DNA from: Cetorhinus maximus
Lineage: Eukaryota
Direction of reading: 5' to 3'
Assembly: GCF_964194155.1 (NCBI RefSeq)
Contig: NC_135896.1
Coordinates: 84,320,001-84,384,000 of the forward strand
Length of the DNA: 64,000 bases
The translations under genes and the position numbers were made by a program. Positions within the stretch are counted from its first letter, which is position 1. Every line of letters starts with the position of its first letter. Positions 1-64,000 of this stretch are shown one piece after another. The notes under the pieces are model-generated. The model saw only the letters and a list, made by a program, of their open reading frames with translations, had not been told where the DNA came from and made no database searches.

Positions 1-444
1 ATTGATGGTTAACGTGCTCCTACGCTAACTGCCTGTGGATATTTATAATAACAGGGGCCATCAGGGATGTGTAAAGTGGGTCTCCTGCTACTAACGCTAT
101 GAATCATTTGATGAGGCTACATCAACACGACAAAAGATGTTTCAACCAAGATGGCCTCATAGACTTTTGAGTGGCCTTTCATTGAATTGGCATGCTCAAG
201 AATCTATTAATAAGAACGGAAGACAATTTACTTTGGATCAATTTCCACACTGAGCTATTGATTACGTATAACTACTCTGAATGACTTCTAATTGGATATG
301 GCAATGAAAAATAGCTTTGAGGATGTAAAAATAGAATGAAATACAAACTTGGAAGGAAAGAATAGCCCATAAACCTCATGAAAGGGAGCTGCTACCTATT
401 CCATAATATCTTCTGTAGTTATAATTACTAAGTGTAATTAGAAA

Positions 445-1075
445 GAGAGATGTGTATTTATATAATGTCTTTCATGACTTCAGGACTTCCCGAGGCACTT
501 TATAGCCAGTTAAGTACTTTTGAAATCTATTCACAGTCAGATTAGGTGATATTGTGGCTCAACAGGTGGTGCCCCTGCCTCTAAGCCAGAAGCTTTGGGT
601 TCAAGTCCCACTCCAGGAAGGACCCCAAAAGGAGCATTTATGACGCTGTTCAAGAGGTTGATAATCAGCCTGCTAATCCTTCCACACTTCCCCACTATTG
701 TGTGAACACATCAAACAAACTGTTGTAATTTAGGAAGTACGGCAGTGGATTTGTGCACAGCAAGATCCTACAAATAGTTATGCAATATTGACTGGATAAT
801 CTGCTTTTCAGTAATTAAAAGGTTAAATATTGGTCAGGACACTGGACAGAAATCCCTGCTCTTCTTCAAAGTAATGTCATGGGGTCTTTTACATCACAGA
901 AGAGGCCAGATAGGCTTCTGTCTAACATCTCATCTGAGAGACACCACCTCTGATAGTGCAGCACTCTATCGGCAGTGCCAGCCTCGATTATGCGAGCAAG
1001 TCTGTGGTGTGAGACATGAACCTATGTCCTTCTAACTCAGAAGTGCTATTGGCGCCCACTGAGCCACAGCTGGCA
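445..1075 (-). mobile_element. DeuSINE/SacSINE1-like SINE, interrupted by a second SINE
   Basis: The reverse strand shows a tRNA-like head near 1075, a Deu-like core and the typical tail. It is homologous by eye to copies at 12406, 29660 and 45915. Confidence 0.7.
535..718 (+). mobile_element. Short tRNA-derived SINE nested in the DeuSINE
   Basis: A-box-like tggctcaacagg and B-box gggttcaagtccc. The host SINE sequence resumes at about 719. Confidence 0.5.
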
Positions 1076-1404
1076 TTAAACACTTGGAAATTAAAAAAGC
1101 CTCAGACATGAAGCATAAACTTTGACTTAGGATAGTTGCAATTGAAAAGCATTGAACCATGCTCTTTGTTCAGCTGTGGCTCTCGAGTGCCAAGCCAGCT
1201 AGGGTTAAAGGGTCAAAAGCTTTCACTTTCTGTAGACTGCAGAAGATTTGCTTAGAATGAATTTGGGAGTCACATCCTTGTAATATTGGGAATAGGCCTA
1301 CAATACAAAACTATTGAGATGAAAAGGCCTATTTTCTTCTCCTCTCCCAACGCAAAGGTGGAGAGTATGTTATGTCAGCAGCAATGCTATATGCCCCCAG
1401 GAAG

Positions 1405-1935
1405 AACAATTTACTTTAATACAGCATTTTTACATAACAAAACATACCAAGGCACTTCACAGGAGTGCAAAAAGCCAACATTTGGCACCGGCTCACAGAA
1501 GATGATATTAGGAAAGGTGTTCAAAAGCTTGATAAGCAGTATGTTTAAGGTGCATCTTAAAGAAGGACAGAGAGCAGTGGAGAGATTCAGGGAGTGAATT
1601 TCAGAACTTAGAACCTAGGCAGCTGAAGGCATGTGAGGTAAAGGAAACTGGGGATGCTCAAGAGGCCAGAATTGAAAGAATTCAGAGATCCTAAGGGTTT
1701 GGAAGGCTAGAAGAAGTTATAGACATAGCAAAGATCAAGACCATGGAGGGACTGCAATGTCAAGTCAAGAACTTTAAGTTTTAGGTGTTGGTAGACCAGG
1801 AGCCAATATAGGTCAGCGAGCAAAGTGGTGATGGGTGAATGGCACATTAGAATATAGACAGCAGAGTTTTGGATGAGTTGAAGTTTACAGAGGTGAAAGG
1901 TGGCCAATAGTATTGGATTGGCTGAGAGCAGCAGG
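1405..1935 (-). mobile_element. L2-like LINE 3' fragment
   Basis: Reverse strand reads tgccttcagctgcctaggttctaagttctgaaattcactccc, an L2-type 3' end also seen at 47140-47540. Confidence 0.55.
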
Positions 1936-2639
1936 ATCGAGTCTGGACTCTTTATTTTTTGTCCGTTTGGCTGAGGTGAACACTGTATGGAGTAATTCAG
2001 CAATTGAACAATCAGGCAGAACAATGACTGATAATCGAACGTATTTCTACTAACATATTAACAGAAGTAATACGAGTGAGTAGATCATTACAAATTAGGA
2101 ATTAACTCATTCTGTTTAAGTCATGCCTTTTCTCTGGTGCCATTTCTAAGTTGTTAGTGGAGGATACTTACAACCCTTTCCTTCTGGTGCTCCTCAACCT
2201 TAATTACAATCATCTGTGAACTAAATAAATCATTGCATAAAATCCTGTAATGCAGTTCAATCACAGTTCAGCTTTCTATAGTATAACCAATTACAACCCA
2301 TCAAATTAGGCATTAGACTTGCACACAGCTGCAGTTCAATTGATAATAGGGTGTGTCTGTTACTTCATTAGGTAATTGAGCAAATTTCCCTAATTGCCTC
2401 AATGAAATACAAGGATCTCATCTACTCCCATACCAAATGTAACAATTACAGTGTGATCCCTTTAACACTTATTTCGCTAAGGACTGCTGCTGCGGAAAAT
2501 ATCACATTCAACTTTTTTTCTCTGTGTAAGAATGTTTAACAAGAATACTTTGGAGTAGGAATTAGCCTGTGTTGGCTGTGGGGCCTGCTTCTGAGGGGGA
2601 AAATAGATACAAATTAAACCAATTTAGCATTCGAATAGC

Positions 2640-3320
2640 CTGTGCACAACCTGGCCTCCTTCGGGGGTCCCCTGGAATAAAAGATTATTCTCCACTCTTA
2701 CAATGATCACATGCACGGATGTATCTGGGACAAGGAGGTTGGAAAGGATGAGGTCAAGTAGGCTGTAATTTTCCCAGTTTGGCAGCTATGTCCATCAGAA
2801 CTTGGCCAGCTCGGTCAGTATTATTGCTACCGAGTATTGTGGGGGAGACAAGCGGGACCTTGGTGTCCTGACTTCCGACTTTGGACCGGGGCAGGATGCT
2901 GCACCTCATTCATCGGCCCGGGAGAATGCCAGGCAGGGAACTCGATCGGACCTGTGGGATCCCCTCGGTACGAGAAGAGACGCAAGACCGAAGTGCCCGA
3001 AGCACAGGCTGAAGCAGACGGGGTGGAGCCTGGAGCCCAGAGCTCGGGCTGGAGAAGCTTGAGGAAGTCAGAAGCCTGAGAGAGAGAGAGAGAGAGAGAG
3101 TGAGGGGCGAGCAGGCAGCAGCAAGAAGCAAGAGCAGCAGCAGAAGCCCAAGGCTGGTGGGTCGCAGTGTCAAGGAGCCTAGGCCACAAATGTAGCTGAC
3201 CAAAACCTCTGACGGTGGCAGGAGCACCAGGAGGTAGCAGCTGAGCGAGCGAACAGCTACAGAAGACCTAGGCGAATCTCCTGGAGACCACCCTTGAGAG
3301 GCCTAGAAGGGAGGGAGATC
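2640..3320 (+). mobile_element. Left part of a probable LTR-like element that the ERV inserted into
   Basis: GC/CpG-rich block with a (GA)n tract, ending exactly at the ERV TSD. True termini not identified. Confidence 0.35.
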
Positions 3321-3325
3321 CCCTT

Positions 3326-3702
3326 TGAAGATGGTACGCTCTCCAATCCCGCAACAACCACAGAGACTCAGGCTTCCTTTTAACTGGTTTTATTCAAGCA
3401 TATGCAAGGGAGCCCCAATCATTCCTAAGAATGAAGACCCAGCTTCCAGATTGATTACATTTCACTACTTTTGTACTTTTTCTTATCGTAATACATTTGA
3501 GTACATTTGAATACATCCAATCGGTAACTGACACACCGGTCCCATGCTATCTCTATCCTATTGAGTACATAAACATGTGATTTTGCTAACCAATTATTCT
3601 AAAGGATGTATACATAATTATATTATCCAACCAAAATTAAAACACGTACACAAAGACCTTGGTTCCCACAACTCAAGGCTGTTTGTGTTTCATCAAAGCC
3701 CT
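3326..3702 (-). repeat. 3' LTR, U3-truncated
   Basis: Aligns to 9493-~9857 with roughly 25-30 substitutions and two indels (by eye). Similarity stops after catcaaagccc. AATAAA on the minus strand near 3390. Confidence 0.92.
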
Positions 3703-3885
3703 TGGCAAAGCCCAAGCTGGCCACACCTTAAGTTGAGAATTCTTCTTCTGGTCCTTCGGGTGGCCAGTTGTCCAGACCACCAGAGGAATCCTAAGCCACC
3801 TGGTTGTATAACATAACCTTCCCTTCCCTTGTCTTCTCCCTCGGAGTATGCATAGGTTGGGGAACTGATGCGCACCTTTGGTTTG

Positions 3886-6037
3886 TTACTGTCTGTGCCT
3901 GAAGAGTTCCTTTTTACGTTGGTAGCAGCAGAGTCCGATAGCCCATAAGAGCATGATTCCTGTGACTATCGTCATACCCATTCTAACAATCTCCCACCAA
4001 TTCATCAATCTTCCGGCCATAGCATAGGAAGTAGCTGATTGGGCTAACCTGGCCGATTGGGTGGCTAAATCCACTTACACACGCCCCCTCACGATTTGCT
4101 CTCTAGAAGCTTCTACATACGATTGAGCTATTCTTGTGGCTTCCTGCATGGCTAGGCATGCTATTCTGACAGGAGTTTGATCAGTGAACAATGTATGATC
4201 CCCCAAGCGCTAAACAAGTATCCTATGGTCTGCCTGGCAAATGAAAGTCTCCTATAGTAAATAGATCGGTCAGCTGTAGGCAGAAACTCGAGTTGCTAGC
4301 ACAAAGCAAGTCCCCATAAAGGAACTCAGCCTCGCTGGTCATGAAGCACCATTGAGTTGAGGACATCTGAATTGCCTTAAATGCTTCCTGAATTGGTAAT
4401 GTGGTGAATGTGACTTTACTAGTATTTGTAAATACCTCCAGCGTTCGACATGAGCACACTATGTAATTTCTTGATTCTGTACAACAATCTCTAGTACTCA
4501 TCAGTACCATGTCTTTTACATAGGATATATATCCACGTAGCCCTATGCGGTATACCATCCTCCCTTTATCTACTCCTAGGGACTCAAACCTATAGCTGTT
4601 CGGGAAAGCCGTGTTTGGATGATGTTCTTGGGGAATGGCCATGATGAATTTTATGACTCCATCCTCTCCTCCACCTTGAGGTTGTGTAATCACCAATTCC
4701 TGCCGCTCATTGCGCAAATTTGTAAGGTTTAATTGGTATACTGACTCGAACATGTGTTTGGGAATTGTTCCAAACCTGATATCTTCAATGTCGGATTTTA
4801 CCCCATCAATTAGGTTCTCGCGCTGGCATATTGCATGCCCTCCCTGTGGCTTGTGATTTGGCTGCGTCTATTATCTCATCTGCGATCTGCCTAAGGATCT
4901 GTAGCAGACCCTCTCCTTGTAGCTCCACGGCTGTCAGGGCATATCCTGTCCCGCACGCATTGAAGTGCAGTCTCAGCGGCCACCCAGGAGGCATAATCAT
5001 TTAAGTCATAGATCTGATCTGAATTAAGCATGGAATTGGCACTCAACAAGAAGCCCTCCGATATCTCATGGTGTACTTCTCTTTAACCTAACCTGTGCTT
5101 TTGCTCTAATTCCCAGAACAATTCGAAATTTATAGTCTTTGACTATCCTCTTCAGTTGGCTTCTAGCCCATTTTATGGAATTCTGATGGCTGTGACAAGT
5201 CGTATGCAATACTGACAGTAGTCCTGAGATATTATATGTCACTTCCAGGGAGACCATAGTTACATCATGCAGTAATGGTTCTGAATTTCCTAACCTATTC
5301 CGTCCAGGGGGGACTTACTACATCTGGTCATTGACTGGGTCTTTGATAGCCACACATCATCAAGGTGAAACATCATGTATCATAACAACCATGCCTATTA
5401 CATATTTACATGTTCCTTGATAATATTGTCCCTCAAGACCCGGTTCCCAAACAAAGGGAGGTAGGTCTGTCCATCTGGCGGTCACATTAATCTCTTGATA
5501 CATCCAAATGCTTGTTGATGAAAAACTGGTAGGGGGTGCATACATTCTACATCCCCCATACCACCAACCCAGTCCAGTTCTATTGTCATAAATCCCAATT
5601 ATCGTTACCCCACCACTCGTGTCTATGCTTATGCTTAGTGAGGTGTTACTGGCTATTTCCCGCTGGGGTGTATCCTCAAAAGTGCATTCGTCAGTTCATC
5701 ATTGTCCTTACCCTTGGGTAAGTACTACCATCCCGTGAAGCTCCCGTTGTTACACTCGAGTGGTGTCAATCGAACTGGCTGCCCTGGTGTTGTTAAATGT
5801 AGAGTACTCCTACAACTCTTTGTGTGATTGCACGTGGGGGTCCTGTTCCCAAGTGTTCATTTGATGTGTCCGTGCAGTGACTTGATCCATAATCCAGGTG
5901 TTGGGCTTCCTTATCCATTCCCCACTTCCTCCTTGGGGAAGTAGTAAGTACTGCCCAGGGTGAAGGCAGGTGTCATTATTGACTTTGACCGTTGGTGCCT
6001 CCCATGCCAGTGCTAACATGCCCAGAGCCAGGATCAT
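3886..6037 (-). pseudogene. env: env glycoprotein, class I fusion (F-like), with stops and frameshifts
   Basis: Signal peptide MILALGMLALAWEA, furin site RLKR (5089-5078), fusion-peptide/heptad region, Cys-rich segment DCCTESRNYIVCSC...QWC...C...FC, then TM WWEIVRMGMTIVTGIMLLWAIGLCC and a basic tail. Confidence 0.85.
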
Positions 6038-6727
6038 GGACCTGTGGAAACATTAACATTGGATCCGTCGTCTGGGTTATCATTACTTCCTTCATATGGT
6101 TTTAATTGAGGATAATGTTTCCATTTGCTTCCTGTTTTCGTATCCACAAGTGCGCACTTATCACCTGTCATAATTACCTCATATGATCCGTACCATCTGG
6201 GTGCGAACCCAGGTCGTTCTGGGCTCATCTTGACTATTACCCTGGTCCCCACCTGAGGGGTTCACTGCTGTTCTTCATACTTATCTGCCTCTATGTCCCT
6301 AATCATCTGTCTGTCTCTAACTTCCTCTCTCAACTCATGTAATTGCTTCCCTAATTCTCTTACATAGTCCCATATTCTTCCTTCCAGTGGCCCTACATCC
6401 CCTCCTCTTACTATAATTCCTTTGGGTAATTGCATGGCCCTGCCTGTCATCAATTTAAATGGGGTGAACCTGGTAGTCCTATTTGGTGTAGCCCTAAGGC
6501 GCATCAGAATGCTGGGCAATACGGTGGCCCAGTTGTTCCCTGTCTCCGGAATTGCTTTGGCTATAGATGTTTTTAAAGTTCGGTTCATCCTTTCCACCAC
6601 CCCTGAACTCTGGGGGTGGTAAGGAATATGGAATTTCTCTTTAATCTCCATAAGTTTACACATTTCTTTAATGACTCTCCCTGTGAAATGAGTTCCCTGA
6701 TCTGACTCCATCTGGATAGGCACCCCC
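6034..6727 (-). pseudogene. pol: Integrase core (second D and E) plus C-terminal domain, 5'-truncated
   Basis: SDQGTHF...PYHPQSSGVVERMNRTLK...LMTGR, then PRWYGSYEV (GPY/F-like) and WKHYPQLK. One break near 6260. Confidence 0.93.
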
Positions 6728-6734
6728 GCTCTTT

Positions 6735-6975
6735 CCAGTTTACTATCTCCTGCTGCTGTCTCATGTCGGACCTCAATTCCTTAAGCTGCCTACACAACTC
6801 TACAACGCACCTTCTTATCCTGACTTTCAATGGCTCAGTATCTTCACTTCCAGTGGAAGTTCTCTCTGGGAGCCACTTAACTCTGCCTGTCATCAAGGTA
6901 TTAATCCTGTGGTCTTACTTTTTGTAGCTCGCAGGCACATTAATATAGTCAGTAATACATCTATGTAGCCTTTTT
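6735..6975 (-). pseudogene. Second, diverged integrase remnant
   Basis: DVLLTILMCLRATKSKTTGLIP / LMTGRVKWLP...PLKVRIRRCVVELCRQLKELR aligns with TVLPSILMRLRATPNRTTRFTP / LMTGRAMQLP...PLEGRIWDYVRELGKQLHELR of the adjacent copy. Confidence 0.8.
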
Positions 6976-8730
6976 TCCAGCTTTCCCTTTACCTGTATCC
7001 ATCTTGTGGTAAATTGTTGTTAAGTATTATTTCTCCTTCCCTTCAGCTGCCTCAACTACAGATTCCGAATAGTTTTACCTCTAAGGTTTTTTTTTCCTGA
7101 CCACGATCCTCCTAAGATTCTCTTGAGGTCAGTTTCTCTATTGTCTTGATCATTTAAAATGTTTCCTTACTCTTTAGGCCATATTAACTATTCCATGTCA
7201 ATGGGAATCTCTGTCTCTAGAACTTTGCTTATCTTCCCCTGTGCGGTTCCAATGTCTCAGTTGATGGCCAGATTATCAAACTCAGTTCCCTTACATTATG
7301 TCCTCTTTCCCTAACTCTTTCTCCTACTTTCCTCATACCATTTTACACATGCAATAGCTACCATCTTATCTCGTTCAGAGGTTGTCTGGAGAGACTTTAC
7401 AGTCCAATAAAATATTCTCATAACAGTTTTAAAACAGAAATCAGGCATTGATAAGTCTTGCTTCCTTATCTTCTTCTCAAACAACATTTTACTGTCTCAA
7501 AAGTAACCCACTAAATTGTTTCTGACCCTTTTCTTAAAAAATTATTCCAGACTCATTAACTCGGGCAAAAAATTGGATTTCTGCCAAACTTTGTCAAGGT
7601 CTTGAGCTTAATTTCAAATTTTGATAACAGACTCACAAATGCAAAAGCTTACAGCATTTGAATTAGTGCCAATTGTTGTCAAAAACCTTTTAAATTGAAA
7701 ATTCCCTTTTGAGAACTTTATCAAAAACCAAACCTCAAATTTTAAACTTTGTAAGAACTGTAATTTACACTATCAAAATTAAAACAACCTCTTTTTCATG
7801 TGTAATGATTTGTATCCAGATTATAAATCCCCTATGTTTATCGATACATTCTTTATCTTTGGATAGCATCCTCATTATTCAAAGTAACCAGTTAAATTAC
7901 ACTGCACTTTACATCTCAAGATTGTCCCAAATTCAAATTACATTGCTGTTAGAATGCAGGTTTCCGTTAATATTTAATTAATCTCTTCAAAAGAAATCCC
8001 TTTTTATCCATTGGAACCACCTAGACCATGTGTTTATGTCTTTTGGTTTTCCTTGAATCCTTTAGAATTTCAGGTAATCTTTTTTTTTCCCTCAGAATTT
8101 GAGAAAACCAACTCATATGTATCAATCCCAATCAGCTTGGAAGCTGGTGATGAGGGTTATTCCTTACTAGTCTGCAAGGGGGTGGTACAAGGGTTGGTTC
8201 ATCTCAAACAAAGGCAAACCCTGTTTTATCTTTGCAATACCTTCAAATTGCATTTTTTGCCAGAAATCTCAACTCAAACCTTATACTCAAAACTTTGGAA
8301 TGTTTTAGTATACTTTTCCTTTAATCTAATATGGGGCTTTCAACTCTAAAGTGTTGAACTACACACACAAATGATAATTTAGGGAAGAAAACACATTAAA
8401 GCTCACATGCAAATGCTTCTTTGCACACAAACACATATATAAAGGTATGTATTTATATTCCTATAATATTGAACTTAACTCTAACTGAAACTTCAAGTAG
8501 CAGTGGGGGGAATAAAGGGATCTTGGAGGCTCCACCCATAGGGACAATCAAACTGACTGAAGCTCACATTTCCTCTGCTCCTGCCTGTCACTGCTCCCTA
8601 ATTTCCCCTAGGGGTACCCCCTTTCTCTCTCTCTCCCTCTCTCTCTCTTGAGCACAAACAGCTCTTGTAACTTAGATCAATTCATTTCTTTTAAGTTACA
8701 AAATTCAGTAGAGGACCTTTCAGGTCCCAA

Positions 8731-9066
8731 TTATCCTTCCACATAGTCCCAATATCTATTGGTGGCCCCTGGGAGAAATTGATCTGCCGCTGTGACCGGC
8801 GCAACTCGTCTGCGATATTTCTGCATTAGTTTAGTTTGTTGCAGATACAGACTCAAAATGAGTACTGTAGCTTTGTCAGTTTTATCGTTAATCTGAGCTT
8901 TCCACCACTCAGAGCATGATGGAGGATCGCCCTGCTGCCAACCTTGTTGTTTCATTCTGCTGATCTGCTTTTTATGCTTTCTGGCGAGGTGAAGGGACAT
9001 GGTTCCTTCACCTCCCCATTCGGTAATGAACTCGAGTTCGGTCTTCTCGGCCATATCCACACACAA
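8731..9066 (-). CDS. Short open frame at the gag position (putative Gag N-terminus)
   Basis: First ORF after the PBS and leader (MAEKTELEFITEW...), 111 codons. Assigned by position only. Confidence 0.5.
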   Translation of the reverse strand: MCVDMAEKTELEFITEWGGEGTMSLHLARKHKKQISRMKQQGWQQGDPPSCSEWWKAQINDKTDKATVLILSLYLQQTKLMQKYRRRVAPVTAADQFLPGATNRYWDYVEG

Positions 9067-9087
9067 ACTAAATGGTCACACACAAAC

Positions 9088-9329
9088 TAAACAGGGACCC
9101 ACAGTTCCCACGAGATCTGAGTCTCCTGAGGCTCAATCACCCCACACCAAAACAGGGACCCACAGTTCCCCTGAGGTCTGAGTCTCCTGAGGCTCAATTG
9201 CCCCACACCAAAACAGGGACCCACAGTTCCCCCGAGATCTGAGTCTCCTGAGGCTCAATCACCTCAGACCAAAATGGGGACCCACAGTTCCCCTGAGATC
9301 TGAGTCTCCTGAGGCTCAATTGCCCCACC
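9088..9329. repeat. 4 x 61-bp tandem repeat in the ERV leader
   Basis: gggacccacagttccc..gag.tctgagtctcctgaggctcaat recurs every 61 bp. Confidence 0.95.
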
Positions 9330-9469
9330 TGTCCAACTGAGTCTCCCTGACCAAAACGTTCGGATTCGCCCTATTAGACCTCCATTCTAGTCTGATGCGA
9401 GCAACTGGAGAGTATCTTTCAAATGAAAATACTCACCAGATCATTGTTCCACCTTCGCAGACGTCTGGG

Positions 9470-9490
9470 CGAATCCTGCCGACTACGCCA
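9470..9490 (-). promoter_or_regulatory. Primer-binding site, tRNA-Ser
   Basis: Plus strand cgaatcctgccgactacgcca equals the 3' end of vertebrate tRNA-Ser(AGA/TGA) plus CCA, 2 nt from the LTR edge. Confidence 0.92.
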
Positions 9491-9492
9491 GT

Positions 9493-10110
9493 TGAAGATG
9501 GTACACTCTCCAATCCCGCAGCGACCACAGAGACTCAGGCTTCCTTTTAACTGGTTTTATTCGAGCATATGCGAGGGAGCCACAATCATTCCTAGGAATG
9601 ATGACCTAGCTCTCAGATTGACTACATTTCATTACTTTTGTACTTCTTATCATAATATATTTGAGTACATTTGAATATATCCAATAGTTAACCGACACAT
9701 ACTAACTCTATCCTATTGAGTACATAAATATATGATTTTGCTAACCAATTATTCTAAAGGATGTATACATAATTATATCATCCAATCAAAATTAAAACAC
9801 GTACACAAAGACCTTGGTTCTCACAACTCAAGACTGTTTGTGTTTCATCAAAGCCCCTTCTTTGTCCCTTGTTCGTCTTCCCATATCTAAGCTAAAACCA
9901 TCTGCCCCTTCCTTATGTGAGAGGGGAGTACACTTAATCTAATTTATGTCATACTTTTGTCTCCAGTCTGACTTTCAAGGCTGTGCAATGTTCATCTGGT
10001 AATCTTCAACTCTTAATATGTTTAGCAGCCATGTCTGCCTGGAGATTTTAAGGGTTTTTCAGTAAATTCTTACTGTATTCTCTTTTAGCATTTTTAATTT
10101 CCCCGTAACA
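9493..10110 (-). repeat. 5' LTR (618 bp)
   Basis: Minus strand reads TGTTAC...CTTCA, bounded by the TSD and the PBS, with AATAAA near 9557. Confidence 0.93.
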
Positions 10111-10115
10111 CCCTT

Positions 10116-10417
10116 CGTATCTGGGAGGCAAAGTCATCTGGGTCATGTGCTCACGGGAAATTAGCAGTTGCAGCTCCACCAACTGAACTGTACTGTGCTG
10201 TTTGGAGATCGGGAGTTATGTTCCTGACAGTACCCTGATGGATCTGAAGCATCAGCCGTGAATATACATTGTGTATAGTTCATTCATCTAAACTAAGCTT
10301 TTCCATTCATGTTTATCAAGATTTGATGAAAGCAGAATAAAAGATCCCTGTTTTATAACTTTTGTGCGGTCCATGTGCTTGAACATCATGTTACACGAGC
10401 ATCATAAATGATGAACA
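10116..10417 (+). mobile_element. Right part of the probable host LTR-like element
   Basis: AATAAA near 10336 followed by U5-like sequence ending in ACA. No TSD found. Confidence 0.35.
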
Positions 10418-10479
10418 TTCAGGTTCCCCACTCATGTGCACATTCTGCATCCTTGTTTCCCTCAGTGTCTCTTCCAAGC

Positions 10480-10630
10480 GATGTTCAACATGGAGGAGCA
10501 CTGATTCATCAGCAGAGGGAGGACAATAAGCAGTTATCAGTAGGAAGCTTCCTTGCCCATGTTAGACCTGAAGCCATGATACTTTAGAAAGTTCAGCCTC
10601 AATATTGAAGACTCCCAGGGCCACTGCCCT
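10480..10630 (-). mobile_element. CR1-group LINE (family B) endonuclease fragment
   Basis: Reverse complement resembles 52510-52650. Confidence 0.55.
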
Positions 10631-11249
10631 GCACCGAGTAACTGAACCAGTCTAAGGTGTTTTCTAATGGGACATTGTGTGCCTAAGAAGAAAAGAGTTG
10701 GATCTTTTCGTGAAGTTATGAAAAATCCCTAATTGCAACAGTGATTGAATTGGACGTGATGTACTTTGGGGTGCCAAGTGCTCATGAAAGATTCCACATA
10801 AGCCATAAATGCTGGCATTTGAATGGTGCCTTTGATGTAATAAAGCATACCAAGGTGCTTCAAAGGGATGTAATCAAACAAAATACAGGTTCTTTCTTTC
10901 TTACACTCTCCCCATCCATGTAATCTCCTGAGAGAGCCAAGAAAACTGTCTGTTCCAGAATTTTTGCCACTCTCCAGCTGGCACCCTGAAGTTTAGTTTG
11001 GTGAATCCATTCCCTGAGCCTGCCCGAGATTACCTGCAATCTCCTCTGGATCCAGTGATGATTGCCCTTTCTTCTGCTTCAAGGCAACTCTGGAATAACG
11101 GCACCATGTGGAAAGTGCCAGACACCCCCAATCGTCTGAGCCCACCCTTTAAGCAGAAGACATTCAAAAGCTGCATGAGAGCCGATACAGTGTGATGGGT
11201 AGCCTGAAGACAGAAGTCAAAGGCTGCACAAGACCAGGTGACTATACAG

Positions 11250-11580
11250 ATAAAATCTATCAGATTGAACTGGAGGGGCTGGAGCTCTTTTCTCTAGAAA
11301 AGAGGTCGACGTGTGAGCCAATCTTTAAATCTGTAATCTTTGAAGTTCTGAAGGGATTTGATAGGGTAAATAGAGAAAAGATGTAGAAAAGATGTTTCCA
11401 GTTGTGAATAGAATTGATGCATTTTAAGGAGAAGCTAGATAAGCACACAAGGAAGAATGGAACAGAAATTTATGCAGATAGTGTTAAATGAAGTAGACTG
11501 GGAGGAAGCTCTTGTGGAGTAGAAACACCAACGTAAACTATCAGGCAAAATGGTCTGTTTCTGCACAGTAAATTTTATGT
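11250..11580 (+). mobile_element. CR1/HER1-like LINE 3' fragment
   Basis: LELFSLEKR...FEVLKGFDRVNREK, the CR1 ORF2 C-terminal motif, plus 3' tail. Confidence 0.7.
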
Positions 11581-12405
11581 AATTTGATGATTTTACAGTT
11601 ATCCTCAATCATAGGCTGCAACTTATACTCCAATATAACTTAATTCTGTTACGATGCTGTGGAGCCACATCTGGCCACATCTCTATATGTCACAACCAAG
11701 TAGATTTTATTATTAATTGGTGGCATTCATTACAATTAATTCATTTACTGAATACTGTAATTAATTAACTTACTGCCAGTGATTCGTGATTAATTAAGGT
11801 ATTCACTGTATTGGTTAAATCTTGCCTCATTGCATGCATTTAATAAAACTTAATTGCTCACTAAATTCAACAAAAAATCCATACTTTATAAATCAACCAT
11901 TACTCATTACAATAATTTATTAATTGAAAAAGAAAAGAAGGACTTTCATTTATATGACGCCTTACACCATTTTAGAGTCCCAGAGAAATATTCCTGTTCC
12001 TTCCTTGCCTGACAAATGCCTTAAGGGTTGCCTGTTTAGAACTCTCAAAGCCTGCGGATATGAGATTGTTATGACTGTACACTCCACCCATTTCTCTCTG
12101 AAGAAATACAACTAGATCCCCAATTACCATGACTAAATAGCCCCTCCACACCAGGTTTCAGTGGGAGAACTGGGCACTCTTTTAATCACTCACCAGAAAG
12201 ATAATTCTTGCAATAAAATGGATGCCCAGTCTCCAAAGATCTTCAACTGCAGTTCACACATTTTCAGGTGAAGAGGCCCCCTTCATCCTCCCTCCCACCT
12301 GTGTAAGATCTTCGATTGCTGATCATATGCCTGAAAATTGCACTTGCGCTCAGAAATATAAAGTGCCAAACGGGATTTCACATGGGCCACAGGAAATAAT
12401 GAAGT

Positions 12406-12835
12406 GTCAGTGCCATGGCTCAATAGGTAGCACTTCTGCCTGAGTCCAAAAGGTCATGGATCCAAGCCCTACTCCAGAGACTTGAGCAAAGTCTGAGACT
12501 CTAGTGCTGCACCAAGGGAATGCAGTGCTTTCTTTTGGATGAAATGTTAAACTGAGATCCCATCTGCCCTCTCAGATGAGCATAAAAGATCCCATGGCAC
12601 AATTTCAATTAAGAGCTGTTCTGGCCATTATTTACCCTTCACCAACATCACTAAAACAGTTTACTTGCCCATTATTATGCTGCTGTTTGTGGAACCTGGT
12701 TGCACCCAAATTAGCTGCCTTGTTTCCTACTAGAGTGAATGCACTTCCAAGGTATCTCATTGGCCATAAAGTACTCTGGAATGTCCCAAGGTCATGAAAG
12801 TAGTTATTTACATGAAAATCCTTTCATTTCTTTTT
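12406..12835 (+). mobile_element. DeuSINE/SacSINE1-like SINE
   Basis: tRNA-like head (tggctcaataggtagcact), core gaaatgttaaactgagatcccatctgccctctcag...aaagatcccatggcac, and tail. Confidence 0.75.
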
Positions 12836-13099
12836 ATGAAAGTGCAACTGAGTAGTATAACTCCTGCCCATAATTATGGCATTAAATGTGATAAAATGAG
12901 CTGACAGGAAGAGTGGGCTGTTGAAAAATGATACTACTTCCTTTATTGGATTTTAATACTACTTCACATTAAAGTCCCATATATTGGTTATGGGGCATGT
13001 CACTGATCAGCTGTAGATTACTCAAGGATGCAACTTACATTCTCAAGTTTGAAGAGTAATGAAAACCTCTTAAATATCTCCCCAGGAGTTTGTAATCCT

Positions 13100-13815
13100 G
13101 CCCCAAGCTCTCGTGGTCCAGCTATATGCTCTCTCCACCACCCGTGTTCCGTGGCTTCAGTGTATCTAAGATATCCTCCACCAACTTGCCGAGGATTCTT
13201 TGGTAGCACCTCCTAAACCACGACCTCCACCACTTAGAACGAAAAGGGCAACAGATGCATGGGAACACCATCATCCCCAAGCTCGTCTCCAAGTCACACA
13301 CAATTCCGAGTTGGTTTCAAATTAATTTTCAGAATGTGGGTGTTGCTGACAAGGCCATCATTTATTGCCCTTCCCTTGAGAAGAAGGTGGTGAGTTGCCT
13401 TCTTGAATCACTGCGGTGGGTTAGAGGTGCCTCCAGTTGTGTACTGCCATTGTCCTTTCAGATGGTGGAGGTTTTTTAAAAATTCATGGGATGTGGGCTT
13501 CGCTGGCAGCCCCACCATTTATTGCCCATCCCTAGTTGCCCTTGAGAAAAAGGTGGCGAGCTGTCTTCTTGAACTGCTGCAGGTTACAGGTTTGGGAGGC
13601 ACTACTGACATTTAATGTGACAACTTAGACACACATCATGATTCCTTCATCGTCACTGGGCCCAAATCATGGAGCTCCCTATCTGATTGCATCATGGTAG
13701 CACCTTCAGCACATGGACCTTATGAAGAAGGCCCAGCAACATTTTCTCAATGGAAACTAGCAGTGGGCAATAAACTTCGATCCTGCCAGTAATGCCCAAA
13801 TCTCGAGAATGGTTT
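13100..13815 (+). mobile_element. CR1-group family B 3' fragment with two short antisense 3'-end copies inside
   Basis: Matches 54660-55040. gccatcatttattgccc..cccttgagaagaaggtgg occurs twice in antisense (about 13330-13475 and 13480-13585). Confidence 0.6.
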
Positions 13816-13839
13816 AAAGGAAAAAGGCATTTCAGCCTA

Positions 13840-14092
13840 CCAGTAGATATCCAATGCTTCGATTTGAAAATGCCCATCCTTGTTTTAAAATCCTTTCCTG
13901 ATCTAATCCCTGCCAATCTCTATTACCTCCTCTAGCCCTACAACCTTTGAAATCTCTGCACCCATCCAATCCTAGCTTCTTGCACAATCTCTAGTTTCTT
14001 TGCTCCATCATTGATGGCTGCGTTTTCAGCTGTCCCAACCCATAAGCTGTAGAATTACCTTCTTAAGCTGCTATGCCTCACAACATCTCTCC
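13840..14092 (+). mobile_element. L2-like 3' fragment
   Basis: Reverse of the 47290-47530 motif set. Confidence 0.55.
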
Positions 14093-14666
14093 TCATACGA
14101 ACATATAAATATATGAATTAGGAGCAGGTGTAGGCCTTTGGCCCCTAAAGCCTGCTCCACCATTTAATAGGATCTTGGCTGATCTGACTGTCAGCTCAAA
14201 TCTACTTTCCAGCCTATCCCCAAACCCTTTGGCTGCTTTATCAATCCACAAGCTGTCCGACTCAGCGTTAACAAATTCAATGATCTTGCCTTCACTGCAA
14301 TCTGGGAAAGAGAATTCCATAGATTAATAACCCTCTGAGAGAAAATAGATTTTCCTCATCTCTGTCTTAAATGGGAGACCCCTTATTTTTAAACTGTGCC
14401 CCCTTTTTCTAGTCTCTCCCATCAGGGGACACATCCTTTCAGCATCTACCTTGTCAAGTGCCCTCAGGAACTTATATGTTTCAATAAGATCACCTCTCAT
14501 TCTTCTAAACTCCGATGGATACTGGCCCAACCTGTCCAAACGTTTCTCATAAGATAAGCCCTTCATCTAAGGGATCAGTTGAGTGAACGTTCTCTGAATA
14601 CTTTGAATGCAATTATATCTTTTCTTAAGGAATGAGACCAAAACTGTCCACAATTCTGCAGATGCG

Positions 14667-15422
14667 GCATGTGATCTTGTTGAGGCATCGGGGGAGAGCC
14701 GACGAGAGACCCGCACTGCTTCTTTCCTGGAAGGCCAACCGAGCACAAGCCGATCAGGCAGTGGCGAGGCCAATGGCAGGCCTTCCCCTGGAATTGGGAC
14801 CCAAGGGAGGAAATGTGGCCTACCGAGACCTATCAGCCAATCAGAGGCTGGCAGCGCTTGTGCTTAGCAGTGCCACAGGGGAGGCCATGGGTGTTACTGG
14901 AAGGACAGGCACTGGAGTCCCAGGATCACATAGTGACGCAGGCCACAGGTAAGTGATGTGGGTATTGGGGGGGCTGCCATTTGCTGGTTGGGGGGTCACA
15001 GAAAGAAGGGTGCAGGGGGAGTCGGCAGCAATGACTCTCAGCAGGCACCCCTTTCCTGGTGTCCAGTCCCTTGATCAGGCACAGGGTGCCTCTGATCAAG
15101 GGACAAATCTGCCCCCTCACCCCTCTTGTGTGACAAGCAGCTTGCACAGGTTTACCTGTCATGCATGCCACATGCTAACAGGCCCACCTGCAGATGTGTT
15201 AATACCAGTGGCACCGGGATGAGGCTCTTAACTGGTCACTAATTCACCACCTAAGGACCTCAGTTGGTGTTGGGGAAGGAAGGTTGACCATGGACCTTCC
15301 CACTCAGAACTTAATTTGGGCGGAGGCGGGATGGTGGCTGGGTTCCAGTACATCACCATCCCACCTAACTAGATGCCTTTCCCACCTCTAAGCTGGGCAC
15401 CAGCGAGAGCACAAGATTCTGT
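14667..15422. mobile_element. Non-autonomous DNA transposon (Harbinger-like MITE) inside the CR1
   Basis: GC-rich block that splits contiguous CR1 ORF2 sequence. Weak TIR (gatcttgt/acaagatt). Shares gccaatca.a.gctggcagc with the element at 56735. Confidence 0.55.
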
Positions 15423-18051
15423 TGGTGATTTCACTAACACCCTGTAAAACAGTAGCAAAACTTCCCTATTTTTATACTTCATTCCCCTTGCAATAAACAA
15501 CAACATTCCAGTTGCCTTCTTGCTGTACCTGCATATGGAATTTTGTGTTTCATGTACCAGGATACTCAAAATCCTCTGTACTAGACAGTTCTACAATTGC
15601 TCTCTATTTAAATAATATACTGTTTTTCTATTCTTTCTGCCGAAGTTGACAGGTTCACATTTTCATATTTCACCTGTCGTTCTTTTCCCCACTCACTTAA
15701 TCTATCTATATCTCTTTGCAGACTCCTTAAGTCCTCTTCACAACTTACTCTCCTACTTAACTTTGTGTCATCAACAAGTTTAGCAATCATACATTTGGTC
15801 CCTATTTTGGTGTCATCAGCAAATTTAGCTGCCATGCTTTGGTCCCTTCATCTATATCTCTGCTTCCTATTAGCTAACCAATCCTCTAAATTAAGGAATT
15901 ACCTCCTACACCATGAGCTTTTATACTGTGTAGTAATCTTTGATGTATTATCCTTTGTTGCAGTAACCTTAACAAATGCCTTTTGGAAATTCAAGTACAC
16001 CATATCTCCTTTATCCACATTGCTTGTTATCTCTTCAAAGAACTCTAATAAATTAATCCTTTTCACATAACCATGTTGACTCTTGATTGCATTAAGATTT
16101 TCTAAATGCCCTGCTATACCCTCCTCAATAATAGATTCTAGCATTTTCCGAATGACCAATATTAGATTAGTGGCCTGTAGTTTCCTGCTTTCTGCCTCCA
16201 TCCTTTCTTGAATAGAGTAGTTACATTTGTTATTTGTTATTTTCCAATCTGATGGGACCTGTTCATAACCTAGGTAATTTTGGAAAAGTATAACAATATA
16301 TCCACTATCTCCACAACCACTTTTTTTTAACACTCTAGGGTGAAATCCATTAGGTCCTGGAGATTTGTCAGCCTTTGGTTCTAATTCAGTACCCTTTCCC
16401 TGCTGTTTTCCCTCTCTCTCATCTCCTGATTCACACTTATTTCTGGGGTGTTATTTGCATCCTCTACAGTAAAGACAGATGCAAAGTATCTGTTCAGTTC
16501 AGCCATCATTTCCTTATTCCCCACTATTAATTCCCCAGACTCATTCTCCAGAGGGGCAACACTCAATTTAGTTACTGTTTCCCTTTTTAAATACTTGTAG
16601 AAACTCTTACTATCTGATTTTGTATTTCTAACTAGCTTTCTCTCATACTCTAATTTCTTCGTCCTTATTTATTTTAGTCATTCTTTGCTGGCTTCTAAAC
16701 TCTGTTGAATCTTCTGACCTACCACTAATCTTCACAGAAGCTTTTTCTTTCAATTTGATACAATCTTTAACTTCCTGAGTTAGCCACGGATAGTGCAACC
16801 TTGATGAACAATCTTTCTTTTTCACTGGAATGTATCTATGCTGAGTATTATGAAATAGCTCCTTAAATGTCTGCCACTGCATTTCTACGGACCCACCCCT
16901 TAACCTAATTTCCCAGTTCAGTCTTTGTACCCTTGTAATTGCCTTTATTTAGGTTTAAAGCCCTAGTCTTAAACTTATTCTTCTCTCCCTCAAACTGAAG
17001 CCAAAATTCAGCCATGTTATGATTATTCCTGCCCAGATGTTCCTTTACTATGAGGTGATTAATTAATGCTGTCTCATTGCACATTACCAGGTCTAGAATA
17101 GCCTACTTTCTGGTTGGCTCTGGAATGTGCGGCTCTAAAAAATTGTCCTGAAAACACTCTATGAACTCATCTTCCAGACTACCTTTGACAATCTGATTCA
17201 CCCAATCTATATGTAGATTAAAATCACCCATGATTATTTCCATGCCTTTCTTACAAGCTGCCATTATTTATTCCTGTATAATCCCATCCTACAGTGTAGT
17301 TACTGTTAGGGGGCCTATAAACTACTCCCACAAGTGACTTCTTACATTTGCTATTTCTTATCTCTACCCAAACTGATTCTAAGTCTTGATCTTTAGAGCT
17401 AAAGTCATCCTCAGTATTGTACTAATATCATCCTTCACTAACAGAATTACCCTTCCACCTTTTCCTAGCTAGCTGTCCTTCTGAAATGTCAAGTACCCTT
17501 GATTATTCAGGTCCCAGCCTTGGTTACCTTGCAGTCATATCTCTGCAATGGCTTTCAGATCACACATATTTATTTATATTTAAGCTGACAATTCATGCAT
17601 TTTGTTATGAATGCTATGCGCATTCAGATACAGAGCCTTCAGTTCTGTCTTCTTAATACTTTTGCAAACTCTGGCCTTATCTGTTGGTGCACTTTTAAGT
17701 TTGTATGCTCTGTCCCTTCCTGCATTGTCTGATTATCATTACCTTTATAGCTTGCTTTCTTCCTTTTCCTTCCCCTTCTGTCACCTGATCACTCGCCCCC
17801 CCACCCCCCACCCCACCCACCATTCTGCTATTTAGTTTAAATCCCTCTCTACTACCCCATTATATGACTCGTCAGAACACTGGTCTCAGCACAGTTCGGC
17901 TGAAGACCATCTCGAAGGTACAGCTCCCACTTTCTCAAGCACTGGTCTCAATGCCCCATGAATCAAAACCCATTTTTCGCACACTAATATTTGAGCCATA
18001 CTTTCAAATCCATAGTCTTATTTATCCTGCACCAATTCGCCTATAACTCAG

Positions 18052-18758
18052 GGGCAGAGTTTTGCCGTCGGCGAGCAGGGGGCGGGGCCCACTTGCTAAC
18101 GTGTAAAATGACATGGGATGACATCGGGGGGAATCCCTGATGTCATCCCGGCCCATTTAAATTTTCAGGAAGGTGGGGGCACAGCGAAATCAGCTGTGGG
18201 CCCGTTGACCTGTCAATGGCCAATTGAGGCAATTGACAGGATCAATTATACAATTAAAGCTCCTGCCCGTCCAACCTTAAGGTTGGCGGGTCGGCCAGGA
18301 GCCCTGGCGGGCAATAGAAAAAACATGAAACCTCATCCACCGGCAGGATGAGGTTTCATGTAGGGTTTAAAAATGTTTAATAAACTTATTATGTAAATTA
18401 TGAACATGTCCCATCTCATGTGACATTGTCACATGAGGGGGACATGTTAAAGAATTTTTTTTTTCTATTTTTAATATTTTTTAAATTGTCAGCGATCTCC
18501 CTGAGGCTGCACTTAGCCTCAGGGAGATGTGCGCTCTTTCGTGTGCATGTGCGAAAGAGCGCACTTTCACTTTTGGGGAATCCCCTCCGCCTGCACAGGA
18601 AGTGCATAGCGCTTCCCGCCAGGCGTCACGCTGGGTGGGCCTTAATTGGCCCGCCCACGTAAAATGGTGGCGGGGCCCGCTTCTCCGGCGGGGATCGTCT
18701 CCACGCCCACTGGAGATTGGATCGGTCCCGCCCGCCCGACAGGCAGAAAATTCTGCCC
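18052..18758. mobile_element. Harbinger-like MITE
   Basis: TIRs gggcagagtttt / aaaattctgccc. CpG-rich. Internal motifs are shared, inverted, with 61320-61655. Confidence 0.8.
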
Positions 18759-18945
18759 ATAGAGTTATACAGCACAGAAACAGGCCCTTCAGCCCATCGT
18801 GTCCGCGCCAGCCATCAAGCACCTATCTATTCTAATCCCACTTTCCAGCACTTGGCCGTAGCCCTATATGCTGTGGCGTTTCAAGTGCTTATCTAAATAC
18901 ATCTTAAATGTTGTGAGGGTTCCTGCCTCTACCACCCCCTCAGGC
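18759..18945 (-). mobile_element. Short CR1/HER1-like 3' end
   Basis: Very similar to 36310-36497 and 55330-55522. Confidence 0.8.
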
Positions 18946-18974
18946 AGTTTGCTTTGTACTTGAGCCATAGCTGC

Positions 18975-19636
18975 TCATGCTTCCTAAGCAGAACCTCTTT
19001 TCTATGTTATTGATATTTACATGGACTACGATAACTGGATCCTCCCCCTCCCACTGCAAGTTCCTCTCCAGCCCTGAGCAGAGGTCCCGAACCCTGGTGT
19101 TGGGCAGGCAACACAGCCATCTAGACTCTTGCTCTCGGTTACAGAGAACAGTGTCTGTCCCAGTGACTATATTGTCCCGTACTACTACTACATTCCTATT
19201 TACTCCCTCCGCTTGAATGTCTTCCTGTACCATGGTGCAATGGGCAGTTTACTCATCTACTTTGCAACTCCACTTTCATCCATACAGGCTGCAAGAACTT
19301 CAAACCTGTTGAACACTTGCAAAGGCTGAGGCCCCTCCACTTCTACATTCTCGGTCCTCATACCTGACCTGCATTCGCACCCCGTTGTTCCTGACCATAG
19401 ACCAAGTCAAAAAACTCTAGAGTAAGGACTGCGACTGCCTCCTTGAACAAAGCGTTCAGGTAACTTTCCCCGTCCCCGAGACATCTCAGCATCTGAAGCT
19501 CGCCCTCCAACTCATTAACTCTGGGCCGAAGCTCCTCATGTCTCAGACACTTGCTGCACAAGTGTTTGCCTTGAATCACACTGGTGTCCATGAGATTCCA
19601 TGTACTGCAGCTGCAACACATCACTAGCCGAGCCAT
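18975..19636 (-). pseudogene. CR1 ORF1 (Cys zinc finger, leucine zipper, SGNH esterase)
   Basis: CCSC...CSKC...LRPRVNELEGEL, then VVVVRDNIV...CCLPNTRVRD...VVHVNINNI. Confidence 0.85.
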
Positions 19637-19983
19637 CTTTATTGTGTTTTAATTAACTAATTAATTAATTTCTTAAATTTTAATGAATGCCTCTAGTCTT
19701 GCTTGCGCTTATATTCTTATTATTTCAATTAATATTCCACATACCCCAACTGAAATTCCTTAGCTTAGATAAGATAAATAGGAAATAATCACCAGCCAAT
19801 CACCTATCTGCTTCCCTGTGATATTGCACCTCGATTTTCCTATCCTAATGTGGGCTCTGATTAGCCACTGGCACTGCTCTTATTCCCAACTCTGCCCTGC
19901 AGTCTCACAGTTTTAAACCCCAAAGTCTTGCTGTTTTTGTTTCGTCTTGCATTATGGGTCTAAATGGGGTTTCTTTAGGGTTT

Positions 19984-20765
19984 ACATAAGAACATAAGAA
20001 ATAGGAGCAGAAGTAGGCCATTCGGCCCCTCAAACCTGCCCCGCCATTTAAGAAGATCATGGCTGATCTGCCCCAGGCCTCAACTTTTCTTTCGTGCCAA
20101 CTCCTCACAGCCCTCAACACCCCGATATTTTAGAAATCTATCTATCTCACCTTTAAATACTTTCAGTGATCTAGCTTCCACAACTCTCTGAGGTAGAGAA
20201 TTCCAGACATTCACTGTACTCCGAGAGAAGAAATTTCTCCACATCTCAGTTTCAAATGAGTGCCCCCTTATTCTGCAACTTTATCCCCTAGTTCGAGATT
20301 CCCCAATAGTGGAAACATCTTCTTAACATCTACCCTTTCAAGCCCCCTCAGAATCTTGTACGTTTCAATAAGATCACCCCTCATTCTTCTAAACTCTGGT
20401 GAATAAAGGCCTAACCTATTTAGCCATTCTTGATAAGTCAACCCTTTCACCCCAGGAATCAGCCCAGTGAATGTCATTTCAACTGCCACCAATGCCAGTA
20501 TGCCCTTTCTTAAATTCGGGGATCAAAACTGTACACAGTACTCTAGGTGCGGCCTCACCAACACCCTGTACAGTTGTAACATGACTTCTCTATTTTTAAA
20601 CTCCATCTCCCTAGCAATACAGGCCAAAATTCCATTTGCCTTCTTAATTACTGTCCGCACCTACCGTTTGTGTTTCATACACAAGAACATCCAGATCCCT
20701 CTGTGCTGCACTTTTTTGGAGTCTCTCTATGTTTAATTAATAGTCTGCCTTTTGATTTTTCCTAC
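19984..20765 (-). mobile_element. CR1/HER1-like LINE 3' fragment
   Basis: LNRLGLYSPEFRRMRGDLIETYKILRG and an (acataaga)n tail. Confidence 0.85.
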
Positions 20766-20849
20766 CATTTTGAGGTTGAGGATGAACTGCACTCTCTTGT
20801 TATTCAATAGGAGTGTCTTCCACCTGCGTGATTGTACAGTTTCTATTTG

Positions 20850-21950
20850 TGTTACGACCAGTTCCTGGCCGAGGTTTCCCCAACTTGTTACGATCCCGGA
20901 CAAGGCATCCCAAATTGCTATGCTCCCGGGTGAGGAGGGATGAACTGGTTCCCTTTCTTAATTCAACGCCTATGGTTGGTTGCAACAAGGTTAATTTAAA
21001 AAGGATCCCTCCTCTCGTGGATACCTTTTCCCAGTCCAAATGTATTTATGTTTTAGAAGGAGCCAATTTAACCAGGCTTTCTTGAGCCAAAGAAAGAGTG
21101 AGTTTATTAGTTACTAAAACGCAAGAAAAATAATAAAAACACAATACACACACACACAGATCAGAAATGAGAAGTGAGCCCAGAAGTAAAAGTAAAAAAA
21201 AAGGATATACAATTCACTCCTTTGGCTTGTCTGTGAGGAGCAGATGGTGAAACGTTGCAGCCATTAAGTTGGGTAATTCCAGTAGAGCTAACTTTGGTAG
21301 TTAAGCAGTTGATTTGGAGACACTGGGTTCTACAGGTTAGCTGAAAGGAGTTGTCCTGTTTCCTTTTTGACTGTGGCTTTGCTGACTTGTATCAGCAATC
21401 AGAGAGGACTTTTTTCGCCTGCAGGCGCAGGCGCAGGCGCAAGGATGCCTCGTTGATGTTCTTCAGCTGTGACCTTTACAGCACACCAGGCTTGGAACAC
21501 CAAAACTAGCATACAGACACCAGGGTTGCAGTTGGCTTTTAACCCCTTTTCTTGTGTATTCCTGGAAGGGAAAAACAAACATATATTTCACCCAGAAGCT
21601 GCTTTCTTTCAACTCAGTTCATGTTCACAGTCTGCAATATAACTCAACAGGAGATGGTTATCAATTTCTATTACTTCCTTGGCCATAAGAGATTACAGTG
21701 AAGTTTTTGAATTGCAGCTCTTTCTTTGATGTGTCTCTGAAGTAGGTCTTGACATCTTTTAGGTGCGACATTCCGTTGTCTCTGGATTAATTGGTCAAGT
21801 GAAATCCACATAGCAATTTTCCAACAAGAGGTTCCTTTAGAGTCTCAGCCAACTTTTGCTTGCATGTCCTTTTTTAAAAAAAAACACAGGTCTTATTTAG
21901 AAGTTCAATATGCCCATAAGTAATTCGGGCTATGATCCGCCATCATGACA
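20850..21950 (-). mobile_element. Solo LTR (1101 bp)
   Basis: TGT...ACA termini with a perfect 5-bp TSD ATTTG (20845-20849, 21951-21955). Confidence 0.85.
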
Positions 21951-21959
21951 ATTTGTTCC

Positions 21960-24715
21960 TGGTCCTTTGTCTCCATCCAGATCTAAATAGTATGTCCGAG
22001 GCCCCATATTCCAATCCAATGTTATCAAGGCTTCCCTGTTCCTTCTGATATTTCCCTGGTCCATCTCAACTCTATAAGGTCTCGATCATGGAGCTCTTAC
22101 TATTATAATGCCTTCTTTCTGTTGATCTCATATCCACATCCTCTCCGTGGGCTGTAGCACTTATAAGCCTCGGGTTCTGTGCCTGAAGTTGCCAAGCTTG
22201 ACTGTGTCTTTGTTGCTCCTCATGCTTTCTAACTCTCTCATGATCATCTGGGGTAATGTTATTTTGTAGCGTTTGTTGTCGAACTGGAAGTGATGTTTGC
22301 AGCTGTCCTCCACTCTATAGTTCTGATGTGAGTACCTATTTTTTTTTAGCCGTGACATTCCATAGTTAAGGGATAAGTTACTTTCTTTGTTCTTTTGCAT
22401 CAATTCCTCGATTGTTTGAACTCCTCTTTCTGCTTCCTTGTTCGACTGAGGATATCTAGGTGCACTGGTCACATGCATGAAAATATATTCCTGCACAAAG
22501 TTATGGAACAGTTTGTTAGTAAGCTGAGGACTGTTTTCTGACACCACAACATATGAGAAGCCATGTGTCACGAAGATTCATGATGCAATGCGGTCTACTC
22601 AATTCAAACCATCTGGAGTAGCACTCAATGAGATGATGAAAACTTTTCCTTTAAACTCAAATAAATCCATTCCCAGGTGCTGCTATATCCTCAAAGGAAA
22701 AGTAGAGGGTGCCAGTAGTTCACCCTGCTGTTGGCTATTCAATGCACACGTAAGGGAATTCATGATTAACTCTTCAATGGAATGAGTGATGCCTGGCCAC
22801 CAGCCTGACTGCTGGGCTCTTACTTGGCATTTCACTATTCCTAAGTGACCTTGATGGATTTTCTGGAGAATGTAGAGTTGAAGTGTTTTAGGGATGACTA
22901 GTCTCTCATTGAGAATGAATAAATCATCAATGAATGTGAGACGTTCTCTCAGTTCTAAGTATTGAAAAAATACTGGTTTGTTAGGAGTATAACCTAACCA
23001 TCCATTCTGGCAATACTCATCTTGCTGTTGTGCTTGTATAATCTCTTGTAATCTCTTTCCTGTGGCTGGTAAGTGTTTAGTCATGAGTGAAGTATATTCT
23101 TCCAATCCCTCAATGAACTTTAAATCTTCCAGTTTGATCAATCCATTGGTATTCTTGATGGTGCATTTGCTGTTGCCTAGTATTGCCTGTGAATGTACTC
23201 AGTAACTGAATCATATCTCATGAGTCTCAGTCTAAAATGTTGAAACCTAGTCATCATTTTTGCAATTTCCTTTACGTTAAGAGGAGTAACCAAAGGCTTG
23301 TGGCTGATTTCAATTTTAAACCTTAAACCCATCACAAAATCAGAGAACTTGTCTCAGTCCCTTTCGGCTGCTAATGATTTTTCTCAATGGTTGTATTTCT
23401 TTTCTTGGTGTCCATAAGAGATGTTGAGGTGTAGTAATCAGTCTTCTTTTCCCATATTTTTGAACTTGAAACAGCACTGCACCCAAGCCTGTAGATGATG
23501 TTGGCGATTCTGGATTGTAATGCGCTAGAATTTCTGGTGAAATCAGGAGATTTTTGATCTTGTCAAAAGCATTTTGCAGGTCCATATTCCAGCACCACTT
23601 GACCTTATTTCAACAGTTATCATAATGGCTCATTGATTCCTTCCAAATTTGGTAGGAACTTGCCTACTTAGTTGACCATCCAAAGGAATCTTTGTAATTC
23701 TGTGATGGCTCTCGGCTGTCGGGACCCTCTAGTTGCCTTGATTTTCTGCCAGTTGGCAGTAATTTCTAACACTTGCACAATGAGCCCTAAGAATTTTATC
23801 ATATGCTTTGCAAATTCACATTTGTTGTTTAATGTCAAACTTGCTTCTTGTAGAACCTTGAGGATTGCTCTCATTCAATGGCCATGTCCTTTCCTCGATG
23901 AACCACGTATGAGAATGTCGACCATATGGCATATTACTCCTTCCATGTCTTCCAGGGTCTGAGACATCATTCTTTGGAATGTCTCAGGTACAGAAGCAAT
24001 TCCGAATGGTAACCTGTTAAAATAATGATAACCAAATGGGGTGAAAAGGGTAGTTAAAAATCTGGATTCTTCATCCAGAGGCAACTGTCAAAAGTCACTG
24101 CTTGCATACAATTTTGTGAAGAGGGTGCTTTTTGCTAATTTGGTGAGACTTTCATCCACTGATGCCATTGGGTGAATCTTTAATTGAATCATTAGTCTTG
24201 GTGCTGTGGCCATTCCAGAACAGCACTTAATGGTTACTGGAGAGATGATCCGTTGTTATAACAGGTGTTCAATCTCGATCTTGACTTTGTCCAGTGGTTG
24301 AGGGACTTTCCTCACTGTGGAGGTATATATAGGGTTAGCATCAGCCCTTTGGATTGTGAAATTCTGATTTCAGCTTTCCCAAATGGGGTTGGAAATTCAT
24401 TTCTGCTCTTCAGAAATTTTATCAACCTTGTAAATCAGCCTCAACTGCAAACATGCTTCCCTGATGAGTAATGATGACTCCTGGTTCTTTATCACATACA
24501 GGGGTTCCAAACTTTCTTTATCCTTGTATCTTAATCCCCCAAGTTGCTGGCCTATCACTTTCAGTATAGTCCCTCCTGCAACTTGCAACTAAATAGAGGA
24601 TGGCTGTAATGTGATATTTTTAAGCCACGTTACTTCATCAGGTAATACTGAAACACCCTCACCACTACCTAGCTTGAATTCTGCGGGGTGACCATCAACT
24701 TCTAATTTAATGCTC
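21960..24715 (-). pseudogene. pol: Gypsy pol (protease, RT, RNase H, integrase)
   Basis: TPFGYHYFNRLPFGIASVPETFQR...HMVDILI; HQGHLGIVKC...WWPGI; HVTSAPRYPQSNKEAER. Many stops and frameshifts. Confidence 0.92.
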
Positions 24716-24728
24716 CAATAATTAATTC

Positions 24729-25555
24729 TCATAATGTTATTAGAATTTATTGTAAAGTAGTGTGTGTGTGTATGTGTGTGTGTGTGTGTGTGAGAGACTT
24801 AATTGGATTAAAGGCAGCTGGCCTGGAGGCTTTAATGTAAACATGGTAAACATGGGGAAGTTTAGAATGTAAGGTGTAAAAGGACATTTACATGTTTAAA
24901 TAAACCAGACTACATTGTTTTCAAAGGAGGGGTGAAATGTGTCACCTAGCCAGGTGAAGTTTGGAAACAGTGTGTTTATTTTCCCAAAGATTACTGGTAA
25001 AACTTAGTGCTATGAGAAATTTTTATTATCAGAAAGATAAAGTCCAAAGGCATAGTGAAACAATGGGAATTTGCATTCAAAGGGGGAAAATATGTATAAA
25101 GTAGCAAAGGCTGTGTGTAAAGGTAGGCATTTTTAAGATCTAACAAGTGTGAAAAGCTTTCAGCATCTTTGCCTCAAGCTGCTGTCTTCAGAGAACTGAA
25201 GTTAAGAAAACTCACTTTGATTTCGACTGGTTCAGGGTATTGTGTGTAACCTTACCTGGGTCTTTTAAAATCTGTGTGTCTTACTGTTGCCTTAATGAAA
25301 GTGTAACTAGGAGTCAGATTAAGTAGAAGATTTAGAAGTTATAAAAGTAGTAATTTGTAGATCTATGTGTGTTTAAAATAATTTCTCTTATTAATAAATG
25401 TTTAATCTAGTTTTGTAAAAACCTATAAGACTTGGTGGTCCTTTTACTACTGAATTCAAGGCACGCATCTCGAAATTTATGCAAATTGCTAAACAAATTG
25501 TGGCGTTATTTCAAGTTTCCCTTTGGGATTTGAATAACTCAGCATTTATCACTGG
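24729..25555 (+). mobile_element. LTR-like insertion with a (TG)n tract
   Basis: Non-coding block that splits the Gypsy gag/pol junction. TATAAA at ~25095 and AATAAA at ~25393. Ends unclear. Confidence 0.5.
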
Positions 25556-25559
25556 CTTG

Positions 25560-26690
25560 ATCCTTGACATCAAGGCAACATTTGACTGAGTGTGGCATCA
25601 GGGAGGCTTAGCAAACGAGTCAATGGGAATCAGGGGAAAACTCTCCACTGGTTGGAGTCATGCCTAGCAGAAAGGAAGGTGGTTGTAGTTGTTAAAGGTC
25701 AATCATCTCAGTTCCAGGACATCACTGCAGGAGTTCCTCAGGGTAGTGTGCAAGGCCCAACCATCTTCAACTGCATCATCAATGACCTTCCTTCCATCAT
25801 AAGGTCAGAAGTGGGGATTTTTGCTGATGATTGCACAATGTTCAGCATCATTCACAACTCCTCAGATACTGAAAGTCCATGTCCAAATGCAGCAAGATCT
25901 GGACAATATCCAGGCTTGGGCTGACAAGTGGCAAGTAACATTCACGCCACATAAGTGACAGGCAATGACCATCTCCAACAAGAGAGAATCTGACCACTAA
26001 CCCTTAACATTCAATGGCATTACCAGCACTGAACCCCCCTACCATCAACATCCGCAGGGTTACCATTGACCAGAAACTGAATTAGCCTCATAAATACTGT
26101 GGCTTCAAGAGCAGGTCAGAGGCTAGGAATCTTGCAGCGAGTAACTCACCTCCTGACCCCCCAAAGTCTGTTCACCATCGATAAGGCACAAGTCAGGAGT
26201 ATGATGGAATACTCTCCACTTGCCTAAATGAGTGTAGCTCCAACAACACTCAGTAAGATCAGGACAAAGCAGCCCACTTGATTGGCACCCCATCCACAAA
26301 CATTCACTCCTCCCACCACCAACACAGTGGTAGCAGTGTGTACCATCTAAAAGATGCACAGCAGGAACTCATCAAGGCTCCTTAGACAGCACCTTGCAAA
26401 CCCACAACCTCTACCATCTAGAAGGATGGTACATATGGAAACACCACCACTTGGAGGTTTCCCTCCAAGCCACACACCATCCTGAATTGGAAATATATCG
26501 CCGTTCCTTCACTGTTGCTGGGTCAAAATCCTGGAACTCCCTCCCTAATAGCACTGTGGGTGTACCTACACCACATGGACTGCAGCAGTTCAAGAAGGCA
26601 GCTCACCACCACCTTCTCAAGGGTGTTTAAGAATGGGCAATAAATACTCTCCTAACCAGCGATGCCCACATCCCATGAATGAATTTTTAA
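25560..26690 (+). mobile_element. CR1-group family B LINE, 5'-truncated
   Basis: GVPQGSVQGP...FADD, collinear with 53895-55045, with a (gaat)n tail. Confidence 0.88.
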
Positions 26691-26846
26691 AAATAATTAA
26701 TTGCTGTTTCGTTAACTTCTCCTAGGAAGATTATTTTTTTTTCTGTGGCTCTTCTGCTTCTTGGATTTGACTTGGCCTTGTTATTTTCTCTTTCTTCCTG
26801 TGAATTACTTGTATTTTAGACCAGCAGACCATTTTAAAATTTCCTT

Positions 26847-27636
26847 CATCACTTCGCTCAATTTAGTCTACTGCATTCGCTGCTCCCAATGCGGTCTCCT
26901 CTACATTGGAGAGACCAAATGCAGACTGGGTGACCGCTTTGCGGAACACCTTCAGTCTGTCCACAAGCATCACCCAGACCTCCCTGTCACTTGCCATTTC
27001 AACACACCACCCTGCTCTCATGCCCAAATGTCCGTCCTTGGCCTGCTGCAATGTTCCAGTGAAGCTCAACACAAATTGGAGGAACAGCACCTCATCTTCC
27101 AACTAGGCACTTTGTAGCCTTCCGGACTTAATATTGAGTTCAACAACTTCAGATCATGAACTCTCTCCTCTATCCCCACCCTCTGTCCAATCCCCCTTTT
27201 TCCAATAATTAATAATTTTTTTACACTATTTTTTCTTTTCCCTCCTATTTTTAAATTTATTTTGATCTATTGTTTCATCTCCACCTTTTAGCCCATTTCG
27301 ATCCCTTCCCCCCACTCCACCAGCACTAGGGCCATCTGCCACTAGCTTGATTCCCTTAATGTCCCCATTAGCACATCATTTAGATAATATCACCACCGTC
27401 AACACCCCTTTGTCCTTTTGTCTATGACATCTTTGGCAGTCTCTTCTTAGCCTCCACCTATCACTGGCTCCCTATCAAGCTCTCCTGTCCCACCCCCTTG
27501 TACCAGCTTATATTTTACCTCATTTCTATATGTCTTAGTTCTGATGAAGGGTCATATGGACTCGAAACGTCAACTGTATCCCTCTCCGCAGATGCTGTCA
27601 GACCTGCTGAGTTTTTTCAGATATTTTTGTTTTTGC
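26847..27636 (+). mobile_element. Penelope-like element, 5'-truncated (GIY-YIG endonuclease plus 3' region)
   Basis: NLVYCIRCSQCGLLYIGETKCRLGDRFAEH...HFN...EQHLIFQLGTL, with a 14-bp TSD tttaaaatttcctt (26833-26846, 27637-27650). Confidence 0.92.
27536..27576 (+). ncRNA. Minimal type I hammerhead ribozyme
   Basis: CUGAUGA and GAAAC cores, stem II GGGUC/GACUC, stem I UAGUU/AACUG, and GUC cleavage triplet at 27569-27571. Confidence 0.8.
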
Positions 27637-27650
27637 TTTAAAATTTCCTT

Positions 27651-28384
27651 ACTTTCCACAATTGTGGCACCCTGCTCCCCCTGCTGGACATCCTTCCCTC
27701 TTGTGCAAGGTCTTTCTGCTACACTGAGAGCATTTTAAGCTACAATTAGCATGCTTTTACCCAATTTCATGGGCTTTTGCTTCAATGAGCTTTCTATTTT
27801 CTGCCCAATATATTGAATGGCTTCATCATCCTTTTCCAAGAGACATCACTTTCCCATGAACAACTGCTCTGTTCTGCTTTCTAAGCTCAGTCTGTCACGT
27901 TACCTATACTGCATTTGTGAGAATTAACTCTTCTCTTATTTGCATGAGATGTTAGGGTTTCACCAAGACCCCAGCTACTATATGATTGCATATTAATTCA
28001 TCTCTGAGGATCCCATTTTTGTGATTTTCTACTGGTCTTTACATGTCATTTATCAATGAATCCATGCATTCACACTGTTTTTGCTTCCTCTTATTAAATT
28101 TTGCTTGCTCAATTATTACATTTTTTTGAATACTGAAGCATGCTTCAAATGCCTGGAGGACATCATTGTCTGAACTTGAAGCCTCATCAACTCCCTGTCT
28201 CACTATTACATCATCTGCAGTAGTCCTTACTGCATAAAGTACTGACCTGATCTTTTTATTCCTTCTAAAAACCTGAAGCTATACTGTATCTGGAGAATCT
28301 TTTCATCTAATTGCCCCAGTGTTGAACCTGTTGTAAGTCCCTAGTGCTTCAGAAAGGTTCTGGAAGTGGCAATGTAGACTCCAT
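27651..28384 (-). pseudogene. gag: Gypsy gag of the 20770-28860 element
   Basis: MESTLPLPEPF...DQVSTL...NVIIEQAKFNKRKQ...SLINDM...CHNCGK. Homologous to the gag at 50040-50869. A short piece continues at 26700-26832. Confidence 0.8.
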
Positions 28385-28894
28385 GCTTGCCCTGAGCTCT
28401 GGATCTGTTTCTGCTTCAGCAATTTGGCTTGTAGATTGTGATCTGTACTCACTGCTGTCTGGAACCCTGGTATGTGTCAGTTAATGTCTGCTGCAGCCAT
28501 GATGCAACATTCTCAGGTGAATCTTCAATCTTTTTTTCTTCTTAGCCTTTTATCAAAAGATTCGTATGTCTGTCAGGTCTGCAGTCTTCTCTTGGGGTTT
28601 TTCTGGGTCTTTTACACTCTGTTCCCTGTCACCTGTTTTGTCTTGCATTCGGGGTCCAGATGAGATTTCTTTAGGGCTTGCCTGTTACCCGTGAGAATGC
28701 TACCATAGACTGTTATTCATAAAAACCATTCTTGTTTATTTACAGATCTATGTACATCTCAGCACTCGACACAAGGTTATACTTCTGCTTCCCATCAGAT
28801 CTCAGTTTCTTAATCCTGTGACATTGCTTCATAGTTACATAAGCAGTTACACCAGTATTGGGTGCTCCTGATGTGAACCTTTTGCTCTCCAGTT

Positions 28895-29098
28895 TTCTGC
28901 CCTGAATCCTCGCAGTTTTAAGTCCCAAAGTCTCGCTGTTTTCTGCCCAAAGTTTTACTGTTTTAAGCCCCAAAGTTTTACTGTTTTAAGCCCCAAAGTT
29001 ATACTGTTTTAAGCCCCAAAGTCTCACTGCTTTAAGCCCTGAAGTCTCTCTGTTTTCTGCCCCGAAGTCTCACTGGTTTAGGTCCCGAAGTCTCTTAC
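28895..29098. repeat. ~23-bp minisatellite, about 8-9 units
   Basis: Unit ctgttttaagccccaaagt(ttta/ctca). Confidence 0.9.
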
Positions 29099-29659
29099 TG
29101 CTGTGATATAAATGTAAGTTGATATTGTTGTTCCATACGATTGAAGCTGAACCAGCTGCAGATTATATAGGATGCTATGCAGAGGAGTCAGTTACTGACT
29201 GCAATGAACATTAGTCAAGCAGTGCGAATGAATCACAGCTACGCACAAAGTATTCACCAGCTCTTCCAGTGATGCTAGGTTGTTTAGCAAAGCTAATGCT
29301 TTTTTTCCTTGCTGTATGTCTATTGTTGCATAATGTATGCAATGTGCAGAGTAATGTAGACATCTAGATGTTTTTGACCTTGGCATTTATTTATCTGGTG
29401 CATTGAGCACTTACTCTTTTTGATATATTTCTTGGACTGTGCAGTTCTTTTAAACAGCAGTATGCTTCAATCCTTCTAGCTTTTGGATTTCATTCAATGC
29501 ATAGAAACAGTAGTCAAATCTTAAATTAATTTACAGTGAGCTTTGGCACATCTGAACAGCGGCTCCTCTTTTTCTGATGCAGGTAATCTTCCCTCTAAAC
29601 ACTCTTCACACCATTCACAATTTGTCCCTTCTCCCCTGGCTTCATTTCATTTCAAGGCT

Positions 29660-30025
29660 GGTGTCAAACAAAGCAGTCGCACTGCCTTCCCCATGCCAGA
29701 GGTCATTGGTTCAAGTCTGCTCCAAAGATTTGAACATATAATCTAGCTGTCACTCCAGTGCAGTGCTGAAAGAATGCTGCATTGTCGGAGGTGCCCTCTT
29801 TCAGATGGTATGTCAAACCAAGACCTAGTTTACCCCCTCAAGTAGACATAAAATGGCACAATTGTAAAGAAGAGGAGGAGAGTGTCCAGCCCAGCATTTA
29901 TCTGCCAACCAACTTCACAAAAACAGATTATCTGCTGATGTTCGCATTGCTGTTTGTGGGAGTTTACTGTGCACAAATTGCCTGCTGTGTTTCTTATATC
30001 ACAAGACCACACTTCAAAAGTAATT
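29660..30025 (+). mobile_element. DeuSINE/SacSINE1-like SINE
   Basis: B-box ggttcaagtc and core gctgcattgtcggaggtgccctctttcagatg. Confidence 0.7.
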
Positions 30026-30759
30026 TCCAGGACTCAATAACTTCAAAATCAGCACATTGTAATCATTTGGCACAACAAATCTGCATTTTGAGTAATTCCA
30101 TGTCACATAATACAACAATAACTTGGGCCTTGGCATTGAAGTGTGGCAATTTGATAACTTGATGAAGTTCTATCATTCACCGCTTCAGTGTGTTCACAGC
30201 TTTTTATATAATGATCCAAGTACAGAACTGCACTCAGCTCAATGCAATAGTTGGGAGCCTGCGGGCGTTTTTCAGTAGGATCCCAGGGAGAATGAACAGG
30301 AGCGATAATGTTTGCCTATTTTTCCTTCCCTTGCAGTTCAGGCCCAACTGTGGCTGAATTTGGGATACCAAACTGTTAACATGGTCCCACAATGGAAGGC
30401 AGGCCCTTGCAACTGAAAAGGAAAATGCAGTAAGGCTGCAGGTTTGAGAGACCTGTTTATAGTGAGCCTGGCCCTCCAGCCTCAGAGAACATCTGCCCAT
30501 TGCTAGAAAGCACATACATATCAACTGATGAAACTCAGTAAAACTGGCAGATAGCTTCAAAATTGTGAACTCAGCCTCCAAACTGGGCTGAAAACACAAA
30601 TCTATACTGAAAATAGCAGCCCTAAATCTGCAGTGCAATGGGAAAAGAGCAGGAAGAGTGGGGCTAATTAGCTAGCCCTTTCAAAGTGCATGACAAGCCA
30701 AATGGCATCCTTTCTTTGCTGTATGATTATGTGAATCAAGGCCAACACTACAAGCTCAC

Positions 30760-31245
30760 TACAAAGCCAAAACTGTAGGATACAAGTGTTAGAAGGTCTG
30801 ACTGCATTATGCTCTGCTCAGACTGTCTCACCCAGTTCTGGTCACCTAGAAACAAGAGAGACATTCAAGCATTGGAGGCAGAGCTAGTGTTGGAGATTTG
30901 AGATATGAAGAAAGACTTGGGCTGTTTAGCCTTGAAAAAGGCATTTGAGAGACTAACTATCAGAGATGGACAAGATACTGAATAGTGTGGTAAATGTTAT
31001 TCTGTAATACCACTTCAATTAAATTCTGAGGACAAGAGGACACTGGGTCAAACCACTAAAAGGTAATTTAATGACTGATATCGGGATTGTCTTCTTCAAG
31101 TTGAGAGTGAATCCTCACTTGACATAAACTCCAAGATAGAGTGAGGGAGGTGAAAAAATCAGATGCAGCAATGTGTTGAATGTAGCCTTGTTCTAAATTA
31201 AGGAGAGCTGAATGGCCTTCCTCATCCATAAGTGATTTTGGGAAT
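30760..31245 (+). mobile_element. Old CR1 3' fragment
   Basis: ccagttctggtcacc...ggctgtttagccttgaaaaaggca...gctgaatggccttcctc. Confidence 0.55.
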
Positions 31246-31534
31246 GTTAACATCCTTTTTATAACTGTAGATTTAGGATTTTTATTAGTGCTTTCAGATT
31301 ACATTCTGCAATTTAACTTGCAGTTTTGTGGTTTTTTTCTATTCATTCCTATCCAAAATATCTCGCCCTCCTCACCAATATTCAGTATTCATTAAACTCT
31401 TCACATGGAATTAGATGGAGAATGATTGATTAAAAGCTAAATTCCAAAGGATCGGTTGGAGTTGAAGCCGTTGGCATCAAGGCAGCATTGAACTGGGTGC
31501 ACGTTAATAGTTTGGATGAAGGAATACAGAATTC

Positions 31535-33350
31535 TTTTTTATTTATTCATGAGATGTGAATGGTACTGGCAAAGCCAGCCTTTACAGCCCATCCTGAGAA
31601 GATTGTGGTGAGCCATCTTCTTGAATCGCTGCAGCCCATGAGGTGAGGGCACTCCCACAGTGACTACTGGGTAGGAAGTACCTGGGTTTTGGCCCAGTGA
31701 CGATTATGATCTGATTTTACTCTGATTTTGTTATGTGTAACCTAATTGATTTCAGCCACCCAAATTTGCCAGCAATTTGTAAGTGACTTAATAATTTTGT
31801 GAGTGGCTTAATAAACGTGCTTATGTTTATACAAGACTTAACCAATTAAGGCAAAAATAGGACTCTTTGGCTAGTAGATTTTAGGAAGTCTATTAAAGAA
31901 AAGGTATACTTAACAACTTTGGACAATGACTTTTACAACTCCAGCCAGTTGTGTGGTCCATTGAAGTGTTGATAACTTATGTCCTCTCCCAGGTCTCTGG
32001 TCTCGATCTTGAACCCGCTTGTGGAGATTGGCATGTGGTTGGTACTCCAGTCTTCAAAGCTTGACTCGCAAAGGAACCTTATCGGACCCCTATTTTTATC
32101 CCTTTAATGAATAGCACACCATGCCAGGTCAGGGTTAATGATTGTTTCCAGCTGTTGCTAGATAAATGTGATTTTTCTTTATAATTACATATTTCAGTTG
32201 ATAATACTTGGTTCAAGAGGATACCAATGTATCATTTATGAAGAACAATAGCTTCTTTATTTTGCTAATTCTTAATCTGATTGTTAACAATTCTCTGTTC
32301 ATAAGACAGACTCTGCCAAGGCTATGGTGCCCTGTACCTTATCAGAATTAAAAAGATCCCACATCTAAACAGTCTCTGCTATGTCGGCATTTTCTAGAAA
32401 CATTCAAGTTTATACAATTAAAGTCCCAGTCTTTCCAAAATGCTTATTAATAACACCAATTCACTAACTATAACTTAATCAAAGTTCATTACATTTATAA
32501 TCATCTGTTTCATGACTGGCTGCTACTTGATACAAAATCAATACATGTAGTTATACAGAATACAAAATACAGGATCTGAAATGGTTGCAGAAGCCATATG
32601 TTAGTGTTAAAATGGCTTTCTTGATCTTGGTAATTATTACAGAGAATACAGTATAAAAATTGCTGATATTAAAACTAAACCTGACTACCCAGGCCTACTT
32701 ACATGATGAAGGAACAGTGATATATTTCCAAGTCAGGATGGTGTGTGACTTGGTGGGGAGCTTGCAGGTGGTTGTGTTCCCAAGCACCTGCTGTCCTTGT
32801 TCTTCTTGGTGGTAGAGGTCGCGAGTTTGAAAAGTGCTGTTGAGGAAGGCTAGTGAGTTCCTGCAGTGCATCTTGTAAGATGGTGCACTCTGCTGCCACT
32901 GTGAGTCGGTGGTGGAGGGAGTGAATGGTTAAGGTGGTGGGCAGGATGCTGATCCAGCGGGCTGCTCTGTCTTGAATGGTGTCAAGCTTCTTGAGTGCTG
33001 TTAGAGCTGTGCTCATTCGGGCAAGTGGAGAGCATCCGTCACACTCCTGGCTTGTGGTTGATGGGAAGACTATGGGAGTCAGGAGGTGAGTCACTTGTCA
33101 CAGAATTCCAAGCCTCTGACCTGTCTCCGTAACTACAGTGTTTATGCAGCTGGTTCAGTCAAGTTTGGTGCCCACCTCCTGGACATTGATAATGTGAAAT
33201 TTGGCGTTTGTAATGCCATCAATGGGTGGTGGTTAGAATCATTTGTGTTGAAAATGGTCATTGTCTGTCACATGTGCCACCTTTCCGCTCAGGTCTGAAT
33301 GTTGCCAGGCCTATGCAGTCATCAGCGAACATCCCCACTTCTGGCCTTAA
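31535..33350 (-). mobile_element. CR1-group family B LINE 3' fragment, split by an LTR
   Basis: EVGMFADD...LKKLDTIQDRAA; reverse of 54140-55045. Confidence 0.8.
31705..32703 (-). mobile_element. Probable solo LTR (999 bp)
   Basis: Cleanly interrupts the LINE sequence gacgat|gaagg. Flanks CGAT/TGAT fit a 4-bp TSD with CpG decay. Termini TA..CA. Confidence 0.65.
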
Positions 33351-33359
33351 GATGACTAC

Positions 33360-34275
33360 TAATTTGTATCTCCAAGTTTCTAGATGACAGCTAGTTAGGA
33401 AGCACACTAAGTAGTGGGAATGGGAGCAAGAGGTTAAAAAGAGACTGAGAAAGATTAAGTGAGTGGCCAAAACATGACGGATGGAGGTCAAAGTGGGAAA
33501 GTGTGAGTTAATCCAATTTGGATTTAAGAAAGACAAATCAGATTACTTCCTTAATGGAAAGGGACGAGGAGCTGTGGAGGAGCAAAGTGATTTAAATGTC
33601 CATGTACATAAATCACTAAAAGCTAGTGCACAATAAGTAATGAGAAAGGTTAATGGAATGTTGGCCTTCATCTCAAGAGACTTGGAATGCAAAAGTGAAG
33701 AATTTTGTTTCAGTTGTTAAGAGCTTCGTTCAGACGTCACCTGGAGCATTGTGTTCAGTAATGGGCATCACCCCTCAGGAAAAATATTTTGGCCTTGGAG
33801 AGAGTAGTGTGCAGATGCACCAGAATGTTATCAAGGCTTCAAAGGTTAAACTATGATTATATAAACTTTGTTCATTTTTAACTTGAGTTTGGAAGGCTGA
33901 GGGGCGGTCTAATCAAGGGTTTTTCAGGTGATTATGTGGTACAAGTAAGGTAATTTAATTTGAGAACTAATTTACTCTGGTCGGGATATCCAATACAATA
34001 GATGGTGTGGGGGCATAATCTTAAAATTAGAGCTGGGCCATTCAGGAGTGAAATCAGAACAAAAAGTGTAGCGGAAATCTGGAACTTTCTCCGGAAAAGG
34101 CTGTAGGTGCTGGGTCAATTTAAATTTTCAAGAATGTGATTGATACAGTTTTGTTAGATTTGGCTATCATAGGATGTGGATCAAAGGTGACTAAATGGAA
34201 TAGATGTGCCGATCAGCCATGATATAATAGAATGGCAGAACAGGCTTGAGGGGCTGAATGACCAATGTTTCTATG
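33360..34275 (+). mobile_element. CR1/HER1-like LINE 3' fragment
   Basis: Degenerate ORF2 C-terminus and tail gcagaacaggcttgaggggctgaatg. Confidence 0.75.
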
Positions 34276-34369
34276 AATATATCACTTATGAGGATTACCA
34301 AATCTGACATCAAGGAGGATGAGGAGGGAGGGGTGGGCAGAGGGTGGGTGGGGGAGGGTCAAAAGAAAG

Positions 34370-34690
34370 CCCATCAGTGGCTGGAAACATAACTGACTCA
34401 AAGGAAAGCATCTCAAGTTGTACTAGGGAGGAGGGCGATGGGGGGTAGGGGGGAACAGAAGGAAGATTGAGAGAGCAGTCGTGATAGGGGATTTTATGGT
34501 TAGGGGACCAGACAGGTGTTTCTGTGGTTGCAGATGTGATTCTAGGATGGTATGTTGACTCACTGGTGCCAGGATCCAGGATGTCATTGAGCAGCTGCAG
34601 GGCACTCTGAGAGGGGAGGGTGAACAGCAAGAGGTTGTGGCCCACATCAGTAGCAACAACATAGATAGAAAGAGGGATGAGGTCCTGCAT
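34370..34690 (+). mobile_element. CR1 ORF1 esterase fragment
   Basis: AVVIGDFMVRGPDRCFCG...GARIQDV...VVAHISSNNI. Confidence 0.75.
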
Positions 34691-35604
34691 TCCTCATATG
34701 AATGGCCTTCAGCTTCTTCATGAGCTCAAACATAAGATCACATGGGAGTCTGTTTGCCAGTAACCCCATAGTGTTGGAATTCCCTAGCTGGCATCACCTA
34801 ATGCTGTTGTGTTCACATGTTGACTGCAGCACTTCAAGGGGAAGGCCCATTACTTCCTTCTTTGGGCCACAAGGGGCAGGTGATAAATGTTGGCTTTACT
34901 AGTCTCAGCAAATTCTAAAAAACAAATGAAATGCAAAGTTCTTGTCATTATGCAGTAAACCAAGTCACAAGAAGATGTATTGCGATTGGGTGACATCACC
35001 TCAAGATACAATGGCTGAAAAATGAGCACAGTTGTAATTAATTGTCTCAATGAATCTCTACTTCAAGTAATTCCACGTCACATTAATAAAAGGTTTACAA
35101 CAACAGCTTGGACCTTGGCATAGCAGTGTGGCTATTTGAGGATGCGATGAAATGCAAATACACTAGACCACTCAGTGTCCCATTGTGCTCACAGCTGTTT
35201 ATGCCATCGACGAAGCTCAGAACTATACATAGAGGTGAAAGATCAATCGCTCAGCCCTGGTGGCATGTTCATGTTGAAAAACAACACTGGGCTGCAGTTC
35301 AGAGAAACCTTTCTAAGAGGGAAGCTTACATTCGTAAAGTGCCTTTCATGACCTCAGAATGTCCCAAGATGCTTCACAACCAACAACTACAATGGACATT
35401 TTCTGATGATATTTTTGAAGGGTTTGGAAGGGCGTGTGAAGAATTTCTAGCATGACCTCCTAATTTCCTGCCATCACTGTATTGAGAATTCAGCAGAGGC
35501 ACCGGGAGAAATGGCTGTTTTTAGTTGTATTCACTCTTACTCACTGGATGGCACAGAGGGAGGGGGTTGCTGTGGTTGGATTTGTTGACCACCTGCCAAA
35601 GTTT

Positions 35605-36220
35605 TTAGAGAACTTCAGAGCTGTTCCCATGCACCTGCTGCACTTGCCCTTCTAGGTGATAGAAGTTGTGGGTTTGGAAGTTGTTGAAGAAGCCGTGGCA
35701 AGTTGCTACAGTGCATCTTGTAGATGGCGGACACTGCAGCCACAATGCGCCAGTGAAAGGAGTGAGCCAGAAGGTCGACACTATCCAAGACAAAGCAGTC
35801 TTCTAGATCGGCAGCCCATCCACCACTTTAAACATTCACCTCTACCCCTCCGTCCATCGGCGCACAGTGGCAGCAGTGTGAACCATCTAAAAGATGCACT
35901 GCAGTAGCTCGACAAACCTGCTTCGACAGCATCTTCCAAACCCACAGCCATTACCACCTAGAAGGACAAGGACAGCAGATGCATAGGGACACAACCGCCG
36001 GCAAGTTCCCCTTACACACCATCCTGACTTGGAACTATGTCACCGTTCCATAACTGTTGCTGGGTCAAAATCCTGGAGCTCCTTTCCTATGGCACTGTGG
36101 GTGTACCCCCACCACACAGACTGTAGCGGTTCAAGAATGTACCTCCTCAAAGGCAATTAGGGATGGGCAATGAATACTGGCCTTGCCAGCAATGCTCACA
36201 TCCTATGAATAAGTAAAAGA
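35605..36220 (+). mobile_element. CR1-group family B 3' fragments, antisense then sense
   Basis: 35605-35765 is antisense and 35775-36220 is sense; both cover the same 3' region. Confidence 0.7.
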
Positions 36221-36297
36221 AGGACATCACCCCCATTGCCCCCAATTCACTTTTAAACGGATCATCAACTACTTTCAGGTTAGTTGCTGATAAATTT

Positions 36298-37291
36298 AGA
36301 GTCGTAGAGTCATAGAGGTCTACAGCACAGAAAAAGGCCCTTCGACCCATCTGCGCAGGTCAAACAAGTACCTAACTATTCTAATCCCATTTTCCAGCAC
36401 TAGGCCCATAGCCTTGTATGCCACGGTATTGCAAGTGCACATCCAAATACTTCTTAAATGTTATGAGGATTTCTGCCTCCAGCACCCTTTCAGGCAGTGA
36501 GTTCCAGATTCCCACCACCCTCTGGGTAAAAAAATTCTTCCTCATGTCCCCTCTAAACCTCCTACCTCTTACCTTAAATTTATGCCCCTTGGTTATTGAT
36601 CCCTCCACCAAGGGGAAAAGTTCCTTCCTGTCTACCCTATCTATGCCCCTCATAATCTTATACACCTCAATCATGTCCCCCCTCAATCTCCTCTGCTCCA
36701 GAGGAAATAACCCCAGTCTATCCAATCTCTCCTCATAACTAAAACTCTCCAGCCCAGGCAACATCCTGGTAAATCTCTGCACTCTCTCTAGTGCAATCAC
36801 ATCCTTCCTATAATGCGGATTCCAGAATTGCATGCAATACTCTAGCTGTGGCCTAAACAGCATTTTATACAGTTCCAGCATATCCTCCCTGCTCTTATAT
36901 TCTATGCCTCAGCTAATAAAGGCAAGTATCCCATATGCCTTCTTAACCATCTTATCTACCTGTCCCACTACCTTAATGGTCCGGTGGACATGCACACCAA
37001 GGTCCCTCTGATCCTCGGTACTTCCCAGGGTCCTACCATTCATCGTGTATTTTGGTGCCTTGTTTGTCCTGCCCAAGTGCATCACCTCACACTTATCCGG
37101 ATTAGATTCCATTTGCCACTGATCAGCCCATCTGACCAGCCTGTCTATGTCCTTCTGTAATCTAAGGCTATCCTCCTCGCTATTTACCTCCCCACCAATT
37201 TTCGTGTCATCCGCGAACTTACTGATCAACCCTCCTACAATCAAGCCTAAATCGCTTATATATACTACAAACAGCAAGGGTCCCAACACCC
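36298..37291 (-). mobile_element. Young CR1/HER1-like LINE, 5'-truncated
   Basis: Nearly intact LGPLLFVVYISDL...KFADDTK...RPQLEYCMQFW...FFTQRVVGIWNSLP. Confidence 0.93.
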
Positions 37292-37339
37292 AAATTTCTG
37301 CTGAGTTTGGAGAAATGCTGTGAGTTTCCTACTGTTGTT

Positions 37340-37550
37340 CAAAGTTGAGGTTTTGCAGGTAGTGGTGTTACACATGCTGGTATTGACTGTGACTGCTGGC
37401 TGCTTCCACTGCCCTCACAGTGTCTGTCTGGAGGGCCTGCTGGTCCAGTCTGGATAGAGGACCTCTCTTCCTCTGTCCTCGCCCTGCACCAAGGCCTCTC
37501 GTTCTCCTTCAGGGAACCTTGGAGCATGCTCTCTGCCTGTTGCACCATAT
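37340..37550 (-). pseudogene. Harbinger-type Myb/SANT remnant
   Basis: REHAPRFPEGEREALVQ...REVLYP...QTL*GQWKQPAVTVN, matching the Myb frames at 58342 and 59072. Confidence 0.7.
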
Positions 37551-38029
37551 TTTCTCTTATTACAGGTCAGACATTCTTCCCTAGCCATTTCCAGTATCTG
37601 CTGCAGCCAGAATGCACCTTCCCTTAATGGCATACAGGCTAGCTTTAGGTAGTGCTAGCCTCACACAAGCTTGGGTCTCGTTCTGAGTCTTGCAGCCACT
37701 CATCTAGTGCAGCACATTTAGCACTGGGCTGCATGCTATAACCCTTTAGCACAGCAGGCAGCATTGGGTTTGCATGCTGTCTGCTTCTAGGAGCAGAGAC
37801 AGGTTAATCATGCAATGCAACCCCCACACTGGCTTTTGGGCCTTATCCAATGTCTCCCGCTATGATTCTAAGAATTTATGAAATTTATGACAAACTTTCA
37901 CATACACATCCTGTTCATTACTGTCAAATTGTAATATAATATACTTCTGCTGTAAATTTACAACTTTCCATAGATTGAAGATAAAATGGTTGATTATAGA
38001 CACTCGGACATCTGGGATGTTTATACATT

Positions 38030-38390
38030 ATTTACTGCACGGCATAGGTGATTCAGCCCAACTGGTCTATCCTGGTATTTATACTCCACACAAACCTTCT
38101 CTTGCCCCTCTTCATCTCACCCCAAATATATTTCTGTTCCTTTTTCCCTCACATGTTTATTTAACTTCCTCTTAAATGCATATGTGCTGTTTACCTCGTG
38201 GTAGAGAATTCTCTGGGTTAAGAAGTTTCTTCTGAGTTCCCTACTGAATTTGTTGGTGACTGTCTTATACTTATGGCCTCCTATGTCCCATCTTCCATTC
38301 TGGTATTATTCAGGTAAATCTTTTTTGCACCTTCACCAGTACCTCAAGATCCTTTTTATAATATGAAAGCCAGAACTGTTCACAGTGGTC
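38030..38390 (-). mobile_element. Old CR1 3' fragment
   Basis: Degenerate antisense CR1 tail. Confidence 0.5.
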
Positions 38391-40014
38391 GACCGTCCCT
38401 CAATTTGAGGGCGTTGTCTCCTCAGGATCGTGAGTTCCTGCCATGGGTTTTCATGTGACTGAGCAGGCCGATTCTCAACCCACAGGTCTTTGCACACATG
38501 GGGAAGGATGTCCCAAGAGGTCATGGGATCCAGATCAGGATTTATTTCCTTTTCTTTCCGCCTTTGCTGCCTCATCGTTAAGACGTTGTGACTCAAATTG
38601 TGATGTAGCTTGATGGACAAGTTATCCCATTTTGAACGTTTCTAGGAAGCTCCTCCCAGCCACGAATGCCAATGCTCCCACACTTCAAGGAGAGCTTTAG
38701 AGTGTCTATGCAGCATTTTCTTTGTCCTCCTCTGGGACACTGGCCATTTGAGAGTTGAGAAATCAGAATCTGGCTAGGGAGATGCTTTTTGGCCATCTGG
38801 ACACAGTGTCCAGTCCATCGTAGTTGATTTTGCAGGAGTTGTGCCTGGATGCTTGTCAAGCTGACTTCAAGAGGGACACTTGAGTTTATTCGACGGTCCC
38901 CCAATTGAATCCAAATGATGCGGTAGAGGTGTTGCTGATGGAATTTCTCTAGCGTTCTTATGTGTTGCTGATATACAGTCCAGGTCTCACTGCAGTACAG
39001 GAGTGTGATGATGACAAACTGCTCTGTACATTAGGATTTTTGTTGACTTACGAAAGTCTTTGTTGTCAACCACTCACTGCCATAGTTTATAGAAGGCTGG
39101 GCTGGCACAGCTAATCCGGTGTTGGATCTCAACATCAGTGGTGGCCTTGGTGGCTGCCAAGGCATTGGCAGTGCTCAACATATTCCAGAGTCTCTTTTTC
39201 AACATGTTTGGGAGGTGGAATAATTGGCTGACCAGGTGTGGGTTGATATATGAGCTTTGTTTTGGCAACATTCAAGGACAGGCCAAGTCTCTTGAATGCA
39301 GAATTGAAGAGATCAATAGTGGCTTACAAACCTGCTGCAGCACAGGCAATGACACTGCCGTCATCCACAAATTGTAGAAATGTATACTTATGGTGGTCAG
39401 TTAGTTTAATTTTGGCACGGGGGTGACTGAGGTGGAAAGGTTTTCCATCTAGGTGGTATTTAATACTGACACCAGAGGTCAGTTGATCTTTGATGAGGTG
39501 AAAAGCCACTGTCAGGTAAATTGTAAATAGTATGGGGGCCTATCACACAGCTCTGCTTGGCCCCAGTCCGGATTTTGGTGACATCTGTTTCAGATCTCTC
39601 ACTCAAGAGAGCTGCAATCAGATCATCATGAAGCAGCTGCAAGATTGTGATGAAGTTTTTGGACGTTCAAATCTTTGATGCACGATCCATAGAGCCTGGC
39701 GATTTACTGAGCCAAATGCTTTGGTCAGGTCAATGAATGCAATCAAGCGTTCCTAGTGTTGTTCTTGACATTTTCCTTGGATTTGTCTGGCAACAAAGAC
39801 CATGGGGTGGAATTTTCCATTCCGGGACTAAGTCCCGTGGTGGTGCCGGGAATGGGGAGTCTTTCCCGCTGTGGAGGCCGGTGGGAATTCACGCTGTATC
39901 ATGTGACACTGGCCTAATTAATTATGCACTCGGGGGTTTCCTGACATTTTGCGTGGCAGGGCGGGCTGAATGGCATGCGCTCTGCTGTCATATCCGGGCG
40001 CCAGATTTAAAAGC

Positions 40015-41870
40015 TACAGACTCAGTGACGCCTCTCTGGATGTCCTGCTGAATGAGGCAGAGGCCTGGAGGGGCGTCCTCTAATTGAGCATGGAAGGAGG
40101 AGGCCGACTCGATAGACCAATCCGACATGAGAGGAAGTCTCCAGGGTGGTCAGTGCCCACGGCATCCACTGGAGGACCACCTTGCAGTGCAGGAAATGCA
40201 CGAGTGACCTCATCCGCTCTGCCAGGGTAAGTGCTCACACTCACCTCACCGAATGGTAGAGGGGACGTGGGTCTCAGTGGCAATGTGATAAGGTGATGCC
40301 TCATAGCCCCATCTAGTTTACAGGTGGAGAGGCTACTGTGGATCCCTGACTCTCCCACACAGACAGCTCACATGCTGCCTGGGAAGGGTTGTGAGGAAGG
40401 GGTTCAGGCCTTGAGGGCACCAGCAAGCACCACTAATGACAGGCCTCTGTGAGCCTCATCCTTCTATCTGCATGGGCTCACCGCTCTGGAGGGTGCTGCC
40501 CCAGAACCCTTGTGGACAACCTGCAGTGCATCAATCACATGGCACACAATCCAGTGGGTTATTTGTAAGGCTGGAAGCATGAGGAAGACACATGAAACCC
40601 AATTGCTCCCAACTCCACCTTCACTCTCGTGCAGGAAAAGTTAAGACACAATAGGAGAGAGCGGGAGGGAGAAGACGGGCAGGGGCCAGCTTGACCTCAA
40701 GAATCTGATGGGCTTTGAGGAACTGGCAGCCCAGTTGTCAGGGGAGGAACCAGACCAAGACTGTGGTGATGGAGAAATCGGCTTGTGGCCTCCATCCAGT
40801 AAGGATCCACGCATGTGACATTGAAATCTAAGGGTCACGTGTCCCTCCATCGCATTCCTCCATGTTGGAGGCAGCTCATGCAGTCACTCGCTCTCTCCTC
40901 TCACATTTATAGGTGCCAGCAGGAAGAGGGCAAGGCAAGAGGACAAAGCCCTGTCCGGTGATCACACCAGTCCACAGAGGATCAAGGACATTAGAAAGGA
41001 GGAAGAACTTGCAACTGTAGAGGCGTCACAGTAGTCACCTGCACCCTCCACCAGTGCACAGACACACACCTCGGTGGGTAGTGGTGTACTTCAGGAAGGG
41101 TCTCACACTCTGGTGGTTACCGCAGGGGCATGTGTCCATGGCAGGAGAAGGCAGGGTCGGCCAAGCTCACCAGCACTTGGTGGGCTGCTGGCGATTAGCC
41201 ATCTGCAAGGTCTGAGTCCGATGACGAGCCTCTGGGATCGGCCCTGCATGAGATGCTGGACAGGCAGCGAGAGGTGGGGCAACATCAGGCAGAGGTAGCA
41301 GAGCCCCTCAGCAGAGTGGCACATGAGTGGAGGAGTCTGTCTGCCTGTTTTCTGAGGAAGTGCTTCTGACCTGTGCACGTATGGAGGTCTCCATGGGGAG
41401 GGTGGTGGACGCCATGGAGAACCTGGTCTAGCAGTTTCTGTCGGAGATGCACGCAGACCTGCACTCCATTGCTGCCGCCATGGGTAAGTTTTCATAGTGG
41501 CTACACGAGAGGGTGACGGGGCACTTCAGCCTCCCCCCAGGTACCCCTTCACCTCAAGGAGTCATGCAGGGGCTCTTGGGTGCCCAAAGGGAGGAGGGGA
41601 GGCTGTTGGACTCCCCGGGACCTCCACTCAGGACCCTCTGAGGATGTCCAGCCCTTCGGAATCCCCTTCGCCATGCGACCCCTTCAGCCTCGTCCTCTGT
41701 GACCCCAGAGAAAGCAGCCATCCCACAGCAGACAGCCAAAGGAAGCAGGGGCCCAGAGGGCAGCCGCCAAGGTAATCCAAAGCAACAAGGCCAACTGGTC
41801 AGCAGGCTGCCTCCACTCCTGCTGCGGCTGTCGGGGAAGCACCTAGTAGTGATAGGGAACGAAAGAGTAA
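40015..41870 (+). pseudogene. Intron-containing Myb/SANT-like gene of the Harbinger
   Basis: RLSDASLDVLL...RTTLQCRKCTSDLIRSAR|gtaag (40226), acceptor to EKLRHNRRER (40635), and a further acceptor at ~40912. Confidence 0.75.
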
Positions 41871-42744
41871 GGCGTTTTGATTTCATATGTGGTTGCATGG
41901 GTGCACTATGAGTATTAATCTTATGACACTTATGTAAACATAGTCCACTTGCACTTTAAAGAGGTCTGATGTGGTTTATTTGCAAAGGAATCCTTAAGCA
42001 TGTGCCCGCCCTCGCTTCCCCCCACCATCCACCCACCATCTTCCGGGGGATACCCCTTGTCCCCCGGAATCAGGCATGTGCAAGGTGGCAAAGGTGTTTG
42101 TCAGGTCCCTCGTGAGCCATGTGCAAGAAGTCTTGCGCGCATGCTGAGCCTTTGCCCTTCACATGCTCATCTGTCCCAAAGAATTAGCATTGTGAGTACA
42201 TGCTGGGGTCCGCCTTCCGTTGTCCAGTTGAGCTGACCTGCATTTCCGCCCACCCCCGATGACCCAACGCCCCTGCAGCATCTCGAGATCTCCACCACGA
42301 GGCTCTGCATAGTTGCTTTCAGCTATGGTTGCCGTTACCTTCCAGGTGCTGTCAAATACCTTTTCCCCTCCCCCCGATAACCATTCACCTCTCCCCCCCA
42401 CCAAGTATCATGTTTGACCTCCCCGCTCCTTCACTCCTCCCCCATCACCCTCCATCCAGGGTGCAGGTGAATGTAGAAATCCCCTACCTTCCCGAGGAGC
42501 ACACCCCCGTGATCTGCCCCCATCATTCTGCTGGCCACCAGGATCCACTTCCCCTTCTTCATCCTCTCCAACAACCCTGAGTGCCCCTTCACCCGCCATA
42601 GCTGAACCCTCACCCTCCCACCCTACCGGCTCTCACTGCCCCCTTTAACCCTCACCTTCCCTCCTATCACGAATTCCTGGAGTATGACCCCCAGGACCCA
42701 TCAATTGACACCACTGACCCCTCCCTCTGAACCCCTTTCCCCTC

Positions 42745-43075
42745 ATCCCCCCCATGCCTGTTCACACCTGCACACCCCCCCATCCCCATTCACACCTGCA
42801 CACCATCCCATGCCCGTTCACTCCTGCACACCCCTATCCCCATTCACATCTGTACACCCCCATCCCCATTCACACCTGCACACCATCCCATGCCCGTTCA
42901 CTCCTGCACACCCCTATCCCCATTCACATCTGTACACCCCCATCCCCGTTCACACCTGCACACACCCCTATCCCCATTCACACCTGCACACCCTCATCCC
43001 CATTCACACCTGCACACCCCCACCCCCATTCACACCTGCAAACGCCCCCATCCCCATTCACACCTGCACAACCCC
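42745..43075. repeat. C-rich ~25-bp minisatellite with an 80-bp higher-order duplication
   Basis: Unit ccccattcacacctgcacacccc; caccatcccatgcccgttca recurs at 42801 and 42881. Confidence 0.9.
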
Positions 43076-44319
43076 TCCGATCTCCCCACTAGCACTCTGG
43101 CATGGCCCTTCCCACCCTCCCGTTCCATACCAGCTCACCCATTCCATTACCCCTGCAACATCCCTCTCTGTCCCCTGCCAACTCAAAACTCCCCCAACCC
43201 CCTTTAGGCCTCTGCACCCATTCCACCTCTTCATCTCTCTCCTCCCTGTCTAATCCATCCCACCCCTCCCCAGCACAGAGCATCACCACCCAACAGCACC
43301 TCCTGCTGCCGTCCACCTGCAAATCCTCCTGGAAGAAGCTGCTGCTTGAAGGTCCACTTGGTTGATGGTCCACCCACCCCCTGCTGCGCGTGGTGTTCAA
43401 GGGTCTACAGTCACTGGAGGCCTCCACCCCGATCGCTGCAGGCTGCCCCGGACCTTCCTCAGGTAAGTCCCGAAATCTTCACGTCACGTTGACCCGGAAG
43501 TGTTCAGGACCAGCACGATATCCCGCAAGCGGCGCAGACAATCGGGCGGGGGGAGGGGGGAATGATTCAGGTCGGGCCTTCATCTGCATCCCATTAATGG
43601 GATGCAAAACGATTTCACACCAGCCTCTGGTGGGATTGGCAACCCGCCATGATGGACGGGAACGCACGCTGCTGCTGCCATTTCACGCCAGTGGGAAACT
43701 GATGTTTCAGCTCTCGCTGCATCGTTCCCCCACTGCCTGCCATTAAACCCGCCACAGGGGGGACTGGAAAATTCCACCCCAAGTCGGAGGTTCCGCTAGA
43801 AGGTCTTCAGCCACACTTCCTCTGAGAGGATTTCCTCAGCCATAGGAAGTAGTCAATTCTGGAGAATGTACATCGGGATTTTGCCTGTGGACGAGAGGGA
43901 AATACTTCAATAGTTTCCGCAGCATGATTTGTCTGCCTTCTTGAAGATAGTTACAATTGTTGCATTCCTGAAGTTGTGGGCAGGGAGTTATTTTTCACCC
44001 AAAATCCGTAGGATAAGTGAATGGAGTTTTGATGTGAGCAAAAGCCCATCAGCTTTGAAGACCTCAGCTGGATTACCATTGTTGTATGATGTGCCTGCAT
44101 ACCACTGTAATGTAAAGGTACTTGGTAGAGGCAGGGTTAATGTGGGACTGGAGAATAGCACCGCCCATGGTATGATGCATAGAGTCACATGTTAATAGAC
44201 TGAGAGAACAGTCTAGAGAGAATACTCTGGAAGCAGCCTGCTTGGAGCTAGTAGCTCCATGCATAACAGTAACCGAGGATCTGTAAATAGTTAAAGGTTA
44301 ACAATATATGGTTCATGTT

Positions 44320-44870
44320 TAAATATACAACTCTCAAGATCTTATCATTGAGATATTTAAAGAACTCAGATTGCAACAGCCATCGGGGCCTCTGGTCTTG
44401 TCGTTTATCACCTATTTGATAGCTTGTCGCAGCTTTCCCATTGGTAGTGGTTCTCCCTTGGATTCTACCACAGGGCATTGGGGGATAGCCTGGAGATTAT
44501 CAGCTCCCACTGTGTATTCACGATTGAGGAGCTTGGTAGAAGCCTGTGCCTAACTTTGAGGGAACCTTGGGGTGCTGCCATTGTCCACGTGGTCTCGATG
44601 AGTTGGTGGTCAGATTTCGGTGATGTCTTGAACTATGATTACCCAGATCCCATTGCTGCTGCAGCTTTTTTCTGCCTTTGCAGCCGGTGAGACGCACAAT
44701 CTTCCTTCACCTGTTTTGCCGTTGAGAACTTTTTGTACCGCACCTTGTCTGGCATCTTTCCTTCCAGCCAATGGTGGGCCTAGAAGGAGCAAGGAGCTCC
44801 CAATAGCATCACTCAAAGAATCGCCGGAGCGCAAAATGCACTCTACCACCTCAAGGTGGCGATCCATGGA
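44320..44870 (-). mobile_element. Second RTE-like fragment (linker upstream of RT)
   Basis: LLNREYTV...AIPQCPV...LRQAIK*VINDKTRGPDG...EFFK. Confidence 0.55.
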
Positions 44871-45392
44871 AACAAATTGTTCACAGTGTGCCAAGTGTTG
44901 TCCAACCAAGGTTCTATACAGGCCTAACATAACTTCTCTACTTTTCAATTTTATTCCCCCAGAAATGAACCCCAGTGCTCTTTTATGGCCTTATTAACCT
45001 GCATTGTGACTTTTAGTGATTTCTGCACCTGTACCCTGACATCCATCTGCTCCTCAACTCCATTTAGACAATTATTTTCCTACCAAAATGTATCACCTCA
45101 CACTTAACTATATTGAAGTACATTTACCAATCACGTGTAATTTGTCAAGTTATTAATATCTTCCTTTATTTTTTTCACAGCCCTGCTCTGTATTAACTAT
45201 GCTTCTCACTTTGGCATATTCCACAAATTTTGAAATTGATCTTCCAACTCCCGAGTCTAAACCATTGATGGAAGTGGTGAACAAGAGTGGCCTCAATGCT
45301 GATCCTTGTGGAGCACCGGATCCCAACTTTTGTCAGTCGAGGTAACTGTTTTTAACCCCTATTCTTTGTTTCTGTTTTGCAGACAGCTTTCT
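44871..45392 (-). mobile_element. CR1 RT fragment
   Basis: KSREVMLGLYRTLVGQHLAHCEQF and a degenerate PQGS/KFxDD region. Confidence 0.7.
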
Positions 45393-45914
45393 AACTAAAA
45401 GCTTCTTGGAGTGCAGAACAAGCCCCAAAATGCATTGCACACAACCTTTGTGCCCATTTTACCTCCTTCCAGGATGTATGTGGTGCTCTTCAAATGTGCA
45501 GGCTTGATAAGTGCCATCAAATTGTGCACAAAATGTAAATGAGACCTTTCTGAGATTGTGCTGAAGGGGAGGAAATTCTGTGTGTCAGACAGTGTGAGTG
45601 AGCAGGAGTAGTTGGCAATAGTGGAGGAGCATTCTGCCACAACCTACGCCCTCTTCTAAAAAAGTACTCAGTAAATATTCTGATCTTTTGCTTCATTGCC
45701 TTTAGGGAAGAGGCAATGAACTTCCCATTACATTTACCCTGACAGAGGGACCATTTTGAGTTGAATCTATGCTGGCAGTAGGCTTTATGGGCCTTTTCTC
45801 ACGTTAACTCCAATACCTGTTGCCTCAGTAGATAGAACAATGGTACAGCTAGTTGGATATCAAACTTAGCTTGAACATAATTCTAATTAACATGTTTGAC
45901 AATTAGAAAGAGGG

Positions 45915-46285
45915 CTTTCATTTATGTAGTGCCTTTCAAGACTTCAGAATGTCCCAAAGCGCGTATAGCCAATTGAGTGTTTTCAAAGTATTGTCACTGC
46001 ATGTAATATAGGGAACATGACAGCCAATTTGTCCACAGTAGTTCCCACAAACAACAATGTGATGATGACCAGATAACCTGTTTTGTTGTGATGTTGATTG
46101 AGGGATAAATATTGGCCGGGACACTGATGCTAATTCCCTTGCTTTTCTTTGAAATAGTGCCATGGATTTACCTGAGAGAACAGACAGAGCCTTGGTTTAA
46201 CATCTCATTCAAAAGATGGCACCTGCAACAGTGCAGCACTCCCCCGGTAGAGCACTGGTGAATGTCAGTTTGGATTTTTGACTGA
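45915..46285 (-). mobile_element. DeuSINE/SacSINE1-like SINE
   Basis: Antisense core and tail, as at 445-1075. Confidence 0.75.
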
Positions 46286-48485
46286 ACATTCGCATGGTCC
46301 ACGTGGTCTCCTGGATTGTTTTTGATAGCCAGTAGGAGTTGCAGAGGAACTTTCCAGATTTCTTCTTCTGATGGCTGTGAATACTTTTTGCCTCTCCCAG
46401 GAGATTATATGGCTGTGGTGGGGTGGGAAGTGTCTCATCTTAATGCCATTGGCATCAAGCAGGTCTTATCCTTTCTATCATATTCATACGCTCTATGTGC
46501 ATACTTCACACCTCCATACTTCACTTTCCAATTATATACACATTTGTCAAACAATAAGTCTTCTGTGGGAGCATGAGTCTCCCTGCAATCAAAATACTCT
46601 TGTGATACTATGGCTCAGGGTTTCTACTGATTTAGTGTGTGCTTGGAGGATTTTTATATCAGGTTAAGTAATTAGATTTGCTGTCTATTACTCTCTGAAC
46701 TATTTTATCACTAGATGTACTTCGGTAGCACATACAATTCCTCTCTGGTTGACTTAATTGCCTTTCCCTCTCTCCATACTTATCTCCAAACCAAAGCATG
46801 TAAAATATCAGAGTCATCCATTAATCTGAAATTCCTCCTCCCTGAACCAGATTTCAATCGTAATCTAATGTCTCACTGTTAAGAAAATGTCTTTCTATAT
46901 GACTGCCAAGGGTAGTAAATGGAGGCTTTTTATTTTTTATCTCCTAAATGTGCAAAACACAAGGAGTAAAACTGCAATAAAGTTTCATTTGTTTTATTTT
47001 CATGGATTGAAATGCCCCCTGGCACTCCTGCGATTGATTTAATTGGTCCTTTAGGCTAGAGTCTTGCTCGAGAAGTTGAAATCCAAAGGCTGTAATCTCA
47101 GGCCTGTTAAACCATTTTGTGGTACCAATGCCCCAACAACAACTTACATTATATTGTGCCTTTAACATAGTAAGATGTAACAAATGGCAATTCACAGGAG
47201 CATTACCTGACAAAATTTGACACTGAGCTACAGAAGATGATTTCGCAAAAGGTAAACAGTGTTTGGAGGAGCGTCTTAAGAAAGAAGTAGAGTGGTGTAG
47301 AGGCTTGGGGAAGGAATTTCAGAGCCTATGGTCCAGTTAACTGCAGGCACAGCAGCCAATGGCGGGGTGATTAAAATTGGGAATGCACAAGAGGCCAGAT
47401 ACCCCGAGGGCTTGTAGGTCTGGAAGAGACTACAGAGATGGGGAGGGGTGAGGCCATGGACACACTTGAAAATAAGGATGAGAATTTTTAAACCAAGGTG
47501 CTGCTGGACCAGGAGCCAATGTAAATCAGCAGGCACAGGGTAAGGGGTGAATGGGACTCAGTATGAGTTAGGATCTGGGCAGCAGTGTTTTGGATAAACT
47601 CAAATTTATGGAGGGTAGAAATGGAAAGTTGGTGAACATAGGAATGGTCGATTCCAGAGGTAACAGAGACATGGCTGAGAGTTTCAGCAGCAGGTGAGCT
47701 GAAGTGGGGTGGAGACAGCCAATGCTACAGAGGTGGAAGTAGATGGTCTTGGCGATGTGGATATATGGCCAGAGGCTCAGCTCTGGGTCAAATAGTTTGT
47801 CAATGTTGTGAGCAGTCTGGTGCAACCCCAAACATTTGCCAAGGAGTTGAATGGAGTCATTGGCTAGGGAATAGAATTTGTCAAAGAAAATTTCTGCTCA
47901 TCCAGGACTGGATGTTGAACAAGGAGTATGACAATTCAGAGACAGCAGAGAGTTGAGAGAGATGGTGGTGAGAAGAGCTGGTTGCTGTCAGCGTACATGT
48001 GGAAAGTGATGTGCTTTCAGATGATGTTGGCAAGAGAAAGCATAGGGCTGATCAATAGAAGGGAGTCAAGGATAAACCCTAAGGGGCCTCCAGAGGTAAA
48101 TATGTGGATACAAGAAGAGAAACCATTGCAGATTTCTCTGGTTATGACTGAATAGATAGAAATGAAACCAAACAAGCACAGTCCTGCCTAGTTGGCAACA
48201 GAGAAGCTTTGGAGGAGGGTGGTGTGGCCAACTATGTCAAAAGCTGCAGATCCGTTTATCGTGGTTTCATCTTGGGATTTGTTAGCTTCTTACTCCAAAG
48301 GCGTCAATCCCCATCAGTGTCCTAGGCTCCCTAGCAGAATGTCTGTGTTCCCTTAAGGCAAACACATTGGTGGAGTGGGATAGCAGCTTCTCACGACAGC
48401 TGGCTCCTGGGCTGTGACACTTACGATTGTAAAGACCAATCAAGGAAAAATTGATTCAAGAGAGAACCCTCCAGGATTCGAACGA

Positions 48486-48971
48486 TCATAGCGCCTTGAA
48501 ATGGAAGGCAATGAACTGAAATTCTCCCTCTCCTCTTCTGCGTTGCACACTGGGAAGGGTGGAAACACCGGCTTGACAAAATGAAGCACTTTCAGCTCCT
48601 ATGAAGAACTTTTCAGCTGTATCATTCACCACTGCTGTGATGACAAGAGAAGCATTCAATACCTGAGTGAGGAATGAATCTGGTATTTGAAAAGAAGAAC
48701 GAAGAACATCCTGAAGACACTGCTGGAGATGAGGAAAGGAGAACTTTCCTACCACTCTTAGGGTAGGAATTTCCCTTTCTACATGTAGTGATATCGCTTC
48801 CACACTTGCTTCAGCATGAGGCTGCCCCACTGCAGACGTTGATACCTCGGGGCCTGCTGCAGAAAGTAGAATTGCACCATCATCAACAGTGGAATAACCT
48901 TCCGGTCTGGGATCTATAGGAATGTTCCTGTGTAGTACTTTGGTCTGCAGACTTACTTGAAAGTTTAACAT
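48486..48971 (-). CDS. 161-codon open frame of unknown origin inside the Gypsy derivative
   Basis: ORF track only; same strand as gag; no motif recognised. Confidence 0.3.
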   Translation of the reverse strand: MLNFQVSLQTKVLHRNIPIDPRPEGYSTVDDGAILLSAAGPEVSTSAVGQPHAEASVEAISLHVEREIPTLRVVGKFSFPHLQQCLQDVLRSSFQIPDSFLTQVLNASLVITAVVNDTAEKFFIGAESASFCQAGVSTLPSVQRRRGEGEFQFIAFHFKAL

Positions 48972-49047
48972 CAGCTTCGGGCGATTTTACTCCAAGTCTC
49001 TGTCATAATCAGAAAGACCACTAGTGTCAGTACTTCTGCAGACTCTT

Positions 49048-49881
49048 TCATCTGATCCTTAGATGCGGAATGGGATTTACACACTTCTGTACTGCAGCAC
49101 ATTCACTTTCTTTTGTTGCACTATTTCTAATGTATAAATCCCTCTCTGTGGCTTGGTTGTGACTGTGTGGCTGCAAATAGCTGGGTTTATAGTTCAGCCT
49201 TCTCTTTTTGGTGTTAGATTTCTCCAACTCATGCTTAATTTCAACATTTTCAAGCTCCATTTGATGCTCAACTTTAAATTTTTCTAAGGTGCTATTCAGC
49301 TGTAGAAGCTTTATAGTTTGGGCCTCAGCTTCTTTACTGAAAGAAATCTTGAGTGCTTCCATGGCTAGCTGATGAGATCCAAGTGCGGACTCTAGCTTTC
49401 GTTTATGCAGATTAATGACCTCTGAACTTTTACTATTGGTTTGAAGCGATTTGGAGTCAAGCATCTCATTCTCCCTGGATAGCTTTTTCCTGGCTGCTTC
49501 CAATTGTTGTTGCCTGTCATTCGTCGGCTCAGTGGAATAAGCAGACAAATTCACCTCTTTATTACCTTCTTCAACAGGGGGGTTATTCCCCTCAAAAGAG
49601 ACATAGGAGACTTCACGATAATTGGCAGTGGAGTCAAAGAGTGTAGTAAGGTCCAGGTCCTCTTTTTCCAACAGATCATCTGCCTCTGTGGCGGCTACAT
49701 TCTCTTGCACTCTTTCCTGAAAGAGGCAACTGAGGTCTAGAATATCATCTTGTGGGTGGTCACCATCTTTCTTGGTGCATCCTATTCCTGCTTCTTCTAG
49801 CCTGTTCCAAAAGAGAAGTGAAAGATTTGTAATATCCTCCTGCGGTCCCTGGAGTTGAATAGAGGGTGGTTCCAGTGTCAC
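49048..49881 (-). CDS. Chimeric ORF: protease tail, acidic repeats, CLIP1-like coiled coil
   Basis: TLEPPSIQLQGP resembles the protease tail ITLQPSSI*LQV at ~24600. KLSRENEMLDSK...KLESALGSHQLAMEALKISFSK resembles CLIP1 as I recall it. Confidence 0.75.
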   Translation of the reverse strand: MTLEPPSIQLQGPQEDITNLSLLFWNRLEEAGIGCTKKDGDHPQDDILDLSCLFQERVQENVAATEADDLLEKEDLDLTTLFDSTANYREVSYVSFEGNNPPVEEGNKEVNLSAYSTEPTNDRQQQLEAARKKLSRENEMLDSKSLQTNSKSSEVINLHKRKLESALGSHQLAMEALKISFSKEAEAQTIKLLQLNSTLEKFKVEHQMELENVEIKHELEKSNTKKRRLNYKPSYLQPHSHNQATERDLYIRNSATKESECAAVQKCVNPIPHLRIR

Positions 49882-50039
49882 TCTATTCAGCCATGAAACT
49901 GTCAGCTAACACTAAGACATGAACCCCTGTGTCTAGCTTGAATTTGGTCAGAGCTATTTACATCAATATCACCACTCCAATACTGGTTTTTATTTTCCAT
50001 TATTTCTCCTAGGAAGATGATTTCCTAGTTGTCAAAGTC

Positions 50040-50869
50040 TTGAATTCCTTGACTGGAGGTTTCTTTAGCAGATATGTCCTTCTGTCTTGTCAACACAGAT
50101 TTCCTAGAATGCAGGACACTTTAAAATGGCCTAACTTGCCTCAGCCATGGCACTGTGCAATTCAAACGGGACATTCTTCCTGTATGTGGACCTTCTTCCC
50201 GTCACAGAAAAGACATAGGAAAATGGAGGTTGGGGCCTTTTCAGGCATATCCCTTGCTTTACTTTTGGAATTAAAACCCACAAGCCTAACGACTTAATCA
50301 GGTTGTTCCTGCCGGATTTCCCTCACATTTCATACAAAGACCATATTCTGCCTCCACTCTTTGGCCTGTCTGGCCAGTTGTACAGCTTTGCTTAAATCTA
50401 AATCTTCCCGAGATTTTAAGGAGTCAGAGAGATCCTCATCTAAAACGTCAACGGCTATTCCATCTCTAATCAGGTTGTCTTTTCGGGTTCCAAACTCACA
50501 ATTTTTGGCTAGGCAATACAAGTCATTGATGAATGAGTTAATCCCTCCACCTTGTTTTTGATGGCGGCGATTAAATTTCGCCCTCTCTATGACAGTATTT
50601 TTTACGAAGACTGAAGTATGAGTCAAAGACTCTGATGACATCCCATAGGAAGCTGTCTTTAGTTCACCCTTTGTCTGGCCAGCACATCATCTGCTATTCT
50701 CCCAACATGGTATAACAAAGTGCTAACTTGATCTTTGTTCTCTTTACTCGCAAGATCTGAGGCGTTGCGTTACTGGCTAAAATCGTCTTAGCCAATTTTG
50801 CCATTGTTCAGCTTGTCTGGGACCCTCCATGTTTTGAAATTATTCTGGTAGGGGAAAAGTAGTAGCCAT
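50040..50869 (-). pseudogene. gag: Gypsy gag with zinc knuckles
   Basis: MATTFPLPE...WQNWLRRF...DQVSTLLY...ERAKFNRRHQ...FINDLYCLAKNCEFG...CHG*GKLGHFKVSC. Confidence 0.88.
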
Positions 50870-51060
50870 TTCTCACCCTGATTCGAGGTTGTCTTTCCCC
50901 ACGCTGCTTGTCTTGCCAGTAGCTGCCCTGCTCTTGTTACTTTGTCACCTCCAGTGTGATTGCTGGATTGGCCTCAAAGTCCTTCACCCGCTGAGCTACA
51001 CTGTTGCTGGGCTTCACTTGAGGATTTTCCTGTCATGTTCTGTTGTTTCTCTGTGGGTGT

Positions 51061-51077
51061 AATCACTGCTGCCACCA
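51061..51077 (-). promoter_or_regulatory. Primer-binding site, tRNA-Leu-like
   Basis: TGGTGGCAGCAGTGATT versus the tRNA-Leu complement TGGTGGCAGCGGTGGGAT, 2 nt from the LTR. Confidence 0.7.
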
Positions 51078-51079
51078 CC

Positions 51080-51339
51080 TGTTATCATGGTTTCATCTCA
51101 GGGATTTGTTAGCTTCTTACTCTAGAAGAGATCTTGCTGGAGGGAATTGTCTTTTTTTTTTGAAAACACATTTATTTACACATTAACTATTTACGAAGGT
51201 TAAATAAGATCAAATCATAGCTGGAGCTACTTTCTAAGGTGCTTCTCACTCATCTTCTCTCAGTGTGACATCACTGTGACATATCGCTCCTTATGCACAT
51301 GCTCAGTAACTATTACTGGAGTTAACCCTTTACTCTACA
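51080..51339 (-). repeat. 5' LTR of the Gypsy derivative
   Basis: TG..CA termini, AATAAA on the minus strand at ~51172, bounded by the PBS and TSD. Confidence 0.85.
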
Positions 51340-52264
51340 GCAGATGGACCAAGTAGGATAAGGAGGGATAACTTATTGTGGCCACAGTTACACAGAATGC
51401 CACTTGTGACTTTGATGAGAGCCAGTTCAGCACCGTAGGAAAACCGGTTTGAAGGATTTCAAACGTGGAGTTGTGGGAAAGATGGGCATGGATTCAGAGA
51501 AAGACAACTTGTTCAAGAGCTTTGGAGAGGAAAAGGATGCTGGAACGGGGGTGGCAGTTTGTAAGGGTCTTGGGGTCAAGGTTTTCTTTTGAGGAGTAGG
51601 GTGATGATGGCAGATTTGAAGGAAAGGGGGATAATATCTGAAGAGATGGAACTGTTAGGAAAGGAAGCAATTTGGCAGGAAGAGGGTCAAAGAAGCAGGA
51701 TGTGAGTCTGATGGACAAGATGCACTTGGAGGGGAGTGAGAGGGCAGATTGGAGGGAAACTTGAGAAAGCTGCATGATCAATACAGGCGAGAAAATCCTT
51801 TCAACTCATTGTGTTCACAGCTTGTGAGCTGAAGTAACCCAGATAGCACTCCAGTCCATGGAGAACAGGCACCTCATCTCTCCTTGTGTCTGTATCTTGT
51901 TACCTGCTGGTTCTTCCTATTTGTACTTTGTATGTTTGGAGGCTTGGACAAGGTTGTTTTTAGCGTAGATGCTGCATTTGCGGATAGATCCTTAATCTGA
52001 ACACCTAGATCTGATTGGAACAGTAAATGGAAGTATATAAAGTTAATGGGAAGACAGGAAGCATTGAAGAAAAAAGATCATAGTCCACCTTGTCTATTTT
52101 CTACCCTCGCATGGTACAATGATAATGGAGTTGTTGACTAATCATAACAATCAATTACTATCGCTGAGTTTACTAGACATGAGATGAGGAAACTCCCAGT
52201 GCTGGAGAGCTTTGGGAACCATAGGTACCATTGGGTACCTGTTCCTCAAAAACCACTTATGACA

Positions 52265-55050
52265 ACAACAGCAATGGCAAACCCAGCCCTGTCGACCCTG
52301 CACAGTCCTCCCTACTAATATCTGGGAGCTAGTGCCAAAATTGGGAGAGCTGTCTCACAGACTAGTCAAGCAACAGCCTGACATAGTCATCCTCATGGAA
52401 ACATATCTTGCAGATAGTGTTCCAGACACCACCATCACCATCCCTGGGTATGTCCTGTCCCATCGGCAGGACTGATCCAGCACAGTGGTATACAGTCGTG
52501 GGGGGGAATGTTGGCCTGAGAGTCCTCAACATCGACTCAGGATGAAGTTTCATGGCATCAGGTCAAACATGAGCAAGGAAATCTCCTGCTGATTACCACA
52601 TACTGTCCTCCCTCAGCTGATGAATCAGTGCTCCTCCATGTTGAACACCACTCGGAGGAAGCACTGAGGTGGCAAGGGCGCAAGATGTACTCTGGGCGGG
52701 CAACTTCAATGCCCATCACCAAGAGTGGCTCGGTAGCACCAAGCTGGCTGAGTAGACTGGGTCTGTGGCAGGTGGTGAGGGAATGAACAAGAGGGAAAAA
52801 CATACTTGACCTCATCCTCACTAACCTGCCTGCTGCAGATGCATCTGTCCATGACAGTATTGGTAGGAGTGACCACTGCACAGTCATTGTGGAGACAAAG
52901 TCCCATCTTCACACTGAGGATACCCTCTATCGAGTTGTGTGGCACCACCACTGTGCTAAATGGGATAGATTTCAAACAGATCTGGCAACTCAAGATTGGG
53001 CATCAATGAGGCGCTGTGAGCCACCTGCAGCAGAATTGTACACAAACACAATCTGTAACCCTATGGCCTGGCCTATCCCCCCGCTCTACCATTACCATCA
53101 AGCCAGGGGATCAACCCTGGTTCAATGAAGAGTGCAGGAGGGCATGCCAGGAGCAGCACCAAACAGCATAAGCAGCAAGTGAAAGACAGAGCTAAGTGAT
53201 CCCACAATCAGTCGATCAGATCTAAGCTCTGCAGTTCTGCCACATCCAGTTGTGAATGGTGACGGACAATTAAGCAACTCACTGGAGGAGCATGCTCCAC
53301 AAATATCCCCATCCTCAATGATGAGGGAGCTCAGCACATCAATGCAAAAGATAAGGCTGAAGCATTTGCTACAATCTTCAACCACAAGCGCTGAGTGGAC
53401 GATCCATCTCAGCCTCCTCCAGAGATCCCCAGCATCACAGGTGCCAGTCTTCAGCTAATGTAATTCACTCCACATGATATCAAGAAATGGCTGAAGGCAC
53501 TGATACTGCAAAGGCAGTGGGCCCTGACAATATTCCGGCAATAGTACTGAAGAATTGTGCTCCAGAACTTGCCGAGCCCCTAGCCAAGCTGTTCCAGTAC
53601 AGCTACAACATTTACCCGGCAATGTGGAAAGTTGCCCGGGTATGTCCTGTACACAAAAAGCAGGACAAAACCAACGCAGTCAATTACCGCCTCATCAGTC
53701 TACACTCGATCATCAGTAAAGTGATGGAAGGGGTCATCAACAGTGCTATCAAGTGGCACTTGCTTAGCAATAATCTGCTCACTGACACTCAGTTTAGGCT
53801 CTGCTAGGGCCACTCAGCTCCTGATCTCATTACAGCCTTGGTTCAAATATGGACAAAAGAGCTGAACTCCCGAGGTGCGGTGAGAGTGACTGCCCTTGAT
53901 ATCAAGACCGCATTTAACCGAGTGTGGCATCAAGGAGCCCAAGCAAAACTGGAGTCAATGGGAATCAGGGGGAAAACTCTCCACTGGTTGGAATCATACC
54001 TAGCACAAAGGAAGATAATTGTGGTTGTTGGAGGCCAGTCATCTGAGTTTCAGGATATCACTGCAGGAGTTCCTCAGGGTAGTGTCCTAGGCCCAACCAT
54101 CATCAGCTGCTTCATCAATGATCTTCCTTCCATCATAAGAATCCAAAGTAAGGATGTTCACTGATGACTGCACAATGTTCAGCACTATTCATGACTCCTC
54201 AGATACTGAAGCAGTCCATGTCCAAATGCAGCAAGACCTGGACAATATCCAGGCTTGGGCTGACAAATGGCAAGTAACATTTGCGCCACAGAAGTGTCAG
54301 GCAATGACCATCTCCAACAAGAGAGAATCCAACTATTGCCCCTTAATGTTCAATGACATTATCACGACTGAATCCCCAACTATCAACATCCTGGGGGTTA
54401 CCATTGACCAGAAACTGAACTGGACTAGCCATATAAATACTGTGGCCACAAGAGCAGATCAGAGGCTAGGAATCCTGTGATGAGGAACTCACTCCCTGAC
54501 TCCCCAAAGCCTGTCCACCAACTTCAAGGCACAAGTCAGGAGTGTGATGAAATACTGTCCACTTGCCTGGATGACTGCAGCTCCCACAACACTCAAGAAA
54601 CTTGACATGGTCCAGGGCAAAGCAGTCCACTTGATTGGCACCACATCCACAAACATTCACTCCCTCCACCACTGACGCACAGTAGCAGCAGTGTGTACTA
54701 TCTATAAGATGCACTGCAGGAATTTACCAAGGCTCCTTAGACAGCACCTTCCAAACCCACGACCACTCCCATCTAGAAGGACAAAGGCAGCAGATAGATG
54801 GGAACGCCACCGCCTGGAAGTTCCCCTCCAAGCCAACCACCATTCTGACTTGAAAATATATTCTTCACTGTTGCTGGTTAAAAATCCTGAAACACCCTCC
54901 CTAACAGCTCTGTGGGTGTACCTACACCACATGGACTGCAGCCAGTGGTTCAAAGGCAGCTCACCACCACCTTCTCAAGGGCAGTTAGGGATGGGCAATA
55001 AATGCCGGCCCAGCCAGCGAAGCCCACATCCCGTGAGTGAATAAAAAAAA
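52265..55050 (+). mobile_element. CR1-group family B LINE, most of ORF2 (APE endonuclease and RT)
   Basis: NIWELVPKLGEL...DIVILMET, KAVGPDNIP, DIKTAFNRVWH, GVPQGSVLGP, FTDD, and an A-rich tail. Confidence 0.92.
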
Positions 55051-55316
55051 AGTTACTGCATATCATGTCTCAAACTACTCACGAACTGTATCCCAAAATA
55101 GTGAAAGAAATGAAGAATGTATTGAAGAATGAAATGCACCTAAGCATAGCTTGAACACTCCCAATCCAACTTATCCATACAGAGAAACATTGTGGGTTCC
55201 AACTACCACCACAACAAACCCTGCTTCTTCTCCTGCTATTTCCTACAATCTTCTCTGAAACAACCCTTCCTAGCATCAATCCTATATTTGCCACTTGTCA
55301 TTATGAATCCATTCCT

Positions 55317-55808
55317 CATAGTCATAGAGTCATAGAGGTCTACAGCACAGAAAAAGGCCCTTTGGCCCACCAAGTCTGCGCCGGTCAAACAAGTACCTTT
55401 CTACTCTAATCCCATTTCCCAGCACTAGGCCCATAGCCTTGTATGCCATGGCATCGCAAGTGCACATCCAAATACTTCTTAAATGTTATGAGGGTTTCTG
55501 CCTCTGCCACCCTTTCAGGCAGTAGGTTCCAAATTCCCACCACCCTCTGGGTGAAAAAATTCTTCCTCACATCCCCTCTAAACCTCCTGCCCCTTACCTT
55601 AAATCTATGTCTCCTGGTTATTGATCCCGCCACCAAGAGGAAAAGTTCCTTCCTGTTTACGCTATCTATACCCCCTCATAATTTTATACACCTCAAACAT
55701 TTCCCCCTCAATCTCCTCTGCTCCAGGGAAAATAACCCCAGTCTATCCAAAATCTGCTCATAACTAAAACTCTTCAGCTCAGGCAACATCCTGGTAAATC
55801 TCCTCTCC
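55317..55808 (-). mobile_element. Young CR1/HER1-like 3' fragment
   Basis: Very similar to 36298-36780. Confidence 0.9.
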
Positions 55809-56734
55809 TCCATAATGACAGAGCCCATCCATTCCTCTTTATCATGCTGTCATGTTTTAGTTTAAAATATTGTTCTGGCTTTAATTTTCTACACTATCTT
55901 CTAGGTCTCTGAGATCCTCTCTCATTCATTTTCTAACAGATTGAATAGCTTTAACACAAGTCCTTTATTATGATAGATCAATCTTAACGATTCTTATCTC
56001 CACTGCCTCCCGGCCTTGAATGTCCTTTCTAGACTAAGGTTCACAGATATCCATCACTAAATGCATTCAGAACCACAAAGCTCACCCATTCCATTTCAGG
56101 AAAGATAGGGGGTGACATTCGACACCAACAGTAATTCAAAATGGGTGTTAGTGAATCGACACCCCTTTATACACCCCGATGAATGTCTTTTACATTGATT
56201 TTGTGGAACTGTATTTGTTCTGTGTTTATCTGCCAGGAATGAGTTTGAGACACAGAATAAAATATGTGCAGGTTTAATATGGGTTAAATGAACCAATATA
56301 TTCTCAGGATCAAAGCTAAGATTACAAGTGATGCTTTGTCCCTTGTAGAAGAAGAAGGCATGTTACAGTGAACTCAACTCAACCCTCTCTCATCTTCATC
56401 TTCTGACTACTTCTTCTTTCTTACAATGGTCTTGTTTTTAAGCACAGACTTAAAGGGCATCACATCATCTATTTTTTGACCTTTGCTCTTGATTTTGCAT
56501 GAGGTGTTATTGACTCAACATGCCAAAGAATCAAAAAGTCTCCACACATTATCTAAGGATGTAGGAACATTTAACCCCTTGACTCAGTTCTGCCATGTAA
56601 TGAGATCATTACAGATCTGTATCCTAACTCCACTTGCCTTGGCACAATGTACCTTTATATCCTTGGGCAGAGGTTTACAGGGGAGCGAGTGAGTGGTTTG
56701 AGCAGAAGCTGAACCAGATGTATTATCAGCCCTG

Positions 56735-57205
56735 GCCCAGTCCCGCTGTCCTGCACAAATTTAATGTCCGCTGGAGTGTATGGTGGTGACACTTCCGCCA
56801 CTATATGGGGAGTAAATCCCACCTCTGAGATCTGCCGGCCAATCAAATGGCTGGCAGCTTCCTGTTCTCAGCAGTGCCAGTGGGAGTGGGGGCCACTCCT
56901 GGAACTGCAGCAGTCTCCAACAAGGATCATCGCTGGAGCCATATGGACAGATAAAGGGTGGGGGAGTGTATTGCTGGGCCAGGCTGGCAGGCTCCAGTGA
57001 GGGGAGCAAGCGGAGTTGGGGGCTAGGTTGGGCAGGGAAGGAGGGTGGGAAAATCTGGGGATTATCAAAGGTGGGGAGTCCTCCAATGGAAACGGGGACC
57101 TGTAAAGGAGGCAGCCCCTCCTCTACCAGCCACATCCCTGAGCAGTGTTCATCTGCTAGGTTTCCCACATGTCATTGGCCTCAGCTGGCCACTTAAGCAT
57201 CTCAA
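56735..57205. mobile_element. Harbinger-like MITE remnant
   Basis: Shares motifs with 14667-15422. Ends uncertain. Confidence 0.4.
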
Positions 57206-57562
57206 TAGGCACAAGGGCAGATGGACCATTCAATGCCTCCTTCTGTTGTTTGTAGAATTGCAGCAGTGGTAAGGATGGGCAGGTAGATGCCATGTAAGGC
57301 ACACATTTTACAGGCTGAGGACCAGCCCATGAAGGGGGTATTGTTGGTTGATTGATTGCAAAAGAACTCTGGAAAGCTACGCCATCGGGACTTGTGTGAC
57401 CTGAATGAGAGAGGCATTCATAGATGCTAGCCTTGTCAGTGTTATGCATACCTGTAGACTTTGAATAGAATATGGCTGCTGGTGAAAGCAGCTCGAGGTC
57501 CAAACCTATTGAGTGGGAGAAGTGAGAAATCCCATGTATCTAAAGCTGAGTTGGAAAGTCTA

Positions 57563-58792
57563 TGGCCATAATTCTCCAGCCCCATTGGCATCAGGCATCA
57601 TGGTAGGTGGGAGGGAACAATATAGCGAGAAAGCTAAAAATTGGTTTCATGCTGTCGTGAAATTGTCCGCTCCACCTGTCAATGGTGGGCTGTGTTTCCT
57701 GCCATCACACTCCAGGGACCTAATTTCAATATTTTAGCATCTTATTATAAGCCCTGCTCACCAGAATCATCCCCCCACGCTGGATCATCCAGGTACGTCG
57801 GTGTGATTGCACACTGACATGTTTCACAACTGTACATAAGCGATGTGCACCTGGCGGGCTGCACTTTGCTCAGAACTTCGAGGTTTGTTTGCCGACCTTT
57901 CTTCGGGCAGCACTTGTGGTCATCAGCACCAGGCTTCGCAGGCAGCACCACATCATTTTTTAGGGGGGCTCACGAACAGGTCTCTATCTACCAGATCTAC
58001 CAGGTCTCTATATACCTTTCCAATGGCTACAGGGCTAGGGTTTGCTTGGGGAAGGGATAGAAATATCTCAGGCAAGGGAAGAGGCTGCAGGGCAAGGCTT
58101 GTACTGGGGAAAGGTGGGTATCCCAGGGTGTGTGTGGGGCACATGTTGATCTGTGCAAGTGGCCTCAAGATGGTGAGGGCTGAGGAGGCAGTTTCCAGAG
58201 AATATCAGGCCAGATGGAGATGTGAGGGGGTGTGTGAGAGCGGGAGTGGTGATGTCCCTTGAGCTGGCAGTGAGTGAGATGCCAGTGAAAGTGTGATGGA
58301 CTTGTGAGTGTGTGTTTAGAGTGATAAGATTATTTCCTTACCCTGGTGACACAGACGAGATCATTCATCCTCTTTCTGCATTGGATGGCCAACCTTTTGT
58401 GTGCAGCATTGGCACTGACCACCGCTACCACTGCCTCCCATGCCAGAGTGGTGAGACTGATGGGCCTCCTGTGGCTAGAGTGGGGGTACAGGGCATCGCA
58501 GCAGGCATCCACGGTATCCAGAAGGTGCCCCAGGGATGCGTCACTGAAGCGGGGGACTGAAATCCTCTTGGCTTTCAGGACCATGTCTCCACTGGAGCAG
58601 TCCTGGGAGGCATGGATTGAGAACCATGTGAGCGGCTGCAGTTTAAATATGGCGCCCAGCATGAGGAAGTGGCGGGGTAACAGTGTGGAGGGCAAATCGG
58701 AGGCCGCCCACCAAAGAGAGAGCGTATTTCGTGCATAATTAATGAGGTGGAAATGGGACAATATGGCACATAAGCCCCCCATTGTGGCTGTC
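57563..58792 (-). mobile_element. Harbinger-like element with Myb exon 1, cut off by the next element
   Basis: Degenerate TIR-like ggccataattct at 57563 and a Myb exon. The right end is interrupted at 58793. Confidence 0.6.
58342..58584 (-). pseudogene. Myb/SANT-like DNA-binding exon (open frame)
   Basis: MVLKAKRISVPRFSDASLGHLLDTV...LAWEAVVAVVSA...QCRKRMNDL..R|gtaag. Confidence 0.85.
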
Positions 58793-59071
58793 GGGTGGAA
58801 TTTTCCACTCCAGAGACTGTGGTGGCGGGCAGGATAAGCATTGCGATTCCCACTGGGCAGTGGGGCAGGATATCAAGTCTGAGCTTACACCTTGAAGCTC
58901 AAGAATTATGCATTGGCGAGAAGCTCTCCGAATCACACGGTGGGGTGGCCACTGATACATCTGCCCTGCTGTCACTTAGTGAGGTCGAAGATCCTGGCGC
59001 CATATTAAAATGCCACCTGAACACACACGTTCACTCTCTGCAGCCCAGCTGTGTGGCCGCAAGCTCCAGGG

Positions 59072-60165
59072 ATGGCTGCAAGGGACAAAAATATTGCGCC
59101 AAGGTTTAGCCCCGGCTCCCTGGAGGCATTAGTCAGAGGTTTCCATCGGGAAGTCATCTATCCAAGGGCTGGATCCAGGAGGTCCACCAACCTCACCTTG
59201 CTGGCCCATAAAGGAGATCAGCCCTGCAGGAAAACAACAAATAAATGCGATTCAGTGCAGAAAGAGGATGAATGATCAGAATGATCAGAAGCCCCAGCCC
59301 CTAGGCCACCTCAGAGGAGCATATTGAGGATCTATTTGATAGAGACCCTCCATCAGCGCAGAGGTGCACACCCTGGTGGGTTACTGACCTGGATTGAGGC
59401 TCGGGGACACATTCTGGGGAACACCTCACTGACACGTCTCCACGGCAGCCGGACGCAGTGACAGCCCAGGCCTCTGGCGCACGGAGGACTGCTGGAGAAT
59501 AGGCACCGCTGAGTCCGAGTCAGATGATGAGCCTCTGGAAATGGCTGTTTCAAACATGCTGGAGATGCAACAATAGGCGGTGGAAAATCAGGTAGAGTTG
59601 CGGGAGGCAGTCAACAGACTAGAGTGAAGGATGGTGGAATCCATCTGCGTTCTCTTTGATGTTATGGCTCCGACATGCCAGTGCCTCGAGGTCTCCATGG
59701 GAATGGCAATGGCCACCTTGGAGACCTTGGTCTAGCAGATTCTGCCGGATTTGCACTCTGATCTGCACTCCATCGCTCTAGGCATTGGTGGTCTCCATCA
59801 GTGGATGCCTCAACATCACTCAGGGTGCCCGTTCCCCTCAAGGAGTCAGGCAGGGGCCCTTGGGCACTCAAAGGGAGGAAGACCATCAGCTGGACACCAC
59901 AGGGCCACCCACTCAGGTGACTCCGAGAGCGCCCAGCCGACCCCAATCTCCTCTGCCTGTGACCCCAACATCTCCAGCTCCACAGGCCGAGGCGAGTGCA
60001 CCTGCCCCATAGCAGGAGACCAAAAGCAGGCCAGGGCGCACCAGGCCTCAGCCCTCTAGAGGATGCAAACCGAGGTCATCTCAGGCAACAAGGCATAGCA
60101 TCCAGCAGGCTGCCTCCACCTCTGCTGCGGAGGTCGGGAATGCACCAAGGGTTAGGGTTAGAAAA
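59072..60165 (+). pseudogene. Harbinger Myb/SANT gene, internally deleted
   Basis: MAARDKNIAPRFSPGSLEALV...IQCRKRMND. The downstream part resembles 41000-41850. Confidence 0.75.
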
Positions 60166-60929
60166 AATAAGAAATGTTGAGATCATTATTGGGCACAGGT
60201 GTGCGCTCACTGTATACATAATACACTTTTGTAAATACGCTTGCTGTTCATGACAATGATCTTATCATTTGAATGTGTTGTGTACATGCATCTATGTACC
60301 TTCTTATTGCGAGGGTGACCCAAGCTCCCACTCCATGATCGCTTCCCATTGTGAGCCTCAGATTCATGTGATGTTTAATGGTCTCATGTTAGTGACTCTC
60401 CCCTTGTGCAATGACAGGGAGATGTGTCAAGCTCGTTCCTGAATGTGTCTGCACATTGAGTTTGGAACCTTTAATTCTTACAAGACACCATAGAGCATTG
60501 CCCACTCATGTGCTTCGGAGGGTTACAAGTAATGTTGTTTCACCAAGAATGAGCTGTCTTTGTAGCTTGTGCCAAAACACAAGGCCTGCAGCCCATGATG
60601 GTATCTCCAACGATTTGCGCACCTCTGTCGTCGCAGGAGGTGTCTCATTCAGGTGGCCACGGCTGCATCATGTGCAGCTGGCGCAGGGTTCGAGTTGGTG
60701 TGCTGCCTTGCACTTCACACAACAGCTATATTCATGTTTCCAAAAATAGGGGCCTCATGATCCATGAGGGTTGCAGGTCCAAGGCCGAATGCAGACCCTG
60801 CTTGCCATATAACTGCTTGTAAAGGACTTCCTGAGCATTGGCATGGCACTAAGGGACAGGAGGAATGCACTCGGTTCCCCGTGCTGGACCTTACTCCTGT
60901 TGGAACCTTGTGACTATCACATCTTCCGC

Positions 60930-62650
60930 ATCATGCCGCTTTGAGCGTATCACCACGTAGAAGCTGACCCTCATCATCCTCTTCAGGTTCCTGCTTTCCA
61001 GTCCTTCACCATCTGAGGAGTTCTTAGCCTCCTCCATGGACAGGCTTTTTGGGTCATCAGGCGTGCGCGGTGGGCGGGCCCGGGAGCGGCCGGGACATGG
61101 GACCCTGACTGCAATTGGCTCCCGACCGCGATTTCACACTGGCTGGTCAATTAACGGCCAACCAGCGCGAAACATGCTGGGGTGGGGGCGGAAGGAGTGC
61201 AAGTGCAGAGGTCTGTGCATGCACCAGGGAGCGCGTACTGAAAGCTCCCTGAAAGCAGGGGCTGCCTCAGGGAGCTGGGACTAACTCACAATAACATAAA
61301 CAGAATAAAAATTCTGCCCAAAAATGTATATTTATTTTTTATTTAATTGTGGAAACCTCATCCCGCCCACGGATGACGTTTGCTAAAAAATCAAAAGGCC
61401 ACCTGGCCAACTTGCCCACCCGCCAACCGTAAGGTTGCATGGGCAGCGGAAAATAGGTTTGAATTAATTGATTAAGCGCCCTAATAGGTCTCTTAATTGT
61501 TGGCGGGCGCGCCGCTGACTCTCCTGCGCACCCGCCAACCGAAATATCGCGATTGTGCGCAATGACGTCGGGACACTTGCCTGACGCCATTGGGCACCAC
61601 TTTACTCCCAATTGGGTCGGGCGTGCACCCGCCTGCGGGATATAAAATCCTGCCCCCTGGCAAATGATCTCCTCTTGCAGTGCCAGGTTGGGCAGGACGC
61701 AACAGAGCACGATGATGTGGGACCCCTTCTCTGGAGAGTACAGCTGAGCCTTACCGGAACGGTCCAAACAACCGAAGCACATCTTCAGGATGTTAATGGC
61801 CTGTTCAATGATGGATCTTGTCGCAGAGTGCGCCGCGTTGTATCTCTCCTCCGGGGCAGTTTGACAATGCACGAGTGTCATGAGTCAACTTTTCAGCAGG
61901 TACCCCTTATCACTCAACAACCAACTCTGTAGGCGCTGCTGCCCTTGAATATCTGGGAGTGCCTCAGGATATAGGAGTCATGGGAACTCCCAGGGTACCT
62001 GGCACAAATGTGCAGGATGTGCTTCTGCTGATCGTATGCCAGCTGAATGTTGAGGGTATAGAGCCCTTTCCTGTTAATGAACATCAGGGGCTGCACTTAA
62101 TGTGACATGTGGGCAATTGATTACACCCTGTATTCTAGGGAAGCCTCAGGTTGCCACAAATCCATTGTAAACTTCATATAATGATAAGCCTTACTGTAGA
62201 GGGTATCCATCGCCGCCTTTACACATTTATGTGTGGAGGACTGAGAGATGCTGCATAGGTCCCCGATGGATACCTGGAACAACCAACTGGAAAAACATTG
62301 AGTACTGCGGTGACCTTCAGGGGCACTAACAGAGGATGGCCTCCCGGCCTGTGTGGTGAGAGATCCTCCCGCAGAATGTGGCGGATATGCACCACCGCAT
62401 CTCTTGACAAGCATAGGCCTGCGCGGCACCGCCTCTCATTCATCTCCAAATAGGAAAGGCACCTTCAGCAGACCCTTGGTCTTACCAGTATTCTTCATTG
62501 GATGGGTCAGACTTCCTCAGCCTCTGGCTCTTCTTGGGGCTCCCCTGGACTACACACCCCAGGCCGGGGCTCACCTCGAAGCCGTGCTAGATGGTGCTGG
62601 GCCCTTCATCTCCTCCTCAATTGGAACCCTGGCATCAGGAAGGCAGCATT
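60930..62650 (-). pseudogene. Harbinger (HARBI1-type) DDE transposase
   Basis: FINRKGLYTLNIQL...ARYPGSSHDSYIL; GDKGY; ERYNAAHSATRSIIEQAINILKMCFGCL...IIVLCCVLPNLAL; acidic tail beyond the MITE. Confidence 0.92.
61038..61655. mobile_element. Harbinger-like MITE inserted in the transposase 3' end
   Basis: Termini ggacaggctttt / aaaatcctgccc with flanks CAT/CCT. Related to 18052-18758. Confidence 0.75.
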
Positions 62651-64000
62651 AAGCGCAGCCTCCATCCTGCAATCCTTCTTCTTCCTGTGGACATGTAGAT
62701 GCCACAGATTAATGTAGAATGACCAGCTATAGTAGACCTCCCACTTGCAGCCAGAAAGCCACTGTCATACCCTAGTGCTGCGCTACTCACCTTTCCCTGT
62801 TCCAGCCTTGTAGTTGCGGCACTCCCTCACAGATCTTAGGTGCCTAAGAAATCTCCCACCGACTTGACATCTCCCAATCCCATTGAGGTTGGAAGAGGCT
62901 TGAGCACAGCCATGCTATGTTCACCCTCAGCAATGCCTGATTTGGTTTAGAGGTTATGCCAACCTTGCACTTTTGGAATGAGTGATGTCCTTTGGCTCTT
63001 TACCCATATCAATTGGACAAAGCATTTTACAGGATTTCAATGATCATCTAGCAGATGACTGGCAGCTGTGCCCCCTTATGGCCGCATCTCCCTTCTCACA
63101 TTCCTCACCTTTTTAAATGCTCACACTGATCACCTTTAATGTGACCCCAATGACTCTTGCAGTCTTGCATTAAAGTGTACCATTTGTTTCTGGTTCCAAT
63201 AAAGTGTTCATGGCTTCTATCAACTGAACCTTCATCTCCGTGTTGAGAAAGTAATAAGTATGAGGGTGCTTCCTGAAAGGGCTGCAGAGGCCAGCAGTAG
63301 CTCCTCCCACGCTGCCTCTGACCCCTTCCATGGAGATTTTTTCCAGCTTCATTTTTCAACTGTGTCATTGCTTCCGGTTCTCCAGATGACAGTGCTGCAT
63401 TTCTACTTCGAGCCCAGCTTCGACCCTCCCCCTGTCACCATTCACATCTCTCCAATCTTCCTGCAACCCAAGGCGTGCAACTCGACCTCCCTCTGGTAAT
63501 TCTCCAGCCTCCCCCGGTAACCCCGGAGCCCATAGTTATTGTTGTGGGCACGCCTGCCCTCTCCCCCTGAACCCAGCACTGTGAAAATCCCCATGCCCCA
63601 TGTTGTGGGCCTCACGCCTCCCCACCCTGAGGGTATGTGCACAGTGACATACAGAGGTGACCCCCCCAAAGACGAGCTTTGAGTATCCTCACCTTTATTA
63701 CATTTTCCTCATTTACAGGTTGCAGATGCCTCCCCTGACCATGACCATCCCATCTGCAGCCCAATACCGAGCCAGACACCCCCATCACCACCGACTGTGA
63801 GACTATGAGCGCACTCTGTGCCCGACCTCCATTGAGCACACAGGCCTTGTCCTCCCTGGAGCGGTAAGACACCATGCATAGACCTGTAGCATGGCCCCCA
63901 AAGGCCCAGGGCTGGCTTTAATCTCTCTCCCTGATCTTTTGGCCTCAGCCCAGGGACTATGACTGTATGTCACGCAGGTCCCCAGTTCCTTCAGGACTGA

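Follow-up and report, generated by a model that had tools for sequence, protein, structure and literature searches.

Structure of the provirus and its subfamily

The window analysed here is a 64,000-nucleotide stretch of Cetorhinus maximus NC_135896.1, and its positions 3326–10110 hold a genuine endogenous retrovirus, a dead provirus copy on the minus strand. All internal features lie on that strand. Read from its 5′ end, the element comprises a 618-bp 5′ LTR with TG...CA ends (9493–10110), a primer-binding site (PBS) complementary to the tRNA-Ser(AGA) 3′ end (9470–9490), a leader with a 61-bp unit in tandem copies (9089–9328), a gag 5′ remnant (8731–9052), a filler of ~1.8 kb (6990–8760), two integrase pieces, a broken env and an incomplete 3′ LTR (3326–3701). 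The target-site duplication CCCTT flanks it on the left (3321–3325) and on the right (10111–10115). The initial annotation had recognized an endogenous retrovirus from its LTR, CCCTT duplication, PBS, integrase and env, and all of these were confirmed, the integrase as a remnant.

The LTR pair that it described is incomplete: the 5′ LTR is full, but the 3′ LTR lacks the U3 start, and the polypurine tract is gone from the window copy and kept in sister copies. The two LTRs differ by a K2P distance of 0.079 over 364 bp. Positions 3702–3813 were considered as a different U3 and rejected, as sister copies identify them as internal sequence. The PBS is 21 nt long and lies 2 nt off the 5′ LTR. A pattern with 18 PBS bases occurred 31 times genome-wide (reversed control, 0), and all four of the loci fetched were tRNA-Ser(AGA) genes, upholding the proposed tRNA-Ser primer. 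Across the family, exact duplications were found in 9 of 29 LTR loci, 4 bp long in five and 5 bp long in four; the remainder comprised 15 unresolved loci, four 3′ LTRs and one locus with no end found. A 5-bp duplication is not a trait of the family.

The better-preserved integrase piece (6034–6747) retains the second half of the core and a GPY/F-like C-terminal domain, so that the retroviral integrase first reported survives here only without its zinc finger and first catalytic Asp. Its rve match (E 1.8e-4) falls short of the Pfam cut-off, as do the MLVIN_C matches in the window (E 0.1) and in relative L061 (E 3.8e-4) of the curated one. A second, more decayed core piece (6744–6990; 47–51% to L058) lies immediately upstream of a junction at ~6725. 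The filler, common to the subfamily, replaces most of gag, pro, RT and RNase H; it had no protein match among the fetched proteins. Searches of the window with Rfam and ARAGORN were negative.

We examined 34 loci: 25 carried the filler and no RT, 6 carried RT and no filler, and 3 fitted neither pattern. The window copy belongs to an amplified non-autonomous subfamily without protease and RT. The RT of the family is present only as fragments. RT-bearing relatives have the layout gag-TAG-pol-env, with an in-frame TAG between gag and pol in both copies checked (L058 and L059), and in all five compared the matching to the window ends at 6723–6727. A gag/pol split by an in-frame stop was also found in L081 and in gamma and epsilon references. 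L059 carries the tether (PF17919), and L053 has an ORF for RNase H. Two CCHC-like motifs were read in the gag of L042; Pfam reported no zf-CCHC for the frameshifted L053 ORF.

Substitutions common to at least three copies gave an omega of 0.22 for env and 0.12 for the integrase remnant, and private substitutions gave 0.72 and 0.70, respectively. Selection on env inside the defective element was considered and dropped: because the non-functional integrase remnant has a low omega too, such a value is no proof of it. Taken by itself, the locus is an ordinary dead copy.

Env sequence and predicted fold

The broken env (3790–6030, ends approximate) encodes a hydrophobic N-terminus, a variable SU, the cleavage motif RLKR (5078–5089), a fusion-peptide-like stretch, a helical and Cys-rich ectodomain, and a TM read from the sequence (~3925–3981). 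This hydrophobic N-terminus, likewise read by eye, is a putative signal peptide. Compared with the ORF of sister copy L041, the window env has five frame changes, at least one more in SU, and several stops. Most of the env parts named in the initial annotation were recovered; its GGLL.SANSMLNS stretch, however, crosses a frame break in the window, and the same motif is found in unbroken sister ORFs.

We found no CX6CC and no ISD-like motif in three frames of the window env, in agreement with the initial annotation, which had recognized no gamma-type immunosuppressive domain with adjacent CX6CC. TLV_coat (PF00429) matched 0 of 66 env homologues, while the positive control L090 matched it at 6.7e-12. 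PF00523 matched none of the 66 env alignment members and none of four env ORFs, PDB F chains gave no sequence-level match, and nothing meaningful came from searching Pfam and PDB with the env sequences.

Fold prediction was then considered. An earlier Env model (pLDDT 40) was unusable and left unsearched; the model used is that of the L041 ORF, not of the window env (pLDDT 54.9, pTM 0.33), and it was matched with one aligner, Foldseek. The search against PDB gave 193 matches at E<=0.001, all of those listed being pneumo- or paramyxovirus F, with E 5e-7 for RSV/henipavirus F. TM-scores were 0.15–0.31. Among BFVD matches, WEHV1 Env ranked 2, WDSV Env 5 and feline foamy Env 29; these two walleye virus matches (E 5.5e-9 and 1.6e-7) were the best among named retroviral ones, and the feline foamy match was weak (E 5e-4). 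The proposal of an F-protein-like env is borne out to this extent: the env is not gamma-type, and the model supports a predicted paramyxo/pneumovirus F fold.

Env homologues were found among proteins of teleosts, a turtle and sharks, and their alignment to Env of the SnRV and WDSV types is weak. Against 11 reference Envs, the Env profile scored 14.4 bits with the WDSV type (maximum of 1100 shuffles, 11.5) and 4.8 bits with the SnRV type, the latter under the best shuffle. With hhalign, the WDSV- and SnRV-type Envs gave 241–281 colinear columns at E 2-3e-4 (SnRV-type, 281 columns, E 2.6e-4; reversed control, 0.31), and nine gamma-type and foamy Envs gave <=72 columns. The A4 versus L081 Env comparison gave E 8.9e-5.

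Env and pol partly disagree: this env stands closer to cyprinid Envs (~27%) than to those carried by further shark families of its RT clade (11–20%), and therefore env moves between lineages. This would fit a recombinant with a canonical pol whose env had been captured, either from a lokiretrovirus or from a mononegavirus. We consider such a capture unlikely: among named retroviral Envs, those of walleye viruses match best by structure, a homologous env is present in other shark families of the clade (hhalign probability 96.8 over 359 columns), and the SU part is long, unlike that of loki Env, with ~330 residues ahead of the cleavage site versus ~120 in two loki Envs (loki supplement).

Placement of RT, RNase H and integrase

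The RT tree comprised 41 rows and 424 columns (LG+C20) and sampled one loki lineage, whose label rests on a motif match to the paper's supplement, and one Gypsy sequence. Before the first tree, 17 near-duplicate or redundant references were dropped, and before later trees 16 more rows, among them P0028, which has a long branch, and two short fragments of the family; three Pol proteins without a YxDD match and two integrases with short matches were left out. A scan for ERV-L-type RT gave two contigs, neither of which was used, and the trees hold no ERV-L/S or ERV4 references. The family is represented by RT fragments only, two of which fill less than half of the columns.

The family was recovered at 95/95 within a shark clade at 100/98. 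A 97/93 branch joined the shark clade to two teleost lineages and to classes I and II, and a 93/96 branch united all retroviruses to the exclusion of loki, setting the shark clade two supported branches from loki. Shark RT fell outside a 100/99 clade containing gamma, epsilon and class II. The family did not group with the foamy viruses in this sample, which excludes fish foamy-like ERVs. In AU tests, shark+loki could not be rejected with either LG+G4 (p 0.055) or the mixture model (p 0.103), and RT by itself is inconclusive for that reason.

RT similarity decreased from MLV (3e-37) through foamy (2e-14) to Ty3 (1e-8). RT scores were 234–276 bits with shark relatives, 124–139 with the SnRV-type reference, 87–91 with loki and 42–83 with foamy. 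RNase H, scored with phmmer and not by tree, gave 44–77 bits with gamma, epsilon and SnRV-type references, 17 with loki and 5–12 with foamy; judged from sequence, it is not of loki or foamy type. The integrase tree proposed at the outset placed the family and loki inside one larger clade (SH-aLRT 93), but not as sisters; this clade also contains NYNRIN-like-named proteins, with no CGIN1 reference sampled.

The initial annotation had suggested a lokiretrovirus, which would widen the loki host range to sharks. Speaking for it are the F-like Env, which has the RxKR, fusion peptide, coiled coil and TM of the published loki description (PMC7947760), the broad integrase clade and the AU result. The RT position inside canonical retroviruses, the RT and RNase H scores, the TAG separating gag and pol where Loki-Str has a single Smc-Gag-Pol ORF (loki supplement), the long SU and the lack of a PF00523 match make it extremely unlikely. 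The best matches to a loki Pol query on the genome were 31–37% identical among at least 43 scored. The host-range extension is, like loki membership, not supported.

Class III/ERV4 had also been suggested, and an ERV3/ERV4 element (ERV-L, ERV-S, crocodilian ERV4) would accord with the 5-bp duplication at the window locus and an RT outside classes I and II. The family nevertheless has gag zinc knuckles and a GPY/F-like motif, both absent from ERV3/ERV4 (PMC4299795 Table 1), and its duplications are 4 or 5 bp, so that we regard this assignment as very unlikely.

The element may instead simply belong to the SnRV clade (Huo; CmiERV lineage I), known from cartilaginous fish, in which case only the Env fold is new. 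SnRV-clustering ERVs are known in elephant shark (PMC4422223), and clade III accounts for the majority of chondrichthyan RT loci (10.1101/2023.10.17.562709). L081 shares the gag-stop-pol layout and a colinear Env, the best exogenous match of the RT N-half is SnRV-type (139 bits), and the AU test gave p 0.2 for shark+SnRV. Against this, the best RT trees, built without CmiERV sequences, keep the shark clade apart from the SnRV-type reference, with a 97/93 branch between. We put this reading at slightly under even odds; it overlaps with our preferred explanation, and the difference is one of name only. The new lineage first proposed is partly supported, as a shark clade possibly linked to the published SnRV-like shark ERVs.

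Interpretation and comparison with known groups

Our preferred explanation, to which we give a probability of about 0.8, is that the provirus is dead and non-autonomous, comes from a canonical retrovirus lineage that is likely a shark one, has a predicted F-fold Env, and likely spread with Gag and Pol borrowed from helpers of its own family. The host is likely a shark, judging from named relatives. The parent virus would have used tRNA-Ser priming, read through the stop to express Pol, and relied for cell entry on a furin-cleaved class I fusogen bearing a variable SU part atop an F-like core. This entry step would be akin to that of a loki or foamy Env-bearing virus, though the virus was not a lokiretrovirus. 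A defective RNA that retained its ends and the packaging region may have been copied in trans, and an integrase-env cassette was probably acquired more than once from working relatives, with a fixed junction near 6725. The window copy would afterwards have lost part of its 3′ LTR and then decayed.

Because teleosts, a turtle and sharks all have homologous env proteins, with weak alignment to Env of the SnRV and WDSV types, an F-type Env is no marker of loki and is, if this is true, not diagnostic of it; for the same reason it may be ancestral in retroviruses. The chances appear evenly balanced that the ancestral Env of retroviruses had the F fold, common to loki, foamy, SnRV, the walleye epsilonretroviruses and many unnamed shark, teleost and turtle ERVs overlooked by TLV_coat screens, with gamma- and beta-type Envs as later replacements. 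Wang and Han (PMC9040795), who saw no similarity between canonical Envs and F, for that reason favoured separate acquisitions of env by loki and by canonical retroviruses; foamy Env was later linked to F (PMC11468914). An ancestral F fold would weaken the view of independent gains. If the F-type Env on a canonical pol holds up, env surveys with gamma- or beta-type queries (10.1101/2021.11.23.469661; PMC12813294) miss an entire class of Envs, and a structure-based tree could test where retroviral Env came from. Shark ERVs of this grade are already published, and we found no account in the literature of their F-type Env. The family adds an F-type Env on a canonical pol, likely from a shark, with relatives in bony fish and a turtle and with the walleye Env fold matches.

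Compared with lokiretroviruses (PMC7947760), the family differs in RT and RNase H placement, the gag/pol stop, the long SU and the lack of PF00523 match, and no smc gene was seen in it; it shares the F-like Env architecture, including a signal peptide, the same broad integrase clade, and a tether and RNase H, the last two common to all retroviruses. Foamy viruses differ in RT, RNase H and gag, and their Env has no sequence similarity to that of the family, but they too are canonical retroviruses whose Env has an F-related core (PMC11468914). WDSV and WEHV1 have cyclin genes, none of which were seen in the family, whose RT lies outside the class I clade; their Env shares the long Cys-rich TM ectodomain and the lack of a TLV_coat match. 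Finally, SnRV and SnRV-like ERVs (clade Huo, PMC6001957; CmiERV lineage I, PMC4422223) differ in Env length (~1130 codons in SnRV versus ~740 in the family), in a 3′ accessory ORF not found in the family, and in the tRNA-Ser primer pattern, which is absent from L081. They share with the family the gag-stop-pol layout, a CCHC gag, a YVDD RT outside classes I and II, a long Env with a colinear core, and a record in cartilaginous fish.

An ordinary dead copy of a non-autonomous subfamily

The provirus at 3326-10110 (minus strand) is real, as the initial annotation held, and is an ordinary dead copy of a non-autonomous endogenous retrovirus (ERV) subfamily. CCCTT lies on both sides, LTR comparison placed the 5' LTR at 9493-10110 (minus), and the primer site at 9470-9490 (minus) matches tRNA-Ser(AGA); all four genomic loci fetched with a pattern containing this site were tRNA-Ser(AGA) genes. 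The proposed LTR pairing holds in part: two LTRs are present, but the 3' LTR (minus) matches the 5' LTR only over 3326-3701. In sister copies the 3' LTR is complete and accompanied by a purine tract where the window copy stops matching, which indicates a deletion in the latter. The integrase is a remnant, env shifts frame six or more times and is interrupted by several stops, and no protease, reverse transcriptase (RT) or RNase H was found in this copy.

The window LTRs diverge by 0.079 over 364 bp, and nine sister pairs by 0.028-0.073, with the ends of some misplaced by ~45 bp. At rates of 2.2e-10 and 2.2e-9, used in PMC4422223 and PMC7947760, the window value would correspond to 180 or 18 million years.

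Throughout the subfamily, a filler of ~1.8 kb (window 6990-8760) replaces most of gag, pro, RT and RNase H. In the 3.99-Gb genome, relatives were identified by env (153 matches among 150 scored of 659 candidates), LTR (40 scored of 1551, at ≥90%) and filler (40 scored of 1354, at ≥86%). Thirty-four loci were classed, the window included: 25 carried filler without RT, 6 RT without filler, and 3 neither pattern; a gag or integrase remnant was also present in 28 of 29 filler loci. The copies kept their ends and primer site, lost pol and were amplified, and the defective element would have been copied in trans by helper Gag-Pol. Exact target-site duplications from one LTR family were of both 4 bp and 5 bp (5 and 4 of 9 cases; L164-L186, L044-L150).

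Four RT-bearing copies (L042, L053, L058 and L059) share the order gag with CCHC motifs, protease, YVDD RT, tether, RNase H, integrase and env. All four are broken, and an in-frame TAG ends gag in both RT-bearing copies checked. An intact copy may exist elsewhere in the genome, since the RT search scored only 150 of 11,922 candidates. The match to the window ends at 6723-6727 in all five RT-bearing copies compared, and a second, more decayed integrase piece lies directly upstream of this point in the window. An old defective backbone may have taken in fresh integrase-env cassettes here. At a further locus (L065:5379-7455), filler of 79% identity is joined to a different, distantly related env type, which suggests that the backbone exchanged cassettes across families.

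Placement of the lineage and its host signal

The lineage groups with canonical retroviruses, its host is likely a shark, and its Env is predicted to be of F type (F, the paramyxo-/pneumovirus fusion protein); it is not the lokiretrovirus that had been suggested. RT-tree references came from the viral_contigs collection, with virus names presumed from genome sizes, layout and motifs. Three proteins (P0031/33/35) were labelled loki by an RT motif matching that of Loki-Tfu in the loki-paper supplement, and are sister to all retroviruses in the tree. In the careful RT tree, the provirus family (95/95) lies inside a larger clade (100/98) that consists of shark ERVs together with two database proteins. 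Support of 97/93 joins this clade to class I, class II and a pair of teleost lineages. Deeper branches, whose order is not resolved, lead to the SnRV-type and foamy lineages and to two more; loki falls outside the retroviruses at 93/96. With RNase H of the family, scores were 44-77 bits for the gamma, epsilon and SnRV-type references and 17 for loki. Counting to the contrary, AU tests left shark plus loki unrejected (p 0.055 and 0.103); shark plus SnRV was likewise unrejected (p 0.2). The window integrase groups with shark ERVs (94-97) within a broad clade including loki (93), and on these sequences integrase does not discriminate between the two cases. A loki Pol query, in a stricter first look, gave at least 43 genomic matches, and none of the 43 scored exceeded 37% identity. 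PMC7947760 groups loki RNase H with foamy viruses and reports five chondrichthyan genomes screened for loki, with 0/3 in the Orectolobiformes row. Another abundant retrovirus-like lineage in the genome (L143, L191-L196) was also observed, and L143 clusters with proteins from amphibians and coelacanth that bear the name NYNRIN-like, away from loki.

The named proteins nearest to the env of the sister copy L041 are from sharks (Carcharodon 70%, Scyliorhinus 49-55%), the cluster of the best Pol match includes a Mustelus protein, and the one named match among nine to a window LINE fragment is from a ray. Two annotated Scyliorhinus torazame isoforms (P0001, P0002) span the TM and SU halves of the env family and possibly mark a transcribed locus. 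A catfish protein (P0132) fuses an Ig-like N-terminal part with a fragment of this env, which may be a gene-model artefact. Elsewhere in the window, repeat fragments comprise an integrase zinc-finger piece (22683-23198), two LINE pieces that we take to be CR1-like (36381-36908 and 15899-16450) and a DDE_Tnp_4 piece (61339-61884); a 285-codon open frame at 49048-49905 (minus), coiled-coil-like by eye, had no Pfam match.

Env sequence, predicted fold and variability

The F-like character first ascribed to env was supported by the predicted fold of a sister copy, a model of modest confidence, but not by sequence, as Pfam and PDB sequence searches with env gave no match. When 1.84 billion representatives were searched with a profile, 41 proteins matched at E≤0.001; ten of these were traced, and their sources are cyprinids, a catfish, two clupeiforms, one shark and one sea turtle, two clusters being unnamed. 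Modelling used the 493-aa frame of L041, which shares 71-87% identity with the window env pieces, and a 66-row alignment (pLDDT 54.9, pTM 0.33). Foldseek gave 193 PDB matches at E≤0.001, and every one listed was RSV, henipavirus or parainfluenza F; the best had E 4.6e-7 and TM 0.27, TM-scores of the F-fold matches being low.

Homologous env occurs in other shark families of the same RT clade. In this genome, several ERV families of that clade (L061-L071, L153-L156) carry such an env, long and Cys-rich, and the tRNA-Ser primer pattern occurs in L071 as well. Cyprinid Envs (~27%; P0119, P0121; alignment A5) are nearer to the family env than those of sister shark families (11-20%), and one cyprinid env cluster has 444 members, long open frames among them.

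SU identity was 27-45% for L042 and L053 versus ~70% for other copies; the divergence is sharp and N-terminal (L042:2788-3312, L053:2693-3344), with the core conserved. Judged from sequence, the SU part is likely a swappable receptor-binding region, and the parent virus would have entered cells via a furin-cleaved F-type fusogen with this variable part. Env omega was 0.22 for shared substitutions (purifying) and 0.72 for private ones (near-neutral decay). Because the dead integrase piece shows the same pattern, this reflects working ancestors rather than use of env by the defective element.

Comparison with known Envs

Among 35 Foldseek matches in BFVD, rank 1 was an unnamed protein of 928 aa, WEHV1 Env ranked second and WDSV Env fifth, followed by mononegavirus, baculovirus and nidovirus fusogens, with feline foamy Env at rank 29; of the 50 rows listed, none that carried a name was a gamma-type Env. 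Walleye virus Env models thus stand among the F-fold matches. The WDSV-type Env profile score exceeded those of 1100 shuffles, and WDSV- and SnRV-type Envs aligned colinearly with the family profile, the SnRV-type HMM score alone not being significant; nine gamma-type and foamy Envs gave no colinear alignment. The SnRV-type (L081:6131-9532) and WDSV-type (L126:5962-9648) Envs had no match to TLV_coat, the gamma-type family, or other env Pfam families. A literature search with thin coverage of subscription papers found no prior description of the F fold for the Env of shark ERVs, SnRV or epsilonretroviruses, and we leave priority unclaimed. The main interest of the family is its bearing on the origin of retroviral Env; foamy Env is reported to be linked to F (PMC11468914).

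Follow-up and report, generated by a model that had tools for sequence, protein, structure and literature searches.

A defective shark endogenous retrovirus with two diverged integrase segments in tandem, probably a mosaic of two related lineages

That recombinant, defective endogenous retroviruses (ERVs) can proliferate is already established in koala and human. In the koala, recKoRV1 joins koala retrovirus (KoRV) to PhER, and co-packaging has been proposed as the route (PMC6112702). Among human ERVs (HERVs), 1959 of 3173 chains are reported to be mosaic or noncanonical, with co-packaging and polymerase jumps proposed (PMC4724089). Template switching in retroviruses has been reviewed (PMC10536682), and env-less 'superspreader' ERVs are attributed to Magiorkinis 2012, as cited in PMC6112702. 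Here we describe a provirus from Cetorhinus maximus, lying in a 64,000-nucleotide stretch of DNA (the window), in which two segments of integrase stand in tandem. The observation is real but ordinary in kind, as mosaic proviruses are well known. Whatever the route, we regard a union of two lineages in this element as very likely.

The locus carries the hallmarks of an ERV (Table 1), namely paired TG..CA LTRs, a target-site duplication, a primer-binding site (which we take to be tRNA-Ser-like), and gag-pol-env order. On the minus strand, the order runs from the gag start (9054-8731) through integrase (6985-6034) to env (6037-3886). The element is Pol-less, having no protease, reverse transcriptase (RT), RNase H, or whole integrase. 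The identical 5-bp target duplications point to a single normal integration event. A 5′ LTR end at 9856 was considered and dropped: 19 contigs of run X14 continue past 3701 the way the 5′ LTR does, and these contigs, together with the matching CCCTT flanks, place the 5′ LTR end at 10110 and assign a loss of ~253 bp of U3 to the 3′ LTR. At this gap (3702-3725 versus 9857-10110), a clear polypurine tract is also lacking, and AAAGCCC is present twice within 20 bp at the U3 break. The insertion site adjoins G+C-rich DNA with a GA microsatellite (2700-3320), and no tRNA genes were found within the 64-kb window. Aligned over 3326-3701 and 9493-9856, the LTR pair is identical at 338 of 365 bases (K2P 0.079). 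This divergence corresponds to an insertion age of 18 Myr at 2.2e-9 per site per year, the rate used in PMC7947760, and of 180 Myr at 2.2e-10 per site per year, the shark value assumed in PMC4422223; the full range should be kept. The provirus is an old, defective, minus-strand retroviral fossil.

Table 1. Coordinates of the proviral features within the window
Feature	Position	Strand	Remarks
Left target-site duplication, CCCTT	3321..3325	.	Equals 10111-10115, which sits behind CA at 10109-10110
3′ LTR	3326..3701	-	338 matches and 27 mismatches versus 5′ LTR; ~253 bp of U3 missing
env	3886..6037	-	Disrupted by several stops and 5 or more frame shifts; encodes signal peptide, RLKR cleavage site, cysteine-rich ectodomain, membrane anchor
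Integrase B, 3′ half only	6034..6738	-	Second catalytic Asp, Glu, coiled region, C-terminal domain
Candidate splice acceptors	6611 and 6495		Inside integrase B
Junction, integrase A / integrase B	6727..6747	-	~440 bp out of register
Integrase A, decayed remnant in two frames	6747..6985	-	End of core and coiled region
A+T-rich middle	6986..8730	-	Deepest-covered internal part of the family; without recognisable gag, protease, RT, RNase H
gag N-terminal ORF, open, 107 codons	8731..9054	-	Matches the start of Heterodontus francisci Gag-Pol P0086 at 37% over 75 aa (E 1e-10)
Leader array	9089..9328	-	3.9 copies of 61 bp
Candidate splice donor	9436		In leader, near primer-binding site
Primer-binding site, 18 nt	9473..9490	-	TGG-led, 2 bases behind 5′ LTR
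5′ LTR, 618 bp	9493..10110	-	TG..CA
Right target-site duplication, CCCTT	10111..10115	.	

The two integrase segments meet where the coiled end of integrase A gives way to the mid-core of integrase B. A reading of the sequence alone had noticed a second copy of the LRAT..LMTGR..ELR region upstream of the main integrase, with 22 of 49 residues identical. We count 22 of 50 for the LMTGR..QQE block of integrase A (6896-6747) aligned without gaps to the main integrase (from 6453), and both shuffles and outside relatives agree with the presence of the copy. The LRAT block (6967-6905) lies in a different frame and shares 11 of 21 residues with the main integrase; a short deletion between the two blocks shifts the frame of integrase A. 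The significant protein alignment between segments on which that reading depended was found, with a local alignment score of 87, whereas 500 shuffles gave no more than 53. Two outside relatives each match both blocks of integrase A independently: P0002 (E 4e-9 and 1e-4) and P0046 (E 5e-7 and 5e-4). In a frameshift-aware alignment, the full Pol P0046 scores 140 at integrase A versus 28-37 elsewhere in 7000-9490, and 35-47 in 8 shuffles. An extension of integrase A to ~7150 was rejected as not significant, being reached by 69 of 1000 shuffles (74 of 300 at the protein level). At 54.5% DNA identity, the segments are, as had been claimed, far more diverged than the LTR pair.

Integrase B is 55% identical to residues 995-1209 of P0046, gives an rve domain match (E 2e-4), and contains one stop in 234 codons (in frame, at 6262-6264), with reading continuing to 6034. 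Its 5′ end is truncated, as the abrupt start described by the sequence-only reading implied, but homology begins at ~6738 rather than 6727. The zinc finger and first catalytic Asp (P0046 881-949) are absent from integrase B, and we infer that it cannot have been selected as an integrase in its present position. Its stop codon overlaps the env ATG (ATGA, 6037-6034), and the two therefore look natively coupled.

The codon pattern of the two segments speaks to their history. Over 71 codons, integrase A and integrase B share 33 of 71 residues, with 29, 25, and 43 differences at codon positions 1, 2, and 3. Synonymous sites are saturated (pS 0.81) while pN is 0.35, and pS fell to or below pN in none of 1000 bootstraps. 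Neutral decay after a duplication would give pS near pN; the large excess of pS thus argues for long purifying selection after the A/B split. Among all proteins compared, integrase A best matches P0002 (65.9 bits), followed by P0001/P0046 (62.4) and the neighbouring integrase B (52.4); the corresponding identities are 38/71 to P0002, 31/71 to P0001, and 33/71 to integrase B. Over its first 42 residues, integrase B is identical to outside relatives at 29 and 29 positions, versus 30 between those relatives, so its start is as close to them as they are to each other.

Both segments fall in one small clade. In a tree of 16 rows, integrase A pairs with P0002 (support 85/63, not starred), and integrases A and B form a clade in 8% of 200 bootstrap trees. 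Forcing them to be sisters costs 0.33 log units over 83 columns (AU test, p 0.32), so sisterhood is not rejected, and the quartet-informative sites with P0001 and P0002 divide 3 versus 0 versus 0 in favour of (integrase B, integrase A). It is therefore the codon pattern and the uneven decay, rather than the tree, that carry the two-lineage reading. These patterns make it most likely that the segments evolved apart as coding genes, each in its own lineage, and were then joined out of register.

To place the junction within the family, we turned to assembled contigs. Of 24 listed sequencing runs, 14 contain 30-44% of the sampled words (three coded organisms). Contigs of 4 runs (3 samples) were aligned to 3110-9020 at 80% likeness, and the individual pieces discussed below come from a listing of 32 of 30424 pieces, 15 of 402 joints, and 24 of 3632 loose ends. 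The junction is crossed colinearly (6727-6745) by five of the 32 listed pieces (X1#4, X6#28, X6#29, X6#30, and X3#21), each with at least 46 bases on either side and 81-84% identity to this copy. X1#4 and X6#28 come from the same sample and probably represent one locus. The carriers thus comprise at least three distinct contigs in organism A (one run, ~82-84% identical to this copy) and one in organism B, with none listed for organism C. Since the tandem recurs in several distinct, diverged contigs, it predates the spread of the family and is not an assembly error. The multiple copies sharing a junction that the sequence-only reading had proposed to look for are therefore present. Its argument that the tandem is not a local duplication after insertion is likewise upheld. 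Neither parent was seen alone among the listed contig pieces; X3#20, which stops aligning at 6723 with 41 letters over, offers a weak hint of one. Related loci were found in 0 of 5 viral contig candidates and in 0 of 143 and 0 of 59 metagenome contigs.

Summed contig depth is not copy number and can be used only as a relative, repeated signal; on that footing, the median over 6674-8653 is 21, 16, 14, and 9 times that of env (3902-6079) in the four runs, the LTR stands at 23-42 times env, and the last bin (8852-9020) at 0.8-1.3 times. Depth is high only from ~6600 to ~8700, in all 4 runs. The 3′ step does not coincide with the junction: each run has low depth at 6548 but high depth at 6639, and bin proportions place the step at 6560-6615, adjoining the rear of the most conserved integrase motif. 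This distribution says that the commonest form extends from the middle through integrase A and the junction to ~130 bp into integrase B, without this env or this gag start. The LTR depth, of the same order as that of the middle, is consistent with the abundant form sharing the LTR of this element. Since depth drops at ~6600, ~130 bp into integrase B, holding the junction is not the same as holding env. The suggestion that the recombination had restored env is not borne out, as the deepest form keeps the junction yet falls to env-level depth at ~6600, and nothing points to the env loss in the 5′ parent that the suggestion implied.

The same contigs show further variation around the tandem. Run X1 contigs at approximately single-copy depth skip 6725-7037 and 6904-7037, representing further deletion variants of the tandem region. 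A small depth rise, ~2-3 times env, covers 6278-6475, with loose ends at 6296; it suggests relatives whose integrase core is similar but which have a C-terminus that has diverged, or a different env.

In the 5′ half, of 108 proteins compared, only the gag match at 8836-9054 reached E<0.05 within 7000-9490, and 7000-8730 yielded nothing recognisable as protease, RT, RNase H, or integrase N-terminus. The earlier description of the 5′ half as long-decayed therefore holds for the unrecognisable middle but not for the gag start, which is open for 107 codons. The RT of P0086, the Gag-Pol matched by this gag start, is sister to the closest integrase-bearing Pols (97/92). The gag start could come from parent B or could simply have been retained by parent A. 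Either way, the element combines fresh ends with a decayed middle, like recKoRV1 as described in PMC6112702.

The env gene is full length with all landmarks present. It is 52% identical to its best relative, Scyliorhinus torazame XP_072343881 (P0045), and its pieces align to the full-length relatives P0064 and P0068. With the best Gag relative coming from Heterodontus francisci, the host has the look of a shark. At three env indels, the bulk of the contig depth disagrees with this copy in each of the 4 runs, which suggests that those breaks are private and post-insertion. We found 20 Env relatives at E<=0.001 among 1.84 billion representatives. No Pfam env match was obtained in nine Env relatives, and sequence searches of Pfam, NCBIfam, and solved structures named no Env family. 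Atlas neighbours at 0.93 include PF00523 (F-like) clusters. AlphaFold models of two Env relatives are poor (pLDDT 37 and 45.5), and a fold search with these models gave no match at E<=0.001, although WEHV-1 Env (WEHV, walleye epidermal hyperplasia virus), paramyxo/pneumovirus F, and foamy Env rank high. The top fold match of a close Env relative is the WEHV Env (E 0.003), a weak match from a poor model. We treat an F-like fold class for this Env as a lead only.

Two database entries bear on this Env family. P0045 is annotated as an uncharacterised 362-aa frame that corresponds to the membrane-side half of the family; it may represent either a young copy or an env that was co-opted. In P0079, an integrase C-terminus runs straight into the ectodomain of this Env family, linking the Env type to the P0090/P0091 Pol group.

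What is directly established is the anatomy, the coding divergence of the segments, and the junction common to diverged copies. For the origin, we lean towards a single capture by template switch that produced a non-autonomous mosaic ERV. A decayed element of lineage A, with its unrecognisable middle and integrase remnant, would have been joined to the 3′ block of a related lineage B virus. The latter, functional at the time of joining, would have contributed the 3′ half of integrase together with its natively coupled env. The crossover would have been out of register, passing from the coiled end of integrase A into the mid-core of integrase B and thereby doubling ~440 bp of integrase. As to route, a switch of template between co-packaged RNAs while they were being reverse transcribed would be the likeliest. 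Having no usable Pol, the chimaera would have needed Gag-Pol in trans to spread. The junction-bearing form without this env and gag start would subsequently have become the most abundant, most simply by later deletion.

Against this account, an in-register switch is equally likely at the depth step (~6560-6615). In an unlikely two-step alternative, the ~6735 tandem is older and belonged to an abundant env-less family. In-register switches to an autonomous relative, near 6600 on the 3′ side and near 8710 on the 5′ side (supplying a fresh gag start), would later have produced the env-bearing form, a sandwich like that of recKoRV1. The confinement of high depth to the interval between these points in all 4 runs fits such a history, as does the env-level depth of the 8852-9020 bin. 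Moreover, the 5′ depth step coincides with the end of the open gag ORF, at which 7 X3 contigs continue unlike the window, and a gag start open for 107 codons lies next to unrecognisable DNA. Against it, 6601-6726 is preserved no less well than the remainder of integrase B (29/42 identical and 41/42 similar to P0001), which leaves no room for a long stay in a decaying element and favours one capture followed by deletion; the abundant form also seems to have the same LTR, and more events are required. We also consider doubtful an elaboration in which the chimaera was a Pol-less satellite virus whose working, F-like Env was under selection and which would have spread by reinfection, giving Env to relatives and borrowing their Gag-Pol, with an env-less superspreader budding off; this would amount to a complementation system of long standing in an undescribed shark retrovirus lineage. 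The full-length env with its landmarks, together with the three breaks that look private and post-insertion, permits this reading.

The tandem itself could have been made in other ways. Joining at the DNA level, with one provirus landing in or beside another, a deletion or ectopic recombination uniting the two, and the resulting locus then being transcribed and spreading, yields the same out-of-register tandem, and secondary integration is a recognised origin of mosaic ERVs (PMC4724089). We consider it quite improbable: it requires an insertion plus a precise deletion, and BLASTN of the element against the window returns the two LTRs, the leader array, and microsatellites only, with no LTR remnant or repeat at the junction. 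An internal tandem duplication, in which a single lineage doubled ~440 bp and the copies then decayed unevenly, would account for the placement of both segments in one small clade, the unrejected sisterhood (p 0.32), and the three quartet sites. It predicts, however, the reverse of the observed decay, since the decayed copy is the one attached to pol and the truncated copy is well kept. Synonymous saturation with pN 0.35 demands long purifying selection after the split, and integrase A is closer to P0002 than to integrase B. We accordingly judge an internal duplication very unlikely. Assembly chimaerism or chance similarity is hardly credible. In its favour, no read or contig covers all of 3110-9020. 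The shuffle tests, the matching target duplications, and the independent diverged contigs that cross the junction in two organisms all argue against an artefact.

The element has no RT of its own, and its placement relies on a proxy, the closest full Pol (P0046), which contains protease, RT, tether, two RNase H-like domains, and integrase. The best solved-structure matches of P0046 are MLV-type RTs (E 4e-105; 356 bits, versus 188 to entries that we presume to be foamy Pol). P0046 groups with the Heterodontus Gag-Pol (97/92), and the proxy RT falls in a 24-row group (92/82) with Gag_p30-bearing Pols, in a tree that includes no named epsilon reference virus. We take an epsilon-like lineage as a lead and not as a formal placement. 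A foamy-like ERV was rejected, as the primer site here is, on our assignment, Ser-like rather than of the tRNA-Lys or tRNA-Asn type. Those two types are the ones given for foamy-like ERVs in PMC5512871. A lokiretrovirus was also rejected by proxy, since three loki-motif proteins, labelled as such by a motif match by eye to the published Loki-Bsp sequence, form a clade (100/99) that excludes P0046 (separating branch 99/98). Cartilaginous fish genomes were loki-positive in 0 of 3 cases, as a table in PMC7947760 appears to list.

The window contains remnants of other mobile elements. A decayed Ty3/Gypsy-like pol lies at 22161-24186 (minus strand), with RT/RNase H matches and an integrase zinc finger (E 5e-11). 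A GIY-YIG domain at 26716-27117 (plus strand, E 1e-4) is presumably a Penelope-like remnant. LINE RT remnants at 36381-37328 and 15899-16450 (minus strand; RVT_1 E 9e-7 for 36912-37328) appear, by their motifs, to be CR1-like. We take a Myb/SANT domain at 58330-58872 (E 2e-5) and a DDE_Tnp_4 domain at 61339-61884 (E 2e-8), both on the minus strand and ~2.5 kb apart, to be remnants of a Harbinger-like transposon. Two adjoining open frames of 285 and 166 aa at 48486-49905 (minus strand) gave no Pfam match, and the first looks coiled-coil-like by eye.

A literature search, with most subscription papers, Repbase, and Dfam outside its scope, returned no paper on this shark ERV family and did not find the phrase 'duplicated integrase' in the 25 of 97 papers listed; on this weak evidence, the family is apparently undescribed. 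If our reading is true, the locus is a clean fossil of out-of-register recombination between two retroviral lineages in cartilaginous fish, and the doubled integrase would serve as a marker to order the history of a large family through capture, spread, and env loss. It would also point to an apparently undescribed ERV lineage of sharks and fish that combines an epsilon-like Pol with an Env lacking a Pfam match. By itself, it answers no long-standing question.

Compared with described systems, the element resembles several in part. It has no RT of its own and a primer site that we assume to be Ser-like, in both of which it differs from the epsilon-like (class I) ERVs known from sharks and bony fish, among them CmiERV II/III (PMC4422223). 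It is like them in the MLV-type best structural matches of the proxy P0046 and the weak WEHV Env fold match. With lokiretroviruses, it shares an Env with an RXKR site and putatively F-like features as well as NYNRIN-like integrase matches, whereas its integrase and Env motifs differ by eye from those of the published Loki-Bsp (PMC7947760). Like the env-less superspreaders, the form without this env is covered 9-21 times deeper, but here short-contig depth is the sole measure, and env loss and env gain are both possible. Harlequin and other mosaic HERVs formed by 'env snatching' are likewise mosaic proviruses that proliferated after recombination; they are human and gamma-type, and the passages of PMC4724089 cited here do not mention a doubled integrase. 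A close parallel in kind is recKoRV1, a defective provirus that combines an active retrovirus with a degraded element of greater age; it, too, has target duplications, and several of its loci have common breakpoints. There, KoRV and PhER are dissimilar, most of env is lost, and the age is less than ~50,000 years (PMC6112702). In the shark element, by contrast, the parts come from one clade, part of integrase is doubled, env is whole, and the LTRs are 7.9% apart.

Follow-up and report, generated by a model that had tools for sequence, protein, structure and literature searches.

How does a fragment of a host gene come to lie inside a retrotransposon, and what keeps it there through repeated copying? 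The question is raised by a 64,000-nt stretch of Cetorhinus maximus DNA (hereafter the window), in which a Ty3/Gypsy element carries, downstream of its protease, sequence resembling the coiled coil of CLIP1 (CLIP-170). A first-pass annotation of the window had proposed that host CLIP1 mRNA was captured in place of pol, as a sense, in-frame extension of gag and protease (PR) that might aid oligomerisation or co-assembly, or engage the host microtubule plus-end protein. The comparisons described below favor, with a probability of roughly 0.6, an account in which a pol-less Gypsy lineage of Gag, PR, and a tail termed X gained the CLIP1 piece by a template switch of reverse transcriptase (RT) and retained it as a passenger for its open frame.

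The window element

The element is an old, dead copy of a Ty3/Gypsy long terminal repeat (LTR) retrotransposon, and all of its features other than the target site duplication (TSD) lie on the minus strand. The TSD is an identical pair of 5 bp, GCAGA, found on the outer sides of the 5′ LTR (51,340–51,344) and of the 3′ LTR (48,246–48,250). The 5′ LTR (51,078–51,339) is approximately 260 nt long, begins with TGT, and is of a type common to pol-bearing copies and the CLIP-bearing subfamilies A and B. The primer-binding site (PBS; 51,061–51,077) follows directly, begins with TGG, and is presumably complementary to tRNA-Leu. The element had been described as bounded by TSD, LTR, and PBS, which is correct for the TSD, 5′ LTR, and PBS, but the 3′ LTR is reduced to its final ∼45 nt (48,251–48,295). 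In this copy, most of the 3′ LTR has been deleted together with the polypurine tract, which other copies retain ahead of that LTR. LTR pairs are present in 13 CLIP-bearing copies.

The gag region (approximately 49,980–50,900) is decayed by many stops and frameshifts, retains zinc-knuckle remnants, and is indistinguishable from gag of the autonomous family P. It is followed by the N-terminal half of the aspartic protease (49,847–49,979, with DTG at ∼49,933), the C-terminal half of which is missing in subfamily B, the type to which the window copy belongs. Tail X opens with an acidic part that contains three D-x-x-D-L-x-x-L-F-like repeats (49,510–49,846) and resumes at 48,296–49,029; both parts are homologous to families D and E, which are free of CLIP1. 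Between them lie the CLIP1 exon fragment, in sense orientation and in frame (49,167–49,509), and a spacer of ∼140 nt (49,030–49,166) that is missing from family D. RT, RNase H, and integrase are all missing. The open frame at 49,048–49,905 contains the peptide on which the CLIP1 assignment was originally based, and a Pfam scan of the window ORFs gave no match above the cut-off. A frameshift near 49,212 falls inside the CLIP1 piece, and the similarity indeed runs on beyond it, as had been suspected from the reading HQKEKAEL*TQL. The sense, in-frame fusion to gag and PR is found in the replicating family but not in the window copy, where gag is broken and the DTG motif lies in a different frame from the CLIP1 piece.

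A fragment of a CLIP1 exon

The CLIP1 origin proposed for the segment is borne out. In a protein search, residues 115–240 of the frame matched a CLIP1-like protein of Stegostoma tigrinum (P0002) with 60% identity (E 5e-21), the best and sole match among 244 candidates. A genome search with P0002 located host CLIP1 on contig C12, where one large exon encodes residues ∼488–804, and a CLIP1 paralogue on C9. Protein identity between the window piece and the host exon (L031, G000:C12) is 66% over 99 amino acids, compared with 34% for the paralogous exon (L032), which rules out the paralogue as donor. A low-complexity coiled-coil match is ruled out by the single CLIP1-like match and by the local score, which is 281 against a maximum of 94 across 500 composition shuffles. 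At the DNA level, 269 of 343 aligned bases (78%) are identical between window positions 49,509–49,167 and the host exon.

The boundaries of the piece were drawn from per-base identity over 51–52 copies, which rises at position 2967 of L031 and drops past 3310. They delimit 344 nt encoding residues 575–689, a region that is coiled coil only. The best Pfam stretches of P0002 place CAP-Gly near residues 213–277 and the zinc knuckle at 1414–1430; neither domain was therefore captured, which speaks against the suggested engagement of microtubule plus ends. A comparison of the insert ends with exon boundaries places both breakpoints within the single exon: its splice acceptor, at 2709, lies ∼258 nt outside one end of the piece, and its donor, after 3653, lies 343 nt beyond the other. 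Because no intron is crossed, we infer an mRNA origin rather than read it from a splice junction. At the 5′ junction, host and family D have a raw match of 7 nt (CAACAAC); clear microhomology is absent from the 3′ junction.

Among the copies compared, the CLIP1 piece has neither a TSD nor a poly(A) of its own. A later single-copy retrocopy with such features is ruled out, since the piece is present with identical ends in 38 of 38 loci (L033–L070). Only the native frame among the six reading frames of the host piece is stop-free (0 vs. 5–14 stops), and a filter on the frame alone therefore predicts capture in sense and in frame. The ∼140-nt spacer was also considered as a continuation of the exon; 13–90 of 300 shuffles equaled its score, and the likeness is not significant. 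A pol-bearing copy of family P (L072, G000:C12:95,007,025–95,008,525) lies ∼415 kb from the CLIP1 gene. Since this copy has no CLIP1 sequence, its proximity is probably a coincidence.

Copies, subfamilies, and helpers

The CLIP1-bearing family is multi-copy, with at least 73 sites: a 19-nt motif within the piece occurs at 73 genomic positions with no more than one mismatch (control, 1). Assuming ∼10% decay per copy, the total is estimated at 150–300 CLIP-bearing copies. The tail of these copies, ∼1.7 kb long, follows one of three 5′ regions, designated A (17 rows), B (28 rows), and C (28 rows). Type A has a complete protease. In type B, gag and half of the protease of family P are joined to the tail at a short common stretch; the gag-PR part is indistinguishable from that of P, and the B–P internal distance is zero. 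Type C differs from A and B in both gag and LTR. In all, three gag modules and two LTR types precede the tail. A deletion of the last third of the CLIP1 piece, common to 15 of 30 C-type loci, defines subfamily C2. A tree of 67 tails is star-like, with a C clade (support 0.98; 20 of 21 C rows) and D apart. Twenty duplicate and seven short loci were left out before the copy alignment, and one near-duplicate (L151/L182) was also omitted.

Most loci with the same 5′ portion lack CLIP1 (19 of 20 found with an LTR-gag-PR query), and in each of the 10 CLIP-free loci examined from this set, the sequence beyond the protease encodes RT-, RNase H-, and integrase-like peptides. Pfam detected pol domains (RT/RNase H/integrase) in six of seven family P pieces tested, four of them above the curated cut-off, and the order PR-RT-RNase H-integrase is present in this autonomous family, which has the same LTR. 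The proposal of a non-autonomous family is upheld: B copies lack RT and integrase, yet they were amplified and have a pol-bearing relative with the same LTR in P. As judged from these shared sequences, family P is the likely helper.

Some loci display further features. The LTR starts of L034, L042, L151, L195, and L199, which belong to different families, have their first ∼15 nt and the preceding purine tract in common and then diverge, which likely reflects a common integrase end and crossover point. At locus L045, part of the CLIP1 piece recurs in a second copy, itself fragmented (oriented 69–862), that lies ∼2 kb upstream of the main one. The near-identical copy pairs L145/L146 (C117) and L151/L152 (C9) are probably segmental duplications and not independent insertions.

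Tail X and the order of events

Families D and E have their own LTRs, gag, protease, and tail X, and CLIP1 is absent from both (0 of 30 and 0 of 16 loci, respectively). The idea that CLIP1 took the place of pol does not hold, since these CLIP-free families already have X instead of pol. CLIP1 is also missing from two proteins of the catshark Scyliorhinus torazame, P0004 and P0005, that contain X-like sequence. The family comparison indicates that X occupied the pol position before the capture and that CLIP1 was inserted into X. The protease–X junction is the same in D and A, and the D–A alignment holds on both flanks of the insertion. CLIP1 makes up about one fifth of the tail and interrupts X, of which little was lost. 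D differs from A/B/C at 305 of 1,017 shared columns (30%), whereas host and copies have only 53 shared differences in 348 nt; the gain of CLIP1 therefore postdates the split of D.

The N- and C-terminal motifs of X are recognizable in A, D, and E, and the acidic repeats number three in A and D and two in E. The repeated D-L-x-x-L-F motifs are what we take to be SIM-like. X matches no Pfam family, and a profile search among 1.84 billion representatives (3 matches) found no relative outside sharks. With regard to a host gene as the source of X, residues 20–135 matched nothing in 251 candidates, which is weak evidence.

Two gene models contain X. P0003, a bile salt-activated lipase-like model, includes 107 residues of the D copy L164 (G000:C10:15,213,087–15,216,706) and a gag-like stretch and is likely a mis-spliced annotation. 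The identity of those 107 residues to L164 rules it out as an independent relative of X. In P0005, an Ig V-set gene model, the second half corresponds to an E-type X tail (identity up to 60%), either through mis-annotation or through exonisation of the element. Its X-like stalk, considered as a host-gene source of X, matches only dispersed, mostly stop-containing repeats off the Ig-V cluster. Gag or PR remnants are present in 15 of the 16 relatives of the stalk that were fetched (L193–L208).

Reading frame and constraint on residues

The CLIP1 frame contains no shared stops over 1,680 nt in 54 CLIP-bearing copies, whereas the two alternative frames hold 34 and 55. The host row in this alignment is misaligned at its 3′ end, and 26 copies analyzed without it gave the same result. 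Families A, B, C, and D (14, 17, 33, and 27 rows) keep the frame unbroken from the start of gag through the protease and on to X, save for one stop site at ∼55% in D, within the protease, that is probably due to CpG decay. The open length of X is 1,188 nt for family D and 1,131 nt for family E, and of 11 copies checked, 8 have a frame that stops 96–117 nt (∼110) short of the 3′ LTR. Neutral simulation yields 1.2–1.4 stops per 100 codons at d = 0.15; at the D–A divergence, ∼9 stops would therefore be expected, and none is shared. Outside the CLIP block, seven of eight lineage-level indels are multiples of three (7 of 14 when the six fragments of the block are counted), and the B junction, the C junction, and the C2 deletion are all in frame. 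That the CLIP1 piece alone stayed stop-free is unremarkable (P 0.08–0.22). The open frame across all five families, A–E, points to selection on translation.

Constraint on the residues was estimated as omega (dN/dS) from distances corrected for within-family decay, with two of the 16 E loci left out. Omega is 0.04–0.28 for gag, where dS is near saturation and the values come mostly from autonomous parents, and 0.14 for the protease. For X, it is 0.59, 0.51, and 0.53 (CIs 0.34–0.80), with a within-family neutral baseline of 0.63–0.83; an earlier A-vs.-D alignment gave 0.72 (0.51–1.03). The acidic 5′ part gives 0.41 (0.25–0.65) between D and E, and D-vs.-E differences by codon position are 0.38/0.35/0.43, with the third position highest. 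These values suggest that X is under weak constraint at most, yet is not fully neutral, and that the X peptide may have had a role.

For the CLIP1 piece, the dN/dS comparison with shark CLIP1 proposed at the outset gave dS 0.52–0.60, dN 0.20–0.26, and omega 0.35–0.50 in 60 of 71 rows (11 were left out for poor alignment); host and element branches are combined in this value. The shared host–copy differences include 23 of 53 that are synonymous, and the 30 non-synonymous ones divide into 20 on the element side, 5 on the host side, and 5 that are ambiguous. Our own bound for the element stem is an omega of about 0.3–0.7, which is compatible with purifying selection. On these comparisons, the protein sequence of the tail appears to have mattered little.

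Origin of the fused tail

In the favored account, host CLIP1 mRNA would have been co-packaged, and RT would have switched template at the microhomology, which would have placed CLIP1 in X. Pol-bearing relatives with the same LTR would supply RT and integrase in trans. Translation to ∼110 nt short of the 3′ LTR would be needed in cis for copying, either to shield the RNA from long-3′ UTR decay, or so that nascent Gag polyprotein could claim the RNA from which it is translated, or both. Recombinants that break the frame would go uncopied, and the residues of X would matter weakly. The host origin, breakpoints, 5′ microhomology, CLIP-free sisters, open frame, and in-frame junctions are observed, whereas we infer the cis-translation step. 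RNAs with long 3′ UTRs do decay in the work described in PMC6277124, which fits the shielding option.

Alternatively, the CLIP1 coil could have been a functional gain, by dimerising the Gag polyprotein, by promoting co-assembly with helper Gag-Pol, or by pairing with host CLIP-170. The presence of the CLIP-bearing tail behind several gag modules and LTR types would suit such a gain, as would the host-vs.-copy omega with its share of synonymous differences, and CLIP170 is reported to bind HIV-1 cores (PMC8259435), although the host protein is concerned there. Nevertheless, this reading is unlikely. D and E amplified without CLIP1, D being of the same age (within-family distance 0.18), and C2 amplified despite the loss of one third of the piece. 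Shared non-synonymous differences fall mostly on the element side, the hydrophobic residues of the coil are not spared (5 of 30 changed vs. 13 of 85 other residues), and the piece contains neither the CAP-Gly nor the zinc-knuckle domains. The unspared hydrophobics and the amplification of C2 also count against the original suggestion of oligomerisation or co-assembly. Similarly doubtful is a bolder scenario of an old shark guild of pol-less Gypsy parasites that exchanged X between unrelated gag/LTR families, in which one branch gained access to helper machinery through the CLIP-170 coil, either because the coil dimerised the parasite polyprotein or because it tethered this polyprotein to host CLIP-170.

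A somewhat better, still unlikely, alternative holds that the frame stayed open because the X peptide was itself useful, acting in place of Pol as an acidic, disordered stretch with repeated D-L-x-x-L-F motifs and a patch of basic residues at its C terminus, and that CLIP1 landed in a tolerant linker. The omega CIs of X lie mostly under the baseline, third positions differ most between D and E, and recognizable terminal motifs and the X-like catshark proteins are consistent with this possibility. However, the constraint on X is several-fold below that on gag, the earlier A-vs.-D omega is neutral, repeat number varies, and the Pfam and profile searches placed X in no family and with no non-shark relative. 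Entry of the fragment as DNA, with the CLIP1 locus as the template for break repair or gene conversion in an already integrated element, is very improbable. Two ends inside one exon with no intron spanned and the spacer of ∼140 nt after the 3′ end would agree with it, but an exonic sense piece with junction microhomology and without TSD or poly(A) is the pattern of LTR template switching in the cases described in PMC5131818, and no element copy is present in the 6.5 kb around the CLIP1 exon.

Relation to known systems

LTR-mediated retroposition has been described in animals (Tan et al., 2016; PMC5131818), in a study that also cites maize Bs1. As in the cases described there, partial host sequence lies between LTRs in sense and in frame, with putative microsimilarity at a junction and no poly(A) or TSD of its own, and was recopied as a non-autonomous element. 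Unlike those cases, the shark recipient was already pol-less and the capture was into a pre-existing tail ORF; the product is found at at least 73 sites behind three gag modules, and its frame was long kept open rather than merely belonging to a young copy. In Arabidopsis, the Athila families that lack pol (Marco and Marin, 2008; PMC2410132) are likewise described as long-lived, non-autonomous members of Gypsy: their ORFs are maintained, they depend on mobilisation in trans, and they were born of recombination between distant families. Purifying selection is reported there for gag or gag plus env, whereas the shark tail is novel, weakly constrained, and contains a host exon. Bdelloid LTR retrotransposons, as presented in PMC5408684, also have an extra ORF common to different retroelement types, some with coiled coils. 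The bdelloid extra ORFs are encoded separately as ORF3s next to pol and are env-like or enzymatic, whereas X stands in the place of pol as a fusion to gag-PR.

A literature search that covered few subscription papers and neither Repbase nor Dfam returned no account of a shark CLIP1 capture or of Gag-PR-X elements. The shark families make the capture of a vertebrate host exon by an LTR element legible stepwise in one genome, with pre-capture sisters, breakpoints, swaps, and a deletion. With gag as an internal control, selection for an open frame can be separated from selection on the protein, which explains how captured exons are frequently in frame without being useful. X/CLIP1 tails also leak into shark gene models and yield false CLIP1 paralogues, which warrants caution in annotation.

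The mouse IAP element I-delta-1 derives from a retrovirus-like element by an in-frame deletion in gag-pol and is not known to carry a foreign tail or a host exon. Translation of this non-autonomous element is reported to be important in cis for its trans-complementation (Saito et al., 2008, cited in PMC10924933), and among the sources cited here it appears to be the closest precedent for the cis mechanism proposed above. The shark families support the idea that non-autonomous LTR elements need translation in cis.

Age and surroundings of the window copy

The LTRs of a pair differ by a mean of 15.7% in the 13 CLIP-bearing copies and 13.8% in seven autonomous copies; from this similar divergence, the two groups were active at about the same time. 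In a second species, contigs at single-copy depth (two runs from two studies) span both ends of the insertion at ∼95% identity. The insertion is thus common to both species and several times older than their split. Between the second species and the window, 30 of 577 bases differ in the CLIP/X part and 31 of 855 in gag-PR, and the CLIP/X part is no less divergent than gag-PR or the flanks. The window copy, with its broken gag, has no sign of exaptation.

Other repeats lie nearby in the window. A second Gypsy element (22,632–28,278, minus strand) has gag, protease, RT, and integrase matches, and a ∼3 kb gap between its gag and protease suggests a later insertion. Just past the 5′ LTR, a decayed LINE (52,260–54,900, plus strand), presumably CR1/L2-like, encodes endonuclease-like and RT-like peptides. 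A tandem array with a spacing of 26–28 nt occupies 42,694–43,128.
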